Both the position numbers and the translations under genes were made by a program. DNA of 64,000 nt from Octopus sinensis (lineage: Eukaryota), in contig NC_042997.1 of the NCBI RefSeq assembly GCF_006345805.1, forward strand, positions 180,296,001 to 180,360,000. Direction: 5' to 3'. The notes below the pieces were generated by a model. The model saw only the letters and a list, made by a program, of their open reading frames with translations, was not told the DNA's origin and ran no database searches. Below are positions 1 through 64,000 of this stretch, piece by piece. How positions within the stretch are numbered: position 1 is the first letter of the stretch; each line of letters opens with the position of its first letter.

Positions 1-536
1 AATGGTTTTGTTGACGGAGGAGGTGGAACGTGATAATGTGTTCAACGGAGAATATAATTCCTTTTTTTTTTGTTGTTGTTGTGTAGTGGGCTCATGCTAT
101 TTGTTGTTTTAGATTTCATTGCTCTTGCTTTAGTATTTTTAATTCGCCTTGTTGTTCTTAGTGTTTTGGGAGTGTAGTCAAAGTGTGATGATCGTAATGG
201 TGTTGCTTTTCTAATGCTTTTTATTGTTTCCATTGCTATTTGTACACTGTGTGTTAAATGTAAAAGTCGGTAGTGGCGGGAACATTTTCATAATGGATGT
301 CAGAACGGCCATTATCCTCCTCCATTTGGGAACGCATATTGCATTCTGTTTTAAAAATACATGGAGTTTTCAATAATAAATTAAAATATTCGCTCTTAAA
401 GGGTTAATTTCTCCACAAATCAACCAGCTTCAAAGTGAGTTGGCTTAACTAGCAGATAGTCCAACAAAATGCAAATATCGAAACACGAAACAAAAGTTAA
501 ACAAAAGTTACGAGCTGGAAACAAACGACTTCATAG

Positions 537-690
<154 letters not shown>

Positions 691-1262
691 AATAAAAAAT
701 GCCCTGATGCAGTGCCAGGCAGTGGCTCTCGTGGCTTCTAATCTTAACTGATTGGAAGTGTTATCATGCACATTGTTTCGTCTTGGTATAAAAGATTGGC
801 TACAGCAAATATTCTGCTCAATACCAGAGATTTGCTTGTCAGTTGTTTGACCTTAACCAGTTGAGCATGTCCCTTAGTGGCTGACGATATGTGCATCTCT
901 GATCACAGGCAGAAGTAGAGGGGGAGCATCATAGCCATGTGTTGAGAGGGATTCTTTGGGGTTTTAATCATTCACCTCTGCTAACATGGGTGTTTCGTTC
1001 AACGTCCTTAAACAACCCTTATTCAGGGGCCTTTTGAGTGGGATGGGCTACTCGACCAGAAGGAAATTCTAACTGGGCCCCACCTACAAGGTCATGTGCT
1101 GTTTATCTTGATATGAGATCGCCATGTCGCGTATATATGGTTGTGATGCATGTGCCTAGTGTACCTTTATCAGACGGGTATTCATGATGGGTATACCGGT
1201 ATACTGGGCTTCGTATATTTTACCCTAGTGTCGGTTTGATGGCATGCACTGCTCTCTCACGC
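691..1262. mobile_element. ~570-bp interspersed repeat flanked on both sides by (TAA)n; non-autonomous retroelement or Dong-type UTR, orientation uncertain
   Basis: A second diverged copy follows at 1322-1792 with the same right end (..ctctc + AAT run); both copies sit inside TAA tracts. Confidence 0.75.
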
Positions 1263-1321
<59 letters not shown>

Positions 1322-1322
<1 letters not shown>

Positions 1323-1792
1323 CTTGGTATAAAATATAGACTACAACAAAGTTTCTGATAAATACCACATGTTTACTTGTCAGTTATTTGACCTCAACCT
1401 GTTGAGCATGTCCCTTAGTGGCTGACGATATGTGCATTTCTGATTAGAAGCAGAAGTAGTGGGGTAGCATCATAGCCATGTCTCAAAGGAACTTGTGGCA
1501 TTTAAATATTTCACGTCTGAAAACATGGCCGTTTCGTTCAACATCCTTAAACAACCCTTATTCAGGGAACTTTTGAATGGGATTGGTTACAAGACCTGAA
1601 GAAAATTCTAACTGGGCCCCCACCTGCAAGGTTATGTGCTATTTATCTTGATATGAGATCACCATGTTACTCACACATCGTTGTTATACATGTGCCTGTG
1701 TTACGCTCTTGAGATGGGTAGTCATTATGTGTAAACTGCGATTCGTATATTTGTACCTGTGTCATTTTGATGGTATGTGCATTGTTCTCTCA
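1322..1792. mobile_element. Left-truncated second copy of the 691-1262 element
   Basis: Shares blocks such as gttgagcatgtcccttagtggctgacgatatgtgcat and aacatccttaaacaacccttattcaggg with copy 1. Confidence 0.8.
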
Positions 1793-1829
1793 ATAATAAT
1801 AACATTAATCCCAACATCAACAACAACAG

Positions 1830-3005
1830 CAGGAATAATAGACTGGACCATAAAATAATTATAGAAACTTGACTGAAAAACTAGGAAGTTGCTGACCAGG
1901 TGTGGAGCCCACCATCCGAAAACTGATATCAACCGGCTGTACTTAAGGAGACACCAGGGTGGACCAGATTTAATATCAGTAGAAGAATGTGTAGAGATTG
2001 AAAGACAAATCCTGGTACAGTATTTACAGAGCAGCACAGAAAAACTAGCAAATATAGTTAAGAAAGAACAGGTGATAAAACATGTAATAGGAGAAAAGGG
2101 CAAGAATGAAATACAAAGAGAGCACTTCAGAGTGATCGAAGAGAAACCTTGGCATGGCCAATTTTTGAGAGGCACTGAAGAAGTATGTCGAACAAAATCC
2201 TGGGCTTGGTTTCAAAAAGGAGCAAGTAGAAGAAGAAACAGAGAGCCTAACTGTAGCATCCGAAGATCAAGCGATAAAAACAAACAACTTGGGAGAATAT
2301 TTATACATATGGATAGAATGAGTCAGAAAAATGTAGACCCAGTGAAACCTGCAGCGAACAGTGGCACACATTGTGGGAGAATGCCCCAAGTTGGTACAGG
2401 AAGAATATTAAGAAAATAGAGACACATCAAGTTTGTAAAAGTTTTACACTGAAAACTGGGCCAGAAATAGGGATTTGAAGCTGGAAACAAGTGGTACAGT
2501 CAACGATTCGAAAGAGTACTAGAGACGGCGAAATCTAAGATTTTGCTGGAACTTTCGAATTCAAACGGAACAAAAATTAGAAAACAATAAACCAGATATT
2601 ACAATCATAGATAAAGAAACACGAAGTTGTTTACTTATCGACTCTAGTATCGTAAAGAAGAGGAAGAAAAAAAATACAATCCCCTAAAATTTGAAATAGG
2701 AAGAATTTGGTGTATGCGAATAGGAAAGGTCGTGCCTATAATAACTAGTGCGTTGGGATCAATAATCTATATAGACAAATGGCAGAGAGAGAATGAAATA
2801 GAATGACCGGTAGAGCTCCTACGGAACGTTTGTCGCTAAGGGGCAGCCAAGGAGTATCAGGAGGGCTCTAAGTACTTTCAAGTACTTGAAGTCTTTCAAG
2901 TATTTGAAAGACTGCAGAAAAGTTGCGGATACCTAAGGTTACAGGTAGCAACCCTCTATCCACATAGTCCCTACCAGGAATAACACCGATCCTGAGACAA
3001 ACCAA
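1830..3005 (+). mobile_element. R4/Dong-like non-LTR retrotransposon, 3' remnant (post-RT region, zinc knuckle, RLE endonuclease, 3' UTR)
   Basis: HHPKTDINRLYLRR..GG and KPWHGQF..W motifs (ORF 1889-2419); frameshifted DFRIQTEQKLENNKPDITIIDKE (PD motif of RLE) near 2550-2620; followed by a (TAA)n tail. Confidence 0.88.
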
Positions 3006-3091
<86 letters not shown>

Positions 3092-3257
3092 TGATAATAA
3101 TAATAATGATAATAATAATAATAATAATAACAATAATAATAATAATAATAATAATAATGATGATGATGATAATAATAATGATAATAATAATAATAATGAT
3201 AATAATAATGATAATAATAATAATAATATTAATAATAATAATAATAATAATAATATG

Positions 3258-3298
<41 letters not shown>

Positions 3299-3306
3299 TA
3301 ATAATA

Positions 3307-3350
<44 letters not shown>
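3006..3350 (+). repeat. (TAA)n/(TGA)n microsatellite, tail or target of the Dong-like element
   Basis: Direct reading. Confidence 0.97.
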
Positions 3351-4743
3351 TGAATAAAGCTTTCCGGAGTAAGCAATAACTTCAAAGGATTCTTTTAAAT
3401 TGCATGTCACGTATTGAGAAGAGCATTCTCACCGTGAGAAAGATAACCTTTGATGTAAATATTTATTGGTTTTTGTAGCTAGATTATACGGTGGGAGTAT
3501 TTTAATACCATATAATTGTTATATTATAATATGTCTTGTCGCATAATCATTCGTATTTAAAAATGACGCTGTCGCGTGACGTCTACGCCAATTCAAGTGT
3601 GACATAATCCGGAATGAATGTCTGCAAATGCATCACAGAATTAAGCCTTTTATAACATTTGTAATTTTATATTCTATAAAAATGCCATCACTGCGATAGG
3701 CTGAATGCAGCGTACTGTGCATCCTCCAACAAAAGCTGAGATTTTACATCTTAGAAAGAGAAAAATAGAGAATTAATATATTTGCTGTCAAACACAATAT
3801 CAAAGGAATGAGTATCAAGTTCCATATATGAATTGCTCTCTTGTGATTCTAATCTCAAATTATTATAAAGCAGTCTTCAATATTCGGTGGAGAAAACCTA
3901 TATACTTCCAACACCTTGGATAATTTTAAACGACGATATCAATATTGAATGACGGTTTTGTATTCCTTGTTGTAATCCGTCCTCAAAGTATCGCTACGGT
4001 ATCTTTACAGGAATTTCATATATATATTTTGAAAATTGAATCGAGTTAAGGACTGCTTGGAGACAGAAAACCTGGTTAGACGCGCGTCATCAGTGCAAGA
4101 AACTATTAGTAGCTCGTACTTTTCTATATATGTATTCTAATACTCTAACCTCTTCCTCTCCTTCTCCTCCTGCCTGTGGTTTTGTAGATGTTTGATGTAT
4201 ATCCGGAATGTAACATTGTTCTCATAGAAATATATTCTGAATTATCTTCCTGTTTTCATTTTGGTCTCTTATTATTATACAAGGATCAACAATATTTCCG
4301 GTATAATGACTTTGTTTACGTTTAAAGCATTACAGAAAAATCATTCTCTTCAAAAGTTTAAATCTAACTGCATTAATGTAATTATATATGTTCATTTATT
4401 ACCGAAAATCCATATCACAATTTTAAAGATAATTTTGATATTGCTACATGCAAGCCTACACACAGGAAGACGACACAAAAAAATTCAAATATAACCAAAG
4501 CTGAATTAACTGTAAACTTTTCGCTAATTAGATATGTATAAATTCTCAAGCATGTACACACACACATACACATGCACACACATGCGGGCTTACACCCCTA
4601 CAAACACAGACATTTTCTTGAGTAATGTATCAGTGTGCATGCATGTGTTTATATGCATGTTTAACTCAGAGAAAATTAAAGAAAGGAAATGAAACGAGAT
4701 ACCATGCCATGAATAGCAAGATTAAAGAAATGTGATCTGGTAA

Positions 4744-4969
4744 GGCGGCGAGCTGGCAGAAACGTTAGCACGCCGGGCGTAATGCTTGGCAGTACTTCGT
4801 CTGCCGCTACGTTCTGAATTCAAATTCTGCCGAGGTAGACTTTGCCTTTCATCCTTTCGGGGTCGATAAATTAAGTACCAGTCACGCACTGGGGTCGATA
4901 TAATTGACTTAATCCATTTGTTCTTGTTTGTCCCCTCTGTGTTTGGCCCCTTGTGGGTAGTAAACAAAT
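4744..4969 (+). mobile_element. tRNA-derived SINE, family B (ggcggcgagctggcagaaacgttagcacgccgggcg..)
   Basis: Multi-copy in window; 19-bp TSD aagaaatgtgatctgg(t/c)aa at 4725-4743 and 4970-4988. Confidence 0.93.
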
Positions 4970-6114
4970 AAGAAATGTGATCTGGCAAAATAACCATGGC
5001 TGGATGTATAGCACTGTGAACCAATACCGAAGTATGCCCATGCCCTGAACGAAGAAGATCGAACAATTAAATATAGGCAATCCTGCTCGTCGTATGGAGG
5101 TATAAAATCAAAGAAAGCACACCTAAGTAGGAAGAAAAAAAATGAAAATTGTGGAAAATCGATTCAACGGATCCGACAGTCCGATAGCAGAATAGAAGAT
5201 ATGCAGGTAAAAAGAAAAAATATGAAAAACTTGTCAACCTTTAAATCAGATATGCACCGAAAAATAAGAAATGTAGAAAAACAGTGAGACCAGGCGCCAC
5301 TCTTACAGAGATGATTTCGATGCGAAGATATGGAATTGACAAAATAACAATGCCGCTCAGTAATATAAACGGACACTCGGGATTAAGTGTTCACATCGGA
5401 TTTTGTAACTTCTTTGTGAATACAACTAGCTTTATGAACCAAGTTAGAAAAGTTTTCTCCGTGTCCTTATGTCATGATCCAGAAATAAAATCAAGCTTGA
5501 ATTATAAGAGGCACAATGTGTATGTCTTGAAAACGAAAATAAAAACCAGCAAACGCTGTGTAGTTATTGATTGTTTTGAATACAATTAATTAAGATAGGA
5601 AGAAATTATGAGTTAGGAAGAAATTATATCACAACATATAAAAGGATTTGGCTGTTTTAAAATATGAAACATGTCAAATAAACAGCTGCACTAGGTGTGA
5701 GGAAACTATATTTTAGCGCATACATAGAATTAATTCATATATACAGCTGCGTGTCATGGTAAATGAAATGTGTGCAAACATGTATTAATAATGCAGAGAT
5801 ATGGTTTCTTCGGCAAATAGTGATTGCGCTCAATAGAGATATAGTGACAAACGTCGAAATGCTTACAAGAGCGAATACCACTAGAAAGCTCCCTACCAGC
5901 ATAAGGAGACAGCAGTCTAAGTACACTGGATAACATGTGGAAATAAATATCTAGAGTTCTTAGTGACAGTCGTTTAATTACAAGGAAGAAAACTCCAGGC
6001 ACGACACAGCAGTAAGGTGCTTCGTTACTTTACAACCGCCAAAATACACTGATAATAACTACAGAAATCAAACGGGCTAAGACAATCTCCTAGCAAACAG
6101 TCAAGTATTTGGAT

Positions 6115-6314
6115 TCACGTGGACCGGTTTCTGCACTGGCACAATAACTTCAGCTTCCTCAGCACGCGTTTCCATGATAGAGACCCCGCAACCCGTCGTG
6201 TTGAAGTCTGCGCTGTAACTGATTCGTTTTGCGCCGAAACCATGGCAGTCACCAGAGTGAAAATATTTTCGACACGGAGCAAATAATTCACGAGAAAAAA
6301 TAATTCAGGAAAAA
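6115..6314 (-). CDS. Candidate terminal coding segment ending ..WKRVLRKLKLLCQCRNRST*, interrupted upstream by a Helitron; product unknown
   Basis: Paralogue at 7056-7103 keeps LLCQCRNRST* with mostly synonymous changes; frame stays open to a candidate acceptor near 6887 if the Helitron is removed. Confidence 0.3.
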
Positions 6315-6827
6315 TCTATATATATAAAACAGTAGTTGTGTGAGTGTCTGTCTCCTTCGATTTAGATTCCTAACTACTCCCACATTTTGCGGTGCAGTTT
6401 AACCAAAACCGGGTATCTTATAGTCGTGATTCATATCGAGCCCGTCTGAGTATTAGCGCGCGTCTACGATGAGTCTACGATTTTAAAAATAATTTAACAT
6501 CATTTTTTATTCCATTTTAATGCATAATTTTTCGTGTGTCGATGGCGGCGGAGTTGGCGTCCATGGTCACAGCTGCATCTGTTTGCTTCTCCCCCTTCTT
6601 CCCTCCCTCGTGAAGCTGTGGGGAAGGGAGTGTAAGGAAATCAACGTCGTAAAGCGTTGTCAAGGAGACCAGCGTTCTTTTAGAACAACGACTTCATGGC
6701 TTGAAGACACCAAAACAGAAATGGCTAAGAAAGCCCGAATTGGCATCTATAAGGGAAGTAACTCTCTAAAAATGCTTATATAGTTATTTCCCTTACAAAC
6801 CCGAGCAACGCCGGGCGATACTGCTAG
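6315..6827 (+). mobile_element. Non-autonomous Helitron, family A
   Basis: A|TC 5' end (tctatatatataaaa), 3' hairpin cccgagcaacgccggg, CTAG|T end, no TSD; near-identical copy at 29481-29990. Confidence 0.9.
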
Positions 6828-7055
6828 TATAATATAATATAGGCGATTGTAGCCCTACCTCCGCCAAAAGAAAAAAGTAAATTGCTGAAGGATTAAAATT
6901 AATCAAAGGACACACTAAGTATGTCTACTTGCTGGTAATAACAGTCAAAACTCTTATTTAAATCGCGAAAATACACTGATAATAGCTATAGAAATCAACC
7001 GTCCGAAGGCAAACGGACTAAGACAATCTCTCTGTACACATTCAAGTATTTGGAC

Positions 7056-7200
7056 TTATGTGGACCTGTTTCTACACTGGCATAATAGTCTCAGATTCCT
7101 CAGATTTCAACTTGACCAGGTTCATGAAGGAACCTGATGAAGAAGATGCGCAAGCCGAAACTTTAACGTCACTGCCAATCTTTTCGTTGAAAAATGTAAT
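7056..7200 (-). pseudogene. Second, diverged copy of the coding-like segment (LRNLRLLCQCRNRST*)
   Basis: 6960-7110 aligns with 6030-6165; in-frame TGA just upstream; SINE inserted at 7216. Confidence 0.3.
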
Positions 7201-7215
7201 ATATGCATGTGTATA

Positions 7216-7382
7216 GGCGCAGGAGTGGCTGTGTGGTAAGTAGCTTGCTAACCAACCACATGGTTCCGGGTTCAGTCCCATTGCGTGGCATCTTGGGCAA
7301 GTGTCTTCTGCTATAGCCCCGGGCCGACCAATGCCTTGTGAGTGGATTTGGTAGACGGAAACTGAAAGAAGCCTGTCGTATA

Positions 7383-7451
<69 letters not shown>

Positions 7452-7672
7452 TTGTGTGTCTGTGTTTGTCCCCCTAGCATTGCCTGACAACCGATGCTGG
7501 TGTGTTTACGTCCCCGTCACTTAGCGGTTCGGCAAAAGAGACCGATAGAATAAGTACTGGGCTTACAAAGATTAAGTTCCGGGGTCGATTTGCTCGACTA
7601 AAGGCGGTGCTCCAGCATGGCCGCAGTCAAATGACTGAAACAAGTAAAAGAGTAAAGAGAGTAAAAGAGTAT
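7216..7672 (+). mobile_element. tRNA-derived SINE, family A (ggcgcaggagtggctgtgtgg..) with internal TA/TG microsatellite
   Basis: A/B-box-like head, CORE-like ttgggcaagtgtcttc, 3' end ggcggtgctccagcatggccgcagtcaaatgactgaaacaagtaaaagag; many copies in window. Confidence 0.93.
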
Positions 7673-8555
7673 GCAGTTTGCAAGTTTATTGATTGTTCAG
7701 TGTATTGCAAAAGAGATAAAGATAATTTCATATTCCCTCAGTGAAGTGTATTTGAGTTCATTAGAATAAAGTATATCTCTGTAATGGCGGATGTAAATGC
7801 CTGTTGGTTGATTGTTTCTCAAGATAGACTTAATATCCAATAGGGTGATTGAGCGAGAGATAGAGAAATTGAGAGATAGAGAGGGGGAGAGAGAGTGTGT
7901 GTGAATGAGATATTCAGAGCAATTTAATGTAAAAGTTGAAGTCGAAAGAGGAACATAGAAATTAAAATTTAGTGACTGGGGAATAATAAGGATTGAAATT
8001 TGCGTAGTCAATAGACAGTTAACACATGACACACGCTTACACACACTGCGTGCAATCTTCTGTCCTTGACTCCCACACATCCACACATGCACGAACATAA
8101 TTACAGATAAACTAGAAGGATTATCTTGACAAGCATCCGTTAGGAAGTGTTAAAGTAGCAGTAAGTTTATTATTGTGTATGTACATGTCTGTGTGTGTGT
8201 GTGTGTACTCATGTGTAGGCATATATGCTTATGATTTTCTGTTAAATAATAGCATCGTATGGTTACTCTAGTCGTTCTTTACGCAGTATAAAGAAAAGGG
8301 CTGAGTACATTGGAGTTACACAAAACGGCGCAGGATGAGAAAATACACTGGTGTTTGTGTCAAGCAAAGAGTAAAGGATTACCTCACAGAGTGATTGAGT
8401 GGGTAAGAATCGCTCAGAAACCGGTGTATTATGAGTATAGTGAGTAAATGGTAGTTAGCTGTCGCTGAAAAACACTCCGAGTTTTTAATATTAGTGCTAT
8501 GAATTTTTTCCTTAGAAACCTTTGAAATTAATTGTTCGATACATACATACATACA

Positions 8556-8586
<31 letters not shown>

Positions 8587-8704
8587 GAGAGGGATGACTA
8601 CTATGTGGACAACCCTCATGCTAGAAGTAGATCCTCTATGGTCTTACCACAAAGAAATTTTCTCGTGAAAATTTAGAAAATACCACAACTTTATATATAT
8701 ATAT

Positions 8705-8880
8705 ATAGTTAATCCAAACAAGGAAGCACCAAAATAAAACACAACAACGCGAGGACGTGGAACAAATATAGTATTATTGGACGCTCAGGAAAGAAGGAAA
8801 GAAGGAGGGTATAACGTTTCGAGCGGAGCTCTTCGTCGGAAACATAGGAGAAAGAAAGATCCAGAGAAGGGAAGACAGAG
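8705..8880 (-). mobile_element. Penelope-like terminal fragment with minimal HHR-like motif (8812-8843)
   Basis: Minus strand reads ccgacga-a-gagc-tcc-gctc-gaaac-gtta; adjoins a TA microsatellite. Confidence 0.65.
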
Positions 8881-8934
8881 GGAAAAAAATCACCAACGGT
8901 ACACATGCGGTCACAGAGAGAGAGAGATGGGAGA

Positions 8935-8979
8935 GATAGATAGATGGATAGATAGATAGATAGATAGATAAATAGATAA

Positions 8980-9063
<84 letters not shown>
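8935..9063 (+). repeat. (GATA)n microsatellite
   Basis: Direct reading. Confidence 0.98.
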
Positions 9064-9065
<2 letters not shown>

Positions 9066-9514
9066 TGAGAATAGTCGCTACCCATGAACTTATTTAAGAC
9101 TATCCCTTCTACTACTGCTACTACAACCACAAAAGTACACTGTGTGTCTACTTGGCCATTAAAACAGATTACACGGACAGCCTTTACTTCTTCGACTGCT
9201 GCTACTTAAACCATCAAGCTTCACACCCAAAAATATCTTAGCACCCGGAAAGACATTTTTTCAGATCTGCAGCAACCTACTTTTAGAACCTTCACAGAGA
9301 AAAAGAGATAGAGAGACAGAAAAGAAAGAAAAATGTCCTACGTATGTGAAGACAATGGAAATATTTAGAAAACATTTCATTTAATTTTCTCTTCAATTTA
9401 ACTGTTTTTCTTCTTTGTTAGAATAAAGTATATCTATATAATAGTGTACATAAATGCCTGTAAGTTGATTGATTTCTCAAAATATCCAATAGGATGATGT
9501 AACGAGAGACATAT

Positions 9515-9552
<38 letters not shown>

Positions 9553-9728
9553 TAAATGAGATATTCAGAGCAATATCCACCTGTGTTTTACTCTTAGTTG
9601 AAAAAGTTGAAAAGACAGAAACCTTTAGTAATCACTGCAAAATGTATTTCATGATAAAATTATTTTACCATTTTCTACTAAGTCTTATTTTCCTTATACA
9701 TATCAACTCGTGTGTCACTTTTCAAAAT

Positions 9729-9878
<150 letters not shown>

Positions 9879-10930
9879 TTGTGAACTTACGGATTCAAAG
9901 CTAACTTTTCCTAATTTCCTAATGTATATATCACAAGAATTTCTGCAGTAATATTAACAGTTTTGCCACCATGGTTAATACAAGGAAACGAAGCATTAAC
10001 AGAATAACCATAATTAAACTCTATCAAATTAGGGTTACACTCAAGTTTCAAATAATATTTATGCATTCATTTAATTTCATCTTTTCCTGTATACGGTAAC
10101 ACGCTAGCAGCGTATATTATAGCTGGGTAAATCTCTATAGAAATAGCTATGCGATTTATCTCTCATATATGCGTTGCATTAAAAAATAAATAAAAACTTT
10201 GTAGCATTTTACTGTTATGACAATGAGATAGTTATTTGATAGTGACAACACATTCTATAATGAAGGCATATTTTTTTAGTTTTAGAGATAATTATTCGTA
10301 CCTCTGCATCTGAACACCAATTTTACTGTCAATTAAATTTATTTTTCTTTCTTTTGATAATTTACATAAAATTGTTGTATTTCTCAACCAGGCAAAGTGT
10401 ACATCGTTTTTATATATATATTAGTAAATAGTGTTGTGGTCCCAATTATAGATACAGTTCTATGATCCCGATTATTGATAGAATGCTGTGGACAAAACAG
10501 AAATAACGCTGATGTCTCAATTATTGTCATGTTATCATGTACATATTCTCCTGTTCCCAGCAAACCTGAAAGTGTGAAAGAAAATTTTATCTTTAGATAT
10601 CAGCTCTTGAGAGCAGTGCGTCTCCTGGTTTTGAATATGTGCTTTTAAATTTTTATGCAGCTTCATTTGATGACATCTAGGGAACTAGTTTTCCTTGCTA
10701 CACAGTCTTTGGGAAACACATATCATTAAACAGTCAGAAACTCGCTTCATACAATCGTTTTCTGGTTGCAATTCCGGCGTTACTCAGTTGTTCAAAATAT
10801 TATTTTACATTCAATGAATACAGATTGAGTTTTCCCAAGTAAATAAGGTTATTGCTATGTTATGCATATTAAGTAGTTTGTAATAGAGAGTCACATGCAA
10901 AAGTTACTTTCTGAAAGTTATATCATTATA

Positions 10931-10976
<46 letters not shown>

Positions 10977-10998
10977 ATAATATATTATTTTGTATATA

Positions 10999-11157
10999 TC
11001 CTTTTTTCTCTCCTTGTTTTTTCTGTGCACCTTTCTGTAGAAGAGCGTAGGCTCGAAACGTAAAATACTTTTTCTATTCCTGAGCGTTATACTAATACAT
11101 CTGTTTGTTTTGTACACCACCTGTCTCCGTCTTTTGTGTTTTTCGTAATTTTCCCTA
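10999..11157 (+). mobile_element. Penelope-like terminal fragment with HHR-like motif (11031-11066)
   Basis: cttt-ctgtaga-a-gagc-gtag-gctc-gaaac-gta-aaa; embedded in TA microsatellite; inverted sister copy at 13386-13545. Confidence 0.7.
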
Positions 11158-11515
11158 TATATATATATATATTATATATAATATATATATATATTATATA
11201 TATATATAGATATATATATATATATCATATATATATATACATTATATATATACATATATATACATATATACATATATATATATACATATATATACATATA
11301 TACTATATATATATACATATATATATACATATATATATACATATATATATACATATATATATATACATATATATATACATATATATATATATACATATAT
11401 ATATATACATATATATATACATATATGTATATATATATACATATATATACATATATATATATACATATATATATATACATATATATATAATATATATATA
11501 CATATATATATATAC
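11157..11515. repeat. TA/TACA-rich compound microsatellite
   Basis: Direct reading. Confidence 0.97.
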
Positions 11516-11794
11516 ATTAAAAAAGGGGTAGAATTAATTAATTGTTAATCAATTCGACCAAGCAGTATTCGGTATGTGAAAGGACCATTTACGGTATATT
11601 TGAAGTATTAATTTATAAAAATATGGTAAAGTAAAAAAATTCACTTTACCACACACCGAACTTTTCGGAAATAGCAGCCAAAAATTTGGCTATTTCTTCA
11701 ACTGCAAATAAAAGTCTCCAGATAATGCATACTCAGAAAATAACTCACATAGGTATAAGGGAAAAACAATGAAAGATCACATCCATATAAGATA

Positions 11795-11856
11795 CCCGAG
11801 GACAGCCTGTTTCTGGATTCGTGGGTTAAACGCCACTTTTCCTTCATCAGCTCAGA
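11795..11856 (-). ncRNA. Type I hammerhead ribozyme motif
   Basis: Reverse complement of the 12592-12653 motif; all core nucleotides present. Confidence 0.8.
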
Positions 11857-12591
11857 GATTTCTTCTGATTTAGATTTGAAAATACTAAGAATCAAACATA
11901 CCCGTCCGATATTTGTAACATCGGACAAACCATGCCAGACACCCAGTACTAGCGAATCCAAAAATACAAATGAGATCTATTATTCTCCCTGTCCACCCAC
12001 GTGAGTCATAGAGTAGTACATTCCTACAGAGGCAAAAACTGTAGTTCAAATTCTTGGAGAGAAAGCATTATATTGTCATTAAAAAAGGGGTAGAATTAAT
12101 TAATTGTTAATCAATTCGACCAAGCAGTATTCGGTATGTAAAAGGACCATTTACGGTATATTTGAAGTATTAATTTATAAAAATATGGTAAAGTAAAAAA
12201 ATTCACTTTACCACACACCGAACTTTTCAGAAATAGCAGCCAAAAATTTGGCTATTTCTTCAACTGCAAATAAAAGTCTCCAGATAATGCATACTCAGAA
12301 AATAACTCACATAGGTATAAGGGAAAAACAATGAAAGATCACATCCATATAAGATACCCGAGGACAGCCTGACAATATAATGCTTTCTCTCCAAGAATTT
12401 GAACTACAGTTTTTGCCTCTGTAGGAATGTACTACTCTATGACTCACGTGGGTGGACAGGGAGAATAATAGATCTCATTTGTATTTTTGGATTCGCTAGT
12501 ACTGTGTGTCTGGCATGGTTTGTCCGATGTTACAAATATCGGACGGGTATGTTTGATTCTTAGTATTTTCAAATCTAAATCAGAAGAAATC

Positions 12592-12653
12592 TCTGAGCTG
12601 ATGAAGGAAAAGTGGCGTTTAACCCACGAATCCAGAAACAGGCTGTCCTCGGG
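12592..12653 (+). ncRNA. Type I hammerhead ribozyme motif
   Basis: Stem I tctgag/ctcggg; CUGAUGA at 12598-12604; stem II gga..gtgg/ccac..tcc; GAAA at 12635-12638; stem III ACAG/CUGU with 1-nt loop; GUC triplet at 12645-12647. Confidence 0.8.
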
Positions 12654-12861
12654 TATCTTATATGGATGTGATCTTTCATTGTTTTTCCCTTATACCTATG
12701 TGAGTTATTTTCTGAGTATGCATTATCTGGAGACTTTTATTTGCAGTTGAAGAAATAGCCAAATTTTTGGCTGCTATTTCCGAAAAGTTCGGTGTGTGGT
12801 AAGTGAATTTTTTTACTTTACCATATTTTTATAAATTAATACTTTTTATATATATATAAAC

Positions 12862-12912
<51 letters not shown>

Positions 12913-13329
12913 ATATATATACATATATATATATATAATATATATATATATATTATATATATATATATATGCATATACATGCACCAAAATTTGCCGTGAA
13001 ATAGTTCACTTGTTTGTTAAGAATTGCGCTTTATCAAACTGTTACATTATATGTTCTGCATATTCTACATTTGAAATTTCTAAATGTACAATTGGAATGT
13101 TTCATTTGGAAGTTTGATATCACCGTAACAAAGTTACTGACAATATTTGCTTTGTAATTAACTGACACTACTCAATTTCCCTTTCTGTGGAAGGAATATT
13201 TGCCATCTGTGATACATATTAATTACATATACACACACATACACACATGCACACATACATGCATATATACATACATACATACATTACATACATACATTAC
13301 ATACATAAATTACACAAACACACACACAC

Positions 13330-13385
<56 letters not shown>

Positions 13386-13387
<2 letters not shown>

Positions 13388-13539
13388 GGAAAGTTTACGA
13401 AAAAACAAAAGACGAAGACAGGTGGTGTACAAAACAAACAGATGTATTAGTATAACGCTCAGGAATAGAAAAAGTCTTTTACGTTTCGAGCCTACGCTCT
13501 TCTACAGAAAGGTACACAGAAAGAAATAGGAGAGAAAAA

Positions 13540-13545
<6 letters not shown>
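13386..13545 (-). mobile_element. Penelope-like terminal fragment, same family as 10999-11157, HHR-like motif 13476-13511
   Basis: Reverse complement aligns with 10999-11157 at high identity. Confidence 0.7.
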
Positions 13546-13625
<80 letters not shown>

Positions 13626-14954
13626 TATATCAGTGACGTAAGTTTACTGCGTATTTCCGACATCAGTGTCTGCAAGAGCACTGTGAATTTATATATCGCA
13701 ATCGTTAATTTTTCTCTTATAATGCGATGAAGAGACTCCTGTCACTGAGGAAGTACAGAATGCAGAAATCACGTGATCTGTTAGTTCTGGCACCCATTTC
13801 GTAAGATATATTTGTGTACAATCTGTATTCATTGAATTGTATACAAGCGAATGTATACAAGAGAATGAGACAAGATAATTGCAAAGTGACAAAGTTCACA
13901 CATTAAGACTTTTCATACATTGAGTCGAATGAATATTGGTGACTACTTAAAACAACTAGATATTTAAACCAAATCGGTCACACATTGATGCGTGGGACTA
14001 CGAAATAAAAATATGATATGTAAACTTGCGCTCGGGGCACTAATTTAATCAGAAAAATACAGGAGAATGAAAATCAATTATGGACTATTGGAAAATGATT
14101 TGCAAATGTAGTACCCATGAAACATTTACAGGTTCTTCTTGATAGAAAATTCATACCAGTATGTGGTAGCAAAATATGATTAGCATGAGTTCTTGGGAAG
14201 AGATGCACCGCATTAATTAGTACATATCTGGGACTGCAAAATTTGCAAACCCTTTTTTAAATACTTAAAATACCATAAAGAAATCAAGATACTTTCCTTC
14301 AAAACATTTCTGCTAATAGAGATAGTCGATCAAAATTCTATCTTATGTAGAAAATCGAGTTGCGTACGACTCGCGTTATGTTATTCTATTAATATACTTC
14401 GAATTCTTCTCCGCCTTGAAAATATCACGCAATGAAAATTTAATGCTACATACACATTTACAATAATGTAGAAAATACTGACCATTGAAACACACTGCGA
14501 AGAGTAATAAGACCTTTGATATCTAAGGGATACAGGCATTAGAAACCCTTGGAACATGAAATTTAAGTAGCCTATTGAGTCAGTCATAGAGTTTATAGTG
14601 TATGTTTTCTTTCATATTGAAAAAAATTGTTTCTTTTATATTTTACACAGCACACACATTTAACTCATGATCTTTACATTCATGATTGGTATTAATTGCA
14701 ATCAATAACGACATTTTCCGGATAAAGGCAAGGCATTTTCAACCAGCGTATCATAATAGTTTATTGAAAACCATTGTCAGATTCTCTGTATCAAGTATTC
14801 TCATCATGCTGATATTTTCATATCACCCGTCACCCTCAGTTTCGCAATCATTATTTATTTATGATTTTCATTTCGCTTTGTCATATTCACAGACTTTTCA
14901 TCATTCTAATTACTCACCCTTTCAAGGTATATTCTCTGTACTTGTTCATGCTGT

Positions 14955-15447
14955 ATACACACACACACACCACACACATATTATATATATATATATATAA
15001 TATATATATATATACTATATATATATATATACATATATGTATATATATATACATACATGTATATATATATACATACATGTATATATATATATATACACAT
15101 ATAATATACATATATACATATATACATATATATACATATATATACATATATACATATGTATACATATATATATACATACATACATATATATACATACATT
15201 TATATATATATACATATATACATACATGTATATATATATACATATATATATATACATACATGTATATATATATATACATATATATATATACATACATGCA
15301 TATATATATATATATACATATACATACATGTATATATATATATAAATACATGTATATATATATATATATACATACATGTATATATATATATATATACATG
15401 TATGTACATATATACATACATATATATACATACATGTATATGCATAT

Positions 15448-15527
<80 letters not shown>

Positions 15528-15540
15528 TATTATATAAATA
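14955..15540. repeat. TA/TACA compound microsatellite with recurring tacatacatg subunits
   Basis: Direct reading. Confidence 0.97.
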
Positions 15541-15545
15541 TATAT

Positions 15546-15900
15546 GTTTGATATTTTATCCTTATATGCCCATAAATGTTGTCAGCAGACGCATACACAC
15601 CATACACACACGCACTCACACCCATATCTTTTATCTATAACTTCTTTCACCCGTTGCAAGTATATGCCAGTATATCTGTCTATATCTGTATCTGTGTATG
15701 TGTATGTATGTATGTATGTATGTATGTATGTATGTATGTATGTATGTATGTATGTATGTATGTATTTATGTATGTATGTGTGTATGTATGTATGTACGTA
15801 TGTATATATGTATGTATGTATGAAGTTATATATGTATATATACGTATATCGATAGCTAGAGAGATAGATAGATACATACATATCCACATACATACATACA

Positions 15901-15933
<33 letters not shown>

Positions 15934-16008
15934 GTGTGCATGAGTGTGTCTGGGGGTGTATACGTCTGCTGACAAATTTTATGGGCATATACGGATAAAA
16001 TATCCAAC
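15546..16008. mobile_element. MITE-like element: ~55-bp imperfect terminal inverted repeats enclosing TATG and TACA microsatellites
   Basis: gatattttatccttatatgcccataaatgttgtcagcagacgcatacac versus the reverse complement of 15957-16005; no TSD found. Confidence 0.6.
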
Positions 16009-16597
16009 CTTTCTGCTGTTATCAGGTCTTGTCTATATGATACGATACACACTAAACGCTTCCAGAAAAAAATGAAAGGTCAGCTATGCGTTGTATATAT
16101 GAACATATATGCAAATCTATTGATTATAGTACTGCATACATATATATACAGACAGACAGACAGACAGACAGACAGACTGAGAAGCAGGCAGAACTTTTTT
16201 ATCAGCTTATCGACCTACGATACAAAAAGAAACAACAACCTTCCGTTTCAATAAACCGCTATTGTCCCTGAAAGTCGTTTTTGTAATATTTACTAAGGAA
16301 TGTTTGAAGCTAACTTTCTTCCTACATCTCAATCCCTGGACCTTACATGTCGTTTCCAAATTTCAGGCAGAATGAATTACGTCATATTGCTGTTCTTCTG
16401 AGAGACGGTGCCCAACTGACCCTGCTATATTCTGTAGTCGGTAAAATATTGGGAAACTAATTTCAAAAACCAAAACATGTATGTATGTAATTATGTATGT
16501 ATACATACATACAATCCAGCAAACACGTCACACGTACACACGTACTACAACTATTTCGCTGTCAATCATTGGAACATATATATATATATATAATATT

Positions 16598-16973
16598 AAT
16601 TAGAGACAAAACCACTATTATGCAAATCAAACAAAGAAAGACTTAATCCAATACATAAAAAATTTTATATAAATTAAATATAATTAAGATATCCACTACG
16701 ATCGTTTCTTGTCACTTCATAGTTCAAAAATGCATAGAAGGTCTAGAAACCACCTGATGAATGTCCATAGAAGTGACAAGAAACGATCGTAGTGGATATC
16801 TTAATTATATTTAATTTATATAAATTTTTTTATGTATTGGATTAAGTCTTTCTTTGTTTGATTTGCATAATAGTGGTTTTGTCTCTAATTGATATTATAT
16901 TATATTTTACTATAAAATTGGATTCAATCCTAAATCTGAATTTTCCCTGTAAATTGGATTTATACCCTAATTT

Positions 16974-16985
<12 letters not shown>
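16598..16985 (+). mobile_element. Penelope-like terminus with 121-bp inverted repeat (16598-16718 / 16770-16890)
   Basis: Arms are near-perfect reverse complements; HHR spans spacer and right arm; TA microsatellite on both sides. Confidence 0.8.
16750..16795 (+). ncRNA. Minimal type I hammerhead ribozyme motif
   Basis: ccac-CUGAUGA-a-tgtc-catagaagt-gaca-a-GAAAC-gatc-GUA-gtgg; palindromic stem III loop. Confidence 0.8.
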
Positions 16986-17035
<50 letters not shown>

Positions 17036-17039
<4 letters not shown>

Positions 17040-17300
17040 TTAGGGCTGTGGACTCGTGGTTTCGATTCCCAGACCGGGTGTTGTGAGTGTTTATTGAGCG
17101 AAAACGAGGCTCCGGCAGGGGGTGTTGGCGATCCCTGCTGTAATTTTTCCCCACAACTTTCTCTCACTCTTTCTTCTGTTGGCCTGCTCGCTTAGCCAGC
17201 GAGGTGCCGTCATTTGAAGGCTAAAACAATGCGAAGCGCATTGTGACCAGCGATGTGTAGCAACATCTGATAGCCTGGTCGGTCACGGTGATCACGGTGA
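17036..17300 (+). mobile_element. tRNA-derived SINE, family C (5'-truncated)
   Basis: ggtttcgattcccagaccgg B-box-like segment; body shared with 56060-56434. Confidence 0.85.
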
Positions 17301-17749
17301 TATATATACATATATATAGTATACATGCGTGCACGCTTAGATGTAGGTCTCTCAGTTGTATATTTATGTATTTTTATGTGTATATATTCACAGTTTTTAC
17401 TCATACATTTTATTGCGTTTTTTTGTACTCGTGCATTGTTTTGCTATGTATTTTTCTATCCAATTCTATACTCTTTCCATTTCTAGTCTTCTGTATCCCT
17501 CAACTATCAACCGCATCGATCACACCTGAGCCTTATTGAATACTTCAAATCACTACCTCTGTTCTTTTTTATGTTTATATCGTTAAGTCGCCTCCTTTCG
17601 CCTTCTCCCCTTTAATTTCACTTCTGTATCTTTTTCTTCCTGTACGCTCTCTGAATTTTCTTAACTTATTTCTTTCCTTCGTCCTTTCTCTCTGTTGTTC
17701 TTTACTTTGCTTTTCTGTCTATTATCATTATTACTATTATTTCTTCTCT

Positions 17750-17800
17750 TCTTTTTCTTTTACTTGTTTCAATGATTTCACCGCGGCCCTGCTGGAGCAC
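17750..17800 (-). mobile_element. SINE family A 3' end fragment
   Basis: Minus strand: ggtggtgctccagcagggccgcggtgaaatcattgaaacaagtaaaag. Confidence 0.8.
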
Positions 17801-17805
17801 CACCT

Positions 17806-19270
17806 TTATTCTATGAGTCTCCTTTGGTGAACCCCTACGTTACGGGGGCGTGAACACACCAAAATCGGTCTCAAATGATGGTGGGGGTACAAATTCAGAC
17901 ACACAATAGTGTCCTCTATCCAGCCTGATTTTAAATTTGGGGCAACCCGCAAACCCAGTTTCCTCCCACAATACGTGAGAAGAAACAAAATTTTATTGCC
18001 TTCTAGGGTCTGGCTCGCAAAAGTGCGAGCCTCCTCCTGCATGTCTAATAGCAACCAAATCGTTGCATATCCGACACCCCGTGCAATAAATTTCACATTT
18101 GGTAGATAGTCCTTCAACTCTTCTATTACTTCTTTGGAGAACACGGCGATGGCGTCGAGAGCCTTCGAATATGTCCTCAACACCACAATATTCTCCTCTT
18201 GCTGTTTAATCCATTCTTTGGGTGGTATACTCTCAAACGTTCTCTGAATATTTCAACAAAAATTATGAAAAGTAAAGAATTAGAAATAAAATCCCCACCA
18301 AAACAAAAACAGAAAGAAGACAAGAGAAAATAACATAAAGACAGAAAAGATAAGAAGAAATGAAAAAATAATAGTTCAGCACGACAACAGTTCTTTGCAC
18401 TGTGATAGTTCAAATCACTGCAACAGCTTCTTGAAAAAGTTAAATCCGACCAACCGGTACTCCTCGCCCTTGTAGTTTTAAAAGAAACGGTACTCCAGTT
18501 GAGTCGAGGATACTGTAGCAGGAACAAAAATAATTTAACATTAAATGGTAAATCCACAAGGAAGAAAATTTTGTGTTTCCCCTGTAGCAAAAAGGATTCC
18601 ACAGTTTATAGCAGCAGAGGATCCGCCCACCAAAATAATTCACCTAAAAATGATCAATGACATTCAAAAATGAACAATGACATTCTTTTTCGCCATGCTA
18701 TTTTTTAATGATCTCTAAATAGTTCAACAGAAATTTCAACAAAAATATGAAAAGTAAAGAATTAACCCCCCCCCCAAAAAAAAAAGTTATTAAAAAGACA
18801 AAAGAAAAAACATAAAGACAGAAAAGATAAGAAGAAATGAAAAAAACAGTTCAGCACGACGACAGTTCTTTGAACTGTGATAGTTCAAATCACTGCAACA
18901 GCGTCTTCAAAAATTAAATTCCGGCCACTGGTATTCGTGGCCTTTGTAGTTTCCAAAAAAGCAACACCGGTTGAGTCGGGAACACAGTAGTAGGAACAAA
19001 AAATATTTTACCATTAAATGGTAATTACACAACGATGAAAATTTTTTCACAGCAGCAAAAAAATTCTACAGGCAGACCAGAGTTCAGAATCCAGTGAGGA
19101 TTTCTTGTTTGTATAAAATACAATACAGCAAACAAAAAAATAACCCACTGGATCCAAAAAACAAAAGTCTTACCTTACAGCTGAGCTTCTTTTACAGTCA
19201 ATATTTCGCCAGCTGTACACCAGCGTGGCGATTTTTGCTGTGTAATAACAGCACTAACGCCACCGGAAGC
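17806..19270 (-). mobile_element. Probable L1/Tx1-like LINE 5' region: tandem ~480-bp UTR units plus degenerate ORF1 N-terminus
   Basis: ORF 17806-18186 (VLRTYS..KFIARG..YATI..LLTYCGRK) resembles LINE ORF1 from recall; 18245-18715 and 18725-19090 are diverged tandem copies. Confidence 0.5.
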
Positions 19271-19818
19271 GGAAGCAAGTTTCTTCCCACACAGCCACCT
19301 CTACGCTGTTAATCATTATTTTAATTCTAACATCAATTTTAAACCTTTCTGTTTGACTTCTATTATATTCCTTTTAGTTACTTGTAACTCCCATTTCTAT
19401 ACAAAATCTATTTTATTCTGTTCTGCTATTTTCTCTTTTTACACAAGGTTTTTTTAATTTAACTATTCTTGATATTTATTTCTCTACTAGTGTCAATGCC
19501 CTCTGGCAGCTGATTTCACACGGCTGTATTTTTTAAAAATTGTTTAACCAATCAGGTTAAAATGTTCATTCGCTGAACTGTGAAGACGTTGTTACGTTAT
19601 ATATACTCACGTAATTTAATTATTCAGCATTATCACAACTCTGTGCTGAACGTACTTGCAACTCTTAAATAAAATAGAATAACATTGTAGCTTTAGCATT
19701 CACGTACTACTTTTCCGCCCTGTTTCGCTCCTATGTGCATACTTATATGTGTGTGTGTATGTGTGTGTGTGTGTGTGTCGGGGGTGTCTGTGTGTGTAAG
19801 CGCGCGAAAGTCTTATAC

Positions 19819-19859
19819 CTAAGATCAAGGTCTAATATCTATTCTTATCAGTTTAATAT
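19819..19859 (+). pseudogene. U2: U2 snRNA 5' fragment (degenerate)
   Basis: ctaagatcaaggtctaatatctattcttatcagtttaatat versus U2 CTAAGATCAAGTGTAGTATCTGTTCTTATCAGTTTAATAT. Confidence 0.7.
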
Positions 19860-20287
19860 ATATATATTTATATAAGTGTTAAAACAACTCAAAAGCCACA
19901 AAAAGTACTGACTTCATGACTGACAAAGGGAAGTAAGTCCACAGGATATATCCTCGGATTGTGATTTCTTGTTTTGAAAACGGTAAAGCATATGTTTTCA
20001 GTGGTTTTACTTATAAGACTGACAGAGGGAATTGAGTTTAAACCTAGGTGTTATGAGACGATGAGGAGGTTATAAGGGTCTACATCAAAATCCGAAATCG
20101 CGATCTGAGTATATATACGCTGGGGATTTACTTCTCTTTGTTAGTCAATAAGACAGTGACTTTGTGACTTTGACTTCTTTGAACACTAATATTTAACAAA
20201 AGCAGTGTTAGTCACTGTCACTTTTTTGGCCTCTATTAATTTTGCCTTTAGATTCTAATTGTTAATAATTCACCCTTTTTTAAATTT

Positions 20288-20288
20288 G

Positions 20289-20348
<60 letters not shown>

Positions 20349-20363
20349 AATATACATCTATCT

Positions 20364-20396
<33 letters not shown>

Positions 20397-20397
20397 C

Positions 20398-20468
<71 letters not shown>

Positions 20469-20600
20469 CAGATACATAGATAGATAGATAGATAGATAGA
20501 TAGAGGTAGATAGATAGATAGATAGACACATAGATAGATAGACACATAGATAGATAAACACATAGATAGAGAGACACATAGATTGATAGACACATAGATA
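20288..20600. repeat. (TATC)n followed by (GATA)n: opposed tetranucleotide tracts
   Basis: Direct reading. Confidence 0.96.
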
Positions 20601-20736
20601 GATATTTATATACACATATATGTGTGTCTGATTATATGTATAAGTGTAGATATATGGATATACGTATGCGTATCGAATTGATTTGGACCCTCAATTCGTC
20701 AATGAATTTTTGGTGTACCGTCACGAGAAACAGTAC

Positions 20737-20959
20737 CTTTTGGCATCTGTACATCTAGCGCAGTCCATCACTCTGTAGCCCTGTACATGGCCGATTCCCC
20801 TCCTAATGTGTGGCAAATACAAAGGAACAAATACGAAAAGCATTAAATTGACCCTTGGACAATGTTGCTTCGAATGTATTGATCCCCACAAATGGATCCG
20901 AATCGATTGCCACAAAGCATTTTGCCGACAGTTTCCAGAAAGGCATTTAAATGGTGTAC
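20737..20959 (-). CDS. Candidate internal exon, product unrecognised
   Basis: GC-richer unique island; tttcag| acceptor and AAG|gtactg donor; one frame open throughout (TPFKCLSGNCRQ..CARCTDAK). Confidence 0.25.
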
Positions 20960-21404
20960 CTGAAATTCATTATATGTCATATATTTTCACACTCTTTTGT
21001 AAGGAGAAAGTCATACAATAATACAACATTAATTCGCTGCGACATTTCTGTTTTCTGCACTTGGATGAGACATGTTGAGATATATTAGTCTCAGCATTAT
21101 TATACCAAATGTAATTCTACCATAAATTTAATTAATTGTTTTTAAGCTATTCATCCGCTCCCTGTAATATATTCGGTCTAGGCCTTCTGTGTAGTAACAT
21201 CATATTCATAATAATATATAATTTGTCGAGAACGTTTGTGTATTAGATGCACTGTGTTTTCGTTTGTGGATCTCAGTGTCAGACATGCCCTCACGCTTAC
21301 ACATTCACACAATGCTGCACATATGCATTTGTGCATGTATTTATGTATATACATATTTATGTGCGTGATTATGTGTTTGTATATACTTAGATGTATAATA
21401 TATT

Positions 21405-21435
<31 letters not shown>

Positions 21436-21629
21436 GTATGTATATATATGCATATGTATGTGTAAGTATATAAATGTATATTATAGATAAATATATATAT
21501 ATATTATATATATTATATATATATATATATAATATATTTATTTATATATATATATATTATATATATATATATATATGCATAGTATGTGTAAGTATATAAA
21601 TAATATATATAATATATAATCTATATATA

Positions 21630-21673
<44 letters not shown>

Positions 21674-22191
21674 ATAAATATATATATATACACACATACT
21701 AATCACTATTTTTATTCCTATCGCTTCTTTATTATTTTTATATGATAGGTTGGCTGACTTATTTGTTATTTGTTTTAGATGCATTTATCAATATTTTAAT
21801 ATGATAATGATAAGCGATAGAATTGAATAGAGCTAAATACAGTATGCTAAACGAAATTGGCAGCAATCACAAAAAAAGCGCAAAGAAAAACCGTCGAGTA
21901 ATAAAAACATCATTTTAATATCCTCGCAGATTATCCGTACAATGACATTGAAAAAACCGAATGCGAAAAACGGTAGCAAGTAATACGAGTAAAACAAAAA
22001 GCAAATAAGAAATCACAAAAAATAAATAAACTAACAGAAACAAAGAAAAAACAAAAGCAAGCACATTCATAATGATTCCTATGAGCAACTCAACAAAACA
22101 ATATGGCGGAAATGTTTATCATTCTCTCTTATATACTTCTGTACATTAGCAAATCTACGTTGTATAAATTGACACGTTCACTACTCTGCAG

Positions 22192-22299
22192 AATGTCGGC
22201 GGAATCGCATTTCAAGTTGGTTGTATGGACTTCCGATGGGCTGTCAGCTTTGGCAGACTTTCAGCTGATATTTAGCAAAACACAAAACGTTATAGCTAA
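22192..22299 (+). CDS. Candidate 108-nt exon (MSAESHFKLVVWTSDGLSALADFQLIFSKTQNVIAK)
   Basis: ctctgcag| acceptor, aa|gtacat donor, open frame, length divisible by 3. Confidence 0.25.
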
Positions 22300-22487
22300 G
22301 TACATAAGTATATGTATATATATATATATATAAACTTAGTTGTCATGTTGTCACTGTGTTTAATGTTGTGTGTATTTAGTGTTAGTAATGCATGGGGAAA
22401 TTTAGGGTGTTCTGCTTTATCCATAAAAATACAATATGATTTATGTATGGATGCAGGATAGTATATACACATACATGTATACATACA

Positions 22488-22866
22488 CTAGCAGTATCGC
22501 CCGGCGTTGCTCAGGTTTGTAAGGGAAATAACTATAAAGCATTTTTAGAGAGTTATAGCCAAAAAACAGCAAAAAATGGAAAAAAATGATGGTAAATTTT
22601 TTTTCAGTTAAAAAAGGTGGAGTTGCGTCCCCTAGACAGTTTTCGGTTTGTGTTTCTGATTCTGACCCCATGTCGAATTTATCGATTTTTTTCAGAACTG
22701 GGGGAACTTTTCAAAATTTTCGCTGCGTTAGTTTTGAATTATGACATTGGGCTATGTGTGTGTCAAGTTTCATCAGAATCGGTTGAAAGCCGTGGTCAGG
22801 GTGAGGGTACAAGCAAACAGACACACAGAAACACGCACAGACAAACTGCCGTTATATAAAGAGAGA
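22488..22866 (-). mobile_element. Non-autonomous Helitron, mosaic of family A 3' end and family B 5' part
   Basis: CTAG end, hairpin and ~70 bp match 29481; the distal ~270 bp match 44185-44458. Confidence 0.85.
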
Positions 22867-23635
22867 TATATATATAGTGTATATATGTAAATAAGTGTAT
22901 ATATATATATATATATATATAATCTATATATATATATATTATATATATATATATATAAGAAAGCATGTTTATATGTATACATATATATACATGTATGCAT
23001 ATATAAGTGTATGTGTGTGTTTGTGTGTGTGCATGCGTGCGTGTGTAATATAAAATGTGGATTCAGAGAATCATACGGCCAAGACAGTAAGCTCTGCGTA
23101 CGAAGAGGGTTATTACTCCACATAGAAATCGATTTCAGTGAATTGCAAAGTATCCATGTTATGAAAATTCTACAAGGCCTATGTAAAAACATTTAAGAGA
23201 CACGAAAGGTTAATATTAACTTTCATAGATTTACGTCCGTTTGGCAACCTACTTCACGTAATAATGATTTAAGAAATTATAGGTATATGTGTGGATTAAT
23301 ATACATAGTTGTCATTTTACAATATGATTGTGTAGTCACAAATTAATTCAATTAAAGATAGCTGGCTCATCAGCTCACCAGAATATCATGGTTGCATGAA
23401 CAGATGATATAGGCACATATGATATTTCACATTATAATAATAAACGATTGGAGATATTTAGTCAATGACACACTTTGGTGCTCAACAACCTCGACAGTAG
23501 TTGTTGCTAGATCATTATAACTATGTGAATTCAACACAGGGGAAGAATGGATCTCCAATGCAACATATTCATTTCTGCTCTAGGCACAAAGCCCCAAACT
23601 TCTGGGGGGGGGGCAGTCGATTAGATGGACTCCAG

Positions 23636-23858
23636 AACGCAACTGGTACTTAATTTATCAACCCCGAAATGATGAAAGGCAAAGTCAAACTCGGCGGAAT
23701 TTGAACTCAGAACGTAAAAACAGACAAAATACCGCTAAGAATTTCGCCCGGCGTGCTAACGTTTCTTATTTCTTTACAGTCCACAAGGGGCTACACACAG
23801 AGGGGACAAACAAGAACAGACAAACGGATTAAGTCGATTATATCAACCCCAGTGCGTA
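23636..23858 (-). mobile_element. Two adjacent SINE family B pieces (a 5' half, then the 3' half of another copy)
   Basis: Reverse complement matches the family B head (23636-23767) and tail (23768-23858). Confidence 0.85.
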
Positions 23859-23882
23859 TGTATATATATATATATACATATG

Positions 23883-23940
<58 letters not shown>

Positions 23941-24545
23941 CCTACATACATACACATACATCCATATAGGTAGATGTAATAATGCTTGTTAGATAGTTGA
24001 TCAATGTTGAAGGAAGCAACTACATATTCTGTGAGGTATGATGTGTCTATGTATCTCTTATTCTCTTAATATGTTGCATCGGATAAGCGGCGAGCTGGAA
24101 GAAACGTTAGCACGCCGGGCGAAATGCTTAGCGGTATTTCGTCTGCCTTACGTTGTGAGTTCAAATTCCGCTGAAGTCGACTTTGCCTTTCATCCTTTCG
24201 GGGTCGACCCGAAAGGATGAAAGGCAAAGTCGACCTCAGCGGAATTTGAACTCACAACGTAAGGCAGGGAAATACCGCTAAGCATTTCGCCCGGCGTGCT
24301 AACGTTTCTTCCAGCTCGCCGCTTATCCGATGCAACATATTAAGAGAATAAGAGATACATAGACACATCATACCTCACAAATATGTAGTTGCTTCCTTTC
24401 AACATTGATCAACTATCTAACAAGCATATTTACATCTACCTATATGGATGTATGTGTATGTATGTATGTATATATATATATATCTATATATATATATATA
24501 GATATATATATATATATACATATGTATATAATAATATATACATAC
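23859..24545. repeat. Near-perfect spacer-less palindrome centred at 24205/24206, containing two opposed SINE B 5' halves and unique flank
   Basis: 23940-24205 is the reverse complement of 24206-24470 with a handful of mismatches and indels. Confidence 0.93.
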
Positions 24546-24590
24546 ATGCATATGTATATATGTATATACATATATATATTGTGTATGTGT

Positions 24591-24632
<42 letters not shown>

Positions 24633-26693
24633 CATACATACATACAAATATATATATATATATACACATACCTATATATATATGTATATATATATACATT
24701 ATATATGTATATATATATATATGTATATATAGATATATATTCATACATATATATATATATATATATATAATATGTATGTATGTATGTATGTATGTATATA
24801 TATGTATGTTTATTATCATAATTCACAAATTGCATTCCTATTTCAGTATTTTATAATTTGTAAGTCATTATAGAAGCGTAAAAGTACATATAACGGTTCT
24901 GGTTTCTCAGAAACTTTTCATAATATAATTAATATATTTTCCTGATAGGGATTTTAAATTTCCAAATGATTCCTGTTTATCACCTCATTCTTCTTCTACA
25001 AAGCGCTCTTACATTATATCTGATCAAACTTCTCCTGATCTGCTGATTTGTTTATTGTTTTGTTTTTTAATTCTCGGTGTTTATTTTCACTTAGTTATAC
25101 CAGTTATCATGGAAAGAATTGTGTGTGTTTATGCGCTCTTTTGTGTGTGTCTGAGAGTATGTGCGTGTGTGACAGTCTGGTATGTGTGTGTGTCTGCATA
25201 TTATTAAGTTTGTGCTGATTGATTTTCGATGGTTTTAGTTTTATTGTATCCTTATCTGTGTTTTACATTAGTGCTTAGCTGTTGATATGTCGGCTTTGTT
25301 ACTCAAATCTTTCATTTACTGGGAGCATACTTTCCACACGGATGTGGCTTTTTGATATTAAATTGATGTTAAGTTTTGTTTCCTCAATGAATGTCTGCAT
25401 ACAATTTGTTTTCGTCGCGATAGGAATTTTCCCATCCAGTTCTTTTTATTTCTAGAATCAAATCTGTTTTGTTACATATAGCACACTCTATCTGCGCCAT
25501 GGCTAATATTTTTGGTTTTACTTTCATGCAATAGGGTCTTTCGTTTCTTGAAAATCGCCTGCACTGGTTAAATTCTTGTAGGTTCTTTCTCAGAATAATA
25601 GCGGCTATGTACCACGTAAATTTCTCAGGATCTATACTAAGTCTGCTATCAAGATGTTTATTTTTGCATCTATTGATACAGCAGAGCTCAAAGTGATTAA
25701 AAGATCATATATATCCTATAATGCAAGTGAATGATTTAGCTGCTGCTACATACAATTTCTAGCAATGGTTTTGTAATTTGAATTAATGGTGTTTTGTTAG
25801 GGGTTGTGAATTGATGGTCACTAATATGTTTGTAGAATGAATTTGCTACGTACAAAATAATTTCGATAGCAGTTTTTTTTTCAAGTATCATATTCTGGGT
25901 TTGTTTAAACCAAGATTATTATTTCGTTGACATATTGTCAATACAATATGATCTTGATGTTTGGTGCTATTTCAGTATCATGCCCCACTGTAACATGAAG
26001 ACGTTGACTATATCACCAGAAATTTCAGCACAATATCTACATCTACCTACTCATTTATAGTATTAAACTGTAACCGTATTCTGTCTTTTTTTATCCAGGT
26101 AAAAATACCTCGTGCCTTTATCCATTTCATACGGTCATGTTCCAATGGAATTTAGATGGGTTTTAGCTGTGCTTCCCAAGATATCTTTCAATGTTAGTAT
26201 TTTACTGTCAACATAATGGCGAAAGACCTGTGTTTTTCTAATCGGACATGATCTGGCTTTTTCAGATCGTGTGTAAGAATATATTATCACATGTAAGATT
26301 TATGACATCTCCGAGCTCATAGGTATCGGCAAGGGGAAATAACACATCACTCTCGCAGATTATCTTCATACATTACTACGAAATTTCCATCAATCTTAAT
26401 TGATGAATATGGTGATCATGCATCGATGCTGCTTATAATGATATGTCTCTGGCTATAAGTGTGCTTGCTTTCACTGATTCCGTTGAGAGATATGTAAATG
26501 AAGAAATAAAATACCAAACCTATATCCCATCATTATCTCACACGCTTGCCATGGCGATGTTAACATGAGACTATATTACAGAAGAATAGTCAGAGTGTGA
26601 TTCTAAATAACTTCAAAATCTAAACCCATTGAGAAATTTACAGAAAGAGTGAGAAAAGGTTATTGCGGGAAAGGATAAAATATAACATGATAT

Positions 26694-26745
<52 letters not shown>

Positions 26746-27539
26746 TAAATAAACTTTATCAAACATACATATACATATACAGACACACCCAGAAGTGTAA
26801 GTATTGATCAATGTCGAAGATCTCAACCACAAGTTTAACTTTTCAACTGAAGGACTTGTTCATTAAATAAACTCATATTTTTGTCGAATATCTCGGTGTC
26901 TAAAGCTAGGAGCTTCGATTGTGTTATATCTTAACATGGATACTGCAGAGCGTGTCAAAGTATAAGATATTCCAATTTGAGGGCTCACAAACACAGCAAA
27001 AATATTTCCTGTAAACAGCATTTTAATTCTCAGATTATCTCAGAAGTTAACTTATTCGTCATATGAAATATAAAAACATTCAATTTCCAGTAAGACACAG
27101 GCTTGTATCTTACTGAATGAGAGTTTGAAAAGAAATCATTGAAATGACTTTGAGTAGATGCGATATTTTCACATATTCATATTTATGATAGACCATGAAT
27201 TGTTTTAACTCCAGATCTCCTTGTCATCACAAACCATCCATACAACACCAAGTATGCTACGTATGCAACGCATCGCAGCGAGGACTTAACGAGGATTCGT
27301 AATGTCGCTGTAATTCATACATTATTGTAAATTCGATACTCATACAGCTGGTAATTCATGTTGAAATCTGCATATTACAGATCGACGTTACTAAGATACA
27401 ATAACACAAGACACGCACGTCAACAAGTACCAACTGTGGTGCAGGCAGCCATATTTCTGCATATGTATGTATGTGTGTGTATGTGTGTGAGTGTGCTTAT
27501 GTGTGTGTTCGTGTGTATGAGCGCGCACGGGGGTGCGTA

Positions 27540-27541
27540 TG

Positions 27542-27611
<70 letters not shown>

Positions 27612-27818
27612 CATATGTACGTATATATATGTATGGATATACACGCATAGATAAATGTGTATAACAATGCTTACATACGCACACACACACAAGCACACAC
27701 ACACACACACACACACAAACATACATTTAGGTGTACACTTAGAAGATATGCCGGTGCATTTAATATAGATTTTGCTCCTGCTGGAAGCTGTCAATATATC
27801 ACTCTGTCATAATACACC

Positions 27819-27902
<84 letters not shown>

Positions 27903-27904
27903 TG

Positions 27905-27974
<70 letters not shown>

Positions 27975-28090
27975 GATATATAAATACATATGTTTGTATG
28001 TGTATGTGTGTGTGTGTGTTTGTATTTACATATTTAACTATACATTTACGTACAGATATATGTGTGCATGTGTGTGTGTTTGTGTGTGTG
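27540..28090. repeat. Cluster of TA, CA, GA, GATA and TG microsatellites
   Basis: Direct reading. Confidence 0.95.
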
Positions 28091-28534
28091 TGTTGCTGTG
28101 TATATGTATGTTAGTGTGGTTACGAATATGTTATTGTGCCTTTGCGTGTGATTACTCCCGAATGTGTGTGCATACATTATGTACGAAAACAGCTGCATAG
28201 CTCATTAAGTGTGAGACAGACATAATAAATTCTGAAAACATAGAAAATTATTATGAAACAACAGTGAAAATAACATATTAGTAGACAACAATAAATATTG
28301 CAGCACGTGGCGTTAATCCATCATCTTCCGATATTACCAGATATAAATTTTAATGAATATATACACACACATGCGCGCGAGCATGTGTGATATTTTCCAT
28401 ACGCAGCTGTCTTGTTTATAGAAAGATATTATTAAACATACATGCCAGTGTACGAATATACAACCTAAAGTCTCTATTTTTTCTCTGTATCTTCATATGC
28501 GTATGTTTGTGTGCGTTTGTATGTTGGTGAGTGT

Positions 28535-28565
<31 letters not shown>

Positions 28566-28977
28566 AATGTATTTGTGTAAGCGCGCGTGTGCGTGCGAGT
28601 GGACGTAGAGTTTTGCTTTCAAACCGATACTTGACCCAAATTCTTTGGACAAAATATATTCTGTCAAATACATCGAAGTCCAAGTGGTGGTGTTAAACTG
28701 GATAGATGATTAAGATTAAAAAAAAAAAAACTGTCCTTTCTTCCGAATCCCTACGCAATTTTTCTGTCAAACAATTTTAACGCACAAGAGGCTGATGCAT
28801 GGTGAACTGGATTCGTTTGTCTTACACATGAATGTATAATTTTTATACAAAATGACATATTTAAAAGCAAAATTCATTCGATATTCAATTCTGATACAAT
28901 TTTATTAACAAAAAGCTAGATACAGCGTATAAGTATATGGATTAATACATTTGTTACAATAATATTAAAACATTGAA

Positions 28978-29208
28978 GGCGGCGAGCTGGCAGAAACGTT
29001 AGCACGCCGGGCGAAATACGTAGCAGTGTTTCGTCTGCCGTTACGTTCTGAGTTCAAATTTTGCCGAGGTTGACTTTGCCTTTCATCCTTTCGGGGTCGA
29101 GATATTAAGCACCAGTTACGCACTGGGGTCGATGTAATCGACTTAATCAGTGTGTCTGTCCTTGTTTGTCCCCTCTGTGTTTAGCCCCTCGTGGGTAGTA
29201 AAGAAATA
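28978..29208 (+). mobile_element. SINE family B, full length
   Basis: ~20-bp TSD aataatattaaaac(a/c)ttgaa on both sides. Confidence 0.93.
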
Positions 29209-29480
29209 AATAATATTAAAACCTTGAATTTTGAGAACGATAATTTACACTTTGAAGATGCATTTGACTATGGGTATCAGAAAATATGGCAACCCATTTA
29301 GCTATAAAAAGAAAACTATTATTGAAAACAACGCATAGTGATCTATAATGGGAATAAGTAAGAATAAGTAATGTACAGCAGCATTTTTTTAAAGAAGTTT
29401 GATAAGGCTCGGTTGCGATATTTAATGAAGAATCTGGTAATCACACCCTTATAGTAATCATCGTATTGTAATATATAAGA

Positions 29481-29990
29481 CTAGCAGTATCGCCCGGCGT
29501 TGCTCGGGTTTGTAAGGGAAATAACTATAGAAGCATTTTTAGAGAGTTACTTCCCTTATAGATGCCAATTCGGGCTTTCTTAGCCATTTTTGTTTTGGTG
29601 TCTTCAAGCCATGAAGTCGTTGTTCTAAAAGAACGCTGGTCTCCTTGACAACGCATTACGACGTTGATTTCCATACACTCCCTTCCCCACAGCTTCACGA
29701 GGGAGGGAAAGGGGAGAAGCAAACAGGTGCAGCTGTGAGCGTGGACGCCAACTCCGCCGCCATCGACACACGAAAAATTATGCATTAAAATGGAATAAAA
29801 AATGATGTTAATTTATTTTTAAAATCGTAGACTCATCGTAGACGCGCGCTAATAGCCAGACGGGCTCGATATGAATCACGACTATAAGATACCCGAATTT
29901 GGTTAAACTGCACCGCAAAATGTGCGAGGAGTTAGGAATCTAAATCGAAGGGGACAGACACTCACACAACTAGAGTTTTATATATATAGA
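29481..29990 (-). mobile_element. Non-autonomous Helitron, family A
   Basis: Reverse complement of 6315-6827 with few differences; A|TC..CTAG|T insertion signature. Confidence 0.92.
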
Positions 29991-31135
29991 TTTCAAATAG
30001 TTGATCGTGATTTGCAATACGATAAAATGCTAGGAAAAACGTATGTTAGAAAAACATGTTTGGGGTGATCACTCTTATAATCTAACGTGAATCTCACTGA
30101 TTATATCTTTGACGAATTGAATTATGATGCATAAATTTATTTTCTATATTTTAACTTGAAATCTTTTCGCAAGAATGGAGAACTTTGTAAATCTTCTAAA
30201 CATGTTTACAACGATTGTCTCTCGGCGATGTTCCGATGTAGCAAATACGGTCTTCAAAAAGGTCATACCATGACGTTTGTATATTTAGATTTTCGTTTAG
30301 AAGTAGAGAGTAGTCGTTTTTGTCTTAAGGTTTATTATTTTTTTTTTAAGTTATAAAATGGTTAAAGTAAAATATGCATTCCAGGAAATAGTAAAATATC
30401 GTCTTGCAAAGAAATCAATCAATAAACAAGACCAAATATAATTCCTAAAATCTAAGAAAATGGAGAAATGAAAATTGTATTGAAATCTAGCGTCTGAAAG
30501 GGAAATGCCAAGTCAGATAAATCTTTCATGTATTTTATTTCCGTTTCAAACTCAATGCAACTAATGATATCAATATGATATTGAAATGAACACTACCATT
30601 ATAATAAGGGTTTTTAAAATACATAGAGTCAAATTTCAAAGTTATTTAGAAAAAGAAACAAGTTAAAAATATCGGTAAGAAGGATTATGAAAGGCTCTTT
30701 ACAAATCATTTCGTTTCTTCGGTAAAAGATATTCGCTAGAAAAACTCAAATTTTGTTAATAATGGACAGAAGTATAAAGACACTTAGTGGATTATTTCAT
30801 ACTATTCATGGTTGGTTTATCGAGAACGATCAATAACTGGTCATCAGATTCTTCGGCATTTCCGAATTAAATTTAATTTTGATATTGCTTCATTGTTGGA
30901 GTCAATTCTTTGAAAGAATGTATTCTTTCCCTCCACTTCATATTTTTTGTTCATCGTTTCCTTTTTCTCTTTCTGTCTCATCTCGTTCTCTTTCAGCTTC
31001 TCTTTCTCTCTCTCTCTTTCCGTATACATACTCCCTCACAAAGACACACACACACACATATATATTTATATACATTTCTGCATGTGTGAATATATGTGTG
31101 TTCATGTGATTTCTCTGTGAGTATCTTATGCTTAC

Positions 31136-31239
31136 TGAACCATTAAAATGCCTTTCACTAATCGTTTCTTGTATTCACTAGCGTCTTGTTGATTTTTGTA
31201 AAGCGAGACAGCTTTATTTTCGACATCTTCAGCAGCCAG
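31136..31239 (-). CDS. Candidate exon (LAAEDVENKAVSLYKNQQDASEYKKRLVKGILMV)
   Basis: ttttttctgaag| acceptor, ca|gtaagc donor, open helical-looking frame. Confidence 0.3.
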
Positions 31240-31559
31240 CTTCAGAAAAAAAGGGGGATTAAATTGTATTATGAGAATTAGCTGCTGGTGAATAAACGGA
31301 GACGCTCGATATTTTCAATAAAATGACATTAAGTATGAAGCTTCACTAAGGAAGCTTAGTGTATGATCCCGTCTATATATTTCTAAGAGCATATTGCTTC
31401 TGTATTTCTGTGAAATATATGCTGCGATTGGATGTTATGGTGAGAGAAAAAGCGATGGCTTAATCATAACAAATTCTCTCAATATTCTCAACTGCCATTT
31501 TTAATTAACCCACCAACCCATATAAGCGCCTGTAGTGGTATACGTGATCATCCGGTTTC

Positions 31560-32010
31560 CAGTTATGCTAATATGGAGTGAATAAGAAATACATGCAAAT
31601 ATTGATGCAGACGTGGTTTTGTGTTTATGAAGTTCGCCTCGAAGCTACTTGGTTTCGAGTTAAGTCCCATTGCGCGGCATATTTTTCAATTGCACGCCAT
31701 ATTTGGCAATTGCGCGACATCTTTGGTATGTTATATTCTCAGCACCCATCAATATATGAGTTTTCAGCTTGAAAATGGCTGAGTACACCACAGACTCGTG
31801 CACCCTTATCGTAGTTCTTACGGAAATTCAGCGTGACACAGAATGTGACATGGCTGGGTCTTTTATATACAGGTACTACTCAATTTTGCCAGCTGAGGTG
31901 ACTAGAACAACGAAAAATAAAATCTCTTACTGAAATACATGACGTGCCGCCAACGATCGAGCTAACAACATAAGTTAAGAGCCGTATACCCTAGCCATTA
32001 AGTCACACTG
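31560..32010. mobile_element. Old, degraded SINE fragments in opposite orientations
   Basis: ttaagtcccattgcgcggca head-like segment on +; segments near 31880-32010 resemble the reverse complement of the 46474 SINE type. Confidence 0.5.
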
Positions 32011-32317
32011 CTTAAAACAACATAAAATGTTTGCAGTCAACGGTATTGGAAAGCATAAAAATTAAAGTTGTAGTCGAGAAAACTTAGCTGATATCAAGGA
32101 CTACAATCCATCCGAATATTAGAATACGAGTTACCTGTATAGTGATGATTCACGTCGACTGTTACTTAATGCTCTGTATGCATGGTAAAAGCTATAAGAC
32201 GTAACGTGGACAACCACAACGGAGTCTAAGAGACAAAGGCCAGCAGAAAGAACACTGCAGGCTTCCTGATAGAATTCGTCCACGACAGTGGTGAGCTAAG
32301 ATTCGAGGAAGGGACAA

Positions 32318-33019
32318 GGCGGCGAGCTGGCAGAAACGTTCGCACGCCGGGCGAAATGCTTAGTAGCATTTCGTCTGCCGTTACATTCTGAGTTCAATTT
32401 CCGCCGAGGTCGACTTTGCCTTTCATCCTTTCGGGGTAGATAAATTAAGTACCAGTTACGCACTGGGGTCGATGTAATCTACTTAATTCCTTTGTCTGTC
32501 CTTTTTTGTCCCCCTCTATGTGTAGCCCCTTGTGGGCAATAAAGAAATAGGTATTTCGCCTGTCTTTACGTTTTGAGTTCAAATTCCGTCGAGGTCGATT
32601 TTAAGGCGGCGAGCTGGTATAAACGTTAACACGCCGGGCGAAATGCTTATCGGTATTTCGTCTACCGCTACGTTCTGAGTCCAAATTCCGCCGAGGTCAA
32701 CTTCGCCTTTCATCCTTTTGACGTCGATTAAATAAGTACCAGTTACGCACTGGGGTCGATGTAATCGACTTAATCCGTTTGTCTCTCCTTGGTTGTCCAC
32801 TCTGTGTGTAGCCCCTTGTGGGCAGTAAAGAAATAGGGATTTCGTCTGCCGTTACGTTTTGAGCTCAAATTCCGCCGAGGTCAACTTTGCCTTTCATCCT
32901 TTTGGGGTAGATAAATTAAGTACCAGTTACGCATTGGAGTCGATGTAATCGACTTATTCTCTTTGTCTGCTCTTGTTTGTCCTCTCTATGTTTAGCCCCT
33001 TTGTGGGCAATAAAGAAAT
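32318..33019 (+). mobile_element. Head-to-tail array of four SINE B units (full, partial, full, 5'-truncated)
   Basis: Units start near 32318, 32550, 32606 and 32836; one 17-bp TSD aagattcgag(g/c)aaggga at 32298-32314 and 33020-33036. Confidence 0.92.
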
Positions 33020-33039
33020 AAGATTCGAGCAAGGGATTC

Positions 33040-33510
33040 CGATCATCGGCAAGAAAGATGTGTGTTCAATTCTCCATCATGAAGTTGGCCTTGAATGAGG
33101 ATCTTTTCTAGAACTCCTGAACAACGTCCTGAACATGTTGAGGCATTCTGTTGAGGAGTATCTTGTTCTTCTCAAGTGAAAAGAGCAACTGCGAGTACCA
33201 GTTGCACAATGCCCAAAACAACAGGTAGCTTCCCCACATTCCATGTGATACCTCACTTTTCAAGAACACCAGTTTCCCCAAACTGGAATAATGTCTCTGC
33301 ACGCCTGTCTTAGGCTCAATTCACACGGTCATGTGAAGCTGCTGGAGAGTGTGGCCAACCTCTAGCCTCCGAGGTTTGCTACTATCCGCTCTTTCTGCAC
33401 CATAAAGGCCAAGCTGGTGGCCAAGATTAAGGAAGTATTCGAAGATCTTTCCAGGGGTACAGTGAGGAAAGCAAGTATCAGGTTCGGAAGTAATCTAAAA
33501 TTTCAGTATT
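33040..33510 (+). mobile_element. Tc1/mariner (maT/DD37D-like) transposase remnant
   Basis: LRLNSHGHVKLLESV and KAKLVAKIKEVFEDLSRGTVRKASIRF resemble the transposase C-terminus; stops and deletions present. Confidence 0.65.
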
Positions 33511-34295
33511 TAGACATTGGCTTACAACTTAATGTACATTATAAAACAACTAAAATCTTTTATGCATATAAGTCATAAATAATCATCACGGCAAATACGT
33601 ATTTCAGATAATTGATTAATCAATATAAATTTATTTATTTATTAATTGCAATATAATTTGAATTAATTATTTCTAGCTGTATGAATATTTCCTAGATGTA
33701 AACATTTATTTAGAAATTTGAATGTAATTAACATCTAGTGTAATTTTTGCCTTTCATCAATAATTTGCTAATGTAGAATGATGATATATCACAAAAAGAC
33801 TAATGGAATATTGCCTTAACCATTTACAATATTATCATTTTGTTCTCATTATAAACGCCAGTGGGTATATGTTCACATTATTTAGATCGTTTTCCATTGC
33901 ATATGTGTCAAGCAGTGATTAGTTACTTTTCCAAAGATATTACTCAGCTCAGGAACTGATTCTGACTTTCAAACTAACCGGCCAAGCATGAACATGTATG
34001 ATTTTTCACAAGTATCGACAAATCAATCACAAAACATTATTTAACTATTTCCAACGTTTAATGGAAATCGAATAACATACACACAAATATACTCAGGTGT
34101 ATATACATATATCTTACATTTGTAACAAACATGTTTTTCTATTGCAATGTTTAATGCAATGTCCCTGATAGACTTCTGTTTTTACTGAAATTAAATTACT
34201 CGATCAGTTATATGAGTAATTATATATTATGCAAATTTTTTTTGAGATCTCAGTAACGTAAACTAAACTTGTACTAATCTCCGTGATTCATACAG

Positions 34296-34382
34296 AAATG
34301 CTGAGCGAATGAAAACATTGCTCAAAGAATGGAAATTCAATCATTGCAAAGAAAGTCATTTGTTGAACAGACTAAAAAGAAA
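34296..34382 (+). CDS. Candidate 87-nt exon (NAERMKTLLKEWKFNHCKESHLLNRLKR)
   Basis: TACTAAT branch-like motif ~20 nt upstream of atacag|, aa|gtacgt donor; only one frame is open. Confidence 0.35.
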
Positions 34383-34515
34383 GTACGTCGTTTCCGACTG
34401 ACAATGTTACACACAATGTTATCCACACCAATGCTTATATTTAATATGTGTACGTCAGAGTGTGCGCCTGAGTGTGTCTGCATTTGCGTGTACATATATA
34501 AAATTGCATTCACAG

Positions 34516-34555
<40 letters not shown>

Positions 34556-34677
34556 TGTGTGTATACACATACACACGCACTCACATATATATGTACATAT
34601 ATGTATACGTGTGTATGTGTGTTTATGTATTACGAATCCCATGCACAATGCTTACAAAAGTAATCCTTTCTTTGCAG

Positions 34678-34705
34678 TTTATTTGGAGAAGGAATTCGGT
34701 TAAAA
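34678..34705 (+). CDS. Candidate 28-nt micro-exon (LFGEGIRLK in phase with 34296-34382)
   Basis: cctttctttgcag| acceptor, aaa|gtatga donor. Confidence 0.25.
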
Positions 34706-34957
34706 GTATGATTTTCTCTTGTTATGCTGAGCAATTAATGCATTATGTATCATATAGCTCCAGTGTTAGTATTGTAGTATCTACAGTCATATTTTTTATG
34801 TTTAATCTTTTATATATTTGCATCACTTTTGTTTTGTTTACTCATTCTCTAACATTCATTTTATCTAATGCCTGTGTTTGTTTAAGAAATCTGGAAATAA
34901 ATACCATGGATGCATCTCAGCTCTTATTCTCCAAATATTCATGTGGTTTATTTGCAG

Positions 34958-35076
34958 ATGTGCTGGAAGCAATGAGAGAGACAAAAAGAATGCAACAGAG
35001 AAATGCGTCTCCAAAATATGGAGGACGTCTGCCACTTTTATCAATAGCCGATAACCATTCAGCCAACACTTCATAG
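34958..35076 (+). CDS. Candidate terminal exon (DVLEAMRETKRMQQRNASPKYGGRLPLLSIADNHSANTS* or an alternative frame)
   Basis: tttatttgcag| acceptor; GC-richer than flanks. Confidence 0.2.
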
Positions 35077-35825
35077 TTTGAAATGATGGTTGAATGGAAA
35101 TGGTACCTATACATATCATATATACCATACTGCTCAAATTTCAGTAACAATTTCTCATTCGTTGCCAGAAGAGTTTTAGCTTATATTTAAAATATTTTCT
35201 TCTTACTTGTCTAAGACCATAATGACTCCGTTTCTATCGATTATTTTCAGAAATGTCACCCTACAAAATACCACCAGATTTGCTACAAGTTACACCGCAA
35301 TCACTAAAACGTATCCACACTGCTCTCAATAAATATTATCCGTGCATACACTCTCTAAGCACTTACTAAGTCACCAAATACGAAACATTTTTCGATTACT
35401 CTAACTTAGCAATGTGACCAGGCTAGACGGTGTTTCATCTATCGTCCTCAAATATTTCAGAGATTGCTTGTATCCTCGTGAGAAATTTAGATTTTTCTCG
35501 TTATGTTTATGCGTTCCACTTTTTGAAATTGTCACAATGTCTGAAAAGATGTTGCACTGTCTTTTGTCTTCAGCGGGTCACGTCTATAACTGCTAATTTA
35601 ATATACAACATCTTCCCACAGCTCACCATTTCCGTCACTTCCAGGTTCCACCTAAGTATATCAGTACTAATTCCATAACCGAAAACTCTATTGAAGTTTA
35701 TAAAATAAAATCTGAAAACACAGTCTCACTCAAGAGAACAACGCCATAGTTAAGGAAGTATTTGATTTCTAGACCATCATTCTCGTTGAAAACATTATAC
35801 TAGACAGGAACAGACGTAGCTGTCT

Positions 35826-36270
35826 GGAGACGCAGGTGTGACTGTGTGGTAAAGAAGCTTGCTTTCCAGCCACATGGTTCCAGATTAAGTCCCCTGCGTG
35901 ACATCTAGGGCAATTATTTCTACTATGGCCTCCGGCCGACCAAGTGTTTCTGGGTGGATTTGTTAAACAGAATTTGCGGTCAATATTTTGTCGTTTCAAT
36001 TACGCAAAAAGGAAAATCTCGTTTTAACAGATATATTTACCAAATTTACATAAAAAAAAAAATATATATATATATATATACATGTGTGTGTGGAAGTATC
36101 TTTGTGTTTGTGTTTGGCCACTATCATCGATAAACAAACGGGTGTGGTATGCTTACGGGTAAATGCCGGGCTTCAAAATATAAATACTGGAGTCGGTTCA
36201 TTCGATTTAAAATATTTCCAGCGGTGCCCCTGTGTAGTCGCAGGGAAATGACAGAAACAAGTAAAAAGTA
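35826..36270 (+). mobile_element. Old, degraded SINE family A
   Basis: Head at 35826-35975 and tail-like segment ending cagaaacaagtaaaaag near 36270. Confidence 0.7.
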
Positions 36271-37584
36271 AAAACATGTAAATATTTACAGTAATGTTTT
36301 GTAAAAATTCATCATTTACTAGGTGTCTGTTTTGCGAGAAATGTAAGGTTTTATGTTTTCGATGCCATATGACTGAAAACTAGCGAAGATGTACGCACGC
36401 TTACTGGGATGTAAATTATTCGTCATTTCATCATCTTGCAACTTACAAGATTAAAACGTCATGTGTAATCTATCACAGCTCAGTAGTAATGTAGTATTGT
36501 TAAAGTTTTCCAGGTTCAACGTTTATTTTTAAGGAAACTTTTTTAAGTTCTAAATGTTGGAGGAAGTCTTATCGTCGAGATAAAAATCCATAATATGAGA
36601 AATTAAAAATAATATTTCACTTTTTTATGCCTATATAGACTTAAATATGTGAAATACCTTCAGAAGTACATCATTCGTTTTTGAGAAGAAGCTAGCTTTA
36701 ATGAAAAAAAAAGGAAAAACATACCTTTGACATCATGTAGTAATGGTATTGCCATAAAAAAGGCAAAATATGCACTGTCGTCAAATAAGTAAACTGCTGC
36801 ATGCAGAAAAATTAGAATGTAATATGGTTGTTATATTGTCTTCTTCACATCAGCTAGAATTTAGTAATTTGCACATTATTCCGAGCTTACAGCTGCCGAG
36901 TGTGAGAATTATTAAAAAGTAAATTACATAAATCTCTAAAATAATTCACATTATTACAGGTAATTATTTCCTAAGCTTAATATTTTCATGTTTTTATTTT
37001 AAATCAATTGTTTAAGTAATGTTCCTAAGGTCGTTATATTCAGATGATTTGTTCTTTAATTAACCAGAGTTCATCTCTTTTTAAACAAAAATTAATTTTT
37101 CACGTGCTGCAGATTACATCTGGAAAATAAACTTTTCCAATATAGGGAAGGTACACATATACACACAGCTATGTGTAAATATGTGTGTGAGCGTGTGCGT
37201 GTGTGCGTGTGCGTGTGTGTGAAATTTTTTAAGGTTATCTCAAGCGATTTTCTCTACAAATTAGAACCAGTACTGATTCGTTTCGATGTTGCGCATACGA
37301 ATACGTCTATTGTAAAGAATGCGATTGACGACAGAAAAGAATGTAATGGCTTATATCCATATTTCAGTTCTTGCTACAGAAAATATGTAGAGATAAAATT
37401 AAGAAATAAATTAATAGCACTCCTAACACAAGCATGGTACAATATTGACTCATAAGAGTTTAATTAACTCAGCAGTATATAATGGTTGCATAACGAAATA
37501 TCCTTACTAGCAATTAATATATGTACGTACGTACGTAAGTATGTATATATGTATGCATGCATTATGTATGTCATTATTCGGTTT

Positions 37585-37689
37585 TATTTTAAGATTTCTT
37601 GCCAATGAAGAAAGAGCCGTTTCTAACCTAGATCTCAGACTCTTTCATTGTATATTTCAACAATATCAACAGTGTATTATTGTATGTAT
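37585..37689 (-). mobile_element. Distal 3' UTR of the RLE-LINE whose ORF end lies at 38392-38700
   Basis: Minus strand ttggcaagaaatcttaaaataaaac matches ttggcaagaaatcttgaaataaaac at 58012-58037. Confidence 0.75.
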
Positions 37690-38148
37690 GTTGTTGTTGG
37701 CATCCTTTTCAGTTCCGCATAAACTAATCCAGTCTGTTTTGTTTTTGCATTTCATGTCCTCTCCAGTTTTGCGCAGGCCTGGGCTACATGTAAGAAAATC
37801 GTGGGTAGCCCAATCGTCAGGATTCCTCTCCAGACATTGCTGACGTAGTCCAAAGGAGTGCAGAGCATTACGTTTGGCACCAGCTTGGTTGCAGAAGCTG
37901 CCGGAAGAGTGTCGAGTCGAACACTAAACCGCCTACAGGGCTCCACTCCGGATTTCTTTGAAGGTTGCCTCCTTTCTGTAATCCTGGATAGGGACCCATA
38001 CCGAATACTGTCAGCCGGAGCCAGCTGATCCGGAGACTCATGTCAGGCAGGGTCGTCACTCCCTGAAGTAGTGAAGAAAATTGCTACCCACTACCTAAAG
38101 AAATATGGAACGCTTCACGAATTTGTGTATCATCCTAGCGCAGGAGTC

Positions 38149-38181
<33 letters not shown>

Positions 38182-38199
38182 AATATGTACCGCCGTAGC
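37690..38199 (-). mobile_element. U6-headed, RTE-related short retroelement with (CAA)n tail and TSD
   Basis: U6 head 38199-38101; GC-rich body containing ctcttccggcagcttctgcaaccaagctggtgccaaacgta (RTE-type 5' UTR, from recall); tail caacaacaac; TSD tattat(t)gtatgtat at 37675-37689 and 38200-38213. Confidence 0.8.
38101..38199 (-). pseudogene. U6: U6 snRNA copy, nearly full length
   Basis: Minus strand ..ctaaaattggaacgatacagagaagattagcatgactcctgcgctaggatgatacacaaattcgtgaagcgttccatattt; ACAGAGA box intact, ~8 substitutions, first ~6 nt missing; upstream is microsatellite, with no PSE/TATA seen. Confidence 0.95.
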
Positions 38200-38700
38200 T
38201 ATTATGTATGTATGTATGTATGTATGTATGTATTTATGTATGTATGTATGTATGTATGTATGTATGTATGTATGTATGTATATATGTATGTTTGTATATA
38301 CGTATGTAAGCATATGTGCAGATTTGTATGTTTTGTTTTATGTATGTATTCTCACGCATATTCTTGTATATCTAGACATGCTCAGGGATACTTAAATAGT
38401 AAACTTCTGGAAAGTTTTAAAGAGTTTTACAATTCCAATGATGGCTTGGATGTGTAGTCTTCGAATCAACTTTCTTCTTTCAGGTTTTGAGAAGCCTAAT
38501 GTCTCAAGATTGGTATTTAGGCAGTGTGTTACATATCCCAGTACCCCAATATTCACAGGTATAAACTTGAACTTGTAAGCTGCATAGACTAGCAGTAGAT
38601 TCCTCGATAGTTCAGTGTATTTTCTGTCTTTGCTGACATTTAGCTTTAAGCTAATATCCGCTGGGCACTTGATTTCCACAACTGTACACACATTTATTTT
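38200..38700 (-). mobile_element. RLE-type LINE 3' end (endonuclease C-terminus, 3' UTR, TACA tract)
   Basis: VVEIKCPAD..KYTELSRNL..FIPVNIGVLG..KTFQKF; paralogue at 57543-57833. Confidence 0.85.
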
Positions 38701-38859
38701 TGCATGTATGTATGTATGTATGTATGTATGTATGTATGTATGTTCACGGTTACCAATGCACAAAATACAGTTCAAATGGTGATAAGTTGACTTTCGTTCC
38801 ATAAAATCTACAGCTGTTGTACAATTTTTACCTATCTGTACCTGACAGCGTCAGCAGTA

Positions 38860-38890
38860 GCAATAGCAGCATCAGCGTTAGTAGTAATAA

Positions 38891-38928
<38 letters not shown>

Positions 38929-39065
38929 ATTTTTTCATGCTGTTGTTGTTGTTGTTGTTGTTGTTGTTGTGGTGGTGGTGGTGGTGGTGGTGGTGGTTGT
39001 GGTAGTGGTAGTGGTGGTGGTGATGCTGCTACTGGTGCTGTTGCTGGTGCTGGTGCTAGTATCGG
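38860..39065 (+). repeat. Compound trinucleotide run (AGT)n-(GTT)n-(GGT)n-(GCT)n
   Basis: Direct reading. Confidence 0.95.
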
Positions 39066-40079
39066 TTTTTGTTGCAGTTGCTGGGAATGGTGACTGTCCT
39101 GCTGATATTGGTGTATGAGGCGATAGTAGCGATGCATAAGATTATATCAGACGTACAGGACTTCATTTATTTGACCTGATATGTTTCACAAAACGGTTTG
39201 TTGTCCACGCCAAGAAGAGATTAAACAAATGCTATCTCACCACCATTATGAATATCCAAAACAAAATAAACAGTGTAATATCTATGATAACAGTAAAAGA
39301 AAAAATGTCAACGTTAGCTATCGGTGTTAATAATGATGTATCTAAATGTAATTAAATGTTGAACTACATAGATCTAAATGATGGATTTAATCATGTCAAT
39401 ATTGTAATCTAGATTGTATACTGAATACATTAATTCATATTAATTTCGTGAATGTATATATGTTGCTATTTCCTTTAATGTGTATAAGTGGCTCGGTAGT
39501 AACTCTTCTCCGGTGATTTGTAAGCTTACTTGTTAGTTTTATCATGAACGTGATTAAATACCATTATCTCTACATTATGTATCCCGCCTGTTTTTTTTCT
39601 TCTTCCTTTTGTCTTTTCTATGGAAGTATGACATTTATCTGAATCATTTACAAGCCGAAGTAAATAGTAATCTATGATGGCGGTCTCAAATTAATACAAG
39701 TCATCCTTCCGCTCGATTAGTTTCGATTAATCACATTATCTTTGACGACCTATTCGAGTTAATTTTGGTGGATGAAAAGAAAAGACTGAGTACTAGAGTA
39801 AGACATAGTCAATTGGTAATTAATAATAGCAAATCTGAATGCCGTGTAGTGATACAACAAAATTGCATAAAGGATCAGTTCTAAAGATTCATAGAAAATG
39901 TATCTTATCTGCTTGAAAGAAGTGAGAGCTAACCTGCGATCTGCCATTTTAGAAAATCACTAAGATTTTTTTCAGTCATATAGATTACTCAGTGGAACAT
40001 GTATAATAATCTTTTTCTGTTTCATTGGTCTGCATTCGGGAATTTTTGTATTTTTACTTTTATTCATGGAGGTGATGTT

Positions 40080-42200
40080 ATATATTCTGGGTTGCTGATT
40101 TTAAATATCTAACCATTTTGCTCTGTCACATAAAGGATGTTCAATAAAATACAAATTAATAATAATAAAAAAATGTAAATTCTTAATAAAATGTTACTTT
40201 ATTAAAATGAAGAAATAATCAAGAAAAAGCATATTCTGTTAGTCTTAAGAATATATGTTTTCCAAATCAACATGAAAGAAACCAGGATCATCATAAGATG
40301 AATCAGAATTATCAATATCAAATCAAATGAATGTAAAAAATATGCTCCTAATGGTTAGCTTACACATTGATTGAAAGGAAGGAGGACCGCTTTGATTTCC
40401 GCTTGTGCTGTGCATCGGGACTATCACATTTCAATGCCCAGCAGTAATCCGCCATAATGCTAACATTACATTTGCCCTGGTATCGTGTTTCTATGGCATG
40501 GTGCAAATGTCTTGATGGAATCGCTCTCCTTGTTCCTCACTGTGTTCCGCGCATTTCTTGAGAAAACAGTCAAGATGCGAATGCAAAAAAAAAATGCATC
40601 CTCACACTCATTCTAGACCCGTGTTATTGGAAACTTGATATCAGGTTTTGGATAATTTTTTTCATATTCTAGGGAGCGGCTGTTTGCAAGAAGTTTTGGA
40701 CAATCTTCTTGAAGGAAAACCAGGCATTCACTTCGACATCTTCTAATGCTTCCTCAAAATACTTGTCCCTCATCAATTCCCGAATCAAAGGACCAACAAA
40801 AATCATTTTAGCTTGCCTTCACTTATACGAGGTAACTTTCACTCCAAGTGCTTGAAAGAAACTCCATTATTGTTCAGGGCCTTTACAAAGTTTTCATAAG
40901 CCCTAATTTGATGTGCAGTGGTAGCAACATAATTGTTTGCGGGTCAAGTAGTGGCACAGCTTTCATGTTGTCATTTTCGGGTAAGAAGCTGGTTCTTGGT
41001 GGCCAGTCGTTTTGTTCATAGTGCTGGCTGTCTGCACTACTATCCCAAAGACACAGAACACAGCGATACTTAGAGTATCCCATTTTAAGACCTACTAGGA
41101 GAGCAATCAATTTTAAATCACCACAAATGAGAATATTGTGATTATGGTACTTGATTGCAGTTATAACTGTCTTCATATTTTCGTAAACATCTGGCATTTG
41201 GACACTATGGCAATTGGTACAGATGCAGGTGTGTTGCCAATGTAGAGAAGGACAGCCTGTAAACTTCTGTTAGAAGACTCAACGAAGAGCCTCCATTCAT
41301 ATGCTTTGTAAAACATCCCCATGTGTTCAATAAGGTCACGAAAATTTGAACAGAAAACTAAAGAATGCTCTTTCTCAAATAACTGAGTGAAATCCGCTTC
41401 ACGATGACTGTGTCGTTCCAGGAGCTAGAGGCTTGTGTTCCTGCAGTCTAGAGCCAAGTAAATGCACTTTATTTTCGAAGGTTAAGGTTGATAACCAAGT
41501 CATTGAGTTCAACTTGGTTGAAGAATTTGGGATCATCATTTGTTGGAGGCTCAAAATCTACTTCCATCTCATCAGTATCACTAGTATCAGACTCTGATGA
41601 AATTTTCAGTGTCTCAGGTGACACAGTAACAGGAATATCATCTGAATGAAGAACAGGCCTTATTGCTGAAGGAATATTTGGATATATTATGCGATCTGTA
41701 ATCTTCTTGTTGAATCCAGTTACTTTAGTCATACACATACAAAAGTAGCATTTATAGTGGTTCATTTGCACCCACCATACCATTGGTACTCCAAAGTTAA
41801 AACATTTATGTTCTCCTAGTAATCACATTTGAAGCTTACTAATGTAACTCTTGCAAGTTTGTGAGGTCCAAATGGCTTGTCTTGGCCTCCCAGTTTGCAG
41901 CCAAAATAAGCTGAATAGCAGCACTTCAACAAAGAGCAATATTGCTCCGGGAATCTGAAGGGGTGAAGTGCCGCAGACATAGCAGCATATATCTGGTGAA
42001 TTGATGCAGCCTCTAGACATATTCACAGACTGAATATAAAGAAAATATTTTAGATTTAACATCTAAGTGAATATAAGCTAAGCATCTTAATTTATCATTT
42101 ATTTATATTATGCAAAAAGAAAAAAGTAACGTCTCCGTATAACTTGACAACCTAATGTGATAGAGATGAATAAAAAACACATTGACTCATTATTTTACAT
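40080..42200 (-). mobile_element. Degenerate DNA transposon, probably Chapaev3-like (CMC group); transposase pseudogene ~40383-42025
   Basis: MSRGCINSPDICCYVCG; CYFC; ICGDLKLIALLVG; LPLHIKLGLMK; QGKCNVSIMADYCWALK in broken frames. Superfamily assigned from recall. Confidence 0.75.
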
Positions 42201-42768
42201 ATATATTCAGAAAAAGATACCAGACAGCCAATAAAAAAAAACTTGCAGAACTGTGTTTCTGATCTTCAAAAACTGTTGTTTTGGATGCTCGCAACAATAG
42301 ATAGTCTGCAAAAACCCTAAGCACGGGTGATCGACTAATATAGAATAGTGTACTAACAATGAAGAATTTTCCCTTCGACTATGAGTCAAGTCACATTACT
42401 AAACTAATCAACTGTAAATAATACCAGCGAAATTAGTAGGCACTTACACCCGCTTCAAAATTTCCGCACGTGTGTGACAGCTAGGTGCCTTTTCATGTCA
42501 ATCAAACTGAATACTTTCATTATTGTTTAACAATTTATTAGGTTCTGCGCACAACCTTTCAATTTGCCGTATGTGTGCCGCGATCAGAGTTTATAAAATA
42601 GATGTGTTTGCTATTAATGGCAAGAGAAAAGATCTGATTAACTGTTTACTATTTTTGTCCAAAACAGTTCAACACAACTTACCACAGATTGCATTTCTGT
42701 TCAGCCATAGTGAACTCTAGACAACAACAGACATAATTTAACGAATAATGCATCGGCAAATGTGCTTC

Positions 42769-42814
<46 letters not shown>

Positions 42815-43308
42815 GCGTGTATATATATGTGTATGTGCATAGTTATAGTTTCGTTTGGTGACGGAATCAAATTTAATCAATTGTTGTTGTGAAGAAGAGA
42901 AGTGGATTCCATCAAACGCTTTTATCGAAAGTGCATTCCAGATAAACGGAGTCTCAATTTAATAATAATAGGTTACTATCAGCGTAATGAGTGTGCAGCT
43001 TTTAAAGGAAAATATTCTGTGGTTTGCTTTTGCAATTCAGTCACGACTCAAAATGTTTGATCATTAACTTCACACTCATTTGAGCTTTGCCAGTATTAAA
43101 ACGTTGAAAAGTATAAATTCGCAAATTCTGATAAGTTAACAAAACAGTACATAACAAAAGATACCATATAAATTTTCACAGACTAGAAAGCGTAAAGCTA
43201 ATTAAAATTAATGTATATTTTCACAGACAGCAATGTAATATCAAAATATTGGAGTAGATGCTTTCTTAATAAATGGGTATGCTCATTTAATAATAGTGGG
43301 CATATATT

Positions 43309-43376
<68 letters not shown>

Positions 43377-43541
43377 ATAGAAAGAGAGAAGATAGAGTGA
43401 GAGACAGATAGATAGATAGATAGAAAGATACATACATACACGCATATATATATATATATACATACACCTATATGTGTATATATATGTACCCGTAGATAGA
43501 TAGAGACATATTTACATGTATACATACATATATACATATAA

Positions 43542-43572
<31 letters not shown>

Positions 43573-43573
43573 C

Positions 43574-43655
<82 letters not shown>

Positions 43656-44458
43656 CTAGCAGCATAGCTCGGCGTTGCCCGGGTATGTAAGAGTCCCTAG
43701 TAGGCAACGACTAATCCCAATCTAGTCCTTTCCCTCTAGGGAACGAAGGCGCATGTGTAGGTTGCAATGTCTTCTTTTCACTCCCAAATAAATATCAAAC
43801 AGCTATCGATAATTCAACCCAACCAATTCCTACCAGGAAGAAATTACATTCGAGACTTTACCCCCAACACCGCCACTTCTGCTAATAGCTGCTGCAGCCG
43901 CAAGTTATTCGAATACTTTTTTTGTTTGCACTTTCTTTATAACTACCACCCCAAACGTTTTACCTTAAATTTTTGATGTACCCTAAGGGTCCTCAGACGC
44001 TTCTTGCAAACTCTTGGTTTATTATAAACCGTTTTTGTCGTGTGCATCAAAAAACCTTTTCCATTCGTTTGTTCAGTTTTGTCACTTTTGACTTTTTCGT
44101 TGTTGTCACTCACATTGCTGCCCGCTTTTTTGCCGTTTTTGTACAGTTTTATACATTTTGGGATACTTAGCCCACGTGTTTCGAGAGTTAAAAAGGTCGA
44201 GTTGCGTCCCCTAGACAGTCTGTAGAAAATGTGTTGCATATAAAAAGCTTAGATTCTCGACCCATGTCGAATTTATCGATTTTTTTTCAGAACTGGGGGA
44301 ACTTTTCAAAATTTTCGCTGCGTTAGTTTTGAATTATGACATTGGGCTACGTGTGTGTCACGTTTCATCAGAATCGGTAGAAAGCCGTGGTCAGGGTGAG
44401 GGTACAATCTGACAGATACACACACACACAGACAGACAAACTGCCGTTTATATATAGA
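43656..44458 (-). mobile_element. Non-autonomous Helitron, family B
   Basis: A|TC 5' end at 44458; hairpin cccgggcaacgccgag and CTAG|T end at 43656; inserted in TA microsatellite. Confidence 0.88.
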
Positions 44459-45035
44459 TATATATATATATACATATATATATACATACATACATGCTTG
44501 CATACATACATAATTCTTACATACATACATACATGCATGCATACATACATGCATACATACACACATACAATTCTCACTCTCTATATGTATACATACATAT
44601 ATACATGTATGTGTGTGTGTACATGCATATGCTTATGGTTGTGTTCGATGAACGTTTGCAGTGTGTTTGCCTGTTTATAAATCTGAGCGTCTAGTTTTGC
44701 GCACGTGTTTCTTTTCCTATCCACATTACTCTTTATATATATGTGCATGAATGTATTTGAGTTTCATACAGACGTCTTTATTTCCACATAAGGGTGCACA
44801 TGTGTGTAGCCTTATTAATGCTTATTATATACTTGCATAAACTCAAACATATACATTCAACTATCCGCGCGTGCAGACGCATAAACACACGCGGTTTATG
44901 TGATATTGCACTTTATGGAGACCATGTTATAAAAATCAAATGCAAATTCCAGTGTAAAGTTTTAGCGGTTATATGATTGACATTCAAATATTGAGGCCAA
45001 TTGGGTTTTTTTCTTTATCTCATTTCTCATTTTCT

Positions 45036-45424
45036 CATTTACTTGTTTCAGTCATTTGACTGCGGCCATGCTGGGGCACCGCCTTTAGTCGATCAAATCG
45101 ACCCCGGAACTTATTCTTTGTAAGCCCAGTACTTATTCTATCGGTCTCTTTTGCCGAACCGCTAAGTGGCGGGGACGTAGACACACCAGCATCGGTTGTC
45201 AAGCAATGCTAGGGGGACAAACACAGACACACAAACACACACACACACATATATATATATACGACAGGCTTCTTTCAGTTTCCGTCTACCAAATCCACTC
45301 ACAAGGCATTGGTCGGCCCGGGGCTATAGCAGAAGACACTTGCCCAAGATGCCACGCAGTGGGACTGAACCCGCAACCATGTGGTTGGTTAGCAAGCTAC
45401 TTACCACACAGCCACTCCTGCGCC
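45036..45424 (-). mobile_element. SINE family A, full length
   Basis: Reverse complement of the 7216-7672 family. Confidence 0.94.
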
Positions 45425-45774
45425 TATAGTTACAAATGTCAATTCGTTTGTATAAATAACAGGTTTGCGCATAGGTCATAACGCTGGAAAAACGATGACG
45501 TAAACGATTTTGACGTAAGAAAAGAAAATATTAAAACAAAATACGATAGTAACGACCAAGTATATGATCATGATGCTGTGGTTCTGTAACCATTGCTGTT
45601 GCTTGTTGTACTGCTAGTAATGATTGTGTTCATTGTGGTACTGATACAGTTGCTGCTAATGAATGTGATCGCACTGAGGATTTAATAATTTTGATGTTGA
45701 CACGAAGATGATAATGAGGATCATTAACATTGAGATGATGTAGACGATGATTTCAGCATCTGCTGCCGCTGTTG

Positions 45775-46001
45775 CAGTAGTAGTAGTAGTAGTAGTGGTG
45801 GTGGTGGTGGTGATGGTGTGGTGGTGGTGGTGGTAGTTGTTGCTGTTGTGGTGGTGGTGGTGGTTTCTGGTGGTAATTGTAATAGTAGTTGTAGTGGTGG
45901 TGGTGATGGTAGTAATAGTAGTTGTAGTTGTATTTGTAGTAGTAATAGTTGTAATAGTAGTAGTAGTAGTAGTAGTTGTAGTAGTAGTAGTAGTAGTACT
46001 C

Positions 46002-46040
<39 letters not shown>

Positions 46041-46055
46041 CTCGTAGTAGTACTC

Positions 46056-46105
<50 letters not shown>
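45775..46105 (+). repeat. Compound (AGT)n/(GGT)n/(GTT)n microsatellite
   Basis: Direct reading; it explains the poly-S/V/L ORFs. Confidence 0.96.
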
Positions 46106-46106
<1 letters not shown>

Positions 46107-46473
46107 AATTTTCTTTTTCTCGTGGTTTAGCTACTTCAGCAGCATCTGCAGCTGCGAATACGGTATGTTTGAAAAATGGCAGCGAATGCGGTAATGGTAA
46201 TGATGGCAATACCAGAGACCACTCTACTGATTTCTAACATAGCCAGAAAATTGCAATTAATGAGTATTACATTGGCATTTGTGTGGGTCGGCATTACCCA
46301 AGTAACAGGGGGATACTAGAGTAAATATGGTGTGATTATTAATTATTTCAATTTACAATCTTAGTACAAAATCCGTCACAAGTGAATTTGACTGTATTTC
46401 TTTCGTTACGAATAGAACGAAACCTATCCAACCCTGGATTATGTAATTGGGTATGCTTTGTGATTAATTTGTG

Positions 46474-46710
46474 GAGGCAAGTGGCTTAGTGATTAGGGTG
46501 TCAACATCATGATTGTAAGATTGTGGTTTCGATTCCTGGACCAGTGGACGCGTTGTGTTCTTGAGCAAAACACTTCATTTCCCGTTGCTGTAGTCCACTC
46601 AGCTGGCCAAAATGAGTGACGCTGCGATGGATTGGCGTCCCGTCCAGCTGGGGAACACATACGCCATAGAAACCGGGAAACTGCGCCCATGAGCATGTCT
46701 AGGCTTTAAA
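46474..46710 (+). mobile_element. tRNA-derived SINE with V/CORE-like central domain
   Basis: tggcttagtgattaggg..ggtttcgattcc head; gcgatggattggcgtcccgtccag central motif. Confidence 0.75.
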
Positions 46711-47933
46711 CGCGCGCATTTATTATTTATTATTGTGACTAATTTAATACTAATTATAACATTGTTGATGTTGATGCCGTTGCGGTTGTGTAACCTCAGT
46801 TTAGCCTTCATCGAACAAGCCATTGCTACACCTGTAGCTTGTCGAACTACGAGTTAACCCACAGACAATCATCTTCTTAGTTTTGTCATGCCACCTCATA
46901 GCTGATTAGTATCATGCCCACCTATATGCAGTTATTAATCTCTTTGAATGCATATTAAAAGATGGTCAGTGATGGACGTGATTATATATGGCTGTAGACC
47001 CTGGATGAATTGTTCCATTTTCACTGTTATTGTTGGGGTATATAAGCCAGTGTAATAATTATAGGCAGTAGAGCGGTCGATGTTACAAATATTTTTATTG
47101 ATATGTTTCTTTTGCTTGACAAAGATGAACGCTTCTGGGAGTAGGATGAACATTAGGATAGATGGAGGTGACTTTTACATGCACTGATAAGTACAGTGCG
47201 AATTGAATACGGATCCTACAGCAAAGTGTATCCTGAATATGACCAATGGATTCTTTAGTTTTAGCATTCTTGGTTCGTTGTGTATACATGAGTTATATAC
47301 AATGTGATAAAATGCGTAGTGCGCTATTGTGGATTATAATTATAGATTATGAAAAGGGTTGAAATAGCACAATCAGGGAGAACTAGCAAAATCCATGGTG
47401 GATTTAATGTATTTCTTGCACACTGTTGAATTGATTGCCAAAGTAAATTTCTTCATTGTTTTACAGATATAACCATCCTTGCGTATTGTGACTATTGTGT
47501 TTAGGTAAAATAGATTTATTAATCGTTTTGTATTCTCTACTTTATATGGTTTTTAGTAGATGACATTACAAGGTCTGATAAGGGCATTCATATGACAAAA
47601 GCTGTATGAGATATTCTTTGATGTCGACACTACGTTATGGTTTGAAATGGCTATTGTTATCGATGCTGCTAATTACATAATATATGATATTTTATTGTTC
47701 ATTTTGTGGTTTATGTAGTTTGCAGCTGTTGATAGTTATTGCACTGAAAGGACAACAGCGAGTATATTGAGATAATGAAGAAGATAGGAGAAAGAGGGGA
47801 AAAAGGAGGAGATGGAATTAAGATTGATGGAGACTAACAAGCAATAGTCCAGAAGCTTGTTCTTAACTGCAGAAATAGAAGTGCGGTTAACATGTTCGCT
47901 TCTTCGGTATATGTTACCGTGTTTGATCACATA

Positions 47934-48232
47934 GGCGCAGGAGTGGCTGTGTGGTAAGTAGCTTGCTAACCAACCACATGGTTCTGGGTTCAGTCCCACT
48001 GCGTGGCACCTTGGGCAAGTGCCTTCTACTATAGCCTCGGGCCGACCAAAGCCTTGTGAGTGGATTTGGTAGACGGAAACTGAAGGAAGCCCGTTGTATA
48101 TATGTATATATATATATATATATATGTGCGTGTGTGTTTGTGTGTATGTGCTTGTCCCCCTAGCATTGCTTGACAACCGATGCTGGTGTGTTTATGTCCC
48201 CGTTACTTAGCGGTTCGGCAAAAGAGTAAAGA
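47934..48232 (+). mobile_element. SINE family A, 3' part deleted
   Basis: Head and body match 7216; jumps to the aaagagtaaagag tail. Confidence 0.92.
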
Positions 48233-48418
48233 GTATAGCATGGCTGTTTTCGAAATTAACTTCTGAAAATTATAATCCTGCATTAAATCTTAAGTAAATG
48301 ACCAGTTAAAAATATTTATATTACCTACATTTATTCTTTTAAAAGCTTCGTAAATGCTTACCTTCAGTTTAGTAATATTTCTCCGGGAATCTAAAGGGGT
48401 GAACTGTACCATAATCTC

Positions 48419-48733
48419 TTAGCCCACCGCCTTCAGCTTCTCTGACGTCTTCTTTGTACGATGTGCTAGCGCGCTGTCATAGTGGTAAAATATCTTCTTC
48501 AAATTTGCGCGATTTTTGGCCTGTGCGATCTTTAGATTGTCGATTTGTTCATAGTAGACATCCTTGTAAACGTTGGTATTGCGTGGGAGAAGATCCAACA
48601 TGGTCACACCACGACAATCCCACCAAACTGAGATCATAACCTTCTTTTGCACAAGCGGTACTTTTGGCGAAGGTTTTGGCTGTTGGCCTTTGCTACACCA
48701 GGATCCTTTGCGCCTGTGAGCAGACTTTGACAT
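48419..48733 (-). mobile_element. Mariner transposase catalytic-region remnant
   Basis: RKGSW..KKVMISVWWDCRGV..LLP..YYEQ..HYDSALAHRTKKT resembles mariner KVMLSVWWD..HDNARPH; the N-terminal HTH and first Asp are absent. Confidence 0.85.
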
Positions 48734-48788
48734 GCACGGAACGTGCTTGTTTGTTCGCTTCAGTCAAAGCTTGCTGACCTTGCCGAGT

Positions 48789-48847
48789 CTTTATATAGCC
48801 ACAATAGATACGCTGGCTGCTCCTGATTGGACGGTGACGCTGATTGG
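48789..48847 (-). promoter_or_regulatory. Candidate Pol II promoter: two CCAATCAG boxes and TATATAAAG
   Basis: CCAATCAG at 48847-48840 and 48830-48823; TATA at 48797-48789; all on the minus strand in a GC-rich patch. Confidence 0.4.
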
Positions 48848-49067
48848 TTGCGGGATTGAAGGTGGCTTGGTCGTCCAAGAACATTCTTACCAATGTAATA
48901 TATATATATATTTATATATATGGGCGACGCACGTCTTATTTTAAATGGCGGTGCCCCAGCATGGCCACAACTCGTGAGCTGAAACTACATGAAATAAATA
49001 GATAAATATATATGTATGTATGTATGTATGTATATATATGCATGTATATATATATATATATATATAT

Positions 49068-49180
<113 letters not shown>

Positions 49181-49829
49181 CAGATTTCTATGAAGTGTGC
49201 TTCATGTGTTTTGGAGTTCATGTACGAAGAGTATTTGTGTAAGACCACTATAACTGACACCAAAGTACATCCATTGTACATTTGAATTTAGTTTTAATTG
49301 AAGTTATATTTTACCTTGCCTTTTGCAACCTGATATCGATTACGAGTTGTACAGTTCACCCATTTTGCATAAAGTATACGTAATAACTTTATATACTCTG
49401 TGATATATAGGTATCCACATTATATTATCTAAAACATTTTCTAGAGGAAATTATATCATAAAGCGTTTGTTTCTAGCACCACTGCTTCGAATCATGACGA
49501 TTTAGCTAACCAAATGTGATGGAGACACAGCTGAGATAAGATTGGGATTGTTTCCTTTCAGATAAGATTTTGATTGATGGTGTCATCTCCCCAAATGTCT
49601 GATCACCTCCGATATGCTTCGTCATCAACGATATATATTTTACGACACATATTCCTTTAGTGAAAAAGGTTGTTTCGCTCGGTGTACTTTCAAAGACTTA
49701 TAATGACGACAATAGGAAACCACGAACAACTCCGGGTTATAAGTTAGAATTAAATGGTATTAGCGAAGTAACCAAAACTCCGATTTATCATACCCCTGAT
49801 ATACGATCCTTCAAAAATAAAAAGTAATA

Positions 49830-51040
49830 TCTAAAAAGGCCATCCAGTCCGCCTCATGGTCCGAGTAGACCAAACATAAAAGGCGTTGCCCTGGATGCTG
49901 GCAATGTAGATCAGCCACTCTGACTCACAGGCACCCCACTTGCGGATAGTCGACTCCGCCTTGATAGCAGTGAGCAAAAATGTGGCATGGGGGCCGAGAA
50001 CGTGTGAGGTCACCCCTGCCACTGCATCGGCAACAGATATATGAGAGCTTTGGTTACTTTGATAGCCTGTCCTTCTCGGTTTGAGGAGAAGCGAAGCCAA
50101 GGTGGAATGGTAAGTTTGACATGCTATCTGGTCATTTATCAGCCCTGGTGGTTCAAGCTGGGTAGGTGACCCGCGGCGTCTAGGCCATGCTGTATGATCT
50201 CATTGAGAGCAACATAGGGTGAAGGGTGACCAGCACTATAATCGTATAACAATGGGTGAAAACCGGAGAATCTACAATGGATCTGCCTCGGAATCTGTGA
50301 GGGTCACAAATCTGGAGGCCAAGCCTCGGAGAAATACTGGTGCGTAGACAGTTACCATCAAGCTGGCAGTCAGTACAGAGTGATGGCCTGCGTTGAGTTG
50401 TGGGGTTGGGAAGACAAGCGGAAACAACAGACGGTACTGTTCAACTCGGTGAACTAGCCCAACCGAAATTATAATACACCGCATGGCGTCCCAATTTTTT
50501 TAGGGATGAATGTACATCCGCAAAAGGAGGATGAGGATGGACGTCTGCAGTGCAGAGACCAACTGGCTTCAGGTTGCATATGTTTTACGATACCCACAAA
50601 ACTAGTTTTAGTTAAATAACGGAGAACATTATTGATGAGGAGACAGTAAGCAGCTAGCGATGTGAGAAAAGCCTGCAAGACCAGTCAGGTGGGAGAGGCC
50701 ACCATATTGACGGGTGCGGTAGCCTGTTGTCATCCAGTGTCGTCAAACCCGACGTTGTATATCCTTTCAGTAACCCGATGAATACAGGCGTCCAGATCTG
50801 TGATGAAGATGCGTTGCTGTAAAATGAGCACTGTGGGAGTTATGGAGGAACTTCGGTCGGCGTGTGTCTTCTTCCTTGTTCCTGATATCGCGTAGGCGTG
50901 CTAAAAAGAATAGAAATAATTGTTGGAACACTATGAATGAACTTGTTGAGAGCCGTAATTGCACTCAACACGTTGTACCAGGCTTCGACATTAAGAGGTA
51001 GCAGGAAGTCTTTGAGATAGCCGAGGAGAGACTATTGACA
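49830..51040 (-). mobile_element. GC-rich degenerate retroelement fragment, possibly L1/Tx1 endonuclease region
   Basis: Sharp GC step relative to flanks; MVTVYAP motif in ORF 50272-50484; no long intact ORF. Confidence 0.4.
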
Positions 51041-51249
51041 AATTTGCTCCTACTGAAAGAGAAAGACCCCAGAGTAAATAGGATGTCTTTTTCGGAGGCT
51101 ATCTATAGCGGTTGAGGATCGAGGGTAGGATCTCATACACACGCACACACACACACACACGCACACGCATACATACACACACATACTTAAAATATATATG
51201 CTCATATGTGTGTGCGTATGTGTGTACGTATGTGTTTGCGTGAGTGTGT

Positions 51250-51289
<40 letters not shown>

Positions 51290-52979
51290 ATGCTTCTTAA
51301 TATTTGCATGCATAAAAAGGAACGATTCGTTAATTTGGTTTAAATGATTAATCTACATTCAGTTCTGGATATGTGTATAGGGCCATTTCATCCGATTAGC
51401 CTTTTTAAGATAAGATGTAATTCGAGGGACTGCTACATCCAATTCATAGCAATTTCTGTATTGAAGAGTTGTATCACCTTTTTTTATTTTCTCATGCTTC
51501 TTCTTATGCTGTGATATATTGATTGGTGTTTCTAGCAGATCGAATGACCACATAGAGGTTTCTTGTTTACGGATATCGTAGCTCCTCCTGTTTTTTACAC
51601 GTTTATGTACATGTTTTGCTATGATAATTTATGCAGAATAAATTATTTTTCATGAGAGAAAACTTTAGGCTTCCTAAAATGTCTTACATACATAAGACTA
51701 TAATTTTCTTTCTTCTTGTGGTTTCTTAAATCTTGTTTAGCGATGATCTCATATTCAATCCTTCCTCGCAAGTAGCTCGTTGATGCACGACTGCCGTGGC
51801 TTGTTGATTATCTCTTTTCAGATTTTCAGAATACAAACGTCTACCTGCGTTTGATTTAAGTATACATTCGATTACTATATCATTTGCTTTCTAAATTAAT
51901 TATAAACACTTCTCTTCGTTATGCGTTGCTGGACAAAAACTTTCTCCAGTTTCAGTTGTCTGAAATCTTGATTGTTGCAAACTTACTACGAAATCTCGAA
52001 CGTTAAATCAGTTTGAAATATAAGTTTCGACTGTACTTGAATAGTCTTACTTTAGCTTATATGGTCTACATTTGTTTCTGTCATTATTTTAGCGTCGTTT
52101 CTGAAGATTCTGCCAGCTACACTCCGAGTTTTGTGTACTTTAGATATGAATTGAAAGGAAAATAGTATTACTCATCAAGACACATGGAATACTCCTAAAA
52201 TATTTAATATATAATAACGATCAGTAACTATAGATTATTCATTGATCAAGTATATCAGTATAGGTAACACTGTAATAAAAAATATCAACTAAAATTTTTC
52301 ATGTATCTAAAATATTAACAGATAATTGAATAACGGTATTTTTTTTTCTTGTTATATATTTCTGTCTGTTAACCATGAAGAAATACACCATGAGTTTCCA
52401 TCACTAGTGTAGAACTTAAAAATGCTATAGGAATTTATCATTTGCACTGTATAGACATACATTTTTTGAGCAATCATATCTATGTTGGAATAGAAAAAAA
52501 TCAATGATTTTCAAACTGCTAATGTACAGACCTACACAAACAGTGAGCTTAAGGAGCTGCAATCTCTGCATCATTATAACGAAAATGTTACCTATGACTT
52601 GTTACTTGTCATGTTCTTAAACAGCTCTTAATACCTATCTTAAGAAGAAACTGCGAACATAAACAGTGACTCCATTAAGGTGACATAGAAATTTTGGATA
52701 CCACGATATTTCTTTTGTGACGTTCACTGCAAATATATATATAAACGTACATTTCTTTGAAGCCATCTTGGTTTAGTTTCACACCAGCAACAATTCTATA
52801 CATTTTCACGACAGATATTCAGACCAGCTAATCAAAAATGATAGACGCAACAAGTCGAAAACGGATAAAAGTGAGGTTTCTTATATCTGAACAACAATTT
52901 ATCGTTTTTTACACACTCACACAGACACACACACACACAGACACACACATACACACACATATACACACACACACACACA

Positions 52980-53029
<50 letters not shown>

Positions 53030-53329
53030 TTATGAGAGGTAATGTTATCAGTAAGGCGTAAAGGTATCGGGTAATGCTGAATAAGTGCTATAGATAGACA
53101 ATAGTTAAGCTCCAGGTTCGGTGATTATGCGAATAAGGAGCCCAACGTAGGCCATATATCGGCGTGTGTATATATAATTTTTATTCAGAATGAGATAAAA
53201 AAAAGCAAGACTGTGAAGATTTTAGAACATTTTCATTCCTCCAATTCACACTCCATTTCGTATCTTATTTAAATTAACTATTGCATAACCATTTTCTCAC
53301 AAAGCTTTCCTAGTTCTAGTTCTACGTCG

Positions 53330-54455
53330 CCTATTATTGCTAGAATTAACTTGACTGAACAGGATCTTCTGCGAGAATCCACTTTTCCTTAATGCGTTAT
53401 TGTGATACTGCACAGCATTTTGAAATGCTGTCTCAATCGAAGAAATTGATGATATACACCTTCCTACATTACTAACTAGGTTCTTAAGAATTACGGGTGG
53501 AGGATTAGATTCTTTGCTAATATAACATAGCTTTTCATTGGGCTTACTTTAGGGTTTAGATTTATCTAATTGTAAATCTAAGTTGATATCTAAAAATATA
53601 CGCTTTTAAGGTTACTTTCTATCGTAATTCATAAGCCCATTCTTTGGAAGTAAGTAATCAGTTTCTTTCTCAGCTTATCTAACTAATAGCCGTTTAAATT
53701 ATGGGAGGCCGTCATCCTTATACAATCCTGCATCTATAAAAGGGAATTCTATATGCAGATTATGCAAAATATAAGCTCCTATAAGCACACATAACTCCTC
53801 CACATCATATTCCCCCATCGGTACATCGAAAAGAGAATCCTCACTCTTTTTTACCAAGGTAGAATCCTCGTAAAAAAGAAGGAATTTCCTTGCATGCAGG
53901 ATAATATCTATTTCTCAGCTGCCATGGTGATATACTGCTTAGCGAACTCTAATGCTTTTAGAAGGAAAGGCCTAGGTATTGACGGGTAAAAGTCGACAAT
54001 ATCAAACTGCATAAACTTGCAGTTATGATTATGGCTAATTTCTTTGAATCAATCTATCACTGATTAGCTTTTTTCCAAACCCGTAAATTTAATTCACTAT
54101 CTAACTTACTTAAAATATGATCTAAAATATATTTGCTAATAATACCTGTTTCAGTTTCAGGTAGATTAATTAGTCTACACTTAGGGTTTCTATTGAAATT
54201 AACTTTGTGGACTTTTAGAGTAATAAAGGGCTGGTGTGGAGGGATATATTGTATCCTATCAATAATTTTAAGTTTCTTAGCAATTATCCTTGCCTCCAAA
54301 TTCACCTCTTTATATAAATTCGTGTTGTCTTTTTGTAGGTGTCTGTAATGCTGTTCGAAAGAAGACGTTTATAAACATATTTATCAATTGCGTATAAGTT
54401 TTGTGTCTTACCAAATTTACGAAGATCTTATGTCTCTAAATTTTCCAATTTCCCA
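53330..54455 (-). mobile_element. Penelope-like reverse transcriptase remnant
   Basis: FITLKVHKVNF..PKCRLIN; FDVPMGEYD..ELCVLIG; GLYKDDGL; broken by stops and frameshifts. Confidence 0.88.
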
Positions 54456-54830
54456 TAGAAATTCTTTCCGATACACCGAGAACAGGACAGCGACTAGTCT
54501 TGCAAAGGATGTCTGGGAACTGAAAGAGAATGAACCCCGTCATTTCAATGTAACCTGGAAAATTCTAGAAAAAGCATCATCATACAGACATTGAGCTTAT
54601 AAAAGACCTATGAAATGTAATCTTTGCCTCTCGGAGAAGTTATTCATCTTGTTCCAGGACAAAAACGCATTGAAGCAGAGACGCGAGCTCTTAAATTCCT
54701 GCAGACACGCCATTTTCAAATGTTCATCCATTAAACGAGTTGCATATGTTTGCTTATAACCTTATTTTTGTTCCATTCTAAACAAAACTGTCCGATGAAC
54801 GGGAATGTGAAACTCTGAGTAAAGTTTTTT
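54456..54830 (+). mobile_element. Penelope GIY-YIG C-terminal remnant and terminus with degenerate HHR (54784-54828), inverted relative to the RT fragment
   Basis: HRNSFRY..ATSLAKDVWELKE..VTWKILEKA..CNLCLSEKLFIL; aaaact..ccgatga..gaaactctgaGTAaagtttt. Confidence 0.82.
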
Positions 54831-56059
54831 CTGATATTTTTGCTACTTTTTAATAAAGCATATTACTCTACCTCAGGTATTCAAGTACTATTTTTACCAC
54901 TTTGTTTCGCATTTGTGTGCTTACTTATATATATATACATATATATATACCACATTCGTTTGAATAAAATAAGGGAAAACTTCATAAAGAAGTCAATATT
55001 CATAATGCGAAATTTTCAGATTATTTTTCTCATTGACTGTTTTTATTTTTGCAATGTTTCCGTCGGTAATCTTTCCGTTCGCCTTCAAGTGAAATTTTTG
55101 AGGTAGGCAGTTGCTAAAGCTCTATCCCTTTATTTTATTAACTGGGCTTGATACCCAACCTATTATCACGTTTCCCTGATAAATAATATTTTGTAATTTA
55201 TATTTAATATGTTCTGCCCATTATGTCTGTTGTTGTTTTTTTAGCTAACTGTCCTTGACAACATCATCGCAGCTGTTCATCATTGACACTTTTTTAAAGT
55301 GCTTTATATGCTTTATATAATGTAATTTATCATCGCTTATCTGCTTTTTTCCAGCAAGTTGAATAATCAAGTAATGATTCGAATTCACTTAGTTGTCTCT
55401 GTTTGTGCCAAATAATATTGAGATAAATAGATCTGATTCGATAAATGAAACACATTTACGATTTTATTGAACTACTTAGGTTTTGTTGTTAAGTTTAAAT
55501 TATCGATAAAAATGCGCTCACAAAAAAAAATAATTACAACGGAACATTTTTTGGCATAATCATTGGGATAGGATCATAAAAACCTGAAAAATCAAGACAA
55601 TAAGAACGGTAATGTAGACTTAGCAAATGATTTAGATTTATATGATGGACGAGAGAGATTTTTACGAAATAAGAGATATGCGGGAGCAATTGGGTAAAAG
55701 CAAACTAACCAAGTGAATACACGTCTAAACAATCCGTTCTTATCTGTTGTGTCTGAGGAGAATCATTTTATTTTTGTGCATAATTTCCACAAGACTATTG
55801 AAAAGGTTGCAAGACACAACGAAAAGTTTAGGAAAATAAAAATAAGAAATAAGTGGAAATTTTATCGGTGAGAAAATGACTCTCCCCAGACACAACATAA
55901 TATGCTTCAACACACGAACTCATATAAAGTATCTTGCAAACTAAATTCAAAAACGAAATAAGATACGTTTTAAATTCAACGGGTATATTTTCATTCTTTC
56001 AACGTCAAAAATAAAACAAATACACAACGAACTCTGCCAGCGATATGTAATCTGGTACT

Positions 56060-56434
56060 GGATGGAAGCACTCCGTCGGTAACGACGACGAGGGTTCCGT
56101 TGATCCGAATCAACGGAACAGCCTGCTCGTGAAATTAACGTGAGCACTCCACAGACACGTGTACCCTTAACGTAGTTCTCGGGGATATTCAGCGTGACAC
56201 AGTGAGTGACAAGGCCGGCCCTTTGAAATACAGGTACAACAGAAACAAGAAGTAAGAGTGAGAGAAAGTTGTGGTGAAAGAGTACAACAGGGATCACCAC
56301 CATCCCCTGCCGGAGCCTCGTGGAGCTTTAGGTGTTTTCGTTCAATAAACACTCACAACGCCCGGTCTGGGAATCGAAACCGCGATCCTATGACCGCGAG
56401 TCCACTGCCCTAACCACTGGGCCATTGCGCCTCC
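56060..56434 (-). mobile_element. tRNA-derived SINE, family C, full length
   Basis: ggcgcaatggcccagtggttagggc..ggtttcgattccc head; 11-bp TSD aatctggtact at 56049-56059 and 56435-56445. Confidence 0.93.
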
Positions 56435-57198
56435 AATCTGGTACTACATCACAAGAAGCGGATGTTATTTAAAAATAGATTTAAACATGATAATCCAAAT
56501 ATTATATTCCTTCTCTTCAGAACGTATGTTTTATATGAAATTCATATCTCAAAGGGTTCCAGTTCCTTAAAAATCAATTCTCATAAGGCAGGTCTGCTTT
56601 AAATATCAAGGTTTCCCAAAGTAATATAACTTTTATAAAATAAAATTACACATAAAAATAACCGGTAATATGCTTATTACAAATGTACATAACTACAGTT
56701 GAACTATCTATCTGGTATAATGTTTTAAAATTTTATTTTTATATCTATTTCTATATTGCTAAATATAAAAGCTGTGCAAACTGCATTCCATTTCAGAACC
56801 ATTAACAGTCCCATTGGAATCCATCCTTTATCATAAATATTTCCAATAAGTTTATTTAACATAGGGTCAATATTAAAATCTGATTATTTACATATATTAA
56901 AACATAAGCAAGACTCAGATTGTAGATAATCTATTTTCTTCTATATGAAATGCTTCATCAATCTGCCTAAACTTCTACATCATAATAATGAAATTAATTG
57001 ATAATATTAGCGGTGTGATATGAATGGAAGATTTGATATCTGCCGTCTTTCTTTAACTTAGAGAATGCAAAACTCTGCTGTCGCTCGTTAATTCCTCTCC
57101 TTCCAACATTCCCTCTGAAACGTTGGATATTCTATTTCTCATGGCAAGATAACTTTACTCTTTGTATTGATTTTATCACATTACACACAAACACTCAT

Positions 57199-57269
<71 letters not shown>

Positions 57270-57309
57270 TAATACAGATATGTATGAAGGCATACATACA
57301 TACATACTG

Positions 57310-58045
57310 AGTTAACACAGAAGATATCATACGCGTCATAAGCAGTTGTCCGAAAATGTCATCATGATATTATCTACCGATGAGACATGATGTTGAGACT
57401 AGAACATTATATAATGAAATCCGACGGAAGGATTACCCTGAAGACAAAGAAGTAGGAACTCACCGTATCGTAGAAGCCATCACCGCTCATAATAAATAGG
57501 AGTAGTGATTGAATGTCCCAGTAAAAAACCTCAGTAACGTGTGTGGAAATTAGCTGCCCAGCGGATGATAACATAATACAGAAGATCAAGGAAAAAGGGA
57601 ATGCCTTCTCTGAGCTATCGAGAAATCTGCAGTTACTCTATCCAGATTACATGTTCAGATTTACACTTGTAATTATTAGGGCACTAGGATATATAGCACA
57701 CTGCCTAAATACTAATCTGGAAAAATTAGTCTACTTAAAATCAGAAAAGAGAAAGCTGATTCGAAGACTACAGATGTACGCCATCACTGGATCATTAAAA
57801 ATCTATAAATCTTTTCAGAAGTTTATGATTTAAATTTCTATGAGCATAACTAGTAATTCAAGTAGATGCATGAAATGACATACATAAAATAAAACATACA
57901 AATCTGCACGTATACATACATGCATTCATACATACAAAAATACCCAGATGTTGATGTTGAAATTGCAAATGAAGAAGTCTTGGATCTTAGTCAAAAACAA
58001 GGTCCTTCAGTATTGGCAAGAAATCTTGAAATAAAACTGTAAGAA
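57310..58045 (+). mobile_element. RLE-type LINE 3' remnant, same family as 38200-38700
   Basis: EDIIRVISSCPKMS..YYLPMRHD knuckle region; EISCPAD..IIRALG..KSFQKF; shared 3' UTR. Confidence 0.87.
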
Positions 58046-58223
58046 TGGCATACACAACGCTTTTTTGACAACAGGCTAGGTTACAATGAGAGTTTCCAAA
58101 TTAGGAACAGATTACTTCAATTTGATTAGGGATATTGCAAAGCGAAGGTTTTCACGTTACTGAACAAAATATTGGGCAAAACTGACTGGTATATGCTTGA
58201 TGTAGACAGACATCGGGTTAAAG

Positions 58224-58403
58224 CAGTGGTTCCCAACAGTGGTTCCCAACACTTTTATTTAAATGAGGTTTCCCACGGACCCCTTTTAACATGCTCATCC
58301 TTATGGTATTTATGCATTTGAAATTTTCAATTTAGATCACAGACATCCAGTGCTACCTTTGTGGACCTCCAGGGATCCGCAGACTCCAGGTTGGGAACCA
58401 CTG
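58224..58403. mobile_element. hAT-type MITE
   Basis: TIRs cagtggttcccaac / gttgggaaccactg, left TIR tandemly duplicated; 8-bp flanks ggttaaag / ggttagat. Confidence 0.85.
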
Positions 58404-59285
58404 GGTTAGATGAGGAAAAACACCAGGGTAAACTTTTTTTGAATTTGTGCAAATGACAGAGATATTGAGGGGAAAGAGAAAAGAAAAAGAGCAGAGAATG
58501 ATCTAATTACATTGGAAACAAAACGTCAAAATATGTTTCTGTTTTGTATTTTTACATCATCAGCAGTGCCTCATTAAGATTTTCGTTTTAGACAACAACT
58601 AATTCATCATTCTACTTTCATTTGGAGAAGGATATATGTCAAGAAAATTTACATTTCCCTACTACTGTATTTATGCTTTTCGTATTTAAATAATTTCCCT
58701 TACCCGACACATCTAATATTCTCGACACGCTAAGTTACTCGTACAAAACGTGTGACTCATGGTAAAATTAATATTATTTTCTCATTTACTCCTGATGTCA
58801 GCTATTCCATAATATCAAAATGAACAGACTCAAAATATTAACATATTTTGATAAAAAAAAATATGTAAGCTATTCCTTAATATCAATTTGAACAGAATGA
58901 AAGTATAAACATATTTTAATGAAAACAAATTATAGACTCATGTGAAAAACATATTCAAGGTAGCCCAAAATCAAAGTAAATCTGAAAAAAAAAGAAACAT
59001 TAACAGACAACCCGAAATATTAACATTTAATTTTGTCTGATTTCATCAACTTCATTTACATTGTATTTGTGTGTATTGGATATTTAAACAACTATATCAG
59101 ATTCTACAAAGGTAGTTTTCAGGAAAACACAAACATCGTACAGTGTTACAATTTGAATATCGTGAATCGAACAATTAATATCCCTCTAGATATGCTTAAA
59201 ATCTAAGACGTAATGAATGCAGCAATTCGAATAAAATCACTTGGTCTTAAAGTTTGGATTTTTTGCCAACAATTTACGATTTATA

Positions 59286-59708
59286 GGCGCATGAGTGGCT
59301 GTGTGGTAATTAGCTTGCTTACCAACCACATGGTTCCGGGTTCCGTCCCACTGCGGGGCATCTTGGGCAAGTGTCTTCTGCTATAGCCTCGGGCCGACCA
59401 AAGCCTTGTGAGTGGATTTGGTAGACGGAAACTGGAAGAAGCCTGTCGTATATATGTATATATATATATATATCTGTGTGTGGGGGGGAGTTTGTGTGTT
59501 TGTGTTTGTCCCCCTAGCATTGCTTCACAACCGCTGCTGGTGTGTTTACGTCCCCGTTACATAGCGGTTCGGCAAAAGAGACCGATAGAATAAGTACTGG
59601 GCTTACAAAGAATAAGTTCTGGGGTCGATTTGATCGACTAAAGGCGGTGCTCCAGCATGGCCGCAGTCAAATGACTGAAACAAGTAAAATAATAAAAGAG
59701 TAAAAGAG
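59286..59708 (+). mobile_element. SINE family A, full length
   Basis: Matches 7216-7672. Confidence 0.94.
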
Positions 59709-60403
59709 ATGCAAGTGCAACCAGTTTAAATCTCTACATACCAGATGCTACCAAATTTACTGAGTCATCAGGAGGGATGCCAGTATCCGGTATGCGGAAA
59801 TTATTAAGAATGTATTAATGGAAATTGTGGTAGCAGTAATTTATTTTCATTGTGGTTAAAAAATATTAACCAAGGCATTGAGTTATATGCATGAAGAGAA
59901 AAATATGCGAGTGAATATTTATTTATCTCATTTTTGAAATTTTAATAAGCTTATAATATGAATCTAGTACCACGAACAGCTAAGTTTTTTTTTATATGTA
60001 TTTGTGCATCTATACTAGTAATACATAAAATTATATTTTAGTTCATATCTCTGTTTAGTTGCATAATATGCGTGGAATACAGAGGGAGATACAAAACTAT
60101 CGAAAACAAAAGAATTAATCAAACAGCACAAAATTAATGAGTTTCCGCCAAATTTTTATTTTGGCATTCGTCTAGAAGAAAATATTGAATATCTACAATT
60201 GATATTTTCGAATAATATTACATATAAATACGCAATTTCAATGATTTTAGGATGTTAAAACCTTCAGATCTTTGGCTGAATAATTGGGGTGACAATCGAA
60301 ACTATTCATGAGAAGAGACACAATATCACAGTTGACATGGATCTAAACAATATTAATTTTAGTCGACAGGGATTATTTTACTGCTTGTATATACTGTATT
60401 TGT

Positions 60404-60700
60404 GGAGGCACATGGCCTATTGGTTAGAGCAACGGACCCGCGGTCGAGGGATTGCGATTTCGAATCTCAGACCGGGTGATGTGTGTGTTTATGAGCGAAA
60501 CACCTAAGCTCCACGCGGCTCTGGCAGAAAGTAATGGCGAACTACTGCTGACTCTTTCGCCACAATTTCTCTCACTCTTTCCTCTTACAAGTCATCTGCG
60601 AGGGATCGGCGTCCCGTCCAGGTGGGGATCCTATGCGCCAATGAAACCTGGAAACCGGCCCTATTGACCACCCAGGCATCGCTCGAGAAGGAACAAACAA
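60404..60700 (+). mobile_element. tRNA-derived SINE, family C-like head with V/CORE-like 3' domain
   Basis: tggcctattggttagagc..gatttcgaatctc head; gatcggcgtcccgtccagg; atatactgta on both flanks. Confidence 0.8.
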
Positions 60701-61771
60701 ATATACTGTAATTATAATAGATCACTGGCAAATATTGTATTTATAATTTGGTTTTAGAATGACTATGACACTTCTTGAACTTCTTAACACTGGAACCACT
60801 TTCTTAGCTTAATAATATCAAGTTTCTGTCTGGATTTTTATGAAGAAATTTTACTCATGAGGAGAGATGCCGTAATAGAAAACTAACGAGTGCGTAGATA
60901 AACAATATGTAATGTCTAGACGCATTATTTAAGGTAGATTTTACTCTAATTACTTTATTTACAAACTATGTCTAGACGTATTGCTTTGTTAATGCTATAA
61001 GCATATTTCAAGGTAATTTACTCACATAATGTTGGCAATAAATACTTTGCAAAAGGACAATTTAGTAACCTGTTAGGTTATTTTTAATGATGTGTGGTCT
61101 AGTTCAGCCTTGATATAGCAAACATATTTTCTGTAGAGTGTAAACCTCAAACTATCTTTACCATCTAACCAGCATTCTATTTATAGAAATCCTGGAAAGT
61201 TTACCGCCTTTCTGTTTCATCGCTATGTTATACAGACACATTTAGTAATTCGCGATGTCTTTTTTGGAAAGATTTCATCATTGAAATTATCTAACATGCT
61301 CTAAGTGACCATGACGCTTCTCATTTTAACCATATGTGAACAGACGGTTAATATCACTGAGTAAAACTATTTACAGAAGGCCACTTCTTCAGATTCCTCT
61401 TCGACATTCGGTTAAATATTTTCACGAATATAGTGAGATGAAGTCGTTCACATTAGGGATTTGTTCTAAAGATGTTATTTTGGGTGTGAAACATAGATAA
61501 TACACTGACTTAATGTGTTAGCTTTATATGTACTGAATATATGTTAGCTCTTCCTAGTAAAGATCAAGAAGTAAGAGTTGCCACGTTATATAGCATTTAC
61601 AAAGCGGATGAATAACGATCCCATTCACAACACTGTGGTTTTTGAGTACGCTGTTCCAGTTGGTTGTTACACTATTTAAAAGATCAGTTTGTTTTTGAAA
61701 GACGTTATGCATGTGTATGCATATACATGCTTATGTATGTATGTATATAACTATGTATGTATGTATACTCT

Positions 61772-62012
61772 TTTAATCTTTTACTTGTTTCAGTCATGTG
61801 ACTGTGGCCATGCTGGTGTACCGCCTTTAGTGGAGCAAATCGGCCCCAGGACTTATTCTTTGCAAGCCTACTACATATTCTATCTGCCTCTTTTGCCGAA
61901 CAGCTAATTTACGGGGACGTAAAAACACCAGCATCGGTTGTCAAGCGATGGTGGGGGGAAATACACAGACACATAAACACACACACATACACGTACATGC
62001 ACACACACACAC

Positions 62013-62107
<95 letters not shown>

Positions 62108-62265
62108 CATACATATATACGGCGGGTTTCTTTCAGTTTCCGTCTACCAAATCCACCCAGAAGGATATAGTAGAAGACACTTGCCCATGGTGGCACGCAG
62201 TGGGACTGAACCCGGATCCATGTGGTTGGTAAGCAAGCTACTTACCACACAGCCACTCCTATGCC
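61772..62265 (-). mobile_element. SINE family A, older copy with expanded TA tract
   Basis: Reverse complement of family A head and tail. Confidence 0.9.
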
Positions 62266-63507
62266 TAATGTATATACTAATGCATTCATACACACATACA
62301 TGGATAGGGGTTTCGTACGTGTGTATGTGTGTGTGCGCGCGCATGTGTGTGTTTCTGAGTGCATGCGTGTGTATGTGAGAAAGGGTGTGAAAGTGTATGA
62401 TGAGTTTGCGAAAGCTGGAATGGAATTTACATACGTTTCAGAAACATGCATGTGCGTCTGTGAAAGCGTGCATGTAAATGTGAGAATTGAAGGGATTACG
62501 TGCATACAATTAATTAAGCGTTTAAAAAATACTACTACCTCGCAATAAGAAAAGCATTTCAATTGATAGTCCGTTGTACATATTTATTATGTTGCTCTTA
62601 TTCTCATTATAAATTTAGTATTTCATATAAAGTGGTTTTCGTTTCCAAATAAATAAACAGAATAACTAGCATGTGTCATACGTCACACACACACACATGC
62701 ACAGGAACACACATACGCTCACACACATACACACACACACCCACACTCGTGTATAGCTATGAGTATTTGTTTGTGTTTAATAAGGAGCCCGTGTATTGTT
62801 TTCTATAATAACCTGTTCGTCCTAATGGTAACAGCGCGTACATTTTCCTAATTAGAATATTTCTGACGTCACTTTAAATCGAAATGATCCACAAGTATAT
62901 CCGCGTTGTTATTCAGATTTAATTCCCAAGAAGACTGCTAATTACAGCTGCTCTGTTTAGAGAAACGAACGAATTCAAGAGTTCTGCTAATTACAGCTGT
63001 CAGGAAAACCACAATATAAAATGTTTAACCAAATAAAAAACAAAATATATATATAAGCGTGTGTATATGCGTGTGAGAGGAAGACACACAGATTGACTGA
63101 CTGACTGACAGATAGACAGGGTTTGAGCATAGAGGAAGATTGTGACGTAGGCAAGACATCCATGGTGCCTAACAGCAATATGAGGCATTCAACGAGTACA
63201 ACTGAATCGAACGAAGAGGCACATACAGAGATTGTGACAGAAGGAATGAAGGAATTATTCTGAAATATATCAGTTTTATATGCTGAACTAATAATATATT
63301 TTATATCATTTACATAAGACTTATTGAGATAAAAAGTCAGAGAGAAATTTTAGTGCAAAAATCATAATTTTGACATGTCTTTGGAACCGTCAAAAGCTTG
63401 TTTATTTTTATGTCTTTATTATTTGTTATTAGTGTTACTTAATATCTTTTGCTAAAATTGCTGTTTCTTTTCAGATATCATCAGAAAAAGTATTTAATTT
63501 TATTAAA

Positions 63508-63960
63508 ATGACAGATTTATCGAACTTTCAAAGAAGTCAAATTGATTGCGCTCGTATGGCAGGCGTTAGCGTAACGAAAACAGCCGAAATGTGATGACAA
63601 CCTTTGAGAAAAATGGAAAAACCTCCTTGTGGAAACAAATCTCCGGAAGAAAACCAAAACTTTCAGAAAGGGACCGTCGGATTCTTACACGAATTGTTAG
63701 GGCGGATCAGAAAAGTACAGCTCCCAAAATTACTGCAGAGCTTAATGACCACCTCGAGAAACCAGTTTACACAAGATCTGTTCGCCGGGAGCTGCATAAA
63801 GCCGGATTTCACTGAAGGGCTGCAATCAGAAAAAACAACTAATTTCAAAAACAAACGTTGCAAAGCGTTTAAAGTGGAAGCACTGGAAGAATGTTATTTT
63901 CTCAGATGAGTCATCCTTTACCTTATTTCCGACTCCTGGCCGAGCATATGTGTGGAGAAT
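63508..63960 (+). mobile_element. Tc1-like transposase pseudogene, running to the window edge
   Basis: GRKPKLSERDRR.L.RIV..ITAELN..VRRELHKAGF; FSDESSF with the first catalytic Asp; stops and deletions present. Confidence 0.9.
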
Positions 63961-64000
63961 TTAAGCATTTCATCTGATCAAATTTATCCTATGGTTGGGG

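What the first reader, a model, noticed from the sequence alone, without database searches (positions are those of the whole stretch)
37675..38213. U6 snRNA-headed, RTE-related SINE-like element with TSD
A discrete 510-bp unit consists of nearly full U6, an RTE-type 5' UTR segment, a very short 3' part and a (CAA)n tail. It is flanked by a 14-15-bp TSD inside the TACA tract of another LINE. One-off U6/LINE chimeras normally join U6 to a 5'-truncated LINE 3' end. U6 fused to a 5' UTR in an internally deleted bipartite body instead suggests an amplifying family with a U6 head. Metazoan U6 uses an external promoter, so how such an element would be transcribed is an open question. I do not know of a described U6-headed SINE family in this group.
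Basis: partly seen in the sequence, partly recalled or inferred. Interest (0 to 1): 0.8.

Follow-up and report, generated by a model that had tools for sequence, protein, structure and literature searches.

The report
U6 fused to a shortened RTE-like element
An old, dead retrocopy in an octopus genome joins the spliceosomal U6 RNA to an internally deleted piece of an RTE-like jumping gene; this is most likely a single copying accident of a kind already known from vertebrates, not a new family of mobile elements.

Summary
On the minus strand there is a 510-bp unit (38200-37691). It consists of a near full-length U6 (Rfam 93 bits), a 399-bp body and a (CAA)3 tail, flanked by a 14/15-bp target-site duplication. 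Two paralogous "empty" copies of the host repeat confirm that it is one discrete insertion.

The core of the body (37972-37755) is homologous (E = 3e-54) to a conserved non-coding block in the 5' UTR of an RTE-like LINE group: endonuclease plus reverse transcriptase in one ORF, with a 3' UTR of about 40 bp. I found this group in a crab, in marine metagenome contigs and in other assemblies. The rest of that UTR and the whole ORF are missing from the window, so "internally deleted" holds.

The inference of an amplifying U6-headed SINE family is not supported, and I could not test it, because no Octopus genome can be searched in bulk with these tools.
- U6 chimeras with RTE-type LINEs and with short non-autonomous partners are already published.
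- A U6-less deletion derivative of the same design exists in another genome.
- None of the related LINE 5' ends examined carries U6.
- The copy is about 10% decayed.

Best reading: a one-off chimera made by template jump or RNA ligation, about 0.65. A U6-headed family remains possible, about 0.2.

The parts
38201..38214 (-). 5' copy of the target-site duplication, CATACATACATAAT
   Evidence: Read directly. Its boundary agrees with two empty paralogous sites (alignment A2).
38099..38202 (-). U6 snRNA-derived head. It is near full length and keeps its 3' U-run, which now reads TTTCTTT. It is decayed: 6 mismatches at 63 near-invariant consensus positions.
   Evidence: Rfam RF00026, 93.3 bits, E = 9.8e-23, model 1-105. 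Mismatch count.
37973..38098 (-). First 126 nt of the body, with no detectable relative. Its first ~15 nt (TTAGGTAGTGGGTAG) weakly resemble the motif at which the target-duplication-bounded LINE copy in L007 begins.
   Evidence: It lies outside the independent profile hit. The motif alignment is A4: weak, an inference only.
37755..37972 (-). Conserved non-coding block of the 5' UTR of an RTE-like LINE group
   Evidence: nhmmer E = 3.4e-54 with a profile that excludes Octopus. 82% nucleotide identity to L003/L010/L011 and 73-79% to L004-L009, L012-L014. In L007 the block lies upstream of an Exo_endo_phos + RVT_1 ORF. No codon periodicity.
37700..37754 (-). A-rich 55-nt 3' segment, presumed to be the 3' end of the Octopus partner LINE that its reverse transcriptase recognises
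   Evidence: The profile homology ends at 37755, whereas the other species' UTRs run on for about 245 more model positions. No similarity to the other species' LINE 3' ends or to anything else in the window. The origin is inferred, not shown.
37691..37699 (-). (CAA)3 tail
   Evidence: Read directly. No other related (CAA)n-tailed element in the window.
37676..37690 (-). 3' copy of the target-site duplication, CATACATACAATAAT
   Evidence: Read directly. The two BLAST segments overlap on the empty paralogue at 57927-57942. See also alignment A2.
37559..38680 (-). Host: a 5'-truncated 3' end of another retroelement (C-terminal ORF ending at 38395), interrupted by the U6 unit. Its internal (CATA)n at 38203-38308 has 26 units only in this copy.
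   Evidence: Paralogues at window 57542-58060 and L001 10173-10586. Tandem repeat. The only protein relative is an Octopus vulgaris hypothetical protein, P0001.

Best explanation
This is a single chimeric retrocopy.

An Octopus RTE-like LINE supplied the reverse transcriptase. The template was the RNA of an internally deleted, non-autonomous derivative of that LINE: part of its 5' UTR joined to a short 3' end with a (CAA)n tail. Reverse transcription was primed at a nick at the edge of a CATA microsatellite inside another retroelement (target-primed reverse transcription).

On reaching the 5' end of this short template, the enzyme jumped to the 3' end of a U6 snRNA and copied it almost to its 5' end. 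Alternatively, U6 had already been ligated to the 5' end of that RNA before copying. Second-strand synthesis then left a 14-15-bp target-site duplication.

The copy was dead on arrival as far as its U6 head is concerned. The head brings no internal promoter, and its own U-run lies between head and body. The copy has since decayed by about 10%.

Shown here: the parts, their order and orientation, the discreteness of the insertion, the RTE-like 5' UTR origin of the core, and the internal deletion.

Inferred: the template jump or ligation, the identity of the partner LINE, the origin of the last 55 nt, and that the event was unique.
For: - U6 is complete at its 3' end and abuts the body directly, in the same orientation, with no A-rich tail between them. 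One duplication flanks the whole unit.
- Two empty paralogous sites show a single 510-bp insertion.
- The core of the body is homologous to the 5' UTR of an RTE-like LINE group at E = 3.4e-54. That group has a single APE + RT ORF, a 3' UTR of about 40 bp and a 14-bp target-site duplication.
- A deletion derivative of the same design, without U6, exists in L008.
- No U6 was found in any related LINE-bearing locus.
- The literature reports U6 chimeras made by template switching with L1, L2 and RTE-type LINEs and with their SINE partners (PMC4476161). It also reports U6 ligated to partner RNA by RtcB before retrotransposition (PMC6789731, abstract).
- There are 6 mismatches at 63 near-invariant U6 positions, and one difference between the two duplication copies. 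This fits an old neutral copy, about 28 My at 0.0036 per site per My.
- No other copy exists in 84 kb of Octopus DNA.
Against: - Uniqueness of the junction was not tested, because no Octopus genome could be searched in bulk.
- The 2026 O. vulgaris repeat annotation lists one uncharacterised 'SINE/U' family covering 369 kb, with 19 young full-length insertions averaging about 730 bp (PMC13282606). That is roughly the size expected for U6 plus a full ~600-nt RTE 5' UTR plus a short 3' end. A multi-copy U-headed family may therefore exist in the genus.
- The U6 U-run here is TTTCTTT, with no run of four T. Pol III read-through into the body is therefore not excluded for this copy.
- The Octopus parent LINE and its 3' end were not recovered.
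Confidence: 0.65

Rival explanations
1. This is one decayed member of an amplifying, U6-headed, RTE-mobilised non-autonomous family, comparable to the U1/U2-headed SINEU families. The chimera arose once and then became a master copy.
For: - SINEU shows that families headed by snRNA genes that have no internal promoter can amplify (PMC4494074).
- O. vulgaris has an undescribed 'SINE/U' family covering 369 kb, with young copies of about 730 bp.
- The body is a complete short unit with a LINE-type tail rather than a randomly truncated LINE 3' end.
- The U6 terminator is broken (TTTCTTT).
Against: - There is only one copy in 84 kb of Octopus DNA.
- Searches of the protein collections with the body returned relatives from other hosts but nothing close enough to be an Octopus copy. 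This is weak evidence, because Octopus non-coding DNA is hardly represented there.
- No U6 was found in any related LINE-bearing locus.
- U6 carries no internal promoter in metazoans (established knowledge). Any promoter in the LINE 5' UTR would start transcription downstream of U6, so the head would be lost in daughter copies.
- The 'SINE/U' label was assigned automatically and may refer to U1 or U2.
Confidence: 0.2
2. U6 was fused to a longer, perhaps full-length, RTE-like LINE copy in one retrotransposition event. The 5' UTR remainder, the ORF and most of the 3' region were then lost by a later genomic deletion at this locus.
For: The profile homology stops abruptly at 37755. Old insertions do suffer deletions. 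No independent evidence was found that an Octopus deletion-derivative family exists.
Against: It needs an extra event of more than 3 kb that happens to spare the tail and the 3' duplication copy. A retrotransposed deletion derivative of the same design exists in another genome (L008), and that origin is the simpler one.
Confidence: 0.08
3. There were two independent insertions: a mini-RTE copy landed first, and a U6 retropseudogene later landed exactly at its 5' edge.
For: Nested insertions are common in this repeat-rich genome (for example the host repeat itself).
Against: There is no second duplication and no tail between U6 and the body. U6's own U-run abuts the body, and one duplication brackets the whole unit. 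Stringent LINEs are reported to make U6 copies only as chimeras.
Confidence: 0.03

Closest known systems
U6/LINE chimeric retrocopies made by template switching (Buzdin 2002/2003; Garcia-Perez 2007; Doucet 2015, PMC4476161), or by RtcB ligation of U6 to the partner RNA before reverse transcription (Moldovan 2019, PMC6789731)
   Same: U6 in sense orientation at the 5' end and complete at its 3' end. It is fused directly to a LINE-derived sequence that ends in the LINE's own type of tail. One target-site duplication flanks the whole. Partners already reported include RTE-type LINEs (RTEX-2 in Anolis) and short non-autonomous elements (AnolisSINE2, Mon-1).
   Different: The host is a cephalopod; I found no report of such chimeras outside vertebrates and fungi in the papers I searched. 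The partner is an internally deleted LINE derivative that keeps a 5' UTR block, not a 5'-truncated LINE 3' end or a tRNA-derived SINE.
SINEU families of crocodilians (Kojima 2015, PMC4494074)
   Same: A head derived from an snRNA gene whose promoter is external, probably acquired by template switch. How such an element is transcribed is an open question.
   Different: SINEU heads are U1 or U2, not U6. SINEU is shown to be multi-copy (about 1,000-7,700 copies) with shared junctions and subfamilies. Only one copy is known here.
Internally deleted non-autonomous LINE derivatives. The example found here is L008 in assembly ERZ25071792, where the 5' UTR is joined to the last 53 bp of the same RTE-like LINE group.
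   Same: The body has the same bipartite design: a 5' UTR part plus a very short 3' end.
   Different: The deletion break-points differ. In Octopus the break follows profile node 479, so less of the UTR is kept. The L008 copy has no U6.
MINE of Magnaporthe grisea (Fudal 2005; Gogvadze 2007, PMC2104539)
   Same: A chimera of a cellular non-coding RNA and a LINE part, attributed to template switching.
   Different: MINE is an established repeated family in a fungus, with a different RNA partner.

Membership tests
U6/LINE chimeric retrocopy (snRNA pseudogene 'Group IV' of Doucet et al. 2015) | U6 sequence in sense orientation at the 5' end of the unit, intact at its 3' end | tested here: met
   Rfam U6 model 1-105, 93.3 bits, followed by a U-run.
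U6/LINE chimeric retrocopy (snRNA pseudogene 'Group IV' of Doucet et al. 2015) | Direct fusion to LINE-derived sequence in the same orientation | tested here: met
   37972-37755 matches LINE 5' UTR profile nodes 264-479 on the same strand as U6, E = 3.4e-54. In L007 that UTR precedes an APE + RT ORF on the same strand.
U6/LINE chimeric retrocopy (snRNA pseudogene 'Group IV' of Doucet et al. 2015) | A single target-site duplication brackets the whole chimera | tested here: met
   A 14/15-bp duplication, plus two empty paralogous sites.
U6/LINE chimeric retrocopy (snRNA pseudogene 'Group IV' of Doucet et al. 2015) | The 3' end is that of the mobilising LINE | tested here: inconclusive
   A (CAA)3 tail and an A-rich 55-nt segment are present. 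The Octopus partner LINE was not available, and no match was found to the other species' 3' ends.
Amplifying SINE-like family with an snRNA head (SINEU-like) | Many copies that share the same head/body junction at different loci, each with its own duplication | not testable with these tools
   No Octopus genome can be searched in bulk. There is one copy in the 64-kb window plus 20 kb of O. vulgaris. A metagenome scan for the junction found nothing.
Amplifying SINE-like family with an snRNA head (SINEU-like) | Head derived from an snRNA gene | tested here: met
   Rfam U6.
Amplifying SINE-like family with an snRNA head (SINEU-like) | The unit can be transcribed as a whole, head included | not testable with these tools
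   The sequence gives only hints. The U-run is TTTCTTT, with no run of four T. No tRNA, 5S or 7SL-like internal promoter module was detected by Rfam or ARAGORN.
RTE clade of non-LTR retrotransposons (origin of the body) | A single long ORF with an N-terminal apurinic-type endonuclease and a reverse transcriptase, no separate large ORF1, an element of about 3-4 kb and a very short 3' UTR | tested here: met
   L007 copy, 5'-truncated at 7889: ORF 8557-11684 with Exo_endo_phos + RVT_1, 3' UTR about 40 bp, 14-bp target-site duplication. L008 and L009 show the 5' UTR reaching back to 7675, which puts a full-length element near 4.05 kb. This was tested on relatives from other hosts, not on an Octopus LINE.
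RTE clade of non-LTR retrotransposons (origin of the body) | The reverse transcriptase groups with RTE-clade references in a phylogeny | tested here: inconclusive
   No reference set was available. The best matches among solved structures, L1 ORF2p and R2, gave 37-44 bits. CR1, L2, Jockey and I clades were not compared.

The most novel reading that the evidence does not exclude
The unit is an old member of a still undescribed U6-headed, RTE-mobilised non-autonomous family in Octopus. That family might be the automatically labelled 'SINE/U' family (369 kb) of the 2026 O. vulgaris annotation. It would be the first SINE-like family with a U6 head. It would have to propagate either by read-through of a crippled U6 terminator or from flanking promoters.
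Probability: 0.2. Interest if true: 0.7.

Novelty: new member of a known kind. Interest (0 to 1): 0.35.

Why it matters
If it is a one-off, it extends the known habit of LINE reverse transcriptases to pick up U6. That habit is documented for L1, L2 and RTE-type elements of vertebrates. This would add a cephalopod RTE-like element, and a partner that is an internally deleted LINE keeping a 5' UTR block. That is a useful data point for the generality of template jumping or U6 ligation, but it is not a surprise.

It would matter more if the junction proves to be multi-copy. A U6-headed family would add a fifth kind of small-RNA head to SINE biology. It would also sharpen the open question, raised by SINEU, of how heads without internal promoters are transcribed.

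A by-product may be worth more than the finding itself. The RTE-like group carries a roughly 220-nt non-coding 5' UTR block, inside an even longer conserved UTR, at 73-82% nucleotide identity in hosts as far apart as an octopus and a crab. Its function is unknown, and gene callers mis-annotate it as protein.

Tried and rejected
- BLASTN of the unit against the window: no other copy.
- Word-indexed protein searches with the 96-aa body ORF and with a six-frame concatenation: no hits. The index-free HMMER search then found 50 relatives. The first two negatives were therefore a sensitivity limit, not absence.
- Rfam at permissive E-values over 37500-38400 and over the related 5' UTRs: only U6 plus microsatellite-driven miRNA noise. 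No HDV-like ribozyme, tRNA, 5S or 7SL. ARAGORN: no tRNA in the window.
- A home-made HDV-like double-pseudoknot descriptor: no hit in the Octopus unit or at the LINE 5' ends. One internal hit in L010 was not shared by the other loci; 9 of 200 shuffles of the Octopus unit gave at least one hit. No positive control was run, so this negative is weak.
- RNA folding of the body and of its 3' end: z = 0.06 and 0.21, no sign of unusual structure.
- Coding test of the conserved block: no third-position excess, so it is not a small ORF1.
- Search for other (CAA)n-tailed relatives in the window: none.
- Alignment of the last 80 nt to all related loci: nothing.
- Metagenome scan for the junction: 0 hits. 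The scan for an internal 20-mer gave one hit (L002). It is a chance match inside a protein-coding transcript.
- k-mers of the body in the stored part of the O. vulgaris transcriptome supplement of PMC9115989: none.
- Look-up of the window's own host-repeat ORF in the assemblies: not on record.
- The apparent U6-like string in L003 (TCGGCAGCACATA) is probably a chance resemblance. It lies where the related sequences place the LINE UTR, and Rfam finds no U6 in that locus.

Full report
**What is there.** All coordinates are on the minus strand.
- Rfam finds one U6 in the window, at 38202-38099: 93.3 bits against a gathering score of 44, E = 9.8e-23, covering the whole model.
- U6 ends in its U-run (now TTTCTTT) and runs straight into a 399-bp body, 38098-37700. 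The body has about 52% GC in a window of about 35% GC.
- A CAACAACAA tail follows at 37699-37691.
- The unit is bracketed by CATACATACATAAT (38214-38201) and CATACATACAATAAT (37690-37676).

**It is one discrete insertion.**
- The flanks 38680-38283 and 37690-37559 are two halves of a repeat that occurs uninterrupted at 57542-58060 in the same window. The two BLAST segments overlap there by 16 bp, which is the duplicated target.
- A protein profile of the host's C-terminal ORF found a single relative, a hypothetical protein of Octopus vulgaris. This places the window in the genus Octopus. Its locus L001 holds a third copy, also uninterrupted.
- Alignment A2 shows both empty copies running across the insertion point.
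- The CATA tract is therefore an internal microsatellite of the host's 3' region, not its tail. It has 26 units only in the filled copy.

**What the body is.**
- The body has no second copy in the window. Rfam and ARAGORN find nothing in it, and its predicted folding energy is ordinary.
- Two word-indexed protein searches found nothing. The index-free HMMER search with the 96-aa open frame of the body found 50 short 'proteins', the best at 5.8e-18 and 65% identity. They come from ENA, Logan, JGI and NCBI assemblies, and one is from the crab Petrolisthes cinctipes.
- Fetching their contigs showed what they are. In L007 the homologous stretch lies upstream of a 3.1-kb ORF with Exo_endo_phos and RVT_1 domains. 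This copy starts at 7889 and ends near 11722 (3.84 kb). It has a 3' UTR of about 40 bp and a 14-bp target-site duplication.
- L009 is a second, 99.4% identical copy, cut off at its 3' end (aligned only to 11552). L008 and L009 show the 5' UTR reaching back to 7675, 214 bp further than L007, so the L007 copy is 5'-truncated and a full-length element would be about 4.05 kb.
- L010, L012 and L013 show the same UTR followed by the start of the endonuclease.
- This is the RTE architecture. It scores 37-44 bits against L1 ORF2p and R2 among solved structures. I did not have the references for a proper phylogeny.
- A DNA profile built only from the other species' 5' UTRs hits the window once, at 37972-37755. 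It matches nodes 264-479 of 723 with E = 3.4e-54, and hits nothing else in the window or in L001.
- The other UTRs run on for about 245 more conserved positions and then into the ORF. The Octopus unit instead switches at 37754 to 55 unrelated A-rich bases and the tail.
- The body is thus an internally deleted derivative: part of the 5' UTR joined to a short presumed 3' end.
- The conserved block shows no codon-position periodicity (0.263, 0.219, 0.209). It is non-coding, and the 'proteins' are gene-caller artefacts.

**Does the anatomy imply a U6-headed family?** I do not think so, for six reasons.
1. Doucet et al. found U6 chimeras with L1, L2 and RTE-type LINEs (three with RTEX-2 in Anolis). 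They also found chimeras with short non-autonomous partners (six with AnolisSINE2; Mon-1 in platypus). They conclude that stringent LINEs make U6 copies only as template-switch chimeras.
2. With a template of only about 400 nt, the reverse transcriptase will usually reach the 5' end before it jumps. A junction at or near the partner's 5' end is therefore the expected outcome. The first bases of the body resemble the motif at which the duplication-bounded L007 copy begins. That similarity is weak.
3. The same LINE group has, in another genome, a copy made of the 5' UTR joined to the last 53 bp, without U6 (L008). The bipartite design arises on its own.
4. Rfam found no U6 or any other family in about 110 kb of related LINE-bearing loci.
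5. Metazoan U6 has no internal promoter (established knowledge). Its U-run lies between head and body, and a promoter in the LINE UTR would start transcription downstream of U6. Daughter copies would tend to lose the head.
6. The U6 part has 6 mismatches at 63 near-invariant positions (9.5%, Jukes-Cantor 0.10). At the 0.0036 per site per My used for Octopus, that is about 28 My. The two duplication copies differ by one base. This is what an old neutral one-off looks like.

**What keeps the family idea alive.**
- I could not count the junction genome-wide. The collections open to DNA search hold no cephalopod genome. Octopus DNA could be reached only by exact protein look-up, which gave one 20-kb locus.
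- The 2026 repeat annotation of O. vulgaris lists one automatically classified 'SINE/U' family covering 369,490 bp. It has 19 insertions that are at most 2% diverged and at least 90% full length, totalling 13,954 bp, or about 730 bp each. That is close to U6 plus a ~600-nt RTE 5' UTR (the size given for RTE-2_OV) plus a short 3' end. The label may equally reflect U1 or U2.
- The U-run in this copy has no run of four T.
- SINEU shows that families headed by promoter-less snRNA genes can exist.

**Mechanism, with the steps marked.**
- Shown: the order U6, 5' UTR block, short 3' segment, (CAA)3; all parts in one orientation; one duplication; an empty target in the paralogues.
- Inferred: target-primed reverse transcription by an RTE-like enzyme on a mini-RTE RNA. 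This was followed by an end-to-end jump to U6, or preceded by ligation of the 2',3'-cyclic-phosphate end of U6 to the 5' end of that RNA, as shown for U6/L1 (abstract of PMC6789731).
- A ribozyme-generated 5'-OH would make such ligation attractive. I found no HDV-like fold with Rfam or with a simple descriptor that had no positive control.

**Verdict.**
- The family inference is unproven and less likely than a one-off.
- I rate the best explanation at 0.65, the U6-headed family at 0.2, an in-situ deletion of a longer chimera at 0.08, and two nested insertions at 0.03.
- Novelty: a new member of a known kind, namely a U6/RTE-type chimera, here in a cephalopod and with a deletion-derivative partner.

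Noticed in passing
window 37755-37972 (-); L003, L004 8014-8409, L005 12481-13027, L006 8077-8444, L007-L009 ~8005-8450, L010 ~1030-1560, L012, L013, L014: The 5' UTR of this RTE-like LINE group contains a long non-coding stretch conserved at 73-82% nucleotide identity. The hosts are as distant as an octopus, a crab and unidentified marine eukaryotes. There is no codon periodicity and no Rfam match. Gene callers turn it into 60-240-aa 'hypothetical proteins' (for example KAK3875478.1 of Petrolisthes cinctipes). Its function (promoter, IRES or structured RNA) is unknown. Horizontal transfer is a possible reason for the spread.
   Followed up: partly
L008 7675-8561 (ENA ERZ25071792, ctg18731): An internally deleted copy of the same LINE: 837 bp of 5' UTR joined directly to the last 53 bp of the element. 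It lies next to a separate 5'-truncated 3' end at 9550-9956.
   Followed up: partly
window 38203-38308: The (CATA)n microsatellite inside the host repeat has about 26 units only in the copy that received the U6 unit. The two empty paralogues have 3-5 units. Either it expanded after the insertion or the insertion favoured a long tract.
   Followed up: no
L001 10001-10327 (O. vulgaris OX597824.1): The annotated 'hypothetical predicted protein' P0001 of O. vulgaris is an ORF that runs from a microsatellite into a 5'-truncated copy of the host retroelement. It is an annotation artefact.
   Followed up: partly
window 38395-38850 (-) and 57525-57830 (+): The C-terminal ORF of the host repeat (…CPAD…KYxELSRNL…IPVxIGxLGYV…) looks, from memory, like the restriction-like endonuclease end of an R2/R4/Dong-type LINE. 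Pfam gave no hit, so the clade is untested.
   Followed up: partly
window 11634-12078 and 12370-12814: A large inverted repeat: 445-nt arms, 99% complementary, 291-nt spacer. It is nested in a second pair at 11042-11156 / 13386-13500 (93%). It could be a foldback element, the terminal inverted repeats of a transposon, or an assembly artefact.
   Followed up: no
window 7075-7516, 45089-45478, 47739-48191, 59284-59556, 61831-62375 and others: There are many copies of one SINE, whose spurious translation reads …[27 protein letters not shown]…. Each sits next to CA/TA-type microsatellites. The same SINE occurs several times in L001.
   Followed up: no
window 48422-48763 (-) and 63570-63812 (+): Fragments of mariner/Tc1-type transposases: Pfam Transposase_1 at 3e-19, and HTH_Tnp_Tc3_2 below its cut-off.
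   Followed up: no
window 38260-38320, 37512-37585: The Rfam 'mir-297', 'mir-1277' and similar sub-threshold hits are products of the TA/CA microsatellites, not miRNA genes.
   Followed up: yes
L002 1444-1463 (JGI Ga0307386_10016823): An exact 20-mer match to the body lies inside a repeat-containing protein-coding transcript of a marine eukaryote. It does not extend and is a chance match.
   Followed up: yes
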